Origin: a virus | Taxonomy: Duplodnaviria; Heunggongvirae; Uroviricota; Caudoviricetes | Virus record (IMG/VR): IMGVR_UViG_2690315922_000011 | Reading direction: 5' to 3' (one strand) | Length of the DNA: 8,388 nucleotides | Part shown: positions 1 to 8,388 of the stretch, one piece after another | Numbering within the stretch: position 1 is the first letter of the stretch | Layout: the number at the start of each line of letters is the position of its first letter | Notes under the pieces: model-generated | Seen by the model: only the letters and a program-made list of their open reading frames with translations | Databases searched by the model: none | Told to the model about the DNA's origin: nothing | Translations under genes and position numbers: made by a program

Positions 1-290
<290 letters not shown>

Positions 291-300
291 TCAAACATTA

Positions 301-2364
301 TTATTCCTCTGGGTAAGCTGAGCTAATCAGAGTGTCTTCTTGCATTCGATTAATGTGAGATGTAGTCCTTTCATCAATAATCTTTCCATCAAGAATTGTC
401 TGGGTAGTGACATTAATTGTCTGAGGCTTAATACTTACTGATGGTTTAATAACCTTTAAATCTTGAGTAAATGTTTCCACTCGACCTTTCAGATTATTTA
501 ATGACTCAGGTGAAAGCTGTGGAACATCTTTTGATTTACCCTGAACCATAGCCCATAAAACAGCGGCTAAAGAGTTCATGTCACCAGTTAATGCCTGGTC
601 TGTGGGTTCCACCTTTGCCCGTACAATTTTATCCATTGGATTATCGGACTTACTCATCTGACGTTCATAGAACGGTTTGACAATGGCATTAATCACATCA
701 GTTGCCATACCGACAATCATTACTTTGGTAATTGCATCAGCTACAGATAATTTCCCTTTACCACCTTCAACACTACCAGAGCGTGAATTAATTCTCCCTG
801 CTGCTGTATTCGCTACATTTCCAAGCGTGGAAATAGCCCTGATTAAGTTCCAGATACCACCTACAGCACCAATACCAGACCTCACAGCAACAATTCCAGC
901 AAGTCCCTTTAATGCACTTAACAGGCCATTTGCAATACCATCAGCCACAGTTTTTTGAGTGTCATTTAATTCTCTGTAAGCAAGGGTCACTCTGTCAAAG
1001 AATCCCTGCACTCGGTAGCTAATCGTGGTTAAATCATCAATACCGTTTGACATGCTTTTCATCAAGTCGCCAAAATGTTCACCAAGATTTTTAGATTGAC
1101 CACCCAGTGAATTAAGTAAATTAGTCAGTGACCTTGTAAAGTCTGTTAATCCTTCCTGTGAACCATCGAACATTAAGGCCAGATTATTATTCCATTCATT
1201 AGAAAGGCGACCTAACTGTGTCTGAGTAGAGTTAATAATCTTTTCCCATCCTCCCGCTTTATCAATCATCTTTCCCATTTCAGCGGATACTTTAGGGAGA
1301 ACATCTTTAGAAAGAACCTTACCGTCTTTCATAGCCTTGTCTAATTCTTCCGTAGTCATCCCAAGACTTCTGGCAAATAACTGAAAAGCACCTGCCATTC
1401 TGTCACCTAACTGACCGCGTAATTCTTCAGCCTGAATCTTTCCTTTAGATGCCATCTGCTCGAAAGCTTTTAAAATCCCGTTAATTTCATCGGTGCTTAG
1501 CCCCATTAATCTGGATGTGCCAATCACGTTGGAAAATAAGGATTCTTTCTGGCTTGTATCCATGTTACCAGCGCCAGCGGAAAACTTAGCGTAGCTTGAT
1601 AATGTTTCAATCTGGTCTACACCTGTTTTGCCAGCAAGACTCTTAACGAATTCTGTAGCTCGTTTAGCACCTTCATCACCTAAAACAAATTGTGCCGCTC
1701 GTTGTGATGCTTCTTTTTTCAAACCAATCTCCATCACCTTTCTGTAGGCTTCAAGGGCTGTTTGAAAACTATAAATGGCTGTACCTGCTTTAATTGCACT
1801 CGTGGCTAATACATCCAGACTATTTGAAGCATTTTCACTGTGATTACTTTTGCTGGTGGATGTGTGACCTCTGGACTTAATAAGAGCTTCACGTAGATTT
1901 TGATTTAACTTTGCCAGTTCACGATTAAAAGCTTCGTTTCCAAGTGTCTTAGCTTTGGAGCTCAGATTGTAATACTGCGCCTTGAACATTTTGGCTAACA
2001 GAGGGTCAATGCTATTTAGCTTGCTCATGTTCGAGCTATGCGCGGCTGTGATAGCTCTGTTGCCGCTAATTCGTGGTTGTCTAAGTGGCTTTAAAGTATC
2101 CTCAATTTCCGTTTTAATCTTAAACGCTTTAGTATTTTTAAGACGCTGCTCAATCTTGGAAATGGTTTTATCGACATTCTTTTCCATTACCTTGAGAGAG
2201 TCATTTAAAGGCGCAGGATTAACTTTAAAAGCTTTATTCAGTCGTTTCTCAATTCTTGATGCGATTTGCATCGTTTGTTTCTCGACTTTTTCCAGACCTT
2301 TTAAAACCTTCTGAGAGTTAAAACTTAACTCAATCAGAAAATCATCGACTTTAAATTGTGCCAT
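301..2364 (-). CDS. Phage tail tape-measure protein (tail length determinant)
   Basis: 687-aa ORF. K/E-rich coiled-coil-like N-terminus; segment LSTDEINGILKAFEQMASKGKIQAEELRGQLGDRMAGAFQLFARSLGMTTEEL resembles the conserved tape-measure core as I recall it; Gly/Ala-rich hydrophobic segment GLLSALKGLAGIVAVRSGIGAVGGIWNLIRAISTLG typical of these proteins. SD AGAGGTGA about 11 nt upstream of ATG 2364-2362. A downstream tail gene follows. Confidence 0.8.
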   Translation of the reverse strand: MAQFKVDDFLIELSFNSQKVLKGLEKVEKQTMQIASRIEKRLNKAFKVNPAPLNDSLKVMEKNVDKTISKIEQRLKNTKAFKIKTEIEDTLKPLRQPRISGNRAITAAHSSNMSKLNSIDPLLAKMFKAQYYNLSSKAKTLGNEAFNRELAKLNQNLREALIKSRGHTSTSKSNHSENASNSLDVLATSAIKAGTAIYSFQTALEAYRKVMEIGLKKEASQRAAQFVLGDEGAKRATEFVKSLAGKTGVDQIETLSSYAKFSAGAGNMDTSQKESLFSNVIGTSRLMGLSTDEINGILKAFEQMASKGKIQAEELRGQLGDRMAGAFQLFARSLGMTTEELDKAMKDGKVLSKDVLPKVSAEMGKMIDKAGGWEKIINSTQTQLGRLSNEWNNNLALMFDGSQEGLTDFTRSLTNLLNSLGGQSKNLGEHFGDLMKSMSNGIDDLTTISYRVQGFFDRVTLAYRELNDTQKTVADGIANGLLSALKGLAGIVAVRSGIGAVGGIWNLIRAISTLGNVANTAAGRINSRSGSVEGGKGKLSVADAITKVMIVGMATDVINAIVKPFYERQMSKSDNPMDKIVRAKVEPTDQALTGDMNSLAAVLWAMVQGKSKDVPQLSPESLNNLKGRVETFTQDLKVIKPSVSIKPQTINVTTQTILDGKIIDERTTSHINRMQEDTLISSAYPEE

Positions 2365-2430
2365 TCATAATTTTTCACCTCTTTAAGCGTGTTGTACGTG
2401 AATTCTATTTTTCAGTGTGGGTATTAACGT

Positions 2431-2479
2431 AGAAATAAAAAAGGGAGGACCAGCCAATAAATCAAGGCTAATCTCTCCC
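2431..2479 (-). terminator. Putative rho-independent terminator after the 72-aa gene
   Basis: On the minus strand: GGGAG..AGCC / GGCT..CTCCC interrupted stem (plus-strand 2443-2479, loop 2456-2465) followed by UUUUUUAUUUCU (complement of 2431-2442). Begins 7 nt after the stop codon at 2486-2488. Confidence 0.5.
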
Positions 2480-2485
2480 TGTGTA

Positions 2486-2704
2486 TCAATGTCTGACAAG
2501 ATAATGTAATTTCGTTTCACCTATGATTTGAGCATCAGAAGGAACACGGTCAATACACCACTTTGGAATCTTGCGTGTTTTTGATTTGCGTGAGGTGATA
2601 ATTTTATGATTACGCTCAACCCTCAATCTTGATTTATTGGGTTGTAGCTGGAGTCGTTCACAAACAGACCGAATAGTCTCTAAGCGTTCGTTCAAATCAA
2701 GCAT
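2486..2704 (-). CDS. Hypothetical small basic protein (72 aa), co-transcribed with the upstream 240-aa gene
   Basis: ORF MLDLNERLETIRSVCERLQLQPNKSRLRVERNHKIITSRKSKTRKIPKWCIDRVPSDAQIIGETKLHYLVRH, very R/K-rich. SD AAAGAGGTGA 4 nt before the ATG; the start lies 23 nt after the stop of the 240-aa gene; own terminator downstream. No family recognised. Confidence 0.6.
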   Translation of the reverse strand: MLDLNERLETIRSVCERLQLQPNKSRLRVERNHKIITSRKSKTRKIPKWCIDRVPSDAQIIGETKLHYLVRH

Positions 2705-2727
2705 TAATCACCTCTTTTAATTCATAA

Positions 2728-3447
2728 TTAAATAGCCTTTGCGTACTTGCTAGAAATCTTAATAAGCTGCTCAATGTCACCTTGCAAGGCAACCTTTTTC
2801 TGTGCCTCGTATTCGACTATCAAAGATTTCATTACATTAAATTCGTTTTTCAAATCCTGTTTTAACCTGTCCAACTTGTCAGCGTGACGCTTAAGCAAAT
2901 TATTTTCAGCCAGTTTAAAAATCTCTTCGTCGCTTTTGTCGCTTGTCAAAATGAATTGCCCTGAGCCTAATGTTGCAGGCTTCACATCAATTAAACGATG
3001 CCCCTCGGGAATATTTCGAATAACCTCCGAAACAAGTTCTCGTGGAGTACCATAACCACCGTTGTGATTTCCCTCGTAATAGACAAATGGGTTTGCTGCA
3101 ATTTCGTAAGCAACAACATGCTCGGATAGTTCCCCTGCATCTTTCATCTGAACTAATTTGTCGTAAGCGCTATCTAATCTAATTCGCTGCTCTTTAAGGA
3201 CTGGATAAAATCGTTTTTCAAGCTCAAGCAGCGCTTCACTTTTGCACAAATCCGGCATTTCCTGAGGAGCTTCAGGAGTCACATAGATAGTCATTTTCGG
3301 CAAAGATTTGAATTCCTTTTCGCGCTCAATTAATTTATCAAAAAATCTGCGTTGCTCTGACACTCCCGGATGCTGTGTGATAATTCCTGTGTCCCAATCA
3401 CCAAAACTATCAATTTTGCGACCATTCACAAAAATAGGATTTTCCAT
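2728..3447 (-). CDS. Hypothetical protein (240 aa) with C-terminal coiled-coil-like region; function unknown
   Basis: The ORF track extends this frame to 3564, but the ATG at 3447-3445 (MENPIFVNGRK...) has a strong SD (GAGGTG, 6-nt spacer), whereas the upstream ATG has none and its extension overlaps a terminator-like hairpin. C-terminal ~60 residues are heptad-like and K/E/L-rich (KLDRLKQDLKNEFNVMKSLIVEYEAQKKVALQGDIEQLIK). No known family recognised by eye. Confidence 0.6.
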   Translation of the reverse strand: MENPIFVNGRKIDSFGDWDTGIITQHPGVSEQRRFFDKLIEREKEFKSLPKMTIYVTPEAPQEMPDLCKSEALLELEKRFYPVLKEQRIRLDSAYDKLVQMKDAGELSEHVVAYEIAANPFVYYEGNHNGGYGTPRELVSEVIRNIPEGHRLIDVKPATLGSGQFILTSDKSDEEIFKLAENNLLKRHADKLDRLKQDLKNEFNVMKSLIVEYEAQKKVALQGDIEQLIKISSKYAKAI

Positions 3448-3548
3448 TATTTTCACCTCACATTTGTTCTGAATAAGTTTTTTTAAAGCACCCTCAGCAT
3501 GGCACGAGGTGAATTTTATTTGGGGCAGGTTTTTTGCCAAAGGTGCTT

Positions 3549-3574
3549 TAAAAAATGCCCTCATTCAAGAGGGC
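3549..3574 (-). terminator. Intrinsic-terminator-like hairpin inside the 5' leader of the 240-aa gene (possible attenuator)
   Basis: Minus strand reads GCCCUC-uugaau-GAGGGC (plus-strand 3557-3574) followed by AUUUUUUA (complement of 3549-3556). About 100 nt upstream of the start codon and downstream of the candidate promoter at 3740-3767. Confidence 0.4.
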
Positions 3575-3624
3575 GAAGTGAAGGAAAAGAAAGAATTATG
3601 AACTACTGAACAAATACTTTTGAA

Positions 3625-3652
3625 AAGGTCTTTCCGATTTAAAAAAGACCTT
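3625..3652 (-). other. Perfect 9-bp-stem hairpin in the same leader (RNA structure or weak terminator)
   Basis: AAGGTCTTT (3625-3633) and AAAGACCTT (3644-3652) are exact reverse complements around a 10-nt loop. On the minus strand it is followed by UUCAAAAGUAUUUGUU, only moderately U-rich. Confidence 0.4.
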
Positions 3653-3739
3653 GGCGAAAGCATTGCACTTCCATCTAGAATGTAGGAAATTAAGACAATT
3701 AAGTTAATTTAATTTAGGGAAATTACTCCCCATATAAAA

Positions 3740-3767
3740 ATGCTACCATAGAATTACCACCTGTCAA
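3740..3767 (-). promoter_or_regulatory. Candidate sigma70 promoter for the 240-aa/72-aa cassette
   Basis: Minus strand reads TTGACA (complement of 3762-3767), 16-bp spacer, then TGgTAGCAT (complement of 3740-3748), an extended -10-like element. This places the transcription start about 285 nt upstream of the ATG at 3447. Promoter calls by eye are tentative. Confidence 0.4.
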
Positions 3768-3852
3768 CAAAAATATAACAACCCGTGTTATTTTTCCATT
3801 GAAATTGCAAAGGAAAGTACTATTCCAAGCAACACCCACAAGATAATTAGCG

Positions 3853-4146
3853 TCATTCGTTTACTCCCAGAAATTGCAATGTAACAGCAGTCTTAATCAG
3901 CCTCTCCGGGCTAACGCTGAACTTGTTGGTTTCCGTGGTAATAAATCGCTTTAGGTTCACATCATCAACATTTAAAATCAATCGTGACTCATCAATTTCA
4001 ATGGTTTGAATAAAATCTTTAAAATTCTTGTTATCCATAACGTCACGCATCCTATCAAGATTAATTGCACTTGCAGCACCGTCCAGAGATTGCATCATTG
4101 CAGCGGTCATCTCATCAATCATAATTTGCATTGGGGAAGTGTTCAT
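3853..4146 (-). CDS. Hypothetical protein (97 aa)
   Basis: ORF MNTSPMQIMIDEMTAAMMQSLDGAASAINLDRMRDVMDNKNFKDFIQTIEIDESRLILNVDDVNLKRFITTETNKFSVSPERLIKTAVTLQFLGVNE with SD AGAGGA 8 nt before the ATG. No motif recognised. Confidence 0.55.
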   Translation of the reverse strand: MNTSPMQIMIDEMTAAMMQSLDGAASAINLDRMRDVMDNKNFKDFIQTIEIDESRLILNVDDVNLKRFITTETNKFSVSPERLIKTAVTLQFLGVNE

Positions 4147-4214
4147 TTTAAAAATCCTCTATGAAATAGTTTCTATCGAATAAAACACATCTTAAATCTG
4201 CCAAAATAGCCATT

Positions 4215-4283
4215 CTGAGGCCAGTAACCATGCGGGTTACAGAGGGAGTGAGACACCTTAGCAATAGGGTGGCTTACCTTTGA
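4215..4283. other. Two adjacent inverted repeats in the 158-bp intergenic region (candidate RNA structure or protein-binding site)
   Basis: GTAACC-atgcg-GGTTAC (4215-4231), then GAGTGAGAC (4237-4245) and GTCTCACTC (4275-4283), exact reverse complements around a 29-nt loop. The GTCTCA/TGAGAC core recurs in the repeats upstream of the recombinase. Confidence 0.4.
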
Positions 4284-4304
4284 GTCTCACTCGTTATCAC
4301 AGAC

Positions 4305-4691
4305 TTAAATAGATGCTCTAAGCTTGTAGTATTGACTACGTGATAAACCGTATTTTGCAGAAACATAACTTTGTGATTGACCTCTGGAAATGGCATCAAG
4401 AATTAACTCCCTGTCATACCGATTACCATTGGCTTTGTGTTTGTCACCAGAATTATTTCCATTAAAATTTTCAATTAATTTAACGGCGTCTTTAAGGTCA
4501 TCTTCGTAAGCATAATCAAAACCCCTGATAAACTCGAAGTCACCATTATCTTTTTGTGCTTCAATCCAGATGTCGAATCTTGAGGCTAATTGCTGGTGAG
4601 TGAACTTGGGTTTATTGGTTTGTGTTATGTCTTTCCAGGCCTGACCGTCAAATCTCACCAGATGGTCACGATGTTTATAAAAATCATACAT
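4305..4691 (-). CDS. HTH-domain protein (128 aa), putative transcriptional regulator
   Basis: C-terminal segment RELILDAISRGQSQSYVSAKYGLSRSQYYKL has a helix-turn-helix pattern like sigma-70 region 4 or resolvase-type HTH. Its ATG overlaps the stop of the upstream gene (TAATG at 4689-4693), indicating translational coupling. Confidence 0.6.
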   Translation of the reverse strand: MYDFYKHRDHLVRFDGQAWKDITQTNKPKFTHQQLASRFDIWIEAQKDNGDFEFIRGFDYAYEDDLKDAVKLIENFNGNNSGDKHKANGNRYDRELILDAISRGQSQSYVSAKYGLSRSQYYKLRASI

Positions 4692-4984
4692 TAAACCCCC
4701 AGCTTATCCGCCAGTTGATGAATCTTAATGCTCAACACCTGAATCATTGAGCAACCTGTTACCGCAGACTGTGCTTTGAGTAGTTCCAGTTGGTCTGACG
4801 TGATTCGAACGGCTTTAGAACCCTCTACAACGCCCTTGATATTATCGAAAGGGGTGAGGTCTGTTGACTCTTTTAAAACCTCTCCAATAAGCGCTGAATG
4901 CTTCACGTTTGGGTATTTGTGCTTGATGGATGCCAGTCTTTTAAACGCCTCTGGCAAAATGCGTGTAACTGTGTGTTTAGACAT
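4691..4984 (-). CDS. Putative tandem ribbon-helix-helix DNA-binding protein (97 aa), likely repressor-type regulator
   Basis: Two consecutive beta-strand/helix/turn/helix patterns: TVTRILPEAFKRLASIKHKYPNVKHSALIGEVLKE and KAVRITSDQLELLKAQSAVTGCSMIQVLSIKIHQLADKL, each resembling an Arc/CopG-type fold. SD GGAG 10 nt before the ATG. Fold assignment is by pattern only. Confidence 0.55.
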   Translation of the reverse strand: MSKHTVTRILPEAFKRLASIKHKYPNVKHSALIGEVLKESTDLTPFDNIKGVVEGSKAVRITSDQLELLKAQSAVTGCSMIQVLSIKIHQLADKLGV

Positions 4985-5246
4985 TATTTAAAGTCTCCTA
5001 AATTACTTGTGTGTTAAAATAAATTATGGGCTGATACAAACCGTTCCTTTTTTATTAATGGAATGGAATTAATGCATGATTTTTTCACAGCGATTATTGA
5101 ATCCCATCGCTTTAGCTCGTTGGGCTTTGCGGTATTTGTTCTCCTGTTATTGTTTACCCTGATTAATCGGGTTATTTCAAAGGAAACAAAGTTAATGATT
5201 CGTATTAAGTTTCTTCGCGTTGAAATAGAGATTTCAATCAATCGCT

Positions 5247-5284
5247 AATAAATCAATTAAAGCTGGTGGAGTTTATTCACCAGC
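5247..5284 (-). terminator. Putative intrinsic terminator overlapping the 3' end of the replication gene
   Basis: GCTGGTG (5262-5268) and CACCAGC (5278-5284) are exact reverse complements around a 9-nt loop that contains the stop codon. On the minus strand the stem is followed by UUUAAUUGAUUUAUU. Confidence 0.4.
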
Positions 5285-6059
5285 CGTAATCATCTTCGAA
5301 ATCCGGTAACTCATCATCGTCACCATCACATAAATCATCATCTTCATCCGGGTCCGGTAATGGTTCATCATCGTCATCGATGGTGGGGCACGGTGTATTT
5401 TTCTGGTCACTAATAACAATCACATCAGAGTTTTTATTTCTTTGTTTATTAGCCTCTTCAGAGCTTGCTTCAAGGTCATCTAAAACAGTTTGTTTAATAG
5501 TCTCTTTAATTCCAAGAGAATCACATTCATGTGAATCACAGAGCGAAGCTCCATTCTTAACAGTCCCTTCTTCAAAGTCATCTTTCCTATTGTTATTAAT
5601 AAGTTCTTTTTGTTCTTTCTTGTTATTATACGTGTCAAGAATTTTGACTGACTGAGTAAAGAATTTTGACTCAGTGGGTAAAGAATTTTGACTCAGTGGG
5701 TCATCTTTTTTGACTGCTTTAGATTCCAGCTTTGCTTTTCGTGCTTCTTTGGCTGTAGGTTCAGTTAAAACCTCAGGAACTTCATCAAGCGAAAAGACTT
5801 CAATAATACACTGGTTGCTCGCAACGTTAGTTTTCCTAATTAAACCATACGCCTCAAGTCTTTTCATACATGCAATAACTGATGTTCTTGTGATTCCTGC
5901 ATACTGACCAAGATGAGCATAAGACGGTGTATAGTATTGACCTTTATCGTGATAGTATTTTTGCTCATTCAGCATGACGGTGTAGATAATACGGTCAGCC
6001 GCTTTAATTTTATTACTCATCTGATAAATACGGTCATCAAACATGTGAAACTTTTCCAT
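5277..6059 (-). CDS. Replication initiator, lambda O-like N-terminal winged-helix domain, with poly-acidic C-terminal tail
   Basis: 260-aa ORF with SD GAGGT 9 nt before the ATG. N-terminal region DRIIYTVMLNEQKYYHDKGQYYTPSYAHLGQYAGITRTSVIACMKRLEAYGLIRK matches the phage O N-terminal pattern (..LaelTGlsrrtv..al..Le..GlI) as I recall it. Tandem iteron-like repeats and an AT-rich tract lie inside the gene, as the lambda origin does within O. C-terminus DDDDEPLPDPDEDDDLCDGDDDELPDFEDDYGW. Confidence 0.65.
   Translation of the reverse strand: MEKFHMFDDRIYQMSNKIKAADRIIYTVMLNEQKYYHDKGQYYTPSYAHLGQYAGITRTSVIACMKRLEAYGLIRKTNVASNQCIIEVFSLDEVPEVLTEPTAKEARKAKLESKAVKKDDPLSQNSLPTESKFFTQSVKILDTYNNKKEQKELINNNRKDDFEEGTVKNGASLCDSHECDSLGIKETIKQTVLDDLEASSEEANKQRNKNSDVIVISDQKNTPCPTIDDDDEPLPDPDEDDDLCDGDDDELPDFEDDYGW
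5581..5721. repeat. Putative origin of replication: four tandem 22-bp iteron-like repeats plus adjacent AT-rich tract, inside the O-like gene
   Basis: Units at 5634-5655, 5656-5677, 5678-5699 and 5700-5721; the central two are identical (GTAAAGAATTTTGACTCAGTGG), the outer two diverged, all sharing TTTTGACT. Flanked at 5581-5633 by a roughly 75% A+T tract. Confidence 0.6.
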
Positions 6060-6291
6060 TCATAAATTACCTCATACGTGAAAAGGCCAACCGGATAAAA
6101 CCGATTAGCCTGATGTGATTTAAATATCTGGGGGATTGATGGACTGATAAAGAAGCCCATGCCTGAAACAGTACGATGATTAAAACGCTGAGGTATACCC
6201 TGAATGAGAGGTTTTATATACGTCAATCATCTGACACCTCCCCAAGTGTTACCACTCCAAGACATGAACTTTTTTATCAGCCCATATAAAA

Positions 6292-6320
6292 ACTATACCA
6301 CACGTGATTATTAGTTGCAA
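6292..6320 (-). promoter_or_regulatory. Candidate sigma70 promoter directed toward the replication gene
   Basis: Minus strand reads TTGCAA (6315-6320), 17-bp spacer, then TGgTATAGT (complement of 6292-6300), an extended -10-like element. A strong SD-like GGGGAGGTG follows about 50 nt downstream (complement of about 6232-6241). Confidence 0.4.
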
Positions 6321-6393
6321 CAACTATTTCACTAAATTATTACCGTTTGATTACTTATTGTTCACCTCATAAATACCGGGATTTATTGGAAAA

Positions 6394-6540
6394 TCAGCCT
6401 AATCTTTCAGCAATTCTGTACGAGGTACTCAGGGGCATTCTGAGAGCCTCCGCAATGTACTTGATGGTTTTGCCCTCTGTTTCTGTTATCATCGGGCTTG
6501 CCTTATCAGGGCTTTGAAATGCCTCTGTAACTCCCCCCTC
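6394..6540 (-). pseudogene. Remnant of a serine-recombinase C-terminal HTH domain (truncated; N-terminal catalytic domain absent)
   Basis: Minus-strand frame reads ...FQSPDKASPMITETEGKTIKYIAEALRMPLSTSYRIAERLG-stop, with an in-frame stop upstream at 6541-6543. Compare the intact recombinase C-terminus GRPSKASPEAVQTLISQGKTRLQIQEELGISRATFYRLAK: shared KASP linker and STxYR-type HTH. Only 32 codons from the first ATG and no upstream start; it abuts hairpin repeat copy 1. Confidence 0.35.
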
Positions 6541-6541
6541 T

Positions 6542-6600
6542 TAACAGGAGAGAGGGTGATACATGAGACAAGAACCCTCCCTTCTTAAAAACCTTCTTGA
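6542..6600. repeat. Hairpin-containing direct repeat, copy 1 (~60 bp)
   Basis: Core GGAGAGAGGGTGATACATGAGACAAGAACCCTCC (6547-6580) matches copy 2 at 33 of 34 positions. Internal inverted repeat GAGGGT/ACCCTC (longer with mismatches) around a 16-nt loop that contains ATGAGAC. Flank similarity (ACC..CTTG..TCT) continues to about 6600. Confidence 0.6.
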
Positions 6601-6937
6601 CAATCTTTACAGACCTTGTTCAAGGTAATCACAATAGTTTTTCTTCCCTCGGCTTCCCGTGTTCCTCGGTTCGTTTATTGAGACCCTGAAAGACCCTGTA
6701 ACTCCTTCTTAACGGGAGAGAAAGAACATAGTGACCCCCAAGCGAAGCGCCCCTTTTAGTATGCTTTTTAATCACCATTTTAGCATTTAGTGCTTTTTAT
6801 TAAATTTAGCACTTTTTGCTAAAGACAAAACACTTGACAAATTGCTAAGATTGGACACATACCCCATCTTAACAGACTTTTAAGAGACTTTTAAACGGCC
6901 TGTTTAACCGGGTCACTATCCGGTTCTTCGTTCCCCC

Positions 6938-6951
6938 TCTATCTAGATAGA
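6938..6951. promoter_or_regulatory. 14-bp perfect palindrome TCTATCTAGATAGA (candidate operator or protein-binding site)
   Basis: The sequence equals its own reverse complement. Flanked by repeated CTGTTAAGA motifs (6953-6961, 6988-6996) and an AACCGG-n8-CCGGTT inverted repeat (6906-6925). Confidence 0.4.
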
Positions 6952-7081
6952 TACTGTTAAGATTTTTTAAGAAATCTCTTACGTCAACTGTTAAGATAAA
7001 CTTACCTTCCGTTAAAACAGTTCTGTCTAGCAATTTCATAATTGTCTGTCAAGTATCTTTGAAGGTACTATCAAGGGTCAC

Positions 7082-7145
7082 TAAGCGGGAGAGAGGGTGA
7101 TACATGAGATAAGAACCCTCCTGTTAAAAGACCACTTGGAAAGTC
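7082..7145. repeat. Hairpin-containing direct repeat, copy 2 (~60 bp)
   Basis: Core GGAGAGAGGGTGATACATGAGATAAGAACCCTCC (7088-7121); same orientation as copy 1, 541 bp downstream. Followed by the 13-bp palindrome AAGTCTGAGACTT (7140-7152). Confidence 0.6.
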
Positions 7146-7534
7146 TGAGACTTTAGTAAAATCTGTGAATACGGCTTCTCAGACGCTCTGTAACGCATTC
7201 TAGGCGATTTTACCCCCTTATTTTAAGGTGGGTGGTACATCCCTATAGACTACCCCTAAAAATGGGGTTAAAACTCGCTACAGAGCTTTCTATGAGATTA
7301 GCTTCTAATCGAATCAACTATGAGGCTTGGCAGAGTTGCATAAATTTTATACAGCACTTATTCAGCTTCTAAATTTTTTATAAAAATGACTAGCCCTTCT
7401 TCAGGTTCTCTTCCTCATTAACTCCCAAAAATATCTGTGAGTGTCTATACCCGTTTGGTAGCCCAGATTCACGATATAGCCCCTCCCTTGCAAAATCTGG
7501 AAATATCTGTCATATCCTTATGACTGTAGAATAA

Positions 7535-8083
7535 TCACTTCGCCAATCGGTAAAAGGTCGCTCTAGAGATGCCTAGCTCTTCCTGAATCTGCAACCTCGT
7601 CTTACCTTGTGAAATGAGCGTCTGAACAGCCTCTGGAGAAGCTTTTGAAGGTCGTCCCATGTGAACCCCTTCAGCTTTAGCACGCTCAATGCCAGCCTTT
7701 CTACGCTCACTGATAAGGTCTTTTTCAAGGTCAGCTAAGCCAGCCATCATAGTAAGCATTGCTTTACCGATTGCCGTAGACAAGTCGAACCCTTCACGCA
7801 ACGAAACAACCCTCACACCTTTAGCCTGTAGTGTCTCCACGTTAGAGAGTACATCAACAGTATTACGCCCTAAACGGTCAATCGCTGCCACAGCTAACGT
7901 ATCGTCACACCTTACATAGTTCATCATGTCTATAAAGCCATCTCTGTTGGTAGCCTTTGTAGTTCCTGAGACAGCTTCATCAATAAACCATTTATCGACC
8001 TTGTGAACCTTCTCTATCTGTAATTTCTGGTTGTCTATAGACTGCTCTCGTGTTGATACCCTGCAATAACCAATCACCGCCAT
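7535..8083 (-). CDS. Site-specific serine recombinase (small resolvase/DNA-invertase family)
   Basis: 182-aa ORF. N-terminal IGYCRVSTREQ with the catalytic-serine context; DRLGRN motif; C-terminal HTH GKTRLQIQEELGISRATFYRLAK. Size and layout match resolvase/Hin-Gin-type recombinases. SD-like GGGGGG 4 nt before the ATG. Confidence 0.9.
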   Translation of the reverse strand: MAVIGYCRVSTREQSIDNQKLQIEKVHKVDKWFIDEAVSGTTKATNRDGFIDMMNYVRCDDTLAVAAIDRLGRNTVDVLSNVETLQAKGVRVVSLREGFDLSTAIGKAMLTMMAGLADLEKDLISERRKAGIERAKAEGVHMGRPSKASPEAVQTLISQGKTRLQIQEELGISRATFYRLAK

Positions 8084-8097
8084 ACATCCCCCCTAAG

Positions 8098-8237
8098 TAG
8101 TCTCAAAAGTAAGTCTCATAAGTTTAGCTGTCTCATAATTCAAAAACAAGCTTATGAGACACTTAGAAGATGCATTCTACCGTTGCGTTGAAGGCGTCTC
8201 ATAAGGACTTCCTTTTGAGACTAACTTAGAAGGTGCA
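8098..8237. promoter_or_regulatory. Repeat array upstream of the recombinase gene: putative res-like recombination/operator site with three sub-sites
   Basis: GTCTCA(A/T)AAG motifs at 8100-8109, 8113-8122, 8130-8139, 8196-8205 and, inverted, at 8151-8160 and 8214-8222. Sub-site B is TGTCTCATAA-n13-TTATGAGACA (8129-8161); sub-site C is GTCTCATAAG-n8-TTTTGAGAC (8196-8222). An additional direct repeat ACTTAGAAGRTGCA lies at 8161-8174 and 8223-8236. Layout resembles Tn3-family res sites, which sit immediately upstream of the resolvase gene. Confidence 0.45.
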
Positions 8238-8388
8238 ATGTGCAAAACAGTTATGTTGCTTATTATTACCTCTTGCAACTGAAAAACCATGTGACCAGAT
8301 AACTGCATAGCGTTATATAGTCCTGTAAATAGCGGTTTATAAGAGTCGAGAGAGAGATGACTAACAACTGCATAGTTTTACTGATAAG

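What the first reader, a model, noticed from the sequence alone, without database searches (positions are those of the whole stretch)
301..8083. Phage-like module order lacking packaging, capsid and lysis genes: recombinase, replication and regulators lead straight to the tape-measure and tail genes
In temperate siphoviruses the replication/regulatory block is normally separated from the tape-measure gene by terminase, portal, capsid, head-tail connector, major tail protein and tail chaperone genes (typically more than 15 kb). Here only about 2.9 kb and a few small genes separate them. Either this is a heavily deleted prophage remnant (the recombinase fragment and repeat-rich region support decay), or a compact satellite-like element that keeps its own replicon, recombinase and selected tail components while relying on a helper for the rest.
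Basis: inference. Interest (0 to 1): 0.5.

Follow-up and report, generated by a model that had tools for sequence, protein, structure and literature searches.

The report
Candidate satellite of Felix O1-type phages
The window is most of an ~11.5-kb mobile island of Escherichia albertii that has its own replication and recombination genes plus two tail-core genes and a DNA-end look-alike from virulent Felix O1-type phages. It is therefore most likely a parasite ("satellite") that rides in those phages' particles, not a broken prophage.

Summary
On the minus strand it runs: small serine recombinase, 1.5 kb of non-coding DNA, replication initiator with internal iterons, small genes, tape-measure protein (TMP), then the start of a tail-tube-initiator (TI) gene.

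Three details were wrong:
- The recombinase is intact, not a fragment.
- The tail genes are Felix O1-type, from a virulent myovirus, not a siphovirus.
- The element shows no sign of decay (dN/dS about 0.1).

The window is from Escherichia albertii. The same compact layout recurs in 81 loci and matches up to 545 of 5,426 complete E. coli genomes. In whole copies it ends in a large serine integrase and sits in yecE or between yciI and tonB, about 11.5 kb in all, with no capsid, terminase or lysis genes.

Metagenome contigs show a precise attP junction and a perfect 2× head-to-tail dimer. The non-coding region is homologous to the terminal-repeat region of Felix O1-type genomes.

Best reading: a previously unreported family of candidate satellites that works like the Vibrio cholerae PLEs, building chimeric tails with its own TMP and TI and being packaged through a mimicked helper signal. 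No experiment supports this yet.

The parts
1..224 (-). 5' part (74 codons) of the tail-tube-initiator (TI, Dit-like) gene; the rest runs off the window (256 aa in contig L002)
   Evidence: Window 1-209 is 87% nt-identical to the gene directly after the TMP gene in Felixounavirus genomes. The full protein is 75% identical to EcoM2_00134 and matches Pfam Dit_like. That position corresponds to Bas63 gp18, the 'tube initiator' (PMC12609058; assigned by gene position, not by direct comparison with gp18).
301..2364 (-). Tape-measure protein, 687 aa, a divergent Felix O1-type allele
   Evidence: PHROG 4036 1e-94, Pfam TMP_3, TIGR02675. It is 30% identical over its full length to the 742-aa Felixounavirus TMP. 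The N-terminal 40 aa and aa 302-341 are >70% conserved. dN/dS is 0.12.
2486..2704 (-). 72-aa basic protein found immediately upstream of the TMP gene in 79 of 81 related loci; function unknown
   Evidence: Follows the 239-aa gene in 79 of 81 loci. No Pfam, PHROG, NCBIfam, PADLOC or PDB match. The AF2 model (pLDDT 78) has no fold match and none to tail chaperones.
2728..3447 (-). 239-aa element-specific protein (long helices plus a small alpha/beta domain); the mechanical ORF extends to 3564 but the conserved start is 3447
   Evidence: Called as 239 aa. 2,322 clusters, nearly all Escherichia. Only 15 representatives among 1.84 billion proteins. No family or fold match. No tblastn hit in 50,697 phage records.
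3853..4146 (-). 97-aa protein, present (diverged, 33-46% identity) in most loci; function unknown
4305..4691 (-). 128-aa protein with a weak C-terminal helix-turn-helix; an accessory gene present in about half the loci
   Evidence: Pfam HTH_28, 0.0037, below cut-off; presence/absence.
4691..4984 (-). 97-aa protein with weak ribbon-helix-helix (Omega-repressor-like) similarity; probable regulator
   Evidence: Pfam Omega_Repress, 0.0055, below cut-off; conserved position.
5277..6059 (-). Replication-initiator-like winged-helix protein, 260 aa, acidic C-terminus
   Evidence: PHROG replication initiation / lambda O-like families, 4e-9 to 5e-5. One of at least four alleles at this position.
5637..5715 (.). 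3.5 tandem 22-bp iterons inside the rep gene, followed by an A+T-rich repeat stretch: putative origin
   Evidence: TRF score 109. Other rep alleles carry their own iterons in the gene: L007 has 23 bp x 2.9, and contig L030 ends in a three-fold AGTGACAAAATGTCA repeat.
6060..7534 (.). Conserved non-coding module between the recombinase and rep, with CTTAACAG motifs in both orientations
   Evidence: Window 6201-7507 is 94% identical to E. albertii locus L010, against about 83% for neighbouring genes. Conserved in about 30 loci. CTTAACAG occurs 6 times against 0.3 expected. No Rfam hit and no covariation-supported RNA fold.
7358..7464 (-). Segment homologous to the right boundary of the direct terminal repeat (DTR) of Felix O1-type phages
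   Evidence: 80/102 identical to the Pr103Blw concatemer junction 3015-3123 (DTR ends at 3022); score 49 against shuffles 22 ± 2.6. The nhmmer profile hit has E = 1.9e-12 in the whole EcoM2 genome and 2.3e-9 in Pr103Blw.
6904..6935 (-). Segment homologous to a block inside the phage DTR
   Evidence: 28/32 identical to Pr103Blw junction 2710-2744. Profile hit E = 1e-7. The same phage block is hit by BLASTN in 13 other element loci.
7535..8083 (-). Small serine recombinase (resolvase/invertase type), 182 aa, intact
   Evidence: Pfam Resolvase 5.7e-40 plus HTH_7 7.7e-9; PHROG 125 'DNA invertase' 7e-59. It is a swappable cassette: three alleles about 35% identical, in either orientation.
8084..8388 (.). 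Non-coding DNA distal to the recombinase, towards the element end; the att site is not reached
   Evidence: L002 1-251 is 94% identical to L010 5004-5254, which lies about 270 bp inside the yciI-side boundary.

Best explanation
The window is about three quarters of an ~11.5-kb integrative element of Escherichia albertii. The contig stops before the large serine integrase that closes the element in relatives. The element is most likely a satellite of virulent Felix O1-type (Ounavirinae) myoviruses and works much like the Vibrio cholerae PLEs.

**Proposed cycle**
1. It sits in the chromosome, at yecE, yciI|tonB or a third site, placed there by a large serine recombinase.
2. It excises as a circle.
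3. It replicates from its own initiator and iterons.
4. During helper infection it makes its own tape-measure protein (TMP) and tube-initiator protein (TI). These replace the phage's versions in the inner core of otherwise phage-built tails (chimeric tails, predicted to be slightly shorter).
5. Its DNA is recognised by the helper's terminase through a non-coding module that copies the helper's terminal-repeat region.

**Shown by sequence:** the gene content and order, the homology of TMP, TI and the non-coding module to Felix O1-type phages, purifying selection, the boundaries, the attP junction and the dimer contig.

**Inferred:** induction by the helper, chimeric tail assembly, packaging and transfer, and any interference with the helper.
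For: **Origin and spread**
- The window proteins are exact E. albertii proteins.
- The layout rep, small genes, 239-aa, 72-aa, TMP, TI, large serine recombinase is invariant across 81 loci: TMP follows in 67/68, TI in 49/50 and the integrase in 28/29 wherever the contig reaches that far.
- Matches occur on the chromosome of up to 545 of 5,426 complete E. coli genomes, never on plasmids.
- A whole copy is bounded by the two halves of yecE, about 11.4 kb, with no capsid, terminase or lysis genes. Other copies lie next to yciI or between yciI and tonB.

**Link to Felix O1-type phages**
- TI is 75% identical to the Felixounavirus protein, with up to 91.5% nt identity over 544 nt in one relative.
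- TMP is 30% identical over its full length, with conserved ends and centre.
- No other element gene has a homologue in the phage genome examined.

**Function retained**
- dN/dS is 0.08-0.14.
- Each rep allele carries its own iterons.

**Excision or head-to-tail forms**
- Metagenome contig L030 carries a precise attP with 11-bp inverted arms. The deduced attB restores the yecE reading frame.
- Contig OOBX01000469.1 is a perfect 2.005× repeat of an 11,477-bp unit with no host DNA.

**Mimic of a helper cis-site**
- A profile of the non-coding module hits only the gene-free region of the 88-kb EcoM2 genome that aligns, by flanking genes, with the terminal repeat (DTR) mapped in Pr103Blw (E = 1.9e-12).
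- In Pr103Blw the hits span the right end of the DTR mapped with PhageTerm and a block inside it (PMC8303462).
- The same phage segments are hit in 20 element loci, always in this module.
- 173 Felix O1-type phage records match one element's copy.

**Precedent**
- PLE11 encodes its own TMP, tail chaperone and baseplate hub and builds chimeric, shorter tails on the virulent myovirus ICP1 (PMC12987554).
Against: - There is no experimental evidence of induction, packaging or transfer.
- No tail-assembly chaperone, small terminase, capsid-size factor or known interference gene was recognised. The 72-aa and 239-aa core proteins have no family or fold match.
- The homology to the phage terminal-repeat region is short: about 100 nt at 78% and about 32 nt for the window itself.
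- The two homologous blocks lie in the opposite order to that in the phage.
- The function of the phage region as a packaging signal is assumed from its position, not demonstrated.
- Plain BLASTN finds this homology in only 20 of 59 loci that reach the region.
- The head-to-tail contigs could reflect chromosomal tandem arrays or assembler behaviour rather than free circles.
- No contig had a terminal overlap typical of circular assemblies.
- No phage carries an Odn-like nuclease with a domain matching any of three rep alleles tested, so there is no sign of an arms race of that kind.
- An 11.5-kb genome would need about 7.5 copies to fill an 86-kb phage head, and no capsid-remodelling gene is evident.
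Confidence: 0.6

Rival explanations
1. Defence island without transfer of its own. The element is an integrative island whose divergent TMP and TI act as dominant-negative decoys that poison tail assembly of infecting Felix O1-type phages (tail-assembly interference). This protects the population, but the element is not packaged.
For: Tail-assembly interference by mobile elements is established (Tai systems, PMC11364771; Rta of PLE11, PMC12987554). The TMP keeps only its N-terminus, centre and C-terminus similar to the phage TMP. That pattern would allow docking without function. No packaging or capsid genes were recognised.
Against: A decoy does not explain the homology of the non-coding module to the phage terminal-repeat region. 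Nor does it explain the replicon with allele-specific iterons. TMP length is held within 682-726 aa and the whole protein is under purifying selection. No PADLOC model matches. The two roles are not exclusive: PLE does both.
Confidence: 0.2
2. Integrative element mobilised some other way, or not mobile at all. The TMP/TI pair and the phage-like non-coding DNA are cargo picked up by recombination and kept for another reason, for example superinfection exclusion or sensing of infection.
For: Most core genes have unknown function. The cassettes are highly modular: rep, small recombinase, Dam methyltransferase, HNH endonuclease.
Against: There are no conjugation or mobilisation genes. TMP plus TI are in every locus that reaches that far. 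TI shows repeated recent exchange with the phages, at 67-82% amino-acid identity to EcoM2 in four elements and 70-92% nt identity across elements. The only three links to any phage all point to one phage group.
Confidence: 0.14
3. Heavily deleted, decaying prophage remnant.
For: It lacks most phage genes. Some copies are damaged: a truncated integrase with IS21 insertion in L012, a lone gene fragment in L006 and IS insertions in some E. coli hits.
Against: The architecture is invariant in 81 loci. dN/dS is about 0.1 and all reading frames in the window are intact. Integrases are intact, and a precise attP junction exists. The tail genes come from virulent phages; EcoM2 has no annotated integrase. 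The element-specific genes have no phage homologues at all.
Confidence: 0.03
4. Assembly artefact, or a fragment of a complete phage whose structural genes lie elsewhere in the same element.
For: The source is a 9,079-bp short-read contig that ends exactly at the TI stop codon.
Against: The same junctions are present in finished E. coli chromosomes, with host genes on both sides. They also appear in long E. albertii and metagenome contigs.
Confidence: 0.02

Closest known systems
[quoted passage not shown]
   Same: A small chromosomal island integrated by a large serine recombinase. It has its own replication initiator and origin. It encodes its own TMP and a baseplate-core protein homologous to those of a virulent myovirus, with the TMP far more diverged than the hub/initiator protein (20% vs 41% in PLE11; 30% vs 75% here). 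The TMP is shorter than the helper's. It has no capsid or terminase genes.
   Different: Different host (Escherichia/Citrobacter) and different helper group (Felix O1-type). It is about 11.5 kb against about 18 kb. The initiator has no RepA_N match. No tail chaperone was recognised. It has an extra small serine recombinase cassette. Whether it shares sequence with PLE proteins could not be tested, as no PLE sequences were available. Nothing has been shown experimentally.
Putative E. coli satellites reported by Barth et al. 2023 (PMC10055350)
   Same: E. coli islands with a TMP gene and a baseplate-component gene but without most tail genes. They have modular replication initiators, and some have serine recombinases.
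   Different: Those elements encode major capsid and decoration proteins and RepA_N initiators. They mostly use tyrosine integrases next to tRNAs (a subset at lysR). They are tied to ~146-kb myoviruses (Inny, Muut, Mt1B1_P17) through phage nucleases carrying matching RepA_N domains. Here there are no capsid genes, the sites are yecE and yciI|tonB, and none of three rep alleles tested has any phage match. Their list of 224 elements could not be read, so overlap cannot be fully excluded.
P4-type satellites and PICIs that carry the helper's cos or pac site
   Same: A cis-acting packaging signal copied from the helper. Here this is inferred from homology to the helper's terminal-repeat region.
   Different: There are no P4 hallmark genes (sid, psu, delta, primase) and no PICI hallmarks (tyrosine integrase, alpA, pri-rep, terS). 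The helpers are virulent phages that package from direct terminal repeats rather than temperate cos/pac phages.
cfPICIs and PICMIs
   Same: Compact satellites that take only part of the virion from the helper. PICMIs also exploit virulent phages.
   Different: cfPICIs make their own capsids and steal tails; this element has no capsid genes and supplies tail-core parts. PICMIs encode no structural genes.

Membership tests
Phage satellite (generic definition) | Integrated mobile element with att sites and an integrase that can excise | tested here: met
   Relatives end in a large serine recombinase and split yecE. A precise attP junction exists, and the deduced attB restores yecE. The window's own contig stops before the integrase.
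Phage satellite (generic definition) | Lacks the full gene set for making virions | tested here: met
   TMP and TI are the only structural genes in about 11.5 kb bounded by host genes.
Phage satellite (generic definition) | Own replication module | tested here: met
   Initiator-like protein plus in-gene iterons, specific to each allele.
Phage satellite (generic definition) | Induced by, packaged by and transferred with a helper phage | not testable with these tools
   Only indirect evidence: homology to the helper's terminal-repeat region and head-to-tail contigs.
PLE (V. cholerae) | Large serine recombinase integrase | tested here: met
   506-507-aa proteins with Resolvase, Recombinase and Zn_ribbon_recom domains in relatives. 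Not within the window.
PLE (V. cholerae) | RepA_N-type initiator | tested here: not met
   No RepA_N hit; only weak winged-helix and lambda O-like matches.
PLE (V. cholerae) | Own TMP plus baseplate-core protein homologous to a virulent myovirus helper | tested here: met
PLE (V. cholerae) | Own tail-assembly chaperone next to the TMP gene | tested here: not met
   The 72-aa and 239-aa proteins show no similarity to Felix O1 chaperones or to any solved chaperone.
PLE (V. cholerae) | Sequence homology to PLE genes; Vibrio host; ICP1 helper | not tested
   No PLE sequences were at hand. The host is Escherichia and the homologous phages are Felixounavirus, so it is not a PLE in the strict sense.
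E. coli putative satellites of Barth et al. 2023 | Major capsid and decoration genes; RepA_N initiator mirrored by a phage T5orf172 nuclease | tested here: not met
   No capsid genes. No phage protein matches any of three rep alleles tested.
P4-like / PICI / cfPICI | Hallmark genes (sid/psu/delta/primase; tyrosine integrase + alpA + pri-rep + terS; capsid module) | tested here: not met
   None found with Pfam, PHROGs or NCBIfam.
Cryptic (decaying) prophage | Pseudogenes, relaxed selection, copy-to-copy variation in what is deleted | tested here: not met
   Intact reading frames, dN/dS about 0.1, invariant core order.
Plasmid or phage-plasmid | Found as an extrachromosomal replicon in isolates | tested here: not met
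   No match in 72,556 plasmids. All 763 E. coli places are chromosomal.

The most novel reading that the evidence does not exclude
This is a previously undescribed, common family of satellites of virulent Felix O1-type phages, matched in up to about 10% of complete E. coli genomes and also found in E. albertii, E. marmotae and, by its 72-aa protein, Citrobacter. It would be the first satellite family of a coliphage that packages from direct terminal repeats. It swaps its own TMP and tube initiator into the helper's tail and is packaged through a copy of the helper's terminal-repeat signals. It would be an enterobacterial counterpart of the PLE-ICP1 system that arose independently, and would matter for phage therapy and biocontrol with Felix O1-type phages.
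Probability: 0.45. Interest if true: 0.85.

Novelty: new variant of a known kind. Interest (0 to 1): 0.72.

Why it matters
Felix O1-type phages are widely used for Salmonella typing, food biocontrol and therapy cocktails. A common chromosomal element that hijacks or blocks them would affect host range, efficacy and gene transfer.

It would make the PLE-type strategy, in which a satellite of a virulent myovirus builds chimeric tails, testable in E. coli genetics. It would also show that this strategy arose more than once.

The homology to the terminal-repeat region points to where the still undefined packaging signals of these phages lie. The family also shows that a gene order that looks like a broken prophage can be a complete, selected element.

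Tried and rejected
- **Plasmid origin:** no megablast hit in PLSDB.
- **Known RNA in the non-coding region:** no tRNA, and only two sub-threshold Rfam chance hits elsewhere in the window.
- **Structured RNA in the non-coding region:** RNAalifold on 16 homologues gave -16.6 kcal/mol over 806 columns with almost no covariation. Rejected in favour of DNA-level sites.
- **Invertible switch around the small recombinase:** its opposite orientation in relatives is due to cassette replacement (alleles about 35% identical), not inversion.
- **Function of the 239-aa protein:** no Pfam, PHROG, NCBIfam or PDB sequence match. There was one chance-level PADLOC hit (Cas6, E = 0.0047). Foldseek against BFVD and PDB gave only coiled-coil noise. 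The 'transposase' name in RefSeq has no support.
- **72-aa protein as tail chaperone:** no similarity to Felix O1 chaperones and no fold match. hhalign of the 239-aa family against a Felix O1 chaperone was negative.
- **Phage nucleases that mimic the initiator (Odn-like arms race):** three rep alleles have no tblastn hit in 50,697 phage records.
- **Circular contigs by terminal overlap:** none among 70 metagenome loci. The evidence came instead from a permuted contig and a dimer contig.
- **Promoter/terminator scan:** counts were at chance level.
- **Literature:** eight searches found no description of this family. The supplementary list of Barth et al. could not be read.

Full report
**1. What is in the window**

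All real genes are on the minus strand. In the direction of transcription they are:
- 7535-8083: a complete 182-aa small serine recombinase (Pfam Resolvase 5.7e-40, HTH_7; PHROG 'DNA invertase' 7e-59).
- 6060-7534: 1,475 bp with no credible gene.
- 5277-6059: a 260-aa winged-helix protein that matches phage replication initiators (PHROGs 4e-9 to 5e-5). It contains 3.5 tandem 22-bp iterons at 5637-5715.
- 97-, 128- and 97-aa proteins, with only weak DNA-binding hints.
- 2728-3447: a 239-aa protein.
- 2486-2704: a 72-aa protein.
- 301-2364: a 687-aa tape-measure protein (TMP) (PHROG 4036 1e-94).
- 224-1: the first 74 codons of a Dit-like tail gene.

The recombinase is not a fragment.

**2. Source**

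The window is the reverse complement of positions 145-8532 of a 9,079-bp Logan contig from run DRR017162. The TMP, rep, 239-aa and Dit-like proteins are exact matches to Escherichia albertii proteins such as WP_059279605.1. The contig ends exactly at the stop codon of the Dit-like gene, so the window cannot show what follows.

**3. The tail genes are Felix O1-type**

- Window 1-209 is 87% identical at the DNA level to 182 phage records, nearly all named as Felix O1-type (Felixounavirus).
- The matched gene lies directly after the TMP gene in those phages.
- By its position directly after the TMP gene it corresponds to gp18 of phage Bas63, the tail-tube initiator (TI) that sits on the baseplate hub (PMC12609058).
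- The full TI is 75% identical to the phage protein.
- The TMP is only 30% identical, but aligns end to end with the 742-aa phage TMP.
- Conservation above 70% is confined to the first 40 residues and residues 302-341.
- No phage in 50,697 records has a closer full-length TMP (about 30% over the whole protein; up to 38% over partial matches).
- In Felix O1-type genomes the TMP gene is preceded by sheath, tube and two chaperone genes. None of these is present here.
- The phage genome examined (EcoM2) has no annotated integrase. Felix O1-type phages are known to be virulent.

**4. It is a complete, recurrent element, not a remnant**

- The window matches the chromosome of up to 545 of 5,426 complete E. 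coli genomes and no plasmid.
- In E. coli Tig207 the whole element is about 11.4 kb, inserted in yecE between yecD and yecN. Its order is large serine recombinase (507 aa), TI, TMP, 69-aa, 236-aa, four small genes, rep, Dam methylase, small serine recombinase.
- Other copies lie next to yciI or between yciI and tonB, in E. albertii and E. coli.
- A third integrase type marks a third site.
- I mapped marker proteins on 81 loci from genomes, IMG/VR and metagenomes. The 72-aa gene follows the 239-aa gene in 79 of 81. TMP follows in 67 of 68, TI in 49 of 50 and the large serine recombinase in 28 of 29 wherever the contig reaches that far. The one exception is an isolated gene fragment.
- Variable cassettes are the rep allele (at least four), the small recombinase (three alleles about 35% identical, either orientation), a Dam methylase, an HNH endonuclease and the 128-aa gene.
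- Between the window and its closest E. coli copies, dN/dS is 0.12 for TMP, 0.08-0.12 for TI and 0.14 for the 239-aa gene. All copies are full length.
- The 239-aa and 72-aa families are almost confined to Escherichia, with some Citrobacter, Kluyvera and Shigella.

**5. Excision and head-to-tail forms**

- Metagenome contig L030 (11,473 bp) is circularly permuted. The integrase end is joined directly to the small-recombinase end.
- The junction equals the two ends of an integrated copy (L019 positions 15714 and 4092), overlapping in AAAATCA.
- This gives the attP sequence TAGTGTATTTAAACGTGTCTAATAAAAATCATCAAGGTCTAAATACACTA, with perfect 11-bp inverted arms.
- Joining the host flanks restores an open yecE frame.
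- Contig OOBX01000469.1 (23,009 bp) is a perfect 2.005× repeat of an 11,477-bp unit with no host DNA.
- L030 breaks inside the rep iterons, as expected of a repeat.
- These results show site-specific head-to-tail junctions. They do not prove free circles.

**6. The non-coding region copies the helper-type phage's terminal-repeat region**

This was not part of the finding I was given.

- Window 6201-7507 is 94% identical to another E. albertii element, where neighbouring genes are about 83%. It is conserved in about 30 loci.
- It matches no known RNA family and shows no covariation-supported fold.
- The motif CTTAACAG occurs 6 times against 0.3 expected, in both orientations.
- The same motif is enriched in the phage EcoM2 (19 against 3.4 expected). 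Five copies cluster in its only long gene-free stretch, 41467-43129.
- An nhmmer profile of five element copies, searched against the whole 88-kb phage genome, hits 42464-42643 with E = 1.9e-12. Every weaker hit falls in the same stretch.
- In phage Pr103Blw the 581-bp direct terminal repeats (DTR) were mapped with PhageTerm and are annotated (PMC8303462).
- On its concatemer junction the profile hits span the right end of the repeat (E = 2e-9) and a block inside it (E = 1e-7).
- The window itself aligns at 7464-7358 with 80 of 102 identities, starting 8 nt before the repeat end. The score is 49 against 22 ± 2.6 for shuffles. A second alignment at 6935-6904 has 28 of 32 identities.
- CTTAACA arrays sit at both edges of the phage repeat.
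- The phage region lies between convergent gene blocks, so it is not an obvious promoter region.
- The same two phage segments are hit by BLASTN in 20 element loci, always in this module.
- One element's copy matches 173 Felix O1-type records.
- I read this as a copied packaging signal. That is an inference. The two blocks are in the opposite order to that in the phage.

**7. How it most likely works**

The closest worked-out system is PLE11 of Vibrio cholerae. That island carries a serine integrase and encodes its own TMP, chaperone and baseplate hub. It builds chimeric tails 10 nm shorter on the virulent myovirus ICP1, and so escapes its own anti-TMP protein, Rta (PMC12987554).

By analogy, this element would:
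- excise and replicate from its own origin;
- put its own TMP and TI into tails otherwise made by a Felix O1-type helper (a TMP 55 aa shorter predicts tails about 5-8 nm shorter);
- be packaged through the terminal-repeat-like module.

The 72-aa and 239-aa core proteins may be chaperones or inhibitors of the phage's TMP, but nothing supports either role.

The main rival is a defence island whose TMP and TI are decoys. It explains neither the replicon nor the terminal-repeat homology, and it could hold alongside satellite behaviour.

**8. Comparison with known families**

- It is not a PLE in the strict sense. It has a different host, no RepA_N initiator and no chaperone, and PLE sequences could not be compared.
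- It differs from the E. coli putative satellites of Barth et al. 2023. Those carry capsid genes, RepA_N initiators and mostly tyrosine integrases, and are linked to ~146-kb myoviruses.
- It lacks the hallmarks of P4-like elements, PICIs, cfPICIs and PICMIs.
- Eight literature searches found no description of it. I cannot exclude an unindexed report.

**9. Verdict**

This is a new variant of a known kind: a candidate satellite family of Felix O1-type virulent phages. Interest is fairly high, because the family is common, involves phages in applied use, and is directly testable.

Noticed in passing
window 6060-7534 (blocks 7358-7464 and 6904-6935); phage EcoM2 41467-43129; Pr103Blw ends (L085, L086): The conserved non-coding module of the element is homologous to the terminal-repeat region of Felix O1-type phages and shares its CTTAACA(G) motif arrays. 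It may mark the phages' still undefined packaging signals.
   Followed up: yes
window 7535-8083; L010 5352-5894; L011 10185-10754; L012 10089-10637: The small serine recombinase at the end far from the integrase is a swappable cassette. There are three alleles only about 35% identical, in either orientation, and it is absent from some copies (for example the OOBX unit). Its role (multimer resolution, a directionality factor, or something else) is unknown.
   Followed up: partly
window 2728-3447 and homologues (P0001-P0120): RefSeq/PGAP names this 239-aa family 'transposase'. It matches no transposase or any other family in Pfam, NCBIfam or PHROGs, and no solved fold. The name looks like an annotation error that has spread.
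   Followed up: yes
window 6540-6580 and 7081-7121 (partial third copy near 6689-6721): A 41-nt unit with an internal GAGGGT/ACCCTC hairpin is repeated 541 bp apart (90% identical) inside the non-coding module, and is conserved in relatives. Its function is unknown.
   Followed up: partly
L007 15589-15646 versus phage EcoM2 50912-50967: A 58-nt stretch upstream of the Dam methylase cassette in an E. coli copy is 88% identical to an intergenic region of the Felix O1-type phage. It could be a borrowed phage promoter. This stretch is not present in the window.
   Followed up: no
L063 (SKEF01003551.1) 7278-8800: In this metagenome contig a truncated integrase gene is joined to sequence matching L007 at the yecE 3'-fragment boundary next to the element end, and then to the recombinase end. 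This is a rearranged or chimeric copy, not a clean attP.
   Followed up: partly
L030 1-45: The contig starts with an Illumina Nextera adapter sequence (TCGTCGGCAGCGTCAGATGTGTATAAGAGACAG), which is contamination in a public metagenome assembly. The first 30 nt of OOBX01000469.1 also differ from its repeat unit.
   Followed up: no
L005 9967-13056: At yecE one element copy, with a shorter 431-aa serine recombinase, lies next to a tyrosine-integrase prophage that uses the same gene. yecE is a shared hotspot and is also used by Stx phages (PMC8112680).
   Followed up: no
TI and TMP genes across loci (L003, L005, L007, L010-L012): The TMP comes in at least three alleles 46-52% identical to each other, and all are about 30% identical to the phage TMP. 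TI stays 67-82% identical to the phage protein in four elements compared, with up to 91.5% nt identity to phage DNA in one (L011). The two neighbouring genes have very different exchange histories with the phages.
   Followed up: partly
L011 8716-8887: The short (185-aa) rep allele has no iterons inside the gene. Instead there is a 95-bp unit repeated 1.8 times upstream in the non-coding module, which suggests a different origin layout for each rep allele.
   Followed up: no

What the first reader, a model, noticed from the sequence alone, without database searches (positions are those of the whole stretch)
2431..3767. Self-contained two-gene cassette (240-aa + basic 72-aa protein) with its own promoter, long structured leader and terminator, between the regulatory genes and the tape-measure gene
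The 240-aa and 72-aa genes are tightly linked (23-nt gap, SD for the second gene right after the first stop) and bracketed by a near-consensus promoter about 285 nt upstream and a terminator 7 nt downstream. The leader carries a perfect 9-bp hairpin and a GC hairpin plus U-run that looks like an intrinsic terminator before the start codon, the layout expected for antitermination or attenuation control (compare lambda pR'/tR'). Neither protein shows a motif I can assign. Independently regulated units like this in phage late regions are often morons carrying accessory functions such as anti-phage defence, superinfection exclusion, toxin/antitoxin pairs or host modulation. The structural alternative (major tail protein plus chaperone) is disfavoured by the coiled-coil C-terminus, the basic 72-aa partner and the terminator before the tape-measure gene, but not excluded.
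Basis: partly seen in the sequence, partly recalled or inferred. Interest (0 to 1): 0.6.

Follow-up and report, generated by a model that had tools for sequence, protein, structure and literature searches.

The report
Riboregulated front of satellite tail operon
The two genes are real and tightly regulated, but they are not an optional add-on of a phage: they are a fixed part of a small, widespread chromosomal 'phage satellite' of Escherichia that carries its own tape-measure and baseplate genes, apparently to exploit FelixO1-type phages.

Summary
That includes the 239-aa and 72-aa genes, the sigma-70 promoter, the structured leader with an intrinsic terminator, and the terminator before the tape-measure gene (TMP).

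This is not a phage late region. It is a roughly 11-12 kb element that integrates with a large serine recombinase. It has no capsid, terminase, sheath, tube or lysis genes. It always carries the gene order p240, p72, terminator, TMP, Dit-like. That order mirrors TAC, TAC, TMP, Dit of Felixounavirus phages.

The cassette is therefore core, not a moron. Both proteins are orphans: no Pfam, PHROG, NCBIfam, PADLOC, PDB or fold match, and NCBI's name 'transposase' has no support. p240 is a helical hairpin with a small alpha/beta tip. Its alleles diverge to about 22% identity and reassort independently of p72 and TMP.

The leader is more elaborate than noted. It has two covarying stem-loops, one or two terminators, and a 19-bp hairpin whose loop pairs with the ribosome-binding site.

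Best reading: this is the gated front half of a satellite tail-hijack operon, closest to the TAC-TMP-BhuB operon of Vibrio PLEs. The biochemical roles of the two proteins are inferred, not shown.

The parts
3740..3767 (-). Sigma-70 promoter: TTGACA (3767-3762), 16-nt spacer, extended -10 TGgTAGCAT (3748-3740). The transcription start is inferred near 3733.
   Evidence: GTTGACA and a -10 hexamer are conserved in 39/39 loci.
3717..3731 (-). Stem-loop at the 5' end of the leader (GGGGA-GUAAUU-UCCC).
   Evidence: Equivalent hairpins with different sequences (GGGAGAG/CTCTCTC, GGAAGAG/CTCTTCC, AGAGAG/CTCTCT) occur in the other loci.
3655..3673 (-). Leader stem-loop SL1: a 7-bp stem with a GCAAU loop, nearly invariant across loci.
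   Evidence: 100% of cells paired; the window copy keeps the stem through two double changes.
3625..3652 (-).
   Evidence: 5 of 11 pairs with changes on both sides; 97.6% paired.
3550..3574 (-). Intrinsic-terminator-like hairpin in the leader: GCCCTC-TTGAAT-GAGGGC followed by A and T6.
   Evidence: The GCCCT..AGGGC stem plus T-run is present in all loci, and most have two such terminators.
3480..3554 (-). Long leader hairpin with a 19-bp stem. Its 5' arm begins in the terminator's U-run. Its loop carries the anti-SD UUCACCUC (3513-3506).
   Evidence: 96.6% paired; 11 pairs with double changes; 0/500 shuffles reach this; slid controls 39-52%. Many G-U pairs make the structure strand-specific, so it is RNA.
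3452..3459 (-). Shine-Dalgarno sequence GAGGUGAA of the 239-aa gene, complementary to the loop at 3513-3506.
   Evidence: Loop-SD pairing is kept in all four sequence types. The cognate pairing is the best or joint best. It beats shuffled loops in at least 970 of 1000 trials for each type.
2728..3447 (-). p240: a 239-aa orphan protein. It has a disordered N-terminus, a long antiparallel helical hairpin (69-103 and 173-221) with a small alpha/beta domain at the tip (109-170), and a conserved C-terminal KY[AS]KA[IV] motif.
   Evidence: No family or fold match.
2486..2704 (-). p72: a 72-aa basic protein (pI 10.4). It has an N-terminal helix, a basic disordered linker and a small beta-rich C-terminal domain.
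   Evidence: No family or fold match.
2437..2479 (-). Intrinsic terminator between p72 and the tape-measure gene (stem 2479-2443, T6 at 2442-2437).
   Evidence: Conserved in 27/27 distinct intergenic variants, with a covarying inner stem.
301..2364 (-). Tape-measure protein, 687 aa. It aligns over its full length with the Felixounavirus TMP (30% identity, conserved N- and C-termini) and is 55 aa shorter.
1..224 (-). 5' part of the Dit-like baseplate gene, which runs off the window. It is 256 aa in the parent contig. About 87% nucleotide identity to Felixounavirus phages.

Best explanation
The cassette is the promoter-proximal half of the one conserved helper-exploitation operon of a small phage-satellite-like island. 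The operon reads p240, p72, terminator, TMP, Dit-like.

The island is about 11-12 kb and integrates with a large serine recombinase. It has a replication module but no capsid, terminase, sheath, tube or lysis genes. Its tail genes are of the Felixounavirus (FelixO1) type.

Shown:
- The gene order is invariant.
- The promoter is conserved.
- The leader RNA contains two covarying stem-loops, one or two intrinsic terminators, and a long hairpin whose loop is complementary to the ribosome-binding site of p240.
- A further conserved terminator separates p72 from TMP.

Inferred:
- In an uninfected cell, transcription from the strong promoter stops in the leader, and any read-through RNA is translationally closed.
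- On helper infection, an unidentified factor (an antiterminator, an RNA-processing step or an RNA-binding protein) lets RNA polymerase pass the leader terminator(s) and the p72-TMP terminator and frees the ribosome-binding site. All four proteins are then made together.
- p240 and p72 sit where the helper has its two tail assembly chaperones. They most likely act in virion assembly, either steering tail assembly onto the satellite's own TMP and Dit or blocking the helper's version. This would parallel Vibrio PLEs, which build chimeric tails from their own TAC, TMP and hub.
- p240 is a fast-diverging protein that reassorts independently, so it is the better candidate for the part that touches a helper protein.
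For: Context:
- Three fully delimited E. coli islands share the same architecture and lie between ordinary chromosomal genes.
- The other island genes give no capsid, terminase or lysis hit.
- 545 of 5426 complete E. coli genomes match part of the window.
- GC content is 39%.

Synteny:
- p240, p72 and TMP co-occur in all 39 loci where they can be seen, and Dit follows TMP wherever the sequence reaches that far.
- The same holds for a 36%-identical homologue.
- Felixounavirus EcoM2 has TAC132, TAC79, TMP742, Dit265 in the same order.
- The satellite TMP is 30% identical over its full length, with conserved termini, and 55 aa shorter.
- Only Felixounavirus phages give full-length TMP hits.
- The start of the Dit gene is 87% identical at the DNA level to these phages.

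Regulation:
- Promoter conservation.
- SL1 and SL2 covariation.
- Leader terminators.
- Long-hairpin covariation with G-U pairs.
- Anti-SD to SD pairing.
- Conserved terminator downstream of p72.
- No promoter-like site between that terminator and TMP.

Precedent: PLEs encode TAC-TMP-BhuB and build chimeric, shorter tails. PLE11 adds an 80-aa protein, Rta, that blocks helper tail assembly through the helper's TMP (PMC12987554).
Against: - No homology or fold similarity of p240 or p72 to any tail assembly chaperone, scaffold or other characterised protein.
- p72 is strongly basic, whereas the phage chaperones are acidic.
- There is no frameshift arrangement.
- p240 allele similarity does not track p72 or any TMP segment (r from -0.06 to 0.15). 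This argues against allele-specific partnership with the satellite TMP.
- No helper phage, induction or packaging has been shown for this element. The inducing factor is unknown.
- The SL1-SL2 motif is absent from a complete Felixounavirus genome, and the leader has no BLAST match in phages.
- TMP and Dit could instead be transcribed from an unrecognised phage-type promoter.
Confidence: 0.55

Rival explanations
1. Capsid-size redirection. p240, alone or with p72, is an external or internal scaffold that makes the helper's coat protein assemble small capsids fitting the 11-12 kb island. This would be analogous to P4 Sid, PLE TcaP or SaPI CpmA/CpmB.
For: - The island is about one seventh of the 86-89 kb helper genome and has no recognisable capsid gene.
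- p240 is a largely helical protein of about 240 aa with long coiled-coil arms and a conserved C-terminal peptide.
- Its size resembles P4 Sid and p72 matches the size of SaPI CpmB (from my own knowledge, not tested).
- Fast, independent allele turnover would suit a protein that binds a helper protein.
Against: - The genes are linked to TMP and Dit, not to any head gene.
- No experiment bears on this.
Confidence: 0.2
2. Helper-interference or defence proteins. p240 and/or p72 inhibit helper virion (tail) assembly or another helper step, like PLE11 Rta or the Tai/Tab systems, and are not needed for satellite spread. This is the nearest surviving form of the first reader's idea.
For: - The cassette has its own promoter and terminator.
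- p240 alleles are very divergent and reassort freely, as expected in an arms race.
- A small (80-aa) satellite protein that targets the helper TMP is known from a satellite that also encodes its own TMP; there its gene lies outside the tail gene cluster (PMC12987554).
Against: - The cassette is never absent and is never replaced by unrelated cargo, as happens at true defence hotspots.
- No PADLOC hit.
- The leader terminators and the closed ribosome-binding site argue against standing expression. Rta, by contrast, is made before infection.
Confidence: 0.15
3. Highly diverged but true tail assembly chaperones of the satellite TMP.
For: - Their position immediately upstream of TMP mirrors TAC-TAC-TMP in the helper.
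- p240 is mildly acidic (pI 5.7).
- PLEs carry a TAC next to their TMP.
Against: - No profile or pairwise similarity.
- No TAC fold among the fold hits.
- No overlapping reading frames or frameshift arrangement. The gap is 23 nt with its own ribosome-binding site.
- p72 has pI 10.4, against 4.5-4.9 for the phage TACs.
- There is no co-variation with TMP.
Confidence: 0.1
4. Transposase, as named by NCBI for most of the more than 2000 homologues.
For: Only the database name.
Against: - No transposase HMM in NCBIfam or Pfam.
- The predicted fold is a coiled-coil hairpin without a catalytic domain.
- The gene always sits at one fixed place inside the island.
Confidence: 0.01
5. Excision or packaging accessory. 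p72, being basic, or p240 is a directionality factor for the large serine recombinase, or a DNA-binding packaging specificity factor.
For: - The island has a large serine recombinase and no recognised directionality factor or small terminase.
- p72 is very basic.
- Known serine-integrase directionality factors are unrelated small or ~240-aa proteins (from my own knowledge).
Against: - The genes are co-transcribed with tail genes and lie far from the recombinase's regulatory side.
- No DNA-binding fold was detected.
Confidence: 0.07

Closest known systems
Tail operon (TAC-TMP-BhuB) of Vibrio cholerae PLE satellites, and PLE11 Rta (Mathur, Boyd et al., Nature 2026, PMC12987554)
   Same: - A small island integrated by a large serine recombinase, parasitising a lytic myovirus.
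- It carries its own divergent, shorter TMP and a baseplate protein, preceded by small accessory genes.
- The satellite TMP is 20-30% identical to the helper's.
- A small orphan protein of about 80 aa is linked to TMP biology.
   Different: - Different host and helper (Escherichia and Felixounavirus).
- The two upstream proteins are not TAC-like and have no detectable relatives.
- Here the baseplate gene is Dit-like.
- An elaborate terminator and anti-SD leader, and an internal terminator, are present here. Nothing comparable appeared in the passages of the PLE paper that I read.
- Homology to PLE proteins could not be tested.
- No experiments exist for this element.
Putative E. coli satellites with MCP, Dec, TMP and baseplate hub (Barth et al., NAR Genom Bioinform 2023, PMC10448857)
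   Same: E. coli chromosomal islands that carry a TMP and a baseplate component but lack most tail genes.
   Different: - Those are mostly integrated at tRNA genes by a tyrosine integrase.
- They carry capsid and decoration genes and a RepA_N initiator.
- They are linked to Justusliebigvirus phages.
- None of three checked E. coli accessions from this island family (CP010157, CP121151, CP017631) is in their table.
- The Rep protein of this window has no phage counterpart.
Lambda pR'-tR' with Q, HK022 put RNA, and the lambda N leader (RNase III and translational closure)
   Same: - A strong promoter is followed closely by a terminator, with further terminators downstream.
- Two adjacent stem-loops lie in the nascent leader.
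- A long stem sequesters the ribosome-binding site.
   Different: - No sequence or Rfam relationship.
- No Q, N or nut/qut element was identified.
- The activating factor is unknown.
- The resemblance is one of layout only.
Felixounavirus tail assembly chaperones (132 and 79 aa, upstream of TMP)
   Same: The same position and order relative to TMP and the Dit-like gene.
   Different: - No similarity.
- Different sizes (239 and 72 aa).
- The second protein has the opposite charge.

Membership tests
Tail assembly chaperone (gpG/gpGT type) | Encoded immediately upstream of the tape-measure gene | tested here: met
Tail assembly chaperone (gpG/gpGT type) | Sequence or profile similarity to known TAC families | tested here: not met
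   No Pfam or PHROG hit. No BLASTP alignment to the Felixounavirus TACs.
Tail assembly chaperone (gpG/gpGT type) | Two overlapping frames joined by a programmed -1 frameshift | tested here: not met
   There is a 23-nt gap with an independent ribosome-binding site and ATG. The gap is 8-24 nt in 18 of 19 variants.
Tail assembly chaperone (gpG/gpGT type) | TAC fold | tested here: not met
   p240 gives only coiled-coil matches. p72 gives nothing significant. The models have only moderate confidence (pLDDT 78 and 76).
PLE-type satellite tail operon | Carried by a small integrated element that lacks most virion genes | tested here: met
PLE-type satellite tail operon | Own TMP that is homologous to the helper TMP but divergent and of different length, with an adjacent baseplate gene | tested here: met
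   30% identity; 687 against 742 aa. Dit-like gene downstream.
PLE-type satellite tail operon | Satellite proteins incorporated into chimeric tails; helper dependence | not testable with these tools
   Needs infection, electron microscopy and virion proteomics.
PLE-type satellite tail operon | Homology to PLE proteins | not tested
Moron (independently expressed accessory cassette) | Own promoter and terminator | tested here: met
Moron (independently expressed accessory cassette) | Present in some and absent from other closely related elements | tested here: not met
   Present in 39/39 loci, including distant alleles.
Known anti-phage defence systems or toxin-antitoxin pairs | Match to a described defence or TA protein family | tested here: not met
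   The only PADLOC hit is a chance-level Cas6 match at E = 0.005. No Pfam TA domains.
Transposase | Recognisable catalytic domain | tested here: not met
Processive antitermination leader (put, or Q/qut type) | Promoter-proximal terminator(s), with further terminators inside the operon | tested here: met
Processive antitermination leader (put, or Q/qut type) | Identified antiterminator RNA or protein, and read-through shown | tested here: inconclusive
   Two covarying stem-loops exist. There is no Rfam match, no copy in the phage and no antiterminator gene recognised. Read-through itself is not testable here.
Capsid-size redirecting scaffold (Sid / TcaP / CpmAB) | Structural or sequence similarity to a known redirecting scaffold | tested here: inconclusive
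   None appears among the listed fold hits, and these proteins are not all related to each other. Function is not testable here.

The most novel reading that the evidence does not exclude
The window belongs to an undescribed, common family of PLE-like satellites of Escherichia and relatives that parasitise FelixO1-type lytic phages. In this reading, its p240-p72-TMP-Dit operon is switched on by the helper through a new RNA leader that combines processive antitermination with opening of a closed ribosome-binding site. p240 and p72 would be a new class of proteins that redirect or sabotage tail (or head) assembly.
Probability: 0.3. Interest if true: 0.8.

Novelty: new variant of a known kind. 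Interest (0 to 1): 0.62.

Why it matters
Satellites that rebuild the helper's tail with their own tape measure were shown experimentally only in 2026, and only for Vibrio PLEs. How the satellite parts are chosen over the phage's remains unknown.

This island would put the same problem into E. coli with FelixO1-type phages, which are easy to work with and are used in phage typing and therapy. About a tenth of complete E. coli genomes match part of the window.

It offers two small orphan proteins as direct candidates for the missing mechanism. It also offers a compact leader RNA, supported by covariation, as a candidate sensor of infection.

It would also correct a systematic misannotation: more than 2000 proteins are currently called 'transposase'.

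Tried and rejected
1. Family searches for both proteins in Pfam, PHROGs, NCBIfam, PADLOC and PDB sequences, with single sequences and with a profile, found nothing usable.
3. An exhaustive search of 1.8 billion representative proteins and a profile search showed a closed, narrow family with no informative distant relative.
4. tblastn of p240 and of the Rep protein against phage genomes gave no match. Megablast of the window against plasmids gave no match.
5. Rfam found no family in the window.
6. I asked whether the leader copies a helper RNA. BLAST of a leader against phages found nothing. A covariance model of SL1-SL2 run over a complete Felixounavirus genome gave only its own site (best phage E = 0.32).
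7. I asked whether the terminated leader acts as a small RNA against helper tail-gene start regions. Duplex energies were no better than shuffles, so the test was uninformative.
8. Leader-peptide attenuation: the ORF starting at the ATG in the SL1 loop ends in the terminator in this window, but it is 5-58 codons long in other loci. Rejected.
9. The longer 278-aa reading of the first gene is not supported by homologue lengths.
10. An internal promoter-like site at 3540-3513 lies inside the long hairpin and is not conserved in all leader types.
11. The first genome-contig scan with a single protein found nothing, and the second found two loci. The 16-mer scans returned many chance hits, which were filtered by tblastn.
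12. The Tai paper gave no usable link.
Full report
**What is there**

All genes of the window run on the minus strand. From upstream to downstream they are:
- a small serine recombinase (8083-7535);
- an ORF-free stretch;
- a winged-helix replication-initiator-like protein (6059-5277);
- three small genes;
- the feature under study;
- a 687-aa tape-measure protein (TMP, 2364-301; PF20155, phrog_4036);
- the start of a further gene at 224.

The cassette is as described. One ORF runs 3447-2728 and encodes 239 aa. After a 23-nt gap with GAGGTGA comes a second ORF, 2704-2486, encoding 72 aa with pI 10.4.

Upstream lies TTGACA, a 16-nt spacer, and TG-n-TAGCAT at 3767-3740. The leader of about 286 nt folds much better than shuffles (z = -4.9). 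It contains the 9-bp hairpin at 3652-3625 and a GC hairpin with a U-run at 3574-3550. Seven nucleotides after the stop of the 72-aa gene there is a long stem followed by T6 (2479-2437).

On one sequence alone the promoter and terminator matches are no more frequent than in shuffles. Their reality rests on the comparison below.

**What the window belongs to**

Only bases 1-209 match phages, at about 87% identity, and always Felixounavirus (FelixO1-like) phages. Plasmids do not match. Part of the window matches 545 of 5426 complete E. coli genomes, always on the chromosome, at about 85-88% identity over roughly half its length.

The closest proteins are from Escherichia albertii, so the window is probably from that species.

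Three E. coli copies can be delimited. They lie between wrbA and ymdF, inside the DUF72 gene next to yecD, and inside mdtG. They are about 11-12 kb, or 14.8 kb with an IS21 insertion. The gene content is the same each time:
- a large serine recombinase;
- a Dit-like baseplate gene;
- TMP;
- a gene of about 70 aa;
- a gene of about 236 aa;
- a 470-565-nt non-coding stretch;
- several small genes;
- a replication gene;
- a 1.5-1.9 kb largely ORF-free stretch;
- a small serine recombinase.

No capsid, terminase, sheath, tube or lysis gene is detectable. The parent contig of the window shows the gene after TMP to be a 256-aa Dit-like protein.

GC content is 39%, well below that of Escherichia chromosomes (about 50%, from general knowledge). 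This is the anatomy of a phage satellite, not of a phage late region.

**The likely helper**

The TMP aligns end to end with the Felixounavirus TMP. Identity is 30%. The first 45 residues and the C-terminal end are conserved. The satellite TMP is 687 aa against 742 aa in the phage. Among 1050 phage records with any hit, only Felixounavirus-type genomes give full-length matches.

In phage EcoM2 the order is sheath, tube, TAC (132 aa), TAC (79 aa), TMP (742 aa), Dit-like (265 aa). The island has p240, p72, TMP, Dit-like, so the cassette occupies the chaperone positions. It is nevertheless not recognisably related to the chaperones. BLASTP finds no alignment. The phage chaperones are acidic (pI 4.9 and 4.5), while p72 has pI 10.4. 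There is no overlapping-frame arrangement.

**Is the cassette optional?**

No. I collected 39 loci: the window's own contig plus 38 from E. coli genomes, species-representative genomes, IMG/VR and metagenomes. All have the p240 homologue followed by the p72 homologue and then TMP wherever the sequence extends that far.

A homologue only 36% identical sits in the same architecture. So does the clade that is only 24% identical (L005). The single variation seen is an extra gene inserted between p240 and p72 in one locus.

**The proteins**

p240 has 2322-2367 relatives, nearly all from Escherichia. They collapse to 15 clusters at 50% identity among 1.8 billion representative proteins. NCBI names them 'transposase', but no NCBIfam or Pfam model supports this.

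The AlphaFold model (pLDDT 78) shows:
- a disordered first 60 residues;
- a long antiparallel helical hairpin (69-103 and 173-221);
- a small alpha/beta domain at the tip (109-170), carrying the invariant N-D-G-x-G and P-E-G-x-R motifs;
- a conserved C-terminal KY[AS]KA[IV].

p72 has about 100 relatives in Escherichia, Shigella, Citrobacter and Kluyvera. Its model (pLDDT 76) has an N-terminal helix, a basic disordered linker and a small beta-rich domain. It has no structural match.

Across 25-29 loci, p240 alleles average 50% identity, with a minimum of 22%. Their similarity is uncorrelated with that of p72 or of any TMP segment (r from -0.06 to 0.15). For example, L005 and the window share 91% identity in TMP and 78% in p72, but only 24% in p240. 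The modules therefore reassort. p240 does not appear to be matched allele-for-allele to its neighbours, which suggests its partner lies outside the island.

**The leader**

The 39 leaders are 300-520 nt long and differ by whole modules, yet they share a set of features.

1. GTTGACA and a -10 hexamer, most often TTGACA-17-CATAAT, occur in every locus.
2. A stem-loop lies at the 5' end. Its sequence changes but its pairing is kept.
3. There are two adjacent stem-loops. SL1 has a 7-bp stem and a GCAAU loop (window 3673-3655). SL2 is at window 3652-3625. In 27 distinct sequences, 98.6% of cells are paired and 7 of 18 pairs show changes on both sides. No shuffle out of 500 reaches this. Sliding the partners drops pairing to 44-63%.
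4. There are one or two intrinsic terminators of the form GCCCT...AGGGC plus a T-run. The window has the short form with one, at 3574-3550.
5. Directly after the T-run comes a 19-bp hairpin (window 3554-3480). It is 96.6% paired, with 11 of 23 pairs changed on both sides, 0/500 shuffles reaching this, and slid controls at 39-52%. Its many G-U pairs would be A-C mismatches on the other strand, so this is an RNA structure of the coding strand and not a protein-binding DNA palindrome.
6. The loop of that hairpin is complementary to the ribosome-binding region of p240 in each of four sequence types. In the window this is UUCACCUC (3513-3506) against GAGGUGAA (3459-3452). In other loci it is CCUCUUCUAAG against CUUAGAAGAGG. 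The cognate pairing is the best or joint best, and it beats 970-1000 of 1000 shuffled loops.

The terminator after p72 is present in all 27 distinct intergenic variants, and its inner stem covaries. No promoter-like site lies between it and TMP.

**How it most likely works**

Shown:
- one conserved promoter;
- terminators both in the leader and between p72 and TMP;
- a ribosome-binding site that can be closed by a conserved loop.

Inferred:
- By default the promoter yields short terminated leader RNA, and any read-through is translationally silent.
- A signal tied to helper infection lets RNA polymerase read through all the terminators and opens the ribosome-binding site.
- p240, p72, TMP and Dit are then made together.

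The layout recalls lambda pR'-tR' with Q, the two-stem-loop put RNAs of HK022, and the RNase III-sensitive N leader. Those comparisons come from general knowledge and concern layout only. Rfam has no match. The SL1-SL2 model finds nothing in a complete Felixounavirus genome. The leader has no BLAST match in phages. A conserved leader peptide is excluded.

**What the proteins do**

This part is inference. The best precedent is the Vibrio PLE satellites. They carry TAC-TMP-BhuB and build chimeric tails with their own, shorter TMP. PLE11 adds an 80-aa orphan protein, Rta, that blocks helper tail assembly through the helper TMP. How PLE components are preferred is unknown (PMC12987554).

By position, p240 and p72 are the obvious candidates for such a role here: either promoting use of the satellite TMP and Dit or disabling the helper's. 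The main alternative is capsid-size redirection. The island is about one seventh of the helper genome, has no capsid gene, and p240 is a helical protein of Sid-like size. A pure defence role, true but unrecognisable chaperones, and an excision or packaging factor remain possible at lower probability. 'Transposase' is rejected.

**Novelty**

E. coli satellites carrying a TMP and a baseplate hub have been proposed before (PMC10448857). Those have tyrosine integrases and capsid genes and are linked to Justusliebigvirus. Three checked E. coli accessions from this family (CP010157, CP121151, CP017631) are not in their table.

TMP-bearing satellites are also reported from mycobacteria (PMC12822802). 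I found no paper linking satellites to Felixounavirus, though the library searched is incomplete.

The cassette is thus a new variant of a known kind. It is a satellite tail-module operon, with two orphan proteins in place of chaperones and a distinctive leader supported by covariation.

**Limits**

- No expression, induction or packaging data exist.
- The helper is inferred from homology.
- The structure models have only moderate confidence.
- The 39 loci fall into about four leader sequence types, so the number of independent compensatory events is smaller than the cell counts suggest.

Noticed in passing
window 3788-3856 (minus strand): A 22-codon hydrophobic ORF (MTLIILWVLLGIVLSFAISMEK) overlaps the stop codon of the 97-aa gene (ATGA) and ends just upstream of the cassette promoter. 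The leader printouts suggest similar short hydrophobic ORFs at the same place in L001, L005 and L006 (by-eye reading, partial at the 5' end). It may be a small membrane peptide.
   Followed up: partly
window 6060-7535: A 1.5-kb stretch has no ORF longer than 69 aa. It carries two copies of a 41-nt element (6540-6580 and 7081-7121, 90% identical; each contains a GAGGGT/ACCCTC hairpin) and at least 7 copies of a TTAACRG motif in both orientations. It may be the replication origin with iterons, or non-coding RNA genes. In some E. coli copies a Dam methyltransferase gene sits here.
   Followed up: partly
window 1-209 and the whole window: The first 209 bases (the start of the Dit-like gene) are about 87% identical at the DNA level to Felixounavirus phages, while the adjacent TMP is only 30% identical at the protein level. 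This implies recent exchange of the Dit gene's 5' end between phage and island. The window GC content (39%) is far below that of Escherichia.
   Followed up: partly
related loci (L001-L152); window 301-2364: Lengths of the complete satellite TMPs vary among loci, from 647 to 726 aa. The C-terminal third is the most variable part (mean 43% identity). This would predict different tail lengths among satellite variants.
   Followed up: partly
window 2365-2436 and the equivalent in other loci: Between the p72 terminator and the TMP start, many loci carry a further long hairpin (CTACGTGAAA...TTTACGTAG) just before the TMP ribosome-binding site. The window has a degenerate version. TMP may therefore have a leader element of its own.
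   Followed up: no
L003 10711-11160: One locus (Escherichia sp. MOD1-EC7003) has about 440 nt inserted between p240 and p72. The insert has its own ribosome-binding site and looked open in one frame on inspection (not checked with an ORF tool). It is the only departure from the fixed gene order.
   Followed up: no
window 2728-3447 and more than 2000 database homologues: NCBI annotation calls this protein family 'transposase' without any supporting HMM or domain. It appears to be a propagated misannotation.
   Followed up: yes
window 7535-8083: A 182-aa resolvase/invertase-type serine recombinase (phrog_125, DNA invertase) sits at the end of the island opposite the large serine recombinase. Its role is unknown. 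It could act in multimer resolution, inversion, or as a helper for excision.
   Followed up: no
L001 15202-19431: In E. coli E47 the island's large serine recombinase gene is split by an IS21-family (ISEc12) insertion, so that copy is probably immobilised.
   Followed up: no
window 3513-3540 (minus strand): A second promoter-like site (TTGGCA-16-TAAAAT) lies inside the long leader hairpin. The TTGGCA is shared by two other leader types, but the -10 element is not, so the site is probably fortuitous.
   Followed up: partly

What the first reader, a model, noticed from the sequence alone, without database searches (positions are those of the whole stretch)
5277..6059. O-like replication initiator with iterons inside the gene and an unusual poly-acidic C-terminal tail
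The N-terminal winged-helix region and the intragenic iterons plus AT-rich tract closely parallel the lambda O/ori arrangement, but the C-terminal half does not look like the O C-terminal domain that recruits the helicase loader. Instead it ends in a roughly 30-residue Asp/Glu-rich tail. Such tails resemble SSB C-terminal tails or DNA-mimic segments and could recruit host replication proteins directly or act as an autoinhibitory domain. No helicase-loader or helicase gene follows, so this initiator may use a different mechanism to recruit the host helicase.
Basis: partly seen in the sequence, partly recalled or inferred. Interest (0 to 1): 0.5.

Follow-up and report, generated by a model that had tools for sequence, protein, structure and literature searches.

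The report
Satellite-type replication initiator with internal origin
This gene most likely encodes the replication starter protein of a small mobile island of Escherichia, with its origin of replication inside its own coding sequence, and its acidic tail resembles the tail of the DNA-binding protein of Felix O1-type phages that the island may exploit.

Summary
A 260-aa ORF lies at 5277-6059 on the minus strand. It has an N-terminal winged helix, four 22-bp iterons (5634-5721), an adjacent A-rich tract (5581-5633, GC 0.23), and a C-terminal tail with 20 Asp/Glu in its last 36 residues and no Lys/Arg.

The protein is initiator-like, but it is not a lambda O relative (hhalign E 0.49). A profile of its family matches the N-terminal domain of Vibrio PLE satellite RepA (PDB 4RO3, E 5e-7), a RepA_N-type initiator. 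Four boxes centrally inside rep is also the layout of plasmid pSK41.

In close relatives the gene sits in a roughly 10.5-kb island bounded by a large serine recombinase. The island carries its own tape measure and baseplate genes related to Felix O1-type phages. Like those phages, it contains no GATC at all.

The acidic tail is predicted disordered and is a swappable module. It shares LPDPD, acidic runs and an aromatic residue near the end with the tail of the Felix O1 gp2.5-like SSB. I infer that it recruits a replisome by mimicking an SSB tail, probably the helper phage's T7-like replisome. No helicase or helicase loader is encoded. I found no description of this element in the literature searched.

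The parts
5277..6059 (-). rep gene, 260 aa (stop codon at 5277-5279)
   Evidence: Homologues of 91-96% identity occur in E. albertii and 77-80% in E. coli chromosomes.
6070..6073 (-). GAGG ribosome-binding site, 10 nt upstream of the ATG
   Evidence: Read directly from the sequence.
5775..6038 (-). N-terminal winged-helix DNA-binding domain (aa about 8-95)
   Evidence: AF2 model: helices 20-38, 47-54 and 58-70, wing 74-88, pLDDT 70-85. Best Foldseek PDB hit is 4RO3 (PLE RepA NTD), followed by S. aureus RepA_N structures. The family profile hits 4RO3 at E 5.1e-7.
5634..5721 (.). Four 22-bp iterons: GTMAAGAATTTTGACTSASTGR on the + strand, each a half-palindrome GTMAA/TTGAC around an A/T tract. 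The fourth unit (5700-5721) is degenerate.
   Evidence: This is the best-conserved nucleotide stretch of the gene against the E. coli variant (94-100% against a mean of 86%). Homologues carry 22-aa (66-nt, three-iteron) insertions here.
5581..5633 (.). A/T-rich tract, candidate DNA-unwinding element
   Evidence: GC 0.226, lowest 1.3% of windows, 60% A on the coding strand.
5612..5624 (-). 13-mer AACAAGAAAGAAC inside the A-rich tract. It is shared with a distant relative whose iterons are different.
   Evidence: L006 10519-10531.
5388..5774 (-). Predicted disordered linker (aa 96-224), encoded in part by the origin DNA
   Evidence: pLDDT below 50 for residues 95-230.
5280..5387 (-). Acidic C-terminal tail (aa 225-260): PTIDDDDEPLPDPDEDDDLCDGDDDELPDFEDDYGW
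   Evidence: The very end (window 5243-5370, covering the last ~31 codons of the tail, the stop codon and the intergenic stretch) is replaced by unrelated sequence in E. coli variants. It shares LPDPD with the Felix O1 gp2.5-like SSB tail.
301..2364 (-). Context: island tape measure protein, 687 aa
   Evidence: Pfam TMP_3 3.5e-20. 30% identical over its full length to the Felixounavirus TMP and 55 aa shorter.
1..224 (-). Context: 5' part of a Dit-like baseplate gene (the start coordinate is approximate)
   Evidence: 87% nucleotide identity to Felixounavirus genomes. The full-length copy in L004 is 76% aa identical to EcoM2 gp134 and carries Pfam Dit_like.
7535..8083 (-). Context: small serine recombinase (resolvase/invertase type)
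   Evidence: Pfam Resolvase 5.7e-40 and HTH_7.
6475..7335 (.). Context: variable cargo slot between the recombinase and rep. Relatives carry a Dam-family methylase here.
   Evidence: This stretch is unrelated to L004 8591-9584. Dam is present in L004 and L002.

Best explanation
The ORF is the replication initiator of a small integrated island of Escherichia that looks like a phage satellite. The island's origin of replication lies inside the initiator's own coding sequence.

Proposed mechanism:
1. The N-terminal winged helix, a relative of the RepA_N-type domain of Vibrio PLE RepA, binds the four 22-bp half-palindromic iterons. It probably binds as dimers or higher oligomers.
2. This bends and opens the adjacent A-rich tract.
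3. The peptide encoded by the origin DNA is only a disordered linker.
4. In place of a folded C-terminal recruitment domain, the protein carries a disordered acidic tail that ends in aromatic residues. I propose that this tail mimics the C-terminal tail of an SSB. The first candidate is the gp2.5-like SSB of Felix O1-type phages; the alternative is host SSB.
5. The tail would then bring a replisome to the open origin. That would be the helper's T7-like DNA polymerase and gp4-like primase-helicase, or host SSB partners such as PriA, DnaG or Pol III chi. This would explain why the island has no helicase or loader of its own.

Shown here: the sequence anatomy, the homology of the N-terminal domain, the island context, and the links to Felix O1-type phages. 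Inferred: DNA binding, origin function, and the role of the tail.
For: Anatomy.

Initiator identity:
- PHROG replication-initiator families at 4e-9 to 5e-5.
- AF2 winged helix.
- Best Foldseek matches are 4RO3, then 4PQL, 5KBJ and 4PT7, which are RepA_N initiators.
- A profile of 14 family members hits 4RO3 at E 5.1e-7 over 78 positions that reach beyond the HTH core. The next hit is 100-fold weaker.
- 4RO3 is the PLE RepA N-terminal domain (PMC7145576) and matches Pfam DUF6945. Six of the 14 family members match that model, best 5.3e-7.

Origin inside rep:
- pSK41 Rep has four Rep boxes centrally within rep, a dispensable linker encoded by the ori, and a host-specific C-terminal domain that binds DnaG (PMC5703833).
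- RepA_N iterons are described as half-palindromes converging on an A tract, as they are here.
- The repeat works at the DNA level. Its 22-nt period is read in three frames. Copy number changes in steps of 66 nt. It is the best-conserved nucleotide stretch of the gene.
- A relative with 47% identity in the N-terminal domain has different 23-24-bp repeats at the same place, but the same 13-mer in the A-rich tract.

Island and helper:
- Large serine recombinase, rep, TMP and Dit-like gene, about 10.5 kb, found at different chromosomal sites.
- TMP and Dit-like proteins are related to Felixounavirus.
- There is no GATC in the window, in the whole islands, in the EcoM2 genome (88 kb) or in 26 kb of Felix O1.
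- PLEs have the same logic: a large serine recombinase, RepA that depends on the ICP1 replisome, and their own TMP and baseplate hub.
- Felix O1, like ICP1, has a T7-type polymerase and a gp4-type primase-helicase.

Tail:
- The only acidic-tailed ORF of EcoM2 folds like gp2.5-type SSBs. It ends DDGDDEDLPDPDDEEDEDFDTED, and Rep ends DDDDEPLPDPDEDDDLCDGDDDELPDFEDDYGW.
- Relatives end DDELPAYEADVAF and DMPEFDFDDVPF. E. coli SSB ends DFDDDIPF.
- The gp2.5 tail binds T7 polymerase, and the cited paper's reference list contains titles stating that its C-terminal Phe is essential.
Against: - No experiment bears on this: binding, origin activity and helper dependence are all untested.
- The window protein on its own reaches no Pfam threshold. 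Its best hit is HTH_Crp_2 at 4.6e-4, it does not hit RepA_N (PF06970), and it gives no DUF6945 hit at E <= 0.1.
- Foldseek E-values for 4RO3 (3.8e-4) are only a few-fold better than those for generic MarR-type winged helices.
- The tail similarity involves low-complexity sequence. BLASTP finds nothing significant, and the shuffle test (0.25%) was designed after the motif was seen.
- Most E. coli homologues carry a different C-terminus that ends in a basic tail, so an acidic end is not a general requirement.
- In PLE the origin is intergenic and RepA has a conserved C-terminal domain.
- The helper has not been identified. The TMP is only 30% identical to that of Felix O1.
Confidence: 0.6

Rival explanations
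1. A lambda O-type initiator. It would bind intragenic iterons and recruit host DnaB through a loader.
For: The arrangement of iterons plus an AT-rich tract lies at nearly the same place in the gene as in lambda O. PHROG families labelled 'O-like' match at 7e-6 to 5e-5.
Against: There is no Pfam Phage_rep_O hit. hhalign of the family profile against lambda O gives E 0.49 and probability 0.1%. There is no O-type C-terminal domain. The island has no P- or DnaC-like gene. The best PHROG and PDB matches are non-O initiators.
Confidence: 0.05
2. The acidic tail is mainly an autoinhibitory or DNA-mimicking segment. It would fold back on the basic winged helix, as SSB and gp2.5 tails do on their OB folds, and limit iteron binding or handcuffing until a signal such as helper infection releases it.
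For: The tails of E. coli SSB and T7 gp2.5 compete with ssDNA for their own OB domain (PMC3936761). The N-terminal domain carries net positive segments and the tail is strongly negative. The tail is disordered.
Against: No data bear on this directly. It does not explain how a replisome is recruited when no helicase or loader is encoded. The E. coli variants end in a basic tail. This rival is compatible with the best explanation rather than exclusive of it.
Confidence: 0.2
3. The protein is a transcription regulator. The repeats would be operators, or a site for another process such as packaging or partition, and not an origin.
For: The single-sequence Pfam hits are to generic HTH regulator families. 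Many MarR- and Fur-type regulators appear among the fold matches.
Against: Operators inside the regulator's own coding sequence, followed by an A-rich tract, are typical of origins. The family profile prefers an experimentally proven initiator domain. The repeats covary with the N-terminal domain while the A-rich 13-mer is kept. No other candidate replication gene is present in the island.
Confidence: 0.1
4. The gene is a decaying remnant of a prophage, and the repeats and acidic run have no function.
For: Some copies are frameshifted in the repeat region (L005). IS elements interrupt some islands.
Against: The ORF is intact across hundreds of protein clusters, with an almost invariant N-terminal domain and iteron peptide. 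Some part of the window matches 545 of 5426 complete E. coli genomes. Homologous islands lie at two different chromosomal sites. GATC is completely absent precisely within the island boundaries.
Confidence: 0.04

Closest known systems
RepA of Vibrio cholerae PLE satellites (N-terminal domain PDB 4RO3; Pfam DUF6945; assigned to the RepA_N family by Barth et al. 2020)
   Same: The N-terminal winged helix is homologous at profile level (E 5e-7) and is the best fold match. Both are iteron-binding initiators without helicase or primase activity. Both sit in islands integrated by a large serine recombinase that carry their own TMP and baseplate gene. The helper or candidate helper is a virulent myovirus with a T7-type replisome.
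   Different: The PLE origin is intergenic, and PLE RepA has a conserved C-terminal domain. Here the origin is inside rep and the C-terminus is a disordered acidic tail. The host genus and the helper lineage differ. No other PLE genes were compared.
RepA_N plasmid initiators of Firmicutes (pSK41 Rep, pTZ2162 RepA; PF06970)
   Same: Both have three parts: a DNA-binding N-terminal domain, a linker encoded by the origin DNA with four boxes centrally in rep, and a variable C-terminal recruitment module. The iterons are half-palindromes around an A tract. The structures are among the top fold matches.
   Different: There is no PF06970 hit at E <= 0.1. The pSK41 C-terminal domain is a folded DnaD-like domain that binds DnaG, whereas here there is no folded C-terminal domain. 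The present element is chromosomal and Gram-negative.
Lambda O protein and ori-lambda
   Same: Four iterons followed by an AT-rich tract lie inside the initiator gene at about nt 350-430, after an N-terminal DNA-binding domain.
   Different: No sequence relationship is detectable. There is no O-type C-terminal domain and no P-like loader gene next to it.
Acidic C-terminal tails of SSBs: E. coli SSB (DFDDDIPF), T7 gp2.5, and the gp2.5-like protein of Felix O1 (ORF248 / EcoM2_00016)
   Same: A disordered, strongly acidic tail with an aromatic residue at or near the end. It shares LPDPD with the Felix O1 protein. A relative ends FDFDDVPF, against DFDDDIPF in E. coli SSB.
   Different: Here the tail is attached to a double-strand origin-binding domain, not to an OB fold. 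The similarity is not statistically significant by BLASTP. No binding partner is known.

Membership tests
Lambda O-type initiators (Pfam Phage_rep_O, PF04492) | The N-terminal domain matches the O family. | tested here: not met
   No PF04492 hit at E <= 0.1. hhalign of family profile A2 against lambda O gives E 0.49.
Lambda O-type initiators (Pfam Phage_rep_O, PF04492) | Iterons plus an AT-rich tract inside the initiator gene. | tested here: met
Lambda O-type initiators (Pfam Phage_rep_O, PF04492) | A folded C-terminal domain that binds a P-type helicase loader encoded next to it. | tested here: not met
   The C-terminal 165 residues have pLDDT below 50. No loader or helicase family is found among the island ORFs.
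RepA_N-type initiators including PLE RepA (PF06970; DUF6945, PF22182) | The N-terminal winged helix is homologous to RepA_N / PLE RepA. | tested here: inconclusive
   The family profile hits 4RO3 at E 5.1e-7. The best Foldseek hits are 4RO3, 4PQL, 5KBJ and 4PT7. Six of 14 family members hit DUF6945. The window protein alone reaches neither Pfam model at E <= 0.1.
RepA_N-type initiators including PLE RepA (PF06970; DUF6945, PF22182) | The origin (Rep boxes) lies centrally within rep, and the encoded peptide is a linker. | tested here: met
   Four iterons at codons about 113-142, in a region predicted to be disordered. The defining description comes from PMC5703833. Origin activity itself was not tested.
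RepA_N-type initiators including PLE RepA (PF06970; DUF6945, PF22182) | Iterons are half-palindromes converging on an A/T tract. | tested here: met
   GTMAA-GAATT-TTGAC in each unit. The defining description comes from PMC7145576.
RepA_N-type initiators including PLE RepA (PF06970; DUF6945, PF22182) | A folded, genus-specific C-terminal domain, DnaD-like in pSK41. | tested here: not met
   No folded C-terminal domain in the AF2 model and no Pfam hit there.
PLE-type phage satellites | Integration by a large serine recombinase. | tested here: met
   A 506-aa recombinase (Resolvase plus Recombinase domains) lies at the island end in L004, where Rep is 95% identical. It is IS21-split in L002 and is next to the P0130 relative in L006. 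It lies outside the window itself.
PLE-type phage satellites | Own TMP and baseplate gene related to those of the helper. | tested here: met
   TMP 30% and Dit-like 76% aa identical to Felixounavirus proteins. The PLE feature is described in PMC12987554.
PLE-type phage satellites | Excision, replication and transduction triggered by, and dependent on, a virulent helper phage. | not testable with these tools
   This needs infection experiments.
PLE-type phage satellites | Homology of the remaining gene content to PLE genes. | not tested
Rep_3 iteron plasmids (RepE, Pi, pPS10 RepA; PF01051) | A tandem WH1-WH2 initiator fold. | tested here: not met
   No PF01051 hit. The model has a single winged helix.

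The most novel reading that the evidence does not exclude
This is the replication module of an undescribed Escherichia counterpart of the Vibrio PLEs: a satellite of virulent Felix O1-type phages. Its initiator would have replaced a folded recruitment domain with a mimic of the helper SSB's acidic tail, so that the helper's T7-like replisome is loaded at an origin inside rep. The island would have purged all GATC sites, as its helper has.
Probability: 0.3. Interest if true: 0.8.

Novelty: new variant of a known kind. Interest (0 to 1): 0.62.

Why it matters
PLE-type satellites of virulent phages are so far known only from Vibrio. How their helicase-less RepA recruits a replisome is an open question stated by the authors who study them.

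Here a relative of that initiator occurs in E. coli and E. albertii. It has a short, simple candidate recruitment module, a candidate helper that is a classic laboratory phage, and a well-defined intragenic origin. That makes the recruitment question directly testable in a tractable host.

Sequence matching part of the window was found in 545 of 5426 (about 10%) complete E. coli genomes. The island family could therefore affect Felix O1-type phages that are used for typing and biocontrol.

Tried and rejected
- Lambda O membership: rejected.
- Rep_3 type: rejected.
- tblastn of Rep against phage and plasmid collections: no match. Megablast of the window against plasmids: none.
- NCBIfam: nothing for Rep.
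- PADLOC: nothing for any window ORF.
- Rfam: no family in the window.
- DnaA boxes: 3 found against 1.2 expected, none in the origin, so there is no evidence for DnaA dependence.
- Promoter scan upstream of rep: not above chance.
- The search for related loci with the broad profile failed, and with a narrower profile gave one locus with a frameshifted rep.
- A profile search for distant relatives in the 5.8-billion-protein set returned only 3 proteins.
- The Klebsiella relative P0135 has no tandem repeats in or near the gene.
- BLASTP of Rep against the phage SSB-like protein: no significant alignment.
- phmmer of the phage protein against the PDB: nothing. Only the fold comparison identified it as gp2.5-like.
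- Local tblastn: no island protein other than the TMP and the Dit-like protein has a homologue in phage EcoM2.
- Literature searches for a Felix O1 or Felixounavirus satellite, or for DUF6945, found no description of this island.
Full report
**1. What is in the sequence**

The finding's coordinates delimit a real ORF, but it lies on the minus strand. It runs from an ATG at 6059, with GAGG 10 nt upstream, to a stop at 5277-5279, and encodes 260 aa.

Inside it, Tandem Repeats Finder reports a 22-nt unit in 3.0-3.5 copies with 93% matches and score 109, at 5637-5715. Read in register there are four units at 5634-5721. On the + strand they are GTCAAGAATTTTGACTGACTGA, GTAAAGAATTTTGACTCAGTGG (twice) and the degenerate GTCATCTTTTTTGACTGCTTTA. 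The GTCAAAA cores on the coding strand are exactly 22 nt apart and fall in reading frames 0, 1, 2, 0.

The 19-nt core with up to three mismatches occurs three times in the 8388-nt window, all at this site. None of 200 shuffles gave three or more. Each unit is a half-palindrome, GTMAA ... TTGAC, around GAATT/TTTT.

Directly downstream in the direction of the gene lies 5581-5633. Its GC content is 0.226 against 0.391 for the window, which puts it in the lowest 1.3% of 53-nt windows. It is 60% A on the coding strand.

The protein ends PTIDDDDEPLPDPDEDDDLCDGDDDELPDFEDDYGW.

**2. The repeat acts at the DNA level**

- A 22-nt period cannot be a peptide repeat. Three units (66 nt) encode the 22-aa peptide TQSVKKDDPLSQNSLPTESKFF.
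- Homologues differ by whole insertions of that peptide. P0012 has two copies and P0007 has three. Iteron number therefore changes in steps of three, which keeps the frame.
- Against the E. coli variant of the gene (86% nucleotide identity overall), the iteron blocks are the best-conserved nucleotides, at 94-100%.
- A relative with 47% identity in the N-terminal domain (P0130, locus L006) has an unrelated 23-24-nt repeat of 3.3 copies at the same place in its gene.
- That repeat is again followed by an A-rich tract, and the tract contains the same 13-mer, AACAAGAAAGAAC.
- Specific iterons that change together with the DNA-binding domain, next to a conserved A-rich element, are what an origin looks like.

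**3. What the protein is**

On its own the protein gives only sub-threshold HTH hits in Pfam: HTH_Crp_2 at 4.6e-4, DnaD_N at 0.049 and HTH_36 at 0.059. It gives nothing in NCBIfam. In PHROGs, residues 6-165 match families annotated as replication initiators: phrog_8102 at 4e-9, then 270 and 428. Families labelled "O-like" match more weakly, at 7e-6 to 5e-5.

AlphaFold2 gives a winged helix for residues about 10-95 at pLDDT 70-85. Everything from residue 95 to about 230 scores below 50, and most of the acidic tail does too; blocks 231-260 average 48-50.

Foldseek against the PDB puts 4RO3 first (E 3.8e-4, rmsd 1.7 Å over 78 columns). Next come 4PQL, 5KBJ and 4PT7, ahead of a long list of MarR- and Fur-type winged helices with only slightly worse scores.

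The family is small. An exhaustive search of 1.84 billion cluster representatives found 24 clusters at E <= 0.001. A profile built from 14 of their N-terminal domains hits 4RO3 at E 5.1e-7. The alignment spans 78 positions and includes the helix before the HTH (LvYa.ML.eY..Y...YT.S). The next PDB hit is 100 times weaker.

4RO3 is the N-terminal domain of RepA of the Vibrio cholerae PLE satellite. Its authors showed that RepA binds iterons and drives PLE replication, and they assigned it to the RepA_N family (PMC7145576). The 4RO3 fragment matches Pfam DUF6945 at 4e-18. Six of the 14 family members match that model, with a best E-value of 5.3e-7.

By contrast, hhalign of the same profile against lambda O gives E 0.49, and Pfam Phage_rep_O is not hit. 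The resemblance to lambda is one of layout only. Lambda's four iterons occupy nt 349-433 of O; here they occupy about nt 339-426.

The same layout is the rule in RepA_N plasmids. pSK41 Rep has an N-terminal DNA-binding domain and four Rep boxes centrally within rep. Its central linker, encoded by the origin, is dispensable, and its C-terminal domain is genus-specific and binds DnaG primase (PMC5703833).

I therefore read the protein as a RepA_N-like, PLE-RepA-like initiator with an intragenic origin. Its third module is not a folded domain.

**4. Where the gene sits**

The window has no match in the plasmid collection. In phages, only its first 209 nt match, at about 87% identity. The match is to the gene just downstream of the tape measure gene of Felixounavirus genomes.

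Rep homologues are chromosomal. They are 91-96% identical in E. albertii (255-261 aa) and 77-80% identical in E. coli (mostly 311-320 aa). Some part of the window matches 545 of 5426 complete E. coli genomes.

In E. albertii (L004, Rep 95% identical) the element is about 10.5 kb. Its gene order is:
- a small serine recombinase;
- a Dam-family methylase;
- rep;
- five small ORFs without family hits;
- a TMP (PF20155);
- a Dit-like protein (PF21821);
- a 506-aa large serine recombinase.

In E. coli E47 a homologous island lies between wrbA and ymdF. The relative P0130 also lies near a large serine recombinase, beside a wrbA-like flavodoxin gene.

The island TMP aligns end to end with the Felixounavirus TMP at 30% identity and is 55 aa shorter. 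The Dit-like protein is 76% identical to the phage protein. No other island protein has a homologue in phage EcoM2. None of the island ORFs matches a helicase, primase or loader family, and none matches a PADLOC defence model.

**5. An unexpected second link to Felix O1-type phages**

GATC is completely absent from the window: 0 sites found, against 27 +/- 5 in shuffles. In the related loci the GATC-free stretch coincides with the island. In L004 it runs from 7263 to 18417, from the small to the large recombinase, and the flanks have normal density. In L002 it covers the island apart from an IS21 insertion.

The whole 88,334-bp genome of Felixounavirus EcoM2 also has no GATC, against about 311 expected. 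Nor do 26 kb of Felix O1 itself, against about 92 expected.

**6. Comparison with PLEs**

PLEs share the following features:
- They integrate with a large serine recombinase.
- Their RepA has no helicase or primase activity and cannot drive replication without the ICP1 phage.
- They encode their own TMP, tail assembly chaperone and baseplate hub, which they use to build chimeric tails.

ICP1 has a T7-like Pol I-type polymerase and a gp4-like helicase-primase. So does Felix O1 (PMC3185647). PLEs and PLE-like elements have been reported only from Vibrio (PMC10085698; PMC12987554). My literature searches found no description of a Felix O1-associated satellite or of this island.

That the island is a satellite of Felix O1-type phages is an inference from gene content and composition. 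It has not been shown.

**7. The acidic tail**

The tail is a module. The last 31 or so codons and the following intergenic stretch (window 5243-5370) have no counterpart in the E. coli variant. That variant carries instead an acidic run, a basic helix, LDDFDDSDDDF and a basic end, KPKMYFAGGG. The window type...DDDELPDFEDDYGW, is the minority form (7 of the clusters listed).

More distant relatives end in similar acidic-aromatic tips: DDELPAYEADVAF (P0130) and DMPEFDFDDVPF (P0141). The second is close to the E. coli SSB C-peptide DFDDDIPF, which mediates all known SSB-partner contacts (PMC3936761).

I scanned every ORF of phage EcoM2 for an acidic C-terminus and found exactly one. It is a 285-aa protein lying between the primase-helicase and exonuclease genes, and it corresponds to ORF248 of Felix O1. 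Sequence searches give it no function. Its AF2 model (pLDDT 68) matches only gp2.5-type SSBs in the top nine PDB hits: DUF2815 4KLK at 4e-5, phage Enc34 SSB at 6e-4 and T7 gp2.5 at 1.7e-3. After those there is a gap down to noise.

Its tail is conserved in the family and carries an invariant Phe. It reads DDGDDEDLPDPDDEEDEDFDTED, against DDDDEPLPDPDEDDDLCDGDDDELPDFEDDYGW in Rep. The shared LPDPD arises in 0.25% of composition-preserving shuffles. That test was made after the motif was seen, and BLASTP sees nothing significant.

In T7, the acidic tail of gp2.5 contacts the basic patch of the polymerase; the reference list of the same paper carries titles stating that its C-terminal Phe is essential (PMC12339929).

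**8. Mechanism proposed**

1. Rep binds the four half-palindromic iterons through its winged helix.
2. It opens the A-rich tract.
3. It uses the disordered acidic, aromatic-tipped tail as an SSB-tail mimic to bring in a replisome.

The preferred target is the helper's T7-like polymerase and primase-helicase, by analogy with PLE's dependence on ICP1. The alternative is the host SSB interactome (PriA, DnaG, chi). The anatomy, the homology and the context are shown here. Binding, origin firing and the role of the tail are inferred.

**9. Verdict**

The protein is an initiator with an intragenic origin and an SSB-like tail, and no helicase or loader is encoded. It belongs to the PLE-RepA / RepA_N kind, not the lambda O kind, and it sits in an integrated satellite-like island.
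- I rate it a new variant of a known kind. My confidence is about 0.8 that it is an initiator with its origin, and about 0.4 that the tail recruits a replisome by SSB-tail mimicry.

Noticed in passing
window 1-8388; L004 7263-18417; L002 18554-30326; L009+L010 (EcoM2 genome); L012 (Felix O1 60000-86155): GATC is completely absent from the window (0 sites against 27 +/- 5 expected). It is also absent from the whole homologous islands, whose boundaries the gap marks, and from Felixounavirus genomes (0 in 88 kb of EcoM2 and 0 in 26 kb of Felix O1). Some island variants nevertheless carry a Dam-family methylase. The cause is unknown; restriction or nuclease avoidance and Dam or MutH/SeqA avoidance are possibilities.
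   Followed up: partly
window 1-2364 (TMP 301-2364, Dit-like gene about 1-224); L004 13677-16611: The island encodes its own tape measure protein, 30% identical to the Felix O1-type TMP and 55 aa shorter. It also encodes a Dit-like baseplate protein 76% identical to the phage protein. This parallels the chimeric-tail genes recently shown in Vibrio PLEs. The 72-aa ORF just upstream of the TMP (2486-2704) could be a chaperone, but it has no family hit.
   Followed up: partly
L009 10016-10873 (EcoM2_00016); L012 8421-9278 (Felix O1 ORF248): A conserved Felixounavirus protein annotated as hypothetical (phrog_3877, unknown function) is predicted to fold like T7 gp2.5 / Enc34-type SSBs and has a conserved acidic tail with an invariant Phe. 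It is probably the phage's missing SSB.
   Followed up: yes
window 6475-7335: A variable slot lies between the small serine recombinase and rep. The window sequence here is unrelated to the Dam-containing stretch of E. albertii L004 (8591-9584) and holds only ORFs shorter than 60 aa (6629-6778 and 6869-7039, minus strand). It may be a cargo or defence hotspot. There are no PADLOC or Rfam hits.
   Followed up: partly
L006 10933-11184; L007 1165-1416: In the relative P0130, rep is followed directly by a T5orf172/MUG113 (GIY-YIG-like) ORF. This recalls ICP1 Odn, a fusion of a RepA_N domain with a T5orf172 nuclease that cuts PLE origins.
   Followed up: no
window 5063-5248 (+ strand): A 61-aa ORF lies antisense to the operon between rep and the next gene. 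It has a strongly hydrophobic core (FAVFVLLLLFTLI) and is called as a gene in the Logan assemblies (L003 3285-3461). It may be a small membrane peptide.
   Followed up: no
window 7535-8083: A small serine recombinase of the resolvase/invertase type sits at the island end opposite the large serine recombinase. It could resolve replicon multimers or invert a segment. No inverted-repeat targets were looked for.
   Followed up: no
L008 8231-20615 (Klebsiella aerogenes): A distant Rep relative (P0135, 204 aa, without tandem repeats or an acidic tail) lies in a phage-like element with an SU10-type portal. The N-terminal domain family is therefore also used by capsid-encoding elements.
   Followed up: no

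What the first reader, a model, noticed from the sequence alone, without database searches (positions are those of the whole stretch)
6230..7534. 1.3-kb stretch with no long ORF that is saturated with short repeats and palindromes
Besides the hairpin repeats it holds CTTAACAG and its complement CTGTTAAG at least six times in both orientations (about 6538, 6706, 6866, 6953, 6988, 7121), a 14-bp perfect palindrome (6938-6951), AACCGG-n8-CCGGTT (6906-6925), tandem AGACCCTGWA (6682-6701) and AGACTTTTA (6872-6891) pairs, CATTTAGTGCTTTTT/AATTTAGCACTTTTT repeats (6777-6813), a 13-bp palindrome AAGTCTGAGACTT (7140-7152) and AAATATCTGT twice (7431-7440, 7501-7510). This density is atypical for plain spacer DNA and suggests an array of protein-binding sites (immunity/operator region, partition site or recombination enhancer), one or more non-coding RNAs, or a decayed gene.
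Basis: seen in the sequence. Interest (0 to 1): 0.55.

Follow-up and report, generated by a model that had tools for sequence, protein, structure and literature searches.

The report
Satellite copy of helper-phage chromosome-end region
The repeat-filled gene-free stretch is the control region of a small mobile element found in about a tenth of E. coli genomes, and its best-conserved repeats copy the chromosome-end region of Felix-O1-type phages, so it probably lets the element be recognised and hijack those phages.

Summary
All listed repeats are present within 0-7 nt of the stated coordinates, and the boxes are enriched and conserved.

The window is part of a ~11.5-13 kb integrative, satellite-like element. 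It carries a large serine integrase, a Dit-like protein, a tape measure protein, a replication module and a small serine recombinase. About 10% of complete E. coli genomes hold it, and PGAP annotates almost nothing in this stretch.

The stretch is a mosaic:
- **7348-7520** is homologous to the left boundary of the ~0.6 kb direct terminal repeat (DTR) of Felixounavirus phages (TTGGTAGCCC at 7455-7464). All 9 relatives aligned keep it.
- **6870-6979** is homologous to the interior of that DTR. The helper's 1.6 kb end region is full of the same CTTAACAG-type boxes.
- **7141-7300** is a promoter-like module. Its 28-mer also occurs in T5-like terminal repeats.
- **Three copies of a strand-specific hairpin cassette** lie at about 6537-6589, 6690-6755 and 7078-7129.
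- **Both ends of a deleted Dam-methylase/HTH gene** remain (6394-6470, 6740-6755).

Best reading: a cis-acting mimic of the helper's chromosome end (packaging or end recognition), plus regulatory cassettes and gene debris. It is not one structured RNA, not the replication origin, and not the recombinase's own site cluster. Function is inferred, not shown.

The parts
7348..7520 (+). A block. Homolog of the Felixounavirus region that spans the left boundary of the direct terminal repeat. The boundary equivalent is 7454|7455, with TTGGTAGCCC at 7455-7464. AAATATC boxes lie at 7429-7438 and 7501-7510, and an AT palindrome at 7375-7385.
   Evidence: Local alignment to helper L234 8939-9103 scores z = 14.4 against shuffles. 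blastn gives 70% over 114 nt, E = 1e-5. All 9 satellites aligned keep it, including the variants with a short or methylase-filled stretch. The DTR boundary comes from the annotated DTR of UAB_69 and from PMC4837284.
6870..6979 (+). F block. Homolog of the interior of the helper DTR. Holds CTTAACAG (6868-6875), the AGACTTTTA tandem, AACCGG-n8-CCGGTT (6906-6925, conserved loop GGTCACTAT), the 14-bp palindrome (6938-6951) and CTGTTAAG (6954-6961).
   Evidence: Aligns to helper L234 9297-9406 with z = 7.5. The L003 version is 78% identical over 76 nt, E = 1e-8. Its boxes are the most conserved positions of the stretch.
6988..6995 (-). Conserved TCTTAACAG box, the third copy in the F region.
6579..6617 (+). 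Pieces homologous to the helper's left flank outside the DTR: CCCTTCTTAAAAACCTTCTT..AATCTT and ATCTTTACAGACCTT.
   Evidence: z = 4.9 against L234 8552-8577. 15 of 15 identical to L234 8851-8865.
7141..7300 (-). M1 promoter-like module. It reads TTAAAA-18-TAGAAT (-10 at 7197-7202), then GTTACAG (7188-7194), then an 8-bp 5' stem (GUCUGAGA / UCUCAGAC). The 28-mer lies at 7183-7210.
   Evidence: Promoter scan. Four relatives hold copies about 95% identical at the same place, and eight hold inverted copies about 70% identical roughly 3 kb away. The 28-mer is 26/28 identical to a sequence in T5-like phage terminal repeats in 171 phage records. In other phage contigs the same 15-mer sits just upstream of a Shine-Dalgarno sequence and ATG.
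7078..7129 (-). Hairpin cassette copy Ua: a purine arm GGAGGGU pairs with a pyrimidine arm ACCCUCU.
   Evidence: Covariance model R1, 70.5 bits. Hairpin seen.
6537..6589 (-). Hairpin cassette copy Uc. An alternative pairing joins CUCUCC to GGGGAG, with UGUUAAGAG in the loop, followed by GTTACAG at 6525-6531.
   Evidence: Model R1, 74.9 bits. The minimum-energy fold uses the alternative hairpin.
6690..6755 (-). Degenerate cassette copy Ub, fused to the ribosome-binding/start region of the lost methylase gene (invariant AGGGGCGCTTCGCTT at 6740-6754; GTTACAG at 6696-6702).
   Evidence: Ub-type copies score 24.5 bits in relatives. In L022 the same sequence is followed by the start of the methylase ORF.
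6394..6492 (-). 32-codon ORF. Its part from about 6470 down to 6394 is the remnant of the C-terminal HTH of a Dam methylase gene.
   Evidence: KTIKYIAEALRMPLSTSYRIAERLG matches KPIKYIADVLRMPLSTSYRIAQRLS* at the end of the intact genes in L022 and L024.
6821..6851 (+). Extended -10 promoter-like site on the opposite strand: AAGACA-18-TGcTAAGAT, with the hexamer at 6846-6851.
   Evidence: The equivalent site in L002 was called by the scan (AAGACA-18-TATGAT with TG). TTTGTCTTT, TTTGTCAA and the TA-GAT hexamer are conserved. Function is inferred.
6292..6320 (-). Likely promoter of the replication operon: TTGCAA-17-TGgTATAGT.
   Evidence: Promoter scan. The surrounding 124 nt are 91% identical in L027.

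Best explanation
The stretch is the non-coding control region of a satellite-like integrative element related to Felix-O1-type phages.

**Core content (shown).** Its core is DNA copied from, or sharing ancestry with, the helper phage's chromosome-end region.
- Window 7348-7520 reproduces the junction at the left edge of the helper's ~0.6 kb direct terminal repeat (DTR).
- Window 6870-6979 reproduces part of the DTR interior.
- The CTTAACAG / CCTTCTTAAC / AAATATC boxes are the same boxes that saturate the helper's 1.6 kb end region.

**Most likely role (inferred).** These are cis-acting recognition sites for helper proteins that recognise, cut or package phage chromosome ends. With them the satellite's DNA would be treated as phage DNA, and possibly competes with it.

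**The rest of the stretch.**
- Expression signals: the M1 promoter-like module, a promoter-like site on the opposite strand, and the replication-operon promoter.
- Three copies of a hairpin cassette found only on the gene-sense strand. Its pyrimidine arm can pair with either an upstream or a downstream purine tract, so it is probably an RNA-level leader element.
- The two ends of a deleted Dam-methylase cargo gene.

**Shown versus inferred.** Homology, conservation, strand bias and the pseudogene remnants are shown. Protein binding, cutting, packaging and transcription are inferred.
For: **The element**
- It lies in the chromosome of 537 of 5426 complete E. coli genomes, never on plasmids.
- It is flanked by split yecE, by tonB/yciI, or lies next to ymdF.
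- It has a large serine recombinase at one end and no annotated capsid or terminase genes.

**Link to the helper**
- The tape measure protein is 30% identical over its full length to Felixounavirus tape measure proteins.
- A ~180-nt stretch of its gene is 76-80% identical at the DNA level, among 278 matching phage records, nearly all Felix-O1-type.

**Helper chromosome ends**
- The DTR of UAB_Phi87 is 608 bp, determined experimentally (PMC4837284).
- The DTR is annotated in UAB_69.
- The starts or ends of five other genome records support the right boundary.

**Homology to the helper end region**
- A block: z = 14.4.
- F block: z = 7.5; the L003 version is 78% identical over 76 nt, E = 1e-8.
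- Left-flank piece: z = 4.9.
- The junction alignment shows AAATATC...ATGTATAyCTGC|TWRGTASCC...CCTTTGCAA shared by two helpers and 9 satellites. These include L027 and L024, which lack most of the central modules.
- The helper end region carries 8 exact CTTAACAG boxes within 700 bp, plus many variants.

**Boxes within the window**
- They are enriched.
- They are the most conserved positions of the stretch.

**Hairpin cassette**
- 44 model hits fall in 19 satellite loci, all on the gene-sense strand. None occurs in helper or T5-like DNA.
- Covariation score is 0.249 against 0.178 in shuffles (0 of 500 reach it).
- 21 cells changed on both sides against 8.9 expected.
- G.U pairs are frequent and valid only on the sense strand.

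**Pseudogene remnants**.
Against: - No experiment here shows packaging, cutting or protein binding.
- Only the left DTR junction has a detectable homolog. No copy of the right junction was found anywhere in the elements.
- The homologous pieces are not collinear with the helper. The F block lies to the left of the A block in the window, but to its right in the phage.
- The central modules, including the F block and most CTTAACAG boxes, are optional. L027 lacks them and L024 largely does, so they cannot be essential for transfer.
- The role of the DTR-region boxes in Felixounavirus itself is unknown. They could serve transcription or replication rather than packaging.
- The left boundary of the helper DTR rests on one record's annotation.
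- A ~12 kb genome in an ~87 kb capsid would need capsid resizing or multimer packaging, and no evidence for either was found.
- Hairpin covariation was counted on a model-fitted alignment, and the percentage of paired cells is no better than in slid registers.
Confidence: 0.55

Rival explanations
1. Operator/promoter switch. The boxes are operators for a transcription regulator, either the element's own RHH or HTH protein or a helper-encoded one. The stretch would then be a helper-sensing regulatory region that turns on the replication operon. Its similarity to the helper end region would reflect shared promoters and operators, not packaging signals.
For: - Promoter-like sites lie on both strands.
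- A CTTAACAG box sits about 10 nt downstream of the predicted start of the opposite-strand promoter.
- TGTTAA boxes flank the strong replication-gene promoter in L002-type and L006-type relatives.
- In other phages the M1 15-mer sits in promoter position upstream of a Shine-Dalgarno sequence and ATG.
- It also follows terminators in T5-like terminal repeats.
- The element encodes an Omega-like RHH protein and an HTH protein, both as weak Pfam hits.
Against: - The window's own replication-operon promoter carries no such boxes.
- The boxes are dispersed rather than arranged in operator-like arrays.
- The best-conserved block (A) spans the helper's chromosome end, not a recognised promoter.
- L027 keeps the RHH gene but lacks the boxes.
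- Promoter calls in AT-rich DNA are near chance level: 7 found against 5.4 expected.
Confidence: 0.2
2. Mostly inert debris. The stretch is a cargo-exchange hotspot that accumulates junction sequences, duplications, gene remnants and scraps picked up by recombination with helper phages. It has no function beyond the replication-operon promoter.
For: - Length varies from 0.8 to 1.9 kb among relatives, and module content is mosaic.
- Methylase gene remnants are present.
- A 14-nt tandem repeat varies from 2 to 4 copies.
- Different modules occupy the same slot in different relatives.
- The central modules are dispensable (L027).
Against: - Specific 8-15 nt boxes are at least 80% conserved across 19 relatives that otherwise diverge to about 70%.
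- All 9 relatives aligned retain the A block.
- All 44 hairpin cassettes keep one strand.
- Other genera hold related sequences.
Confidence: 0.12
3. Non-coding RNA locus. The main products are one or more small or antisense RNAs, or a long leader RNA whose hairpins act in cis (attenuation, stability) or in trans on helper transcripts.
For: - The hairpin cassettes are strand-specific and show compensatory changes and G.U pairs.
- A second small hairpin follows GTTACAG and covaries: CAGGG/CCCTG, GAGGT/ACCTC, GAGGT/GTCTC.
- The pyrimidine tract has alternative pairings.
- In L002 a promoter on the opposite strand is followed about 80 nt later by a predicted terminator.
Against: - No Rfam family matches.
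- Sliding consensus folding finds almost no conserved energy.
- Single-sequence z-scores range from -1.7 to +1.2.
- No intrinsic terminator is predicted in the window's stretch.
- The opposite-strand terminator is not conserved.
- The most conserved blocks, A and F, show sequence conservation rather than structural conservation.
Confidence: 0.08
4. Replication origin or recombination substrate. The boxes are iterons of an origin, or crossover or accessory sites for the adjacent small serine recombinase.
For: - The boxes repeat in both orientations next to a replication gene and a recombinase gene.
- The recombinase's best family hits are DNA invertases.
- Relatives carry inverted M1 copies about 3 kb apart.
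Against: - The Rep protein is lambda-O-like, and its three 22-bp iterons lie inside its own gene at about 5640-5700.
- DnaA boxes are not enriched.
- The recombinase's six GTCTCAWAAG half-sites form a res-like cluster at 8100-8221, outside the stretch.
- No orientation polymorphism was seen. In 19 satellite loci every hairpin cassette lies on the gene-sense strand, and the GTTACAG boxes of the stretch keep that orientation in the 10 relatives checked.
- L022 has the central modules but no recombinase, and L027 has the recombinase but no central modules.
Confidence: 0.05

Closest known systems
Packaging-site mimicry by phage satellites (P4 carrying the cos site of P2; cos-type PICIs carrying the helper's cos). 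Recalled from established knowledge, not tested here.
   Same: A small integrative element without annotated capsid or terminase genes carries a short non-coding sequence homologous to the helper's chromosome-end site. Every family member examined keeps it.
   Different: - The helper here is a virulent Felixounavirus with ~0.6 kb direct terminal repeats, not cohesive ends.
- Only the left repeat junction is copied.
- The copied pieces are rearranged.
- The element also carries its own tape measure and Dit-like genes.
- Packaging has not been shown.
Terminal-repeat region of Felixounavirus phages (Felix O1, UAB_Phi87, UAB_69, tootiki)
   Same: It shares the junction sequence, the AAATATC boxes on both sides of the boundary, the CTTAACAG / CCTTCTTAAC box families and the GGTCACTAT...CGTTCCC segment.
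   Different: - The phage has about 25 boxes, mostly in one orientation, within a contiguous repeat.
- The satellite has 6-10 boxes in both orientations, interleaved with promoter modules, hairpin cassettes and gene remnants.
- The function of the phage region itself has not been studied in the papers found.
Untranslated injection-stop (iss) region in the terminal repeat of T5-like phages (Davison, bioRxiv 10.1101/866236)
   Same: [quoted passage not shown]
- Both have an inverted partner copy a few kb away.
- A 28-mer is shared, 26/28 identical.
   Different: - Paired DnaA boxes define the T5 region, and they are absent here.
- Similarity is limited to the promoter-like 28-55 nt.
- The two T5 copies are direct, not inverted.
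PeSL cassettes of T4-type phages (promoter-early-stem-loop regulatory cassettes that flank swappable genes). Recalled from established knowledge, not tested here.
   Same: Short directional cassettes holding expression signals and a stem-loop sit at the boundaries where gene content differs between relatives. Examples are the methylase, the small membrane protein, and HNH versus HTH genes.
   Different: There is no sequence relation, and promoter activity of the cassettes is unproven. Here the cassettes cluster in a stretch that has lost its genes.

Membership tests
Satellite cis-acting site that mimics the helper's packaging or end site | Sequence homologous to the helper's chromosome-end or packaging site | tested here: met
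   The A block aligns across the left DTR boundary of Felixounavirus (z = 14.4). The F block aligns to the DTR interior (z = 7.5).
Satellite cis-acting site that mimics the helper's packaging or end site | Carried by a mobile element that lacks its own capsid and terminase genes | tested here: met
   The annotated elements hold an integrase, a baseplate protein, a tape measure protein, hypothetical proteins, HTH, methylase and recombinase genes only. Most hypothetical proteins are uncharacterised, so this holds as far as annotation and Pfam/PHROGs scans go.
Satellite cis-acting site that mimics the helper's packaging or end site | Conserved in all members of the satellite family | tested here: met
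   The A block is present in all 9 satellites aligned, including those without the central modules.
Satellite cis-acting site that mimics the helper's packaging or end site | Helper-dependent cutting or packaging at the site | not testable with these tools
   This needs infection, particle DNA and end mapping.
Structured non-coding RNA family (Rfam) | Match to a curated covariance model | tested here: not met
   No plausible hit at E of 1 or less in the window, or 5 or less in L002.
Structured non-coding RNA (new) | Conserved secondary structure with covariation | tested here: inconclusive
   - The hairpin cassette has a covariation score of 0.249 against 0.178 in shuffles (0 of 500 reach it), and 5 pairs changed on both sides.
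- The alignment was fitted to the model, and paired cells reach 76% against 83% in the +1 register.
- No larger conserved fold was found.
res site or invertase crossover sites of the adjacent serine recombinase | Clustered inverted half-sites matching the recombinase's binding motif | tested here: not met
   The six GTCTCAWAAG half-sites cluster at 8100-8221. Within the stretch there are only three two-mismatch matches, which is chance level.
Iteron-type replication origin | Iterons for the adjacent initiator, with or without DnaA boxes | tested here: not met
   The iterons lie inside the O-like rep gene. DnaA boxes are not enriched.
Pseudogene (Dam methylase with C-terminal HTH) | Residual similarity to an intact gene at the same position in relatives | tested here: met
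   This holds for 6394-6470 and 6740-6755 only. The rest of the stretch shows no coding signal.
T5-type injection-stop region | Paired DnaA boxes within large inverted repeats in a terminal repeat | tested here: not met
   Only a 28-mer is shared. There are no DnaA box pairs.

The most novel reading that the evidence does not exclude
The element belongs to a previously undescribed family of satellites of virulent Felix-O1-type phages, present in about 10% of E. coli genomes. This stretch would be its functional mimic of the helper's terminal-repeat junction. Helper end-processing machinery would cut or initiate packaging at 7454|7455. The extra arrays of helper-type boxes would act as decoys that divert that machinery from the phage, so the non-coding stretch would serve both as the hijacking device and as an anti-phage interference device.
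Probability: 0.3. Interest if true: 0.8.

Novelty: new variant of a known kind. Interest (0 to 1): 0.62.

Why it matters
If the reading holds, a common and essentially unannotated E. coli island is a parasite of Felix-O1-type phages. Its 'empty' 1.3 kb would then be the key to how it is recognised.

- **Phage therapy and typing.** Felix-O1-type phages are widely used in therapy cocktails and in typing. A resident satellite that copies their chromosome end could lower their yield or be spread by them.
- **Biology of the phage group.** The shared junction and boxes give a concrete handle on how this group defines its terminal repeats, which is not understood.
- **Experiments.** The region offers precise, testable coordinates: the junction at 7454|7455 and the box arrays.

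Tried and rejected
- **DNA similarity searches.** blastn of the stretch against the phage and plasmid collections at default stringency found nothing. The helper link appeared only through the tape measure protein search and a motif scan of a helper genome.
- **Collection scans.** The scan of metagenome contigs with a 16-mer returned mostly chance hits and about 10 true relatives. The scan of viral contigs with the M1 15-mer returned a number of hits compatible with chance by my own rough estimate. Only a subset shared flanks.
- **Large structured RNA.** Rejected on the evidence.
- **M1 as a structured RNA.** Rejected because wobble pairs favour opposite strands in different helices and covariation is weak.
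- **Small proteins.** The 56-aa ORF at 6869-7039 is an 8-codon ORF in relatives. Mini-ORFs in the hairpin loops are not kept in frame.
- **Inversion by the adjacent recombinase.** No orientation variants were seen among the relatives examined.
- **CTTAACAG as a recombinase half-site or a DnaA box.** Rejected.
- **Right DTR junction.** No homolog was found in the elements.
- **Hairpin cassette in helper or T5-like genomes.** Absent.
- **The 278-aa protein.** It has no phage homolog by tblastn.
- **Literature.** Searches found no description of this element family.
Full report
**1. Observation**

The stretch 6230-7534 has no ORF above 56 aa.

- CTTAACAG with up to one mismatch occurs 17 times in the window against 8.3 expected. 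One of 200 shuffles reaches 17. Ten of the 17 lie in 6502-7128.
- Several short boxes concentrate in 6500-7140, with binomial P between 3e-5 and 4e-3.
- GTTACAG occurs 4 times against 0.88 expected. Three copies lie on the minus strand inside the stretch.

**2. What the window is**

All genes run on the minus strand. In window order they are:

- a tape measure protein;
- several unknown proteins;
- an HTH protein;
- an Omega-like RHH protein;
- a lambda-O-like replication initiator, with three 22-bp iterons inside its own gene;
- the gene-free stretch;
- a 182-aa serine recombinase.

The same DNA is a 9-kb Logan contig.

The stretch matches the chromosomes of 537 of 5426 complete E. coli genomes, and the whole window matches 545; neither matches any plasmid. 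E. albertii also holds it. Annotated copies show a ~11.5-13 kb island with these features:

- It is inserted in yecE, between tonB and yciI, or next to ymdF.
- It has a large serine recombinase at one end and the small recombinase at the other.
- It has no annotated capsid or terminase genes.
- PGAP annotates almost nothing in the stretch. Its length is 0.8 to 1.9 kb in four copies, and in two further copies it holds a Dam methylase gene (L022, L024).

I found no paper that describes this island.

**3. Not coding, apart from a gene remnant**

Alignments with relatives show frequent indels that are not multiples of three. The 56-aa ORF at 6869-7039 is an 8-codon ORF in eight relatives.

The 32-codon ORF at 6394-6492 is the remnant of the C-terminal HTH of the Dam methylase that is intact in L022 and L024. 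The invariant AGGGGCGCTTCGCTT at 6740-6754 is that gene's ribosome-binding/start region. So the 'decayed gene' idea is right for about 100 nt.

**4. Not one structured RNA**

- Rfam finds nothing plausible, and there are no tRNAs.
- Sliding consensus folds of 19 relatives carry almost no conserved energy on either strand.
- Single-sequence folding z-scores are unremarkable.

**5. A strand-specific hairpin cassette**

One repeated unit does behave like an RNA element. A purine arm (GGAGGGU and variants) pairs with a pyrimidine arm (ACCCUCU and variants) across three unrelated loop types. A covariance model built from five copies finds 44 copies in 19 satellite loci.

- All 44 lie on the gene-sense strand.
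- None occurs in relatives from other genera, in the helper phage, or in a T5-like phage.

| Measure | Observed | Control |
|---|---|---|
| Covariation score | 0.249 | 0.178 in shuffles (0 of 500 reach it) |
| Cells changed on both sides | 21 | 8.9 expected |
| Cells paired | 76% | 83% in the +1 register |

G.U pairs are common and valid only on the sense strand. However, the alignment was fitted to the model and the paired fraction is no better than in slid registers, so support is moderate.

The pyrimidine arm can also pair with a downstream purine tract, which places the TTAAG box in the loop. That second hairpin covaries between relatives: CUUCCCU/AGGGAAG in L003 against CUCUC/GAGAG in L090. 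A small hairpin right after GTTACAG covaries too.

**6. Promoter-like modules**

*Module M1 (7141-7300, minus strand).*
- It reads TTAAAA-18-TAGAAT-GCG-TTACAG, followed by an 8-bp stem.
- Four relatives hold a ~95% identical copy at the same place. Eight hold a ~70% identical copy in inverted orientation about 3 kb away.
- The window has a degenerate counterpart at about 4200-4304.
- The 28-mer at 7183-7210 is 26/28 identical to a sequence in the terminal repeats of T5-like phages, found in 171 phage records. There it follows terminators and precedes the injection-stop repeats.
- In unrelated phage contigs the same 15-mer lies just upstream of a Shine-Dalgarno sequence and ATG.

*Other sites.*
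- An extended -10 site on the plus strand (hexamer 6846-6851) is conserved.
- TTGCAA-17-TGgTATAGT at 6292-6320 probably drives the replication operon.

All of these are predictions in AT-rich DNA, where the scan finds 7 sites against 5.4 expected.

**7. The decisive link to a helper phage**

*Shared tail gene.* The tape measure protein is 30% identical over its full length to those of Felix-O1-type phages. About 180 nt of its gene are 76-80% identical at the DNA level, among 278 matching phage records, nearly all Felix-O1-type.

*The helper's end region.* Phage tootiki has a 1.6-kb gene-free region between convergent gene blocks. It is saturated with the same boxes as the stretch:
- 8 exact CTTAACAG boxes within 700 bp;
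- many CTTAACAA, CTAACAAG and CCTTCTTAAC variants;
- TAGTGACC, TTAAGARGG and GTTACAG.

That region holds the phage's physical ends.
- UAB_Phi87 has a 608-bp direct terminal repeat, determined experimentally (PMC4837284).
- The repeat is annotated in UAB_69.
- Five other genome records start or end at its right boundary.

*Homology of the stretch to that region.*

| Window segment | Helper segment (L234) | Support |
|---|---|---|
| 7348-7520 | 8939-9103, across the left repeat boundary | z = 14.4; blastn 70% over 114 nt |
| 6870-6979 | 9297-9406, repeat interior | z = 7.5; L003 version 78% over 76 nt, E = 1e-8 |
| 6579-6617 | left flank of the repeat | z = 4.9, plus a 15/15 match |

The sequence TTGGTAGCCC at 7455-7464 is the first ten bases of the phage repeat. 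The junction block is present in all nine satellites aligned, including those that lack most of the central modules.

**8. Interpretation**

*Shown.* The stretch is a conserved, non-coding mosaic. Its best-conserved parts are homologous to the helper's chromosome-end region. The remainder comprises promoter-like cassettes, a strand-specific hairpin cassette and methylase remnants.

*Inferred.* The junction block and the boxes are cis-acting recognition sites for helper end-processing or packaging proteins. Satellites such as P4 carry the helper's cos site in the same way.

*Caveats.*
- Only the left junction is copied.
- The pieces are rearranged relative to the phage.
- The central box arrays are optional (L027).
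- The function of the boxes in the phage itself is unknown.
- Nothing shows packaging.

*Rivals.* A transcriptional switch that uses the boxes as operators is the main rival. Inert debris, an ncRNA locus, and an origin or recombinase substrate are less likely, for the reasons given under each.

**9. Verdict**

It is a new variant of a known kind: a satellite's cis-acting mimic of its helper. It sits in an apparently undescribed and common E. coli element, and it offers precise coordinates for experiments.

Noticed in passing
window 8098-8223: Six GTCTCAWAAG half-sites form dyads just upstream of the small serine recombinase gene, for example TGTCTCATAA-n13-TTATGAGACA at 8129-8161. The layout resembles a res site and is probably the recombinase's own site.
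   Followed up: partly
window 5640-5700: Three tandem ~22-bp repeats (GAATTTTGACTCAGTGGGTAAA) lie inside the lambda-O-like replication gene. They look like origin iterons within the initiator gene, as in lambda.
   Followed up: partly
window 4200-4304: This intergenic segment carries GTTACAG on the plus strand, followed by a 9-bp-stem hairpin (GAGTGAGAC...GTCTCACTC). It looks like a degenerate inverted counterpart of the M1 module. Eight relatives hold a ~70% identical inverted M1 copy at this position.
   Followed up: partly
window 7183-7210; L232 5446 and 8613: The promoter-like 28-mer is nearly identical to a sequence present twice, in direct orientation, in the terminal repeat of T5-like phages. 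Each copy follows coding sequence or a terminator and precedes DnaA-box-like sequences of the injection-stop region. Why a Felix-O1-related satellite shares it is unexplained.
   Followed up: partly
window 1286-1467: About 180 nt inside the tape measure gene are 76-80% identical to Felixounavirus tape measure genes, although the proteins are only about 30% identical overall. This suggests a constrained or recently exchanged segment.
   Followed up: no
L002 7939-8196 (minus strand), with promoter 8327-8356 and terminator 7901-7924: Relatives carry an unannotated ORF of up to 85 codons for a small membrane protein (...WAGGGIGLIAGLLLRY...) in the equivalent of the stretch. It is conserved in L003, has its own strong promoter and terminator, and is absent from the window.
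   Followed up: partly
L002 about 6800-6900 (also L003, L005, L025, L026): Where the window has M1, most relatives have a bidirectional terminator hairpin followed by a C-rich, G-poor tract of variable length made of ACC-containing short repeats. This could be a Rho-loading site.
   Followed up: no
L002 about 7550-7580; L005 about 11530-11590; L147: A 14-nt unit GGTTAAGAAGGTC is tandemly repeated 2, 4 and 3 times just upstream of the third hairpin cassette. This is a variable-number repeat between otherwise similar elements.
   Followed up: no
L004, L006, L007, L009, L010, downstream of the recombinase gene: Related elements in Rahnella, Klebsiella, Erwinia and Leclercia share a ~0.9 kb gene-free stretch that is 87% identical on average. 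It holds an inverted pair of M1-like cores and a terminator 93% identical to one in the Felixounavirus end region.
   Followed up: partly
L234 10087-16100 (phage tootiki, early region): Small early genes of the helper are separated by repeated ~85-nt cassettes with a conserved hairpin (CAACGGGGAGGGAATGACCTTCCCC, or GGGGCTTA...TAAGCCCC) followed by CTAAACTGGAGATTC. These are regulatory cassettes between swappable genes, reminiscent of T4-type PeSLs.
   Followed up: no

What the first reader, a model, noticed from the sequence alone, without database searches (positions are those of the whole stretch)
6542..7145. Pair of near-identical ~60-bp hairpin repeats in direct orientation 541 bp apart, copy 1 abutting a truncated recombinase fragment
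The 34-bp cores differ at one base and each folds into a stem with a 16-nt loop carrying ATGAGAC, the same half-site core that is repeated upstream of the intact recombinase gene. A third, partial copy of the left flank (CTGTAACTCC..CTTAACGGGAGAGA) lies at 6697-6722. Copy 1 ends exactly where the recombinase C-terminal remnant begins, suggesting an insertion or recombination event truncated an ancestral recombinase gene at this point. Possible identities: secondary recombination sites for the serine recombinase; subterminal hairpin ends of a non-autonomous IS200/IS605-like element (such ends are hairpins in direct orientation); or a host REP-like repeat family. Whatever the identity, the 541 bp between them carry no long ORF.
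Basis: partly seen in the sequence, partly recalled or inferred. Interest (0 to 1): 0.6.

Follow-up and report, generated by a model that had tools for sequence, protein, structure and literature searches.

The report
Repeated stem-loops in satellite packaging-like region
The two repeats are real, but they are not recombinase sites, insertion-sequence ends or REP elements: they are two copies of a variable stem-loop element in the non-coding region of a small E. coli chromosomal island that copies the terminal-repeat (DNA-packaging) region of Felix O1-type phages, which points to an apparently undescribed phage satellite.

Summary
Observation confirmed. 6540-6580 and 7081-7121 are 37/41 identical (34-nt core 33/34), direct and 541 bp apart. 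Hairpin propensity is weak.

The window lies in a ~10.5-kb island inserted in mdtG. It carries a large serine integrase, an O-like Rep with iterons, and homologues of two adjacent Felixounavirus tail genes. It has no capsid or terminase genes, so it looks like a phage satellite.

The repeats sit in a non-coding module found in 457/5426 E. coli genomes. The DNA between them is homologous to the interior of the 581-bp direct terminal repeat (DTR) of Felixounavirus Pr103Blw. Window 7427-7507 mimics one DTR cut site.

Copies A and B belong to a family with at least five core types at two fixed sites. They derive from a stem-loop motif inside the phage DTR. Only two island lineages carry the same type at both sites, so the near-identity is recent gene conversion.

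The core occurs 1-3 times in 101 genomes and occurs without the small recombinase. REP/MITE, IS200/IS605 and res-site readings are rejected.

Best explanation (0.42): cis-acting stem-loops of a helper-derived packaging/terminal-repeat mimic, which also act as recombination junctions. An RNA role is not excluded.

The parts
6540..6585 (+). Copy A: beta-type M element. Core 6547-6580; arms 6546-6557/6574-6585; 16-nt spacer carrying ATGAGAC at 6563.
   Evidence: A beta core occurs at the orthologous site in L005, L006, L014 and L015. The left flank is X-type, so this copy is chimeric.
7081..7129 (+). Copy B: beta-type M element. Core 7088-7121; inner arms 7093-7098/7115-7120. An outer stem AGCGGGA/UCCUGUU forms only with G.U pairs on the + strand.
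   Evidence: At the orthologous site the core is beta, B2-5 (three to four sub-variants) or B6 across 52 modules. Outer stem 83.8% paired across 38 sequences.
6697..6760 (+). Element X: third, diverged family member. Left arm CTGTAACTCC..CTTAACGGGAGAGA, then AACATAGTGACC, then the invariant block CAAGCGAAGCGCCCCT.
   Evidence: Alignment A1 invariant columns and element list. Part matches the phage terminal-repeat motif in inverted sense (E=4.1, weak on its own).
6904..6951 (-). Element Y: the copy closest to the phage terminal-repeat motif, inverted relative to A, X and B. In relatives it is a 14-pair interrupted hairpin with compensatory changes. It is rearranged in the window (AACCGG/CCGGTT plus the TCTATCTAGATAGA palindrome).
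   Evidence: helix 1: 91% paired, 4 pairs changed on both sides.
6888..7100 (.). Approximate window equivalent of the block homologous to the interior (positions 318-110) of the 581-bp direct terminal repeat of Felixounavirus Pr103Blw. Contains CTGTTAA/TTAACAG repeats.
   Evidence: Profile of 45 island modules against the whole 88,421-bp phage: E=1.7e-6, and all hits at E<=0.005 lie in the terminal repeat. TTAACAG occurs 8 times in the window against 1.6 expected, 5 of them in 6500-7150. The window coordinates are inferred from the anchor at 6821.
6821..6853 (+). Nearly invariant promoter-like block: AAGACA, 18 nt including TGC (TGG in relatives), then TAAGAT at 6846-6851. Used as the anchor to fetch relatives.
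   Evidence: Read from alignments A1 and A3. The consensus promoter scan did not report it. Pattern hits. Function inferred only.
7427..7507 (+). Mimic of the Felixounavirus terminal-repeat boundary. The phage end ...TTT|GGTAGCCC aligns with window 7456|7457.
   Evidence: Blastn against ESCO56 E=1.4e-9 and Pr103Blw E=8.6e-6. nhmmer against the whole phage E=0.007, the only hit. Conserved in all ten islands tested. The phage boundary is the record's annotated repeat_region, determined with PhageTerm.
6394..6530 (-). C-terminal helix-turn-helix remnant of a small serine recombinase, with its stop codon at 6394-6396.
   Evidence: 6465-6553 is 94% identical to a non-coding stretch of L007.
6590..6690 (-). 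Second, decayed paralogue of the same remnant sequence. This is the block found between A and X in most islands.
   Evidence: plus my own translation of the aligned sequences (inference).
7535..8083 (-). Intact small serine recombinase (182 aa). It is variable cargo of the island and is not linked to the repeats.
   Evidence: Pfam Resolvase plus HTH_7. Best PHROG hit is DNA invertase, E=7e-59. Presence or absence is uncorrelated with core type.

Best explanation
The two repeats are paralogous copies of one sequence type ('beta') of a modular stem-loop element, called M here. M has a purine-rich left arm ACT(A/T)AG(C/T)GGGAGAGAG, a variable core able to pair, and a pyrimidine-rich right arm CCCTCC followed by TGTTAAAAG or CTTCTTAA.

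M elements punctuate the long non-coding region of a ~10.5-kb chromosomal island. That island has the gene content of a satellite of virulent Felix O1-type phages. The non-coding region derives from, and mimics, the helper's terminal-repeat (packaging) region.

The M family descends from a stem-loop motif inside the phage terminal repeat. Sites A and B bracket the segment homologous to the repeat interior, at about the repeat's length. A separate copy of one phage cut site lies ~340 bp further on.

Proposed mechanism (inferred, not shown): during infection by a Felixounavirus, helper packaging or end-processing proteins recognise this region, so island concatemers are cut and packaged. The M stem-loops would be the structured cis-elements of that recognition or of terminal-repeat formation.

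Because the elements share arms, they also recombine with each other. This explains three things: the near-identity of A and B in this lineage (gene conversion), the chimeric left flank of copy A next to the recombinase remnant, and the swapping of flanking cargo.
For: Island context:
- Large serine recombinase, Dit-like, TMP, small ORFs, Rep, ~1.5 kb non-coding DNA, then variable cargo, inserted between msyB and lpxL inside mdtG.
- Related islands sit at yciI and yecE.
- The Rep is O-like with iterons inside the gene.
- The TMP is 30% identical over its full length to the Pr103Blw TMP. The Dit-like protein is 77% identical to the phage gene right after the TMP. The first 209 nt of the window are 87% identical to 182 phage records, nearly all Felix O1-type.

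Module:
- 457/5426 E. coli genomes match it, with no annotated feature under nearly all matches.
- 49 further loci were fetched with a conserved pattern.

Homology to the helper terminal repeat:
- Island profile against the whole phage gives E=1.7e-6 to positions 318-110 of the 581-bp repeat, and every hit at E<=0.005 lies in the repeat.
- The boundary mimic scores E=1.4e-9 and its cut position aligns base for base.
- Element Y hits many Felixounavirus records in unannotated DNA.
- The repeat length and position come from PhageTerm (PMC8303462) and the record's repeat_region.

Element family:
- Shared arms with at least five core types at fixed sites.
- Hairpin potential recurs across unrelated cores: GAGGGT/ACCCTC, GAGGGG/CCCCTC, GATGCTC/GAGCATC and GAGC/GCTC, the last changing to GGC/GCC.
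- Neighbouring hairpins covary: 85% of cells paired against 41-50% when slid, and 35 double-sided changes against 15.9 +/- 3 in shuffles.

Geometry:
- A-B spacing is 541-564 bp in this lineage and ~620-660 bp in the other islands that carry an A-site element. The phage repeat is 581-590 bp.
- B lies ~55-100 bp beyond the end of the homologous block. Extrapolation (110 bp) puts the phage repeat end there.

Concerted evolution and recombination:
- Both window copies share a 1-nt insertion absent from all orthologues.
- L016 carries an A/X fusion.
- Homology between island subfamilies ends at B.
Against: - No packaging data exist. The contigs fetched are integrated islands and give no physical ends.
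- The phage region has no obvious counterpart of the A/B hairpins at its own repeat boundaries.
- The true boundary homologue in the island (7457) lies outside the A-B interval and is not collinear with the phage order.
- No significant homologue of the second phage boundary was found.
- The region around A shows no detectable phage homology: profile blocks -330..-100 and -150..+60 gave no hit.
- Folding energies of A and B are not exceptional.
- RNAalifold on an automatic alignment of 24 elements predicts no consensus pair.
- Most islands have different types at A and B, so identical sites are not required. Some islands lack A altogether (L008 and the other Dam-methyltransferase cargo islands).
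- In the window lineage the module is partly deleted and rearranged, so this copy may be degenerate.
Confidence: 0.42

Rival explanations
1. The elements are hairpins in a non-coding RNA, or boundaries of transcription units, read from the + strand. A conserved promoter-like block at 6821-6853 would drive a ~250-400-nt structured RNA (Y hairpin, a C(UUCG)G hairpin in relatives, then B as its 3' hairpin). Copy A would end or start another unit.
For: - The promoter-like block is nearly invariant.
- + strand folding z-scores of A/B-type elements are mostly negative, and more so than on the - strand.
- B's outer stem needs G.U pairs, and the G.U to G-C changes (L005 versus L009) keep pairing on the + strand only.
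- The Y and UUCG-loop hairpins carry compensatory changes.
- No ORF is conserved in the region.
- Strong sigma-70-like promoters directly follow B in several island subtypes (TTGACG-N16-TATAAT, TTGACA-N17-TAAGAT), read.
Against: - Rfam gives no match.
- No U-tract follows either element, and the scan found no terminator-like site.
- RNAalifold on the whole block yields only -9.7 kcal/mol. Its long-range pairs are TTAACAG/CTGTTAA repeats that also look like protein-binding motifs.
- Three consecutive wobble pairs make B's outer stem weak.
- The window lacks the UUCG hairpin.
- Copy A lies upstream of the putative promoter.
- The structure tested was derived from sequences in the alignment, which inflates the paired percentage.
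Confidence: 0.22
2. The elements have no function of their own. They are duplicated fragments of helper-derived repeat DNA, and their shared arms make them hot spots for homologous or template-switch recombination. They would be 'boundary sequences' that shuffle cargo, like the promoter-stem-loop (PeSL) repeats of T4-type phages.
For: - Mosaic breakpoints fall at the elements. At least four alternative downstream segments start right after B's right arm.
- The AP2/ERF-cargo islands diverge inside B.
- The Dam-methyltransferase-cargo islands start inside X.
- Copy A in the window is chimeric, and L016 has an A/X fusion.
- The loop of the B6 hairpin is inverted between L006 and L007.
- Some islands lack A.
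Against: - An element is retained at site B in 53 of the 54 loci that extend far enough to show it; L045 is the exception.
- Hairpin potential persists across unrelated core sequences.
- The arms are well conserved (conservation line).
- This reading is compatible with the best explanation rather than exclusive of it.
Confidence: 0.2
3. One reading: the repeats are accessory or secondary recombination sites for the small serine recombinase encoded at 7535-8083, sharing its ATGAGAC half-site.
For: - ATGAGAC occurs 5 times in the window against 1.15 expected: four upstream of the recombinase gene and one in copy A.
- GAGGGT-N16-ACCCTC spans 28 bp, the size of a resolvase dimer site. This is a comparison from memory, not a test.
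- TGAGAC is enriched: 12 against 3.7.
Against: - The beta core occurs in islands without the recombinase, and the recombinase occurs next to other core types.
- Orthologous cores read ATGAGAAAG, and copy B reads ATGAGAT.
- There is only one half-site and no inverted partner at the right spacing.
- The arms (GAGGGT) are unrelated to the GTCTCATAA half-sites at 8098-8223.
Confidence: 0.04
4. The repeats are ends of a non-autonomous IS200/IS605-type element or MITE, or members of a host REP-like family.
For: Direct orientation of two hairpin-capable ends ~0.5 kb apart with no ORF between them.
Against: - 101/5426 genomes, 1-3 copies each, none on plasmids.
- Always at fixed positions of the same island module.
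- No match in the phage, plasmid or IMG/VR collections outside this module.
- The interior is homologous to a phage terminal repeat.
- In most islands the two 'ends' are different sequences.
- No empty-site/filled-site pair was seen.
Confidence: 0.02

Closest known systems
Packaging-signal mimicry by phage satellites (P4 cos, SaPI pac/cos sites, V. cholerae PLE hijacking ICP1)
   Same: A small integrative island with its own integrase and replication initiator and no capsid or terminase genes. It carries helper-like cis DNA: homology to the helper's packaging/terminal region. It also carries homologues of helper structural genes. Like PLE, it uses a large serine recombinase and its presumed helper is a virulent myovirus. 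The description of the known systems is from my own knowledge.
   Different: The mimicked region is a short direct terminal repeat (DTR) region rather than a cos or headful pac site. The island encodes a tape measure and the adjacent tail or baseplate gene. The mimic is rearranged and holds 3-4 copies of a motif that is single-copy in the phage. Helper dependence and packaging are not shown. I found no description of this island family in the held library.
Concatemer-junction elements of terminal-repeat phages (T7 pac sites, 7-bp repeat arrays beside the repeat, and the hairpin intermediate in T7 end formation)
   Same: Short repeat arrays (TTAACA-type) fill and flank the Felixounavirus terminal repeat and the island module. 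Stem-loop-capable elements lie near where the repeat ends would map.
   Different: The T7 details are recalled from memory and were not tested. Nothing is known experimentally about Felixounavirus end formation. The A/B-type hairpins are not seen at the phage's own boundaries.
PeSL (promoter-early stem-loop) repeats of T4-type phages and 'boundary sequences' of lambdoid phages
   Same: Short conserved stem-loop or promoter-associated repeats sit between modules and coincide with mosaic breakpoints and cargo exchange.
   Different: Here the repeats lie in a non-coding, helper-derived region rather than between small early genes. A promoter follows the element only in some subtypes.
res/hix sites of small serine recombinases
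   Same: 28-bp span with 6-bp inverted outer arms. One heptamer is shared with the half-sites upstream of the recombinase gene.
   Different: No co-distribution with the recombinase. The half-site is not conserved. There is no three-subsite architecture at these positions.

Membership tests
REP / MITE-type dispersed repeat | Many dispersed copies per genome in unrelated contexts | tested here: not met
   101 of 5426 E. coli genomes carry the core, with 1-3 places each (median 1), all chromosomal. In every locus examined it sits in the same module position.
IS200/IS605-derived non-autonomous element | Element bounded by its own subterminal hairpins and found as a mobile unit at different sites; cognate Y1 transposase or TnpB in the genome | tested here: not met
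   The A-to-B unit is never seen outside the island module. In most islands the two sites hold different cores. No transposase domain appears among island genes. The 'transposase' label on the 239-aa protein in RefSeq is not backed by any Pfam, PHROG or NCBIfam hit.
Serine-recombinase res/hix site | Co-occurrence with the cognate recombinase | tested here: not met
   Beta cores occur without the recombinase (L006, L008, L009, L048, L056). The recombinase occurs with other cores (L013, L020, L028, L040, L047).
Serine-recombinase res/hix site | Conserved inverted half-sites matching the recombinase's known sites | tested here: not met
   Only copy A has ATGAGAC. Copy B and all orthologues differ. 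The arms GAGGGT/ACCCTC are unlike the GTCTCATAA half-sites at 8098-8223.
Serine-recombinase res/hix site | Binding and recombination by the purified recombinase | not testable with these tools
   Needs a gel-shift or in vitro recombination assay.
Integron attC | IntI tyrosine integrase next to the array; R''/L''-L'/R' pairing with extrahelical bases; cassettes holding ORFs | tested here: not met
   No tyrosine recombinase appears in any island gene list. The A-B interval holds no conserved ORF. The TTAAC...GTTAA resemblance to core sites was judged by eye only.
Intrinsic (Rho-independent) terminator | G+C-rich stem with a 3-8-nt loop followed by a T-run | tested here: not met
   The scan found no terminator-like site in 6000-8388 on either strand. 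The loops are 15-16 nt and no T-run follows.
Known RNA family (Rfam 15) | Covariance-model match | tested here: not met
   Only two sub-threshold snoRNA matches, both elsewhere in the window.
Structured RNA or DNA stem-loop element (generic) | Base pairs maintained by compensatory change | tested here: inconclusive
   Neighbouring Y and UUCG-loop hairpins: yes, 7 pairs with double-sided changes. B outer stem: 83.8% paired, mostly through G.U to G-C changes, with 1 double change. Inner stems of A and B keep GAG../..CTC pairing across unrelated cores, but automatic alignment gives no consensus and z-scores are modest.
Satellite mimic of a helper packaging/terminal region | Sequence homology to the helper's packaging region | tested here: met
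   Interior block E=1.7e-6, with all hits at E<=0.005 inside the repeat. Boundary E=1.4e-9 with the cut position aligned. Y hits many Felixounavirus genomes.
Satellite mimic of a helper packaging/terminal region | Island otherwise linked to that helper and lacking its own capsid and terminase genes | tested here: met
   TMP 30% and Dit-like 77% identical to adjacent Pr103Blw genes. No capsid or terminase domain among island genes.
Satellite mimic of a helper packaging/terminal region | Island DNA packaged by the helper, with ends at the mimic | not testable with these tools
   The contigs fetched are integrated copies without terminal overlaps. Particle DNA sequencing is needed.

The most novel reading that the evidence does not exclude
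These ~10.5-kb E. coli islands are a previously undescribed, PLE-like family of satellites of virulent Felix O1-type phages. The satellite copies the helper's direct-terminal-repeat region, and the paired M stem-loops (A and B) mark the ends of the satellite's own terminal repeat. In that case helper terminase would generate and package satellite genomes with a ~0.55-0.65-kb terminal redundancy. This would be the first satellite shown to exploit a DTR-type packaging pathway, and it would identify the cis-elements of Felixounavirus end formation.
Probability: 0.25. Interest if true: 0.8.

Novelty: new variant of a known kind. Interest (0 to 1): 0.6.

Why it matters
If the reading is right, the repeats are a handle on two open problems.

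First, how phages with short direct terminal repeats of the Felix O1 type recognise and cut their concatemers. The island has kept, multiplied and varied only a few pieces of the helper's 1.7-kb non-coding region. That pinpoints candidate cis-elements: the M stem-loop, the TTAACAG arrays and the GGTAGCCC cut site.

Second, it would add an E. coli counterpart to the Vibrio PLE/ICP1 system: an integrative satellite of a virulent myovirus, present in about 8% of complete E. coli genomes. Its variable cargo slots (small recombinase, AP2/ERF protein, Dam methylase) may hold anti-phage functions. Felix O1-type phages are widely used in typing and biocontrol, so a resident satellite that parasitises them has practical weight.

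If the RNA or recombination-junction reading is right instead, the finding is of more local interest.

Tried and rejected
- Megablast of the region against phages and plasmids gave no match. An exact-pattern scan of IMG/VR for the core gave none.
- Rfam gave nothing relevant.
- Single-protein locus searches with the 239-aa protein in genome and viral collections found nothing.
- The promoter/terminator scan showed no enrichment and no terminators.
- RNAalifold on an automatic alignment of 24 elements gave no consensus structure, because MAFFT misaligns the variable cores.
- I looked for physical ends or circular overlaps in ~11-kb metagenome contigs. All are integrated copies with chromosomal flanks.
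- I looked for a homologue of the second phage repeat boundary (GCTA|GCCCCCTTAAC) in ten islands. Only short, weak hits appeared. By-eye similarity of B's arms to it was judged too weak to use.
- I looked for partner GGGCTA sites pointing inward from the 7457 site. There are none in the window or up to the island end.
- Blast of the commonest B-type element plus its downstream promoter against phages gave no match.
- Phage counterparts of the A/B hairpins were not found.
- An integron attC reading and a P4-like seqA/seqB/seqC RNA-immunity reading were considered. No tyrosine integrase is present, and the repeat search found no sequence complementary to the core between the copies.
- Literature searches for a Felix O1/Ounavirinae satellite gave no relevant paper.
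Full report
1. THE OBSERVATION

The pair is real. The repeat finder lists 6540-6580 and 7081-7121 as a two-copy direct family: 41 nt, 90% identical, spacing 541. The central 24-mer GGGTGATACATGAGAYAAGAACCC occurs exactly twice in the window, and none of 200 shuffles gave a match.

Each copy has inverted arms around a 16-nt spacer. Copy A has 6546-6557/6574-6585 (12 nt, 83% complementary). Copy B has 7093-7098/7115-7120 (6 nt, perfect).

Thermodynamically the hairpins are unremarkable. The + strand z-scores are -0.5 and -2.2 as 81-mers, and -1.7 and -1.35 as 56-mers. ATGAGAC is in copy A only; copy B reads ATGAGAT. The 'third partial copy' at 6697-6722 exists and is the left arm of a longer, diverged relative, called X here.

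The - strand of 6394-6530 translates to ...SPDKASPMITETEGKTIKYIAEALRMPLSTSYRIAERLG*. This aligns with the C-terminal helix-turn-helix of the intact recombinase at 42% identity over 38 aa, with a pairwise E of 2e-5. Pfam alone does not call it.

2. WHERE THE WINDOW COMES FROM

The exact 182-aa recombinase is encoded on eight contigs. The longest is a 4.5-Mb chromosome (CP070290). There the window is the reverse complement of a ~10.5-kb island between msyB and lpxL. The right end of the island abuts mdtG coding sequence about 190 bp beyond the window.

The island carries, in order: a 509-aa large serine recombinase, a Dit-like baseplate protein, a tape measure protein (window 301-2364), several small ORFs, a replication initiator (5277-6059), about 1.5 kb of non-coding DNA (6060-7534) and the small recombinase. 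The initiator is O-like by PHROGs and has 22-bp iterons inside the gene.

Related islands with the same backbone sit next to yciI or inside yecE in other E. coli. They carry different terminal cargo: the small recombinase, an AP2/ERF protein, a Dam methylase or a hypothetical protein.

There are no capsid or terminase genes. The tape measure protein is 30% identical over its full length to that of Felixounavirus Pr103Blw. The Dit-like protein is 77% identical to the phage gene immediately after it. The first 209 nt of the window are 87% identical to 182 phage records, nearly all Felix O1-type.

This gene content is that of a phage satellite of the PLE kind. The comparison with PLE is from my own knowledge. 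Five literature searches found no description of such a Felix O1 satellite.

3. THE REPEATS BELONG TO A CONSERVED NON-CODING MODULE

The region 6060-7540 has partial matches of 76-95% identity in 457 of 5426 complete E. coli genomes. Nearly all matches overlie no annotated feature.

I used the nearly invariant block AAAGACAA-N5-TTGACAAA-N-TG-N-TAAGATTG (window 6821-6853) as an anchor. This fetched one E. albertii contig, three IMG/VR contigs and 45 metagenome contigs, giving 52 distinct modules. No ORF is conserved in the module.

In these modules two sites hold a family of elements with common arms but interchangeable cores. Site A lies about -270 from the anchor. Site B lies between +270 and +430.

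- Left arm: ACT(A/T)AG(C/T)GGGA(G/A)AGAG.
- Right arm: CCCTCC followed by TGTTAAAAG or CTTCTTAA.
- Core types: 'beta' (the window's core), 'alpha' (GAGCGAYAACCCCAGAGAGGGAAGCTCC), three or four 'B2-5' variants (GAGGG(G)ATATGTGACCATAGG(GG)AACCCCTC) and 'B6' (GATGCTC-N9-GAGCATC).

Only the window lineage (L001-L004) and L005/L014 have beta at both sites. The usual combination is alpha at A with a B2-5 type at B.

So near-identity of the two copies is not a conserved property. Both window copies share a 1-nt insertion (ATGAGA[C/T]AAG) that all orthologous beta cores lack. This is the signature of gene conversion between A and B within this lineage.

REP or MITE. The core plus flanks occurs in only 101 of 5426 genomes, 1-3 places each, never on plasmids. 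In every locus examined it sits in the same module. This is rejected.

IS200/IS605-like ends. The same data apply. In addition, the two sites usually differ in sequence, no transposase domain is present, and the interior is phage-derived (section 5). This is rejected.

Recombinase sites. Beta cores occur in islands that lack the small recombinase within 5-8 kb (L006, L008, L009, L048, L056). Close homologues of the recombinase (90-92% identity) sit beside other core types. The ATGAGAC heptamer is not conserved. The recombinase's own half-sites (GTCTCATAA, six of them, with four exact ATGAGAC) cluster at 8098-8223. This is rejected as the general explanation. A lineage-specific coincidence cannot be formally excluded.

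Recombination at copy 1 is supported. The left flank of copy A (6465-6553) is 94% identical to DNA that in L007 directly precedes element X. The window therefore carries that block twice, at 6465-6553 and in diverged form at about 6640-6722. Copy A is a chimera of an X-type left flank and a beta core. L016 shows the reciprocal kind of event, an alpha/X fusion that deletes the interval. By my own translation of the aligned sequences, the recombinase-like reading frame persists, decayed and with stop codons, in the corresponding block of other islands. The truncation is therefore old, not specific to this window.

5. WHAT THE MODULE IS RELATED TO

A distant blastn search of phages hit the unannotated DNA of two Ounavirinae (Felix O1-like) phages. 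In ESCO56 this is a 1.7-kb gene-free stretch between convergent gene blocks, packed with TTAACA-type repeats.

In Pr103Blw the same stretch holds the 581-bp direct terminal repeat. This was determined with PhageTerm (PMC8303462) and is annotated in the record.

Three results tie the island module to it.

(a) A profile of 45 island modules (anchor +0 to +330) was searched against the whole 88,421-bp phage. It hits repeat positions 318-110 with E=1.7e-6. The only other hits below E=0.005 are also in the repeat. In the window this corresponds to roughly 6888-7100, between the two copies.

(b) Window 7427-7507 aligns with the repeat boundary (E=1.4e-9 to ESCO56, 8.6e-6 to Pr103Blw). The phage end ...TTT|GGTAGCCC coincides with window 7456|7457. 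This boundary mimic is conserved in all ten islands tested. It is the only nhmmer hit of the window region in the whole phage (E=0.007).

(c) The element called Y here (window 6904-6951; TTAACAGGTCACTACC...GGTAGTTCTGTT in relatives) matches the repeat-internal motif TTAACATGGTCACTA...TAGTGA of many Felixounavirus genomes.

By inspection, elements A, X and B are more diverged copies of the same motif in the opposite orientation. The phage sequence is CACTAAGAAAGGAAAGGGAA...ATAGTGACCATGTTAA. The B2 type reads TACTTAGTGGGAAGAGAGGGAATATGTGACCATAGG...GTTAAAAG.

6. STRUCTURE

Across 38 modules I tested a structure made of the Y hairpin, a C(TTCG)G-loop hairpin (absent from the window through deletion) and the B hairpin.

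- 85% of cells are paired, against 41-50% when partners are slid by 1-3 columns.
- There are 35 cells with changes on both sides, against 15.9 +/- 3 in shuffles (0 of 500 shuffles reach it).
- Y keeps 14 pairs (91% paired). It switches CTACC/GGTAG to CTCTT/AAGAG in one subfamily.
- The TTCG hairpin switches GATAC/GTATC, AGAAC/GTTCT and GTAAC/GTTAC.

For A and B themselves the evidence is softer. Every core type can pair GAG.../...CTC: GAGGGT/ACCCTC, GAGGGG/CCCCTC, GATGCTC/GAGCATC and GAGC/GCTC, with one GAGC to GGC compensated by GCTC to GCC. The + strand z-scores are mostly negative, from -4.0 to +0.4. B's outer stem relies on G.U pairs. An automatic alignment gives no consensus. The structure tested came from sequences in the alignment, which favours it.

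So stem-loop formation is probably selected in this module. Whether it acts in DNA or in a + strand RNA is open.

7. GEOMETRY

In the islands that carry an A-site element, A and B are ~620-660 bp apart outside the window lineage and 541-564 bp apart within it. The phage repeat is 581 bp in Pr103Blw and about 590 bp in ESCO56.

The homologous block ends at repeat position ~110, some 55-100 bp before B. Extrapolation therefore puts the repeat end at about B. Extrapolating leftwards puts the other end within ~50 bp of A. This is inference, and it is weakened by three facts:

- The flanks of A have no detectable phage homology.
- The real boundary homologue lies ~340 bp to the right of B and is not collinear with the phage order.
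- No inward-pointing partner site exists to its right.

8. EXPLANATION AND RIVALS

Most likely (0.42): A and B are two copies of a helper-derived stem-loop element inside a satellite's mimic of the Felixounavirus terminal-repeat/packaging region. They act as structured cis-sites for helper packaging or end formation, possibly marking the satellite's own terminal repeat. They also serve as recombination junctions.

- Shown: the island context, the homology to the terminal repeat and to one cut site, the element family, its distribution, and the recombination footprints.
- Inferred: helper dependence, packaging, and any role of the elements in it.

Rivals:

- Hairpins of a + strand non-coding RNA or transcription-unit boundaries (0.22). 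This draws on the invariant promoter-like block, the G.U pairs, the UUCG loop and the strong promoters right after B in some subtypes.
- Functionless repeats that merely promote recombination (0.20).
- Recombinase sites (0.04).
- IS/MITE/REP (0.02).

9. NOVELTY AND SCORE

Satellites that carry helper packaging signals are well known, so the kind is known. Several features would be new: a satellite family tied to virulent Felix O1-type phages, mimicry of a short direct-terminal-repeat region, multiplication and diversification of an internal repeat motif, and island-encoded tape measure plus adjacent tail gene.

I rate it a new variant of a known kind, with interest 0.6. The pair of repeats by itself is modest. 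Its context is what deserves follow-up.

Noticed in passing
window 7167-7212 (L009 8678-8720): A 43-nt stretch just after copy B (…GCTTCTCAGACGCTCTGTAACGCATTCTAGGCGATTTTACC) is ~90% identical to a non-coding spot in T5-like Epseptimavirus phages. In vB_SenS-3 it lies inside the annotated 9.4-kb terminal repeat, next to a LexA-box-like CTGTATATTTATACAG and a DnaA-box-like TTATCCACA. The island module may therefore combine cis-DNA from two families of terminal-repeat phages.
   Followed up: partly
window 8098-8223: An 18-nt inverted repeat (8098-8115 / 8206-8223, 94% complementary) encloses 90 bp directly upstream of the small recombinase gene. Four of the window's five ATGAGAC heptamers lie in or between its arms. 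The recombinase's best PHROG hit is 'DNA invertase'. This could be a res-like autoregulatory site or a small invertible promoter segment.
   Followed up: no
L005 ~8490-8530, L007 ~8375-8415 and most related loci; deleted in the window near 6995: A hairpin with a C(TTCG)G loop. Its outer stem covaries among island subfamilies (GATAC/GTATC, AGAAC/GTTCT, GTAAC/GTTAC). It suggests a structured + strand RNA or a DNA hairpin in the module.
   Followed up: partly
L006 ~8618-8640 versus L007 8540-8562: The B6-type hairpin GATGCTC-N9-GAGCATC has its 9-nt loop exactly inverted between two islands (TTATTGTAG versus CTACAATAA). This is a footprint of template switching or inversion at a palindrome.
   Followed up: no
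whole window plus L001 (island about 8.6-20.2 kb of L001): The island family looks like an undescribed PLE-like satellite of Felixounavirus. It has a large serine integrase, an O-like Rep, a tape measure protein (30% identity) and a Dit-like protein (77% identity) matching adjacent helper genes, and no capsid or terminase genes. It uses at least three integration sites (mdtG, near yciI, yecE) and has variable cargo slots (small recombinase, AP2/ERF, Dam methylase, HNH endonuclease).
   Followed up: partly
window 5634-5715: Three and a half 22-bp direct repeats (GTAAAGAATTTTGACTCAGTGG) lie inside the replication-initiator ORF. This is the lambda-O-like arrangement of an origin within its initiator gene.
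   Followed up: no
window 4236-4295: The inverted repeat GAGTGAGAC...GTCTCACTC (about 9-bp arms, ~27-nt spacer) sits just downstream of the 128-aa ORF, flanked by GTTACAGAG. It shares the TGAGAC and CTGTAAC words that are enriched elsewhere in the window (TGAGAC 12 against 3.7 expected).
   Followed up: no
window 2728-3447 (- strand): The 239-aa protein labelled 'transposase' in RefSeq copies of related islands has no Pfam, PHROG or NCBIfam hit. The label is unsupported and the protein is conserved across the island family.
   Followed up: no
window 6731-6755: The block GTGAC(C)CCAAGCGAAGCGCCCCT is nearly invariant in the six islands aligned (its CAAGCGAAGCGCCCCT core is invariant). It contains GCGAAGC, known from memory as an unusually stable DNA mini-hairpin found in some phage origins.
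   Followed up: no

What the first reader, a model, noticed from the sequence alone, without database searches (positions are those of the whole stretch)
8098..8237. Three-sub-site array of GTCTCATAAG-type repeats directly upstream of the serine recombinase gene
Six copies of a 9-10-bp motif in both orientations are arranged as one direct pair and two inverted pairs with different spacers (13 bp and 8 bp), spanning about 125 bp and ending about 15 bp before the recombinase SD. This matches the architecture of res sites, where the resolvase binds three sub-sites and autoregulates its own promoter, pointing to a resolution system rather than a simple invertase. The same TGAGAC/GTCTCA core reappears at 7140-7152, in the loops of the hairpin repeats, and at 4237-4283, suggesting the recombinase or another protein recognising this core acts at several places in the element.
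Basis: partly seen in the sequence, partly recalled or inferred. Interest (0 to 1): 0.45.

Follow-up and report, generated by a model that had tools for sequence, protein, structure and literature searches.

The report
Resolvase binding-site array (res-like site)
The six short repeats in front of this small recombinase gene are real and conserved across many gut-bacterial species, and they look like an ordinary "res" site where the enzyme would cut joined copies of a small mobile island back into single copies while repressing its own gene.

Summary
GTCTCAWAAK occurs six times in the window, only at 8100-8221 (0.1 expected). This lies directly upstream of the 182-aa serine recombinase gene (7535-8083, minus strand).

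Read on the gene strand, the array has three parts:
- a distal inverted pair with crossover-site geometry (site I, 8195-8222);
- after a 33-bp spacer holding a promoter-like -35/-10, a wider inverted pair (site II, 8129-8161);
- after 5 bp, two head-to-tail half-sites (site III, 8099-8123), ending 6 bp before the ribosome-binding site.

Sub-site sizes and the II-III gap (28 / 33 / 5 / 25 bp) nearly match Tn3/gamma-delta res (28 / 34 / 5 / 25). The I-II gap is longer, 33 versus 22 bp.

Sixteen homologous loci in other Enterobacterales keep all six half-sites at fixed spacing. Their spacers diverge and the DNA upstream of site I is unrelated. These islands share essentially only this gene-plus-array module. 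No second crossover-like site lies within 10 kb of any locus, which argues against an invertase. One relative carries a hybrid site I whose junction sits at the site centre.

The claim that the core recurs functionally elsewhere in the window is not supported.

Verdict: a predicted resolvase-res system on an excisable island, ordinary in kind, with a Sin-like head-to-tail proximal sub-site. Nothing has been tested experimentally.

The parts
7535..8083 (-). Small serine recombinase gene (182 aa): N-terminal catalytic domain plus C-terminal helix-turn-helix
   Evidence: Pfam Resolvase (E 5.7e-40) and HTH_7 (E 7.7e-09). Best solved-structure matches are gamma-delta and Tn3 resolvase (E 2e-23 to 1e-21), then Gin invertase (E 3e-20). 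Y6, R8, S10, the DRLGR motif and the ER pair that aligns with gamma-delta E124/R125 are present, and are conserved in 20 homologues.
8088..8093 (-). Shine-Dalgarno-like GGGGGG, 4 nt before the ATG
   Evidence: Read directly from the sequence.
8099..8123 (-). Site III (proximal accessory sub-site, 25 bp on the Tn3 scale): two half-sites, 8100-8109 and 8113-8122, in head-to-tail orientation
   Evidence: half-sites. Both are conserved in the same orientation in all 17 aligned loci. No inverted partner is detectable.
8129..8161 (-). Site II (accessory sub-site, 33 bp): inverted half-sites 8130-8139 and 8151-8160 around a T-rich 11-bp spacer
   Evidence: Spacer identity among clade representatives is 0.68, against 0.55 for all non-core columns of the array.
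8174..8202 (-). Promoter-like element. The -35 ATGAGA (8202-8197) lies inside the right half of site I; after 17 nt comes the -10 TAGAAT (8179-8174). Sites II and III would then lie in the 5' leader.
   Evidence: 9 of 12 matches; the number of such hits in the region is not above shuffle expectation. The -10 is kept as TAGAAT, CAGAAT or AAGAAT in the window, L001, L010, L017-L021, L023, L024 and L020. It is absent in the L011-L015 clade, L022 and L025.
8195..8222 (-). Site I (putative crossover sub-site, 28 bp; 26 bp from G to C): inverted half-sites 8196-8206 and 8211-8221. The central dinucleotide is at 8208-8209 (AG on the gene strand).
   Evidence: It is the outermost conserved element; alignable sequence stops at its outer edge. 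L019 carries a hybrid site whose junction is at the centre.
8224..8237 (.). One copy of the 14-nt direct repeat ACTTAGAAG(A/G)TGCA. The other copy is at 8161-8174. Each abuts the outer end of a half-site that points toward the gene. Its role is unknown and it may not belong to the system.
   Evidence: family D11, 13 of 14 identical. It is only weakly conserved in distant relatives.

Best explanation
Region 8099-8222 is the cognate res site of the adjacent small serine recombinase.

Proposed binding (inferred): recombinase dimers bind three sub-sites. Site I is a 28-bp inverted repeat and is where strand exchange would occur, at the central dinucleotide 8208-8209. Sites II and III are accessory sites. 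Site III has its two half-sites head-to-tail, as in Sin site II.

Proposed action (inferred): the window belongs to a roughly 10.7-kb island that is integrated by a separate large serine integrase and encodes its own replication initiator. When two copies of the array lie in direct repeat on one supercoiled circle, the accessory sites would assemble a synaptosome that permits exchange only between the two site I copies. Such circles could be multimers formed while the excised island replicates, or after it is transferred as a concatemer. The result would be conversion of multimers to monomers. In the integrated single-copy state the site is silent for recombination.

Proposed regulation (inferred): the -35 overlaps site I, and sites II and III lie in the leader, so binding should also repress the recombinase's own transcription.

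Shown: the repeats, their geometry, their conservation, their exclusive linkage to the gene, and the intact catalytic residues.
Inferred: binding, resolution, autoregulation, and the biological substrate.
For: 1. Six half-sites occur only here, far above chance.
2. All six half-sites are conserved in the same order, orientation and spacing in 17 loci from at least 12 genera, with recombinases 63-91% identical. The alignment is gap-free apart from a 1-nt indel in the I-II spacer. Half-site cores are 88% identical, the other array columns 55%, and the upstream flank 31%.
3. Apart from a divergent tape-measure homologue in four of them, the recombinase is the only window protein these islands share, so the array travels with the gene. 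tblastn finds none of the window's other proteins in those loci, and other cargo differs.
4. The geometry is 28 / 33 / 33 / 5 / 25 bp (site I, spacer, site II, spacer, site III). Site I is distal and site III abuts the start codon. The I-II centres are 63.5 bp apart, about 6 helical turns. Tn3/gamma-delta is 28 / 22 / 34 / 5 / 25, with a stated tolerance of 4-7 turns and the same orientation relative to the gene.
5. The half-site (A/T)GTCTCAAA resembles the Tn3 site III-left half-site TGTCTGATA.
6. Head-to-tail accessory half-sites have a structural precedent in Sin site II.
7. Catalytic residues are intact in all 20 homologues.
8. No second site-I-like inverted pair lies within 10 kb in 19 loci; for L006 this covers the whole island.
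9. In L019 the left half of site I differs from its nearest relative at 5 of 13 positions, against 6 of 110 for the rest of the array (Fisher p = 0.002). It still resembles a half-site, and the junction is at the site centre. This is what a crossover at site I with a diverged partner site would leave.
10. The island encodes an O-like replication initiator.
11. SGI1 is an experimentally shown precedent for a resolvase-res system that removes multimers of an integrative island.
Against: - No experiment exists. Binding, recombination and repression are all inferred.
- A three-sub-site res whose site III is head-to-tail fits neither of the two described types exactly.
- The Tn3 'R interface' residues R2, R32, K54 and E56 correspond here to A2, K31, Y56 and R58. 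A Tn3-style synaptosome therefore cannot be assumed.
- Related islands that carry the module (L012, L017) have no replication gene recognisable by Pfam. A need for multimer resolution is thus not evident for every member.
- The promoter match is weak (9 of 12), is not statistically enriched, and is absent in the L011-L015 clade.
- Homology among relatives ending at the edge of site I does not by itself show site-specific exchange. It would also be seen if site I were simply the outer limit of a conserved block.
Confidence: 0.65

Rival explanations
1. The array is only an operator. The protein, through its helix-turn-helix domain, acts mainly as an autorepressor or island regulator, and recombination at the site is vestigial.
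For: A promoter-like -35/-10 is embedded in the array and two sub-sites lie in the leader. The L011-L015 clade has a seventh half-site where the -10 lies in other clades. Several relatives have no obvious replication function that would call for resolution.
Against: All catalytic residues, including the Ser10 nucleophile, are conserved in 20 homologues down to about 50% identity. The distal pair keeps exact crossover-site geometry (26 bp from G to C) in all loci. L019 has a hybrid site I with its junction at the centre. In known res systems repression and recombination coexist, so this rival is more an addition than an alternative.
Confidence: 0.12
2. Site I is a site for intermolecular exchange rather than for resolution. 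The recombinase would fuse or swap DNA between islands, plasmids or a helper phage, shuffling the integrase and attachment-site module that lies next to site I in the excised circle.
For: Several pairs of islands that are more than 90% identical for 1-5.7 kb downstream lose all similarity exactly at the outer edge of site I (offset 0 or -1; sequences). The integrase type differs among islands carrying the same module: a large serine integrase in L006 and L012, a tyrosine integrase in L005 and L017. L019 has a hybrid site I.
Against: Accessory sites normally impose intramolecular resolution and disfavour fusion. No site-I-like pair is present in the Felix O1 reference genome. Edge-of-block boundaries are also expected from ordinary homologous recombination. 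Rare res-by-res exchange over evolutionary time is compatible with the best explanation and does not require a dedicated function.
Confidence: 0.1
3. It is a DNA invertase system. The distal inverted pair is a hix/gix-like crossover site, and a partner site elsewhere defines an invertible segment.
For: PHROG and NCBIfam label the protein family 'DNA invertase' or 'Mpi-like', with the NCBIfam score far below its cut-off. Gin is nearly as close as gamma-delta resolvase. The 26-bp site I has the same overall geometry as hix/gix sites (my recollection, not checked here).
Against: No second inverted pair with site I geometry lies within 10 kb in any of 19 loci, including the complete island L006. 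The crossover-like site is flanked by four further conserved half-sites, which invertase sites lack. No orientation variants of adjacent DNA were seen among relatives.
Confidence: 0.04
4. The repeats are iterons or operators for another island protein, such as the replication initiator or one of the helix-turn-helix proteins, and merely lie next to the recombinase gene.
For: The island has an O-like initiator and small helix-turn-helix proteins. Similar palindromes (GTCTCAAAA..TTTTGAGAC) occur on an unrelated viral contig with no recombinase gene among its six annotated ORFs (L030).
Against: The array is conserved in islands that lack homologues of every other window protein except, in four of them, a divergent tape-measure protein. 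Its geometry is that of serine-recombinase sites. More distant homologues have a different half-site sequence together with a different recognition helix (L003: AGCTCAAA with ISPASVKRA, against GTCTCAAA with IS(R/K)ATFYRL).
Confidence: 0.03

Closest known systems
Tn3 / gamma-delta resolvase with its 114-bp res site
   Same: - A small serine recombinase of about 180 aa with catalytic domain plus helix-turn-helix, aligning end to end with gamma-delta resolvase (E 2e-23).
- The site lies immediately upstream of the gene, with site I distal and site III next to the start codon.
- Three dimer-sized sub-sites of 28 / 33 / 25 bp against 28 / 34 / 25, and a 5-bp II-III spacer in both.
- The half-site starts (A/T)GTCT.A.A, like Tn3 TGTCTGATA.
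- The gene's promoter lies within the site.
   Different: - Site III half-sites are head-to-tail, not inverted.
- The I-II spacer is 33 bp (about 6 turns between centres) instead of 22 bp (about 5 turns).
- The central dinucleotide is non-palindromic (AG, CT or TC across relatives) instead of AT.
- The Tn3 R-interface residues are not conserved.
- There is no Tn3-family transposase. The host element is an integrative island.
Sin resolvase with resH (and the related beta-recombinase six site)
   Same: An accessory sub-site with head-to-tail half-sites bound by a dimer. Y56 and R58 occupy the alignment positions of gamma-delta K54 and E56. equates the E56 position with Sin R54, one of the residues (F52, R54) implicated in contacts between regulatory and catalytic tetramers. 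Y-x-R is invariant in 20 homologues. The F52 to Y56 equivalence is my inference.
   Different: Sin res has only two dimer sites and needs HU or IHF in the spacer. Here there are six half-sites, and no IHF consensus lies in the array. Sequence similarity to Sin is weaker (E 2e-14) than to gamma-delta.
SGI1 Res / res resolution system (Sci Rep 2025, PMC12217951)
   Same: A Tn3-like resolvase and an upstream three-box res on an integrative genomic island of Enterobacterales that has its own replication origin. It has been shown experimentally to remove island multimers. Its central dinucleotide is also non-AT.
   Different: SGI1 is mobilised by conjugation with IncA/C plasmids. The present island has phage tail genes and no recognised transfer functions. 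SGI1 box III is a weakly symmetric inverted site, with spacers of 22 and 2 bp. No sequence relationship between the two systems was tested here.
Hin / Gin DNA invertases with hix / gix sites
   Same: The same protein superfamily, with Gin at E 3e-20. The crossover site is a 26-bp inverted repeat whose half-site resembles TTATCAAAAACC (my recollection, not checked here).
   Different: Invertases use two isolated crossover sites in inverted orientation plus a Fis-bound enhancer. Here there is a single site per locus with adjacent accessory recombinase sites.

Membership tests
Small serine recombinases (resolvase/invertase family; Pfam PF00239 + PF02796) | N-terminal catalytic domain with the serine nucleophile and conserved Tyr, Arg and Asp residues | tested here: met
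   Pfam Resolvase E 5.7e-40. Y6, R8, S10, D69, R70, R73 and the ER pair aligning with gamma-delta E124/R125 align with gamma-delta resolvase and are invariant in 20 homologues.
Small serine recombinases (resolvase/invertase family; Pfam PF00239 + PF02796) | C-terminal helix-turn-helix DNA-binding domain | tested here: met
   HTH_7 E 7.7e-09, residues 143-179.
Tn3/gamma-delta-type res site | Located directly upstream of the resolvase gene, with site I distal and site III adjacent to the start codon | tested here: met
   Order read on the gene strand; criterion as stated.
Tn3/gamma-delta-type res site | Three dimer-binding sub-sites of about 28, 34 and 25 bp | tested here: met
   28, 33 and 25 bp from the half-site coordinates; reference values.
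Tn3/gamma-delta-type res site | Every sub-site is an inverted repeat of the binding motif | tested here: not met
   The site III half-sites (8100-8109, 8113-8122) are in direct orientation in all 17 loci, and no inverted partner is present.
Tn3/gamma-delta-type res site | The centres of sites I and II are separated by an integral number (4-7) of helical turns | tested here: met
   63.5 bp, about 6.0 turns at 10.5 bp per turn. The spacing is invariant to within 1 nt in 17 loci. Criterion.
Tn3/gamma-delta-type res site | Part of a Tn3-family transposon (adjacent transposase, terminal inverted repeats) | tested here: not met
   The island's gene content has no DDE transposase. Integration is by a large serine or a tyrosine integrase.
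Tn3/gamma-delta-type res site | Recombination only between directly repeated sites on one supercoiled molecule, giving a two-noded catenane | not testable with these tools
   Requires in vitro or in vivo recombination assays.
Sin/beta-type res site | The accessory site has head-to-tail half-sites | tested here: met
   Site III; feature as described.
Sin/beta-type res site | Only two dimer sites, with an HU/IHF-bent spacer between them | tested here: not met
   Six conserved half-sites make up three dimer sites. No IHF consensus, even with one mismatch allowed, lies inside 8084-8260. Non-specific HU binding cannot be excluded.
DNA invertase systems (Hin/Gin/Cin/Pin) | Two crossover sites in inverted orientation flanking an invertible segment next to or around the gene | tested here: not met
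   No second inverted pair with site I geometry lies within 10 kb in 19 loci.
DNA invertase systems (Hin/Gin/Cin/Pin) | Fis-dependent recombinational enhancer | not tested
   No reliable sequence test is available here.
Island multimer-resolution systems (SGI1 type) | The host element excises and replicates, so multimers can arise | tested here: inconclusive
   The window island encodes an O-like replication initiator next to a 1.5-kb repeat-rich non-coding stretch, and a separate integrase. Replication was not shown, and relatives L012 and L017 have no recognisable initiator.

The most novel reading that the evidence does not exclude
The resolvase-res module is the common backbone of an undescribed family of small Enterobacterales islands. 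These may be phage satellites or anti-phage defence islands. The one in the window carries Felix O1-type tape-measure and baseplate genes but no capsid or terminase genes.

The module's job would be to cut concatemers into monomers after transfer. Such concatemers could arise by headful packaging into a much larger helper capsid, or by rolling-circle replication. Site I would also be the point at which integrase modules and cargo are exchanged between islands.
Probability: 0.2. Interest if true: 0.6.

Novelty: new variant of a known kind. Interest (0 to 1): 0.35.

Why it matters
The site itself is a textbook kind of element: a resolvase gene preceded by its res site. Its value is practical.

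- It gives an exact, testable 124-bp substrate for an uncharacterised resolvase clade, with a predicted crossover dinucleotide.
- It offers a natural hybrid architecture, Tn3-like in having three sub-sites and Sin-like in its head-to-tail accessory site. This could inform how accessory-site geometry sets synaptosome topology.
- It flags a conserved module that marks a widespread set of small mosaic islands. About 9.5% of complete E. coli genomes (516 of 5426) match the recombinase region. Cargo in these islands includes Shedu and SIR2 defence genes and Felix O1-like tail genes.

If the module resolves transferred concatemers, it would explain how satellites without capsid remodelling recover unit-length genomes.

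Tried and rejected
1. Other GTCTCA sites in the window as additional recombinase targets. Rejected: chance frequency, poor half-site scores, no pairing, and not co-inherited with the gene.
2. A partner crossover site for inversion. None within 10 kb in 19 loci.
3. A target site in the presumed helper phage. The whole Felix O1 genome was scanned and has no site-I-like inverted pair. Only that one reference genome was checked.
4. An IHF site in the I-II spacer, as a Sin-like requirement. None found.
5. Known RNA families in the window. None at gathering threshold.
6. Near-identical DNA in plasmids. None. In phages, only window 1-209 matches Felixounavirus.
7. An exact-pattern scan of viral contigs for site I. 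It gave two further copies of the same island type (L029, L031) and one unrelated Firmicutes-like contig with similar palindromes and no recombinase among the six ORFs annotated (L030). That hit is uninformative for function.
8. Literature on a Felix O1-type satellite or on resolvases in phage satellites. Nothing found in the searchable library.
9. More distant plasmid homologues (44-54% identity: L002, L003, L032, L033). By eye, L002, L003 and L032 show analogous arrays with other half-site sequences. These were not analysed rigorously and are not used as evidence.
10. The megablast end-points at 8222 or 8240 in E. coli were first read as breakpoints at site I. The more sensitive search shows that many E. 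coli islands continue upstream to about 8366-8388. Only the cross-species comparison is therefore used for the boundary argument.

Full report
**1. What is in the sequence**

The only long ORF next to the finding is 7535-8083 on the minus strand. It encodes 182 aa with a Pfam Resolvase catalytic domain (E 5.7e-40) and an HTH_7 domain (E 7.7e-09). The region 8084-8260 is therefore its upstream region.

The pattern GTCTCAWAAK matches six times in the whole window, all between 8100 and 8221. The shuffle expectation is 0.10, and no shuffle reached six. A weight-matrix scan of 8070-8270 finds exactly these six half-sites and no weaker ones.

Read 5' to 3' on the gene strand, the order is:
- an inverted pair, 8221-8211 and 8206-8196 (26 bp from G to C);
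- a 33-bp spacer;
- an inverted pair, 8160-8151 and 8139-8130 (31 bp from G to C, with a T-rich centre);
- two further half-sites, 8122-8113 and 8109-8100, in the same orientation as the one before them;
- 6 bp, then GGGGGG, 4 nt, and the ATG.

Two details need correction. The distance to the SD is 6 bp, not 15. And 8224-8237 is not a motif copy but one copy of a separate 14-nt repeat.

**2. Where the window comes from**

The exact recombinase protein is encoded on several public contigs. In a 4.5-Mb chromosome (L006) the window is part of an island of about 10.7 kb, inserted between mdtG/msyB and lpxL. The core chromosome is 87% identical to E. coli mdtG. Core homology ends about 340 bp beyond site I, which is about 176 bp past the end of the window.

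The island holds:
- the small recombinase;
- a 1.5-kb non-coding, repeat-rich stretch;
- an O-like replication initiator (window 5277-6059);
- several small proteins of unknown function;
- a tape-measure protein (301-2364);
- a Dit-like or baseplate protein that is 77% identical in amino acids to Felix O1 ORF165, which explains the 87% nucleotide match of window 1-209 to Felixounavirus;
- a large serine integrase at the far end.

About one tenth of complete E. coli genomes contain related sequence. 545 of 5426 match some part of the window, and 516 match the recombinase region. All matches are chromosomal.

**3. Comparative test of the array**

A scan of one genome per species returned 16 loci whose recombinases are 63-91% identical. 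They come from Escherichia albertii, Rahnella, Klebsiella, Mixta, Erwinia, Leclercia, Pantoea, Buttiauxella, Enterobacter, Biostraticola, Serratia, Mangrovibacter and Kosakonia. A Klebsiella pneumoniae locus at 69% came from the plasmid collection, in a record that in fact carries chromosomal genes.

In all of them except L016, where an IS has removed the distal part, the upstream region aligns with the window without gaps. The alignment runs from the outer edge of the distal pair to the last half-site, apart from a 1-nt indel in the long spacer.

The half-site consensus is GTCTCAAAAGG, and every one of the six positions is occupied in the same orientation in every locus. Among clade representatives the mean pairwise identity is:
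- 0.88 in the half-site cores;
- 0.55 in the other array columns;
- 0.31 in the 60 columns upstream, which is essentially unrelated sequence.

tblastn with the window's other proteins finds no homologue in these loci, apart from a divergent tape-measure protein in four of them. Annotated examples carry quite different cargo. L012 has a Shedu SduA_C gene and an upstream large serine integrase. L017 has SIR2, IrrE/M78, HNH and a tyrosine integrase. L005 has a capsid protein and a tyrosine integrase.

The array and the recombinase gene are therefore inherited as one module. This is the strongest available argument that the recombinase is the protein that reads the repeats.

**4. Geometry compared with known sites**

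Adding one flanking base to each half-site, which is the Tn3 convention, gives:

| Element | Window | Size here | Tn3/gamma-delta | SGI1 |
|---|---|---|---|---|
| Site I | 8195-8222 | 28 bp | 28 | 28 |
| I-II spacer | | 33 bp | 22 | 22 |
| Site II | 8129-8161 | 33 bp | 34 | 30 |
| II-III spacer | | 5 bp | 5 | 2 |
| Site III | 8099-8123 | 25 bp | 25 | 25 |

The total here is 124 bp. In both reference systems box I is distal and box III is adjacent to the start codon. The I-II centre distance there is usually 5 helical turns, and 4-7 turns are tolerated. Here the centres are 63.5 bp apart, about 6 turns, and the II-III centres are 34 bp apart.

The half-site start (A/T)GTCTCAAA resembles the Tn3 site III-left motif TGTCTGATA.

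The clear departure is site III, whose two half-sites are head-to-tail. That arrangement is known from Sin site II, where a dimer binds direct repeats asymmetrically and is catalytically inert. However, Sin res has only two dimer sites plus an HU/IHF-bent spacer, and no IHF consensus is present in this array. The array therefore fits neither described type exactly. It has Tn3-like number, sizes and placement, with a Sin-like proximal accessory site.

**5. Resolvase or invertase**

Sequence similarity alone does not decide this. Gamma-delta and Tn3 resolvase score E 2e-23 to 1e-21 and Gin scores 3e-20. Library labels such as 'DNA invertase' or 'Mpi family' are generic or far below cut-off.

The site arrangement does decide it. 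No second inverted pair with site I geometry occurs within 10 kb on either side in any of 19 loci, including the complete island L006. The crossover-like site also has four conserved accessory half-sites beside it.

The catalytic residues are intact in all 20 homologues: Y6, R8, S10, DRLGR, and the ER pair aligning with gamma-delta E124/R125. This argues against a purely regulatory, domesticated protein.

The Tn3 R-interface residues are not conserved. Y56 and R58, which are invariant, occupy the positions of gamma-delta K54 and E56. equates the second of these with Sin R54, one of the residues (F52, R54) implicated in contacts between the regulatory and catalytic tetramers. This is a hint only, and the F52 to Y56 equivalence is my inference.

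**6. Traces of recombination at site I**

In pairwise blastn between loci, several pairs are 90-96% identical for 1-5.7 kb downstream but lose all similarity exactly at the outer edge of site I (offset 0 or -1). Examples are L011/L012, L012/L014, L012/L015, L013/L015 and L017/L024. Other pairs continue 250-6200 bp further.

In the excised circle, the segment next to site I is the attachment site and integrase region. Integrase types do differ among islands with the same module.

By itself this shows only that site I is the outer limit of the conserved block. L019 is more specific. Its left half-site plus one base (GTGTCGAAAGT-C) differs from its closest relative L021 at 5 of 13 positions. The rest of the array differs at 6 of 110 (Fisher p = 0.002). 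The left half still resembles a half-site, and the switch falls at the central dinucleotide. This is what exchange at site I with a diverged partner site would leave.

The central dinucleotide varies among clades (AG, CT, TC). It is non-palindromic, as in SGI1 (AC).

**7. Regulation**

The consensus scan finds -35 ATGAGA (8202-8197), a 17-nt spacer, and -10 TAGAAT (8179-8174) on the gene strand. The -35 lies within the right half of site I. Sites II and III would then be in the leader.

The -10 is retained as TAGAAT, CAGAAT or AAGAAT in the window, L001, L010, L017-L021, L023, L024 and L020. The L011-L015 clade instead has a seventh half-site there, and L022 and L025 also lack it. The match is weak, and the number of such hits in the region is not above expectation. 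Autorepression is therefore a reasonable inference from position, by analogy with Tn3/gamma-delta, and is not demonstrated.

**8. The claim of further sites of action**

Six GTCTCA hexamers lie outside the array, against about 4 expected for the whole window. None matches the 10-mer. The best single half-site score outside the array is inside the tape-measure gene, and none is paired.

The hairpin-repeat region (6465-7013) and the segment 8286-8366 occur in many E. coli genomes that lack the recombinase. Islands with the recombinase module lack those regions.

**9. Most likely function**

The best reading is a res site for a resolvase that converts island multimers to monomers and represses its own gene.

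A need for this is plausible. The island has its own initiator and a separate integrase. It has no capsid or terminase genes, so any phage-mediated transfer in a helper capsid of about 86 kb would carry concatemers. A satellite that packages concatemers without remodelling the capsid is documented (PICMI; PMC10803314). A resolvase-res system that clears multimers of an integrative island is documented experimentally for SGI1.

This biological role is inference. Relatives without a recognisable initiator are a caveat.

**10. Verdict**

The kind of element is known. The variant architecture (head-to-tail site III, six-turn I-II spacing) and the host element (a widespread, apparently undescribed family of small mosaic islands) give moderate interest. 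Confidence that the array is the recombinase's binding-site array is about 0.9. Confidence that it functions as a resolution site is about 0.65.

Noticed in passing
window 1-2364 and beyond the window start (L006 15478-18409): The island carries a tape-measure gene (30% aa identity to Felix O1 ORF160, with a 183-nt core at 77% nt identity). It also carries a Dit-like/baseplate gene 77% aa and 81-87% nt identical to Felix O1 ORF165, in the same order as in the phage. It has no capsid, terminase or other tail genes. This suggests a satellite of, or a tail-assembly decoy against, Felixounavirus. No paper on this was found.
   Followed up: partly
L006 about 9520-20250; window = part of it: The island is about 10.7 kb, lies between mdtG and lpxL, and is integrated by a 509-aa large serine recombinase at the end opposite the small recombinase. 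Related sequence occurs in 545 of 5426 complete E. coli genomes, always chromosomal and highly mosaic.
   Followed up: partly
L012 12768-13430; L017 11149-15099: Islands that share only the recombinase-plus-array module carry anti-phage genes. L012 has Shedu SduA_C. L017 has SIR2_2, IrrE/M78 with Beta_protein, and HNH. This points to a family of small defence-carrying islands built on this module.
   Followed up: partly
window 8161-8174 and 8224-8237: A 14-nt direct repeat, ACTTAGAAG(A/G)TGCA (13 of 14 identical). Each copy abuts the outer end of a half-site that points toward the gene (site II-left and site I-left). It is only weakly conserved in distant relatives and its meaning is unknown.
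   Followed up: no
window 6540-6580, about 6708-6721, and 7081-7121: Repeated hairpin-forming elements of about 41 nt (GAGGGT..ACCCTC stems) lie in the 1.5-kb non-coding stretch between the initiator and recombinase genes, possibly an origin or RNA elements. There is no Rfam match. The region 6465-7013 also occurs in E. coli genomes that lack the recombinase.
   Followed up: partly
window 8286-8366: This segment upstream of the array occurs alone, without a recombinase, in many E. coli genomes. It is also conserved in L029 and L031. It may be an island-end or attachment-related element.
   Followed up: no
L016 about 9700-9966: An IS3-like insertion has removed sites I and II of the array in Pantoea dispersa. 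Only the two proximal half-sites and an intact recombinase gene remain.
   Followed up: no
L011-L015, array columns 38-49: This clade has a seventh half-site (GGTCTCGAAAGG) in the I-II spacer, at the place where other clades have the TAGAAT-type -10.
   Followed up: no
window 8196-8221 versus L010 9864-9889: The central tetranucleotide of site I in the window (AAGT on the gene strand) is the reverse complement of that in the 91%-identical E. albertii relative and three other clades (ACTT). The window's site I matches theirs better when flipped (24 of 26 against 22 of 26, counted by hand). So the polarity of the crossover site relative to the accessory sites may not be fixed.
   Followed up: no
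L030 2242-2267 and about 2430-2457: An unrelated viral metagenome contig of 7.6 kb, with endolysin-type genes, has two 26-bp palindromes of the form GTCTCAAAA..TTTTGAGAC upstream of a DUF6591 gene. None of the six ORFs annotated on it is a recombinase.
   Followed up: partly
L001/L005 (NZ_CP084170.1): The Klebsiella record labelled as a 120-kb plasmid consists largely of core chromosomal genes (purR, sodB, tyrS, nth, rsx). It is probably a chromosome fragment, not a plasmid.
   Followed up: no
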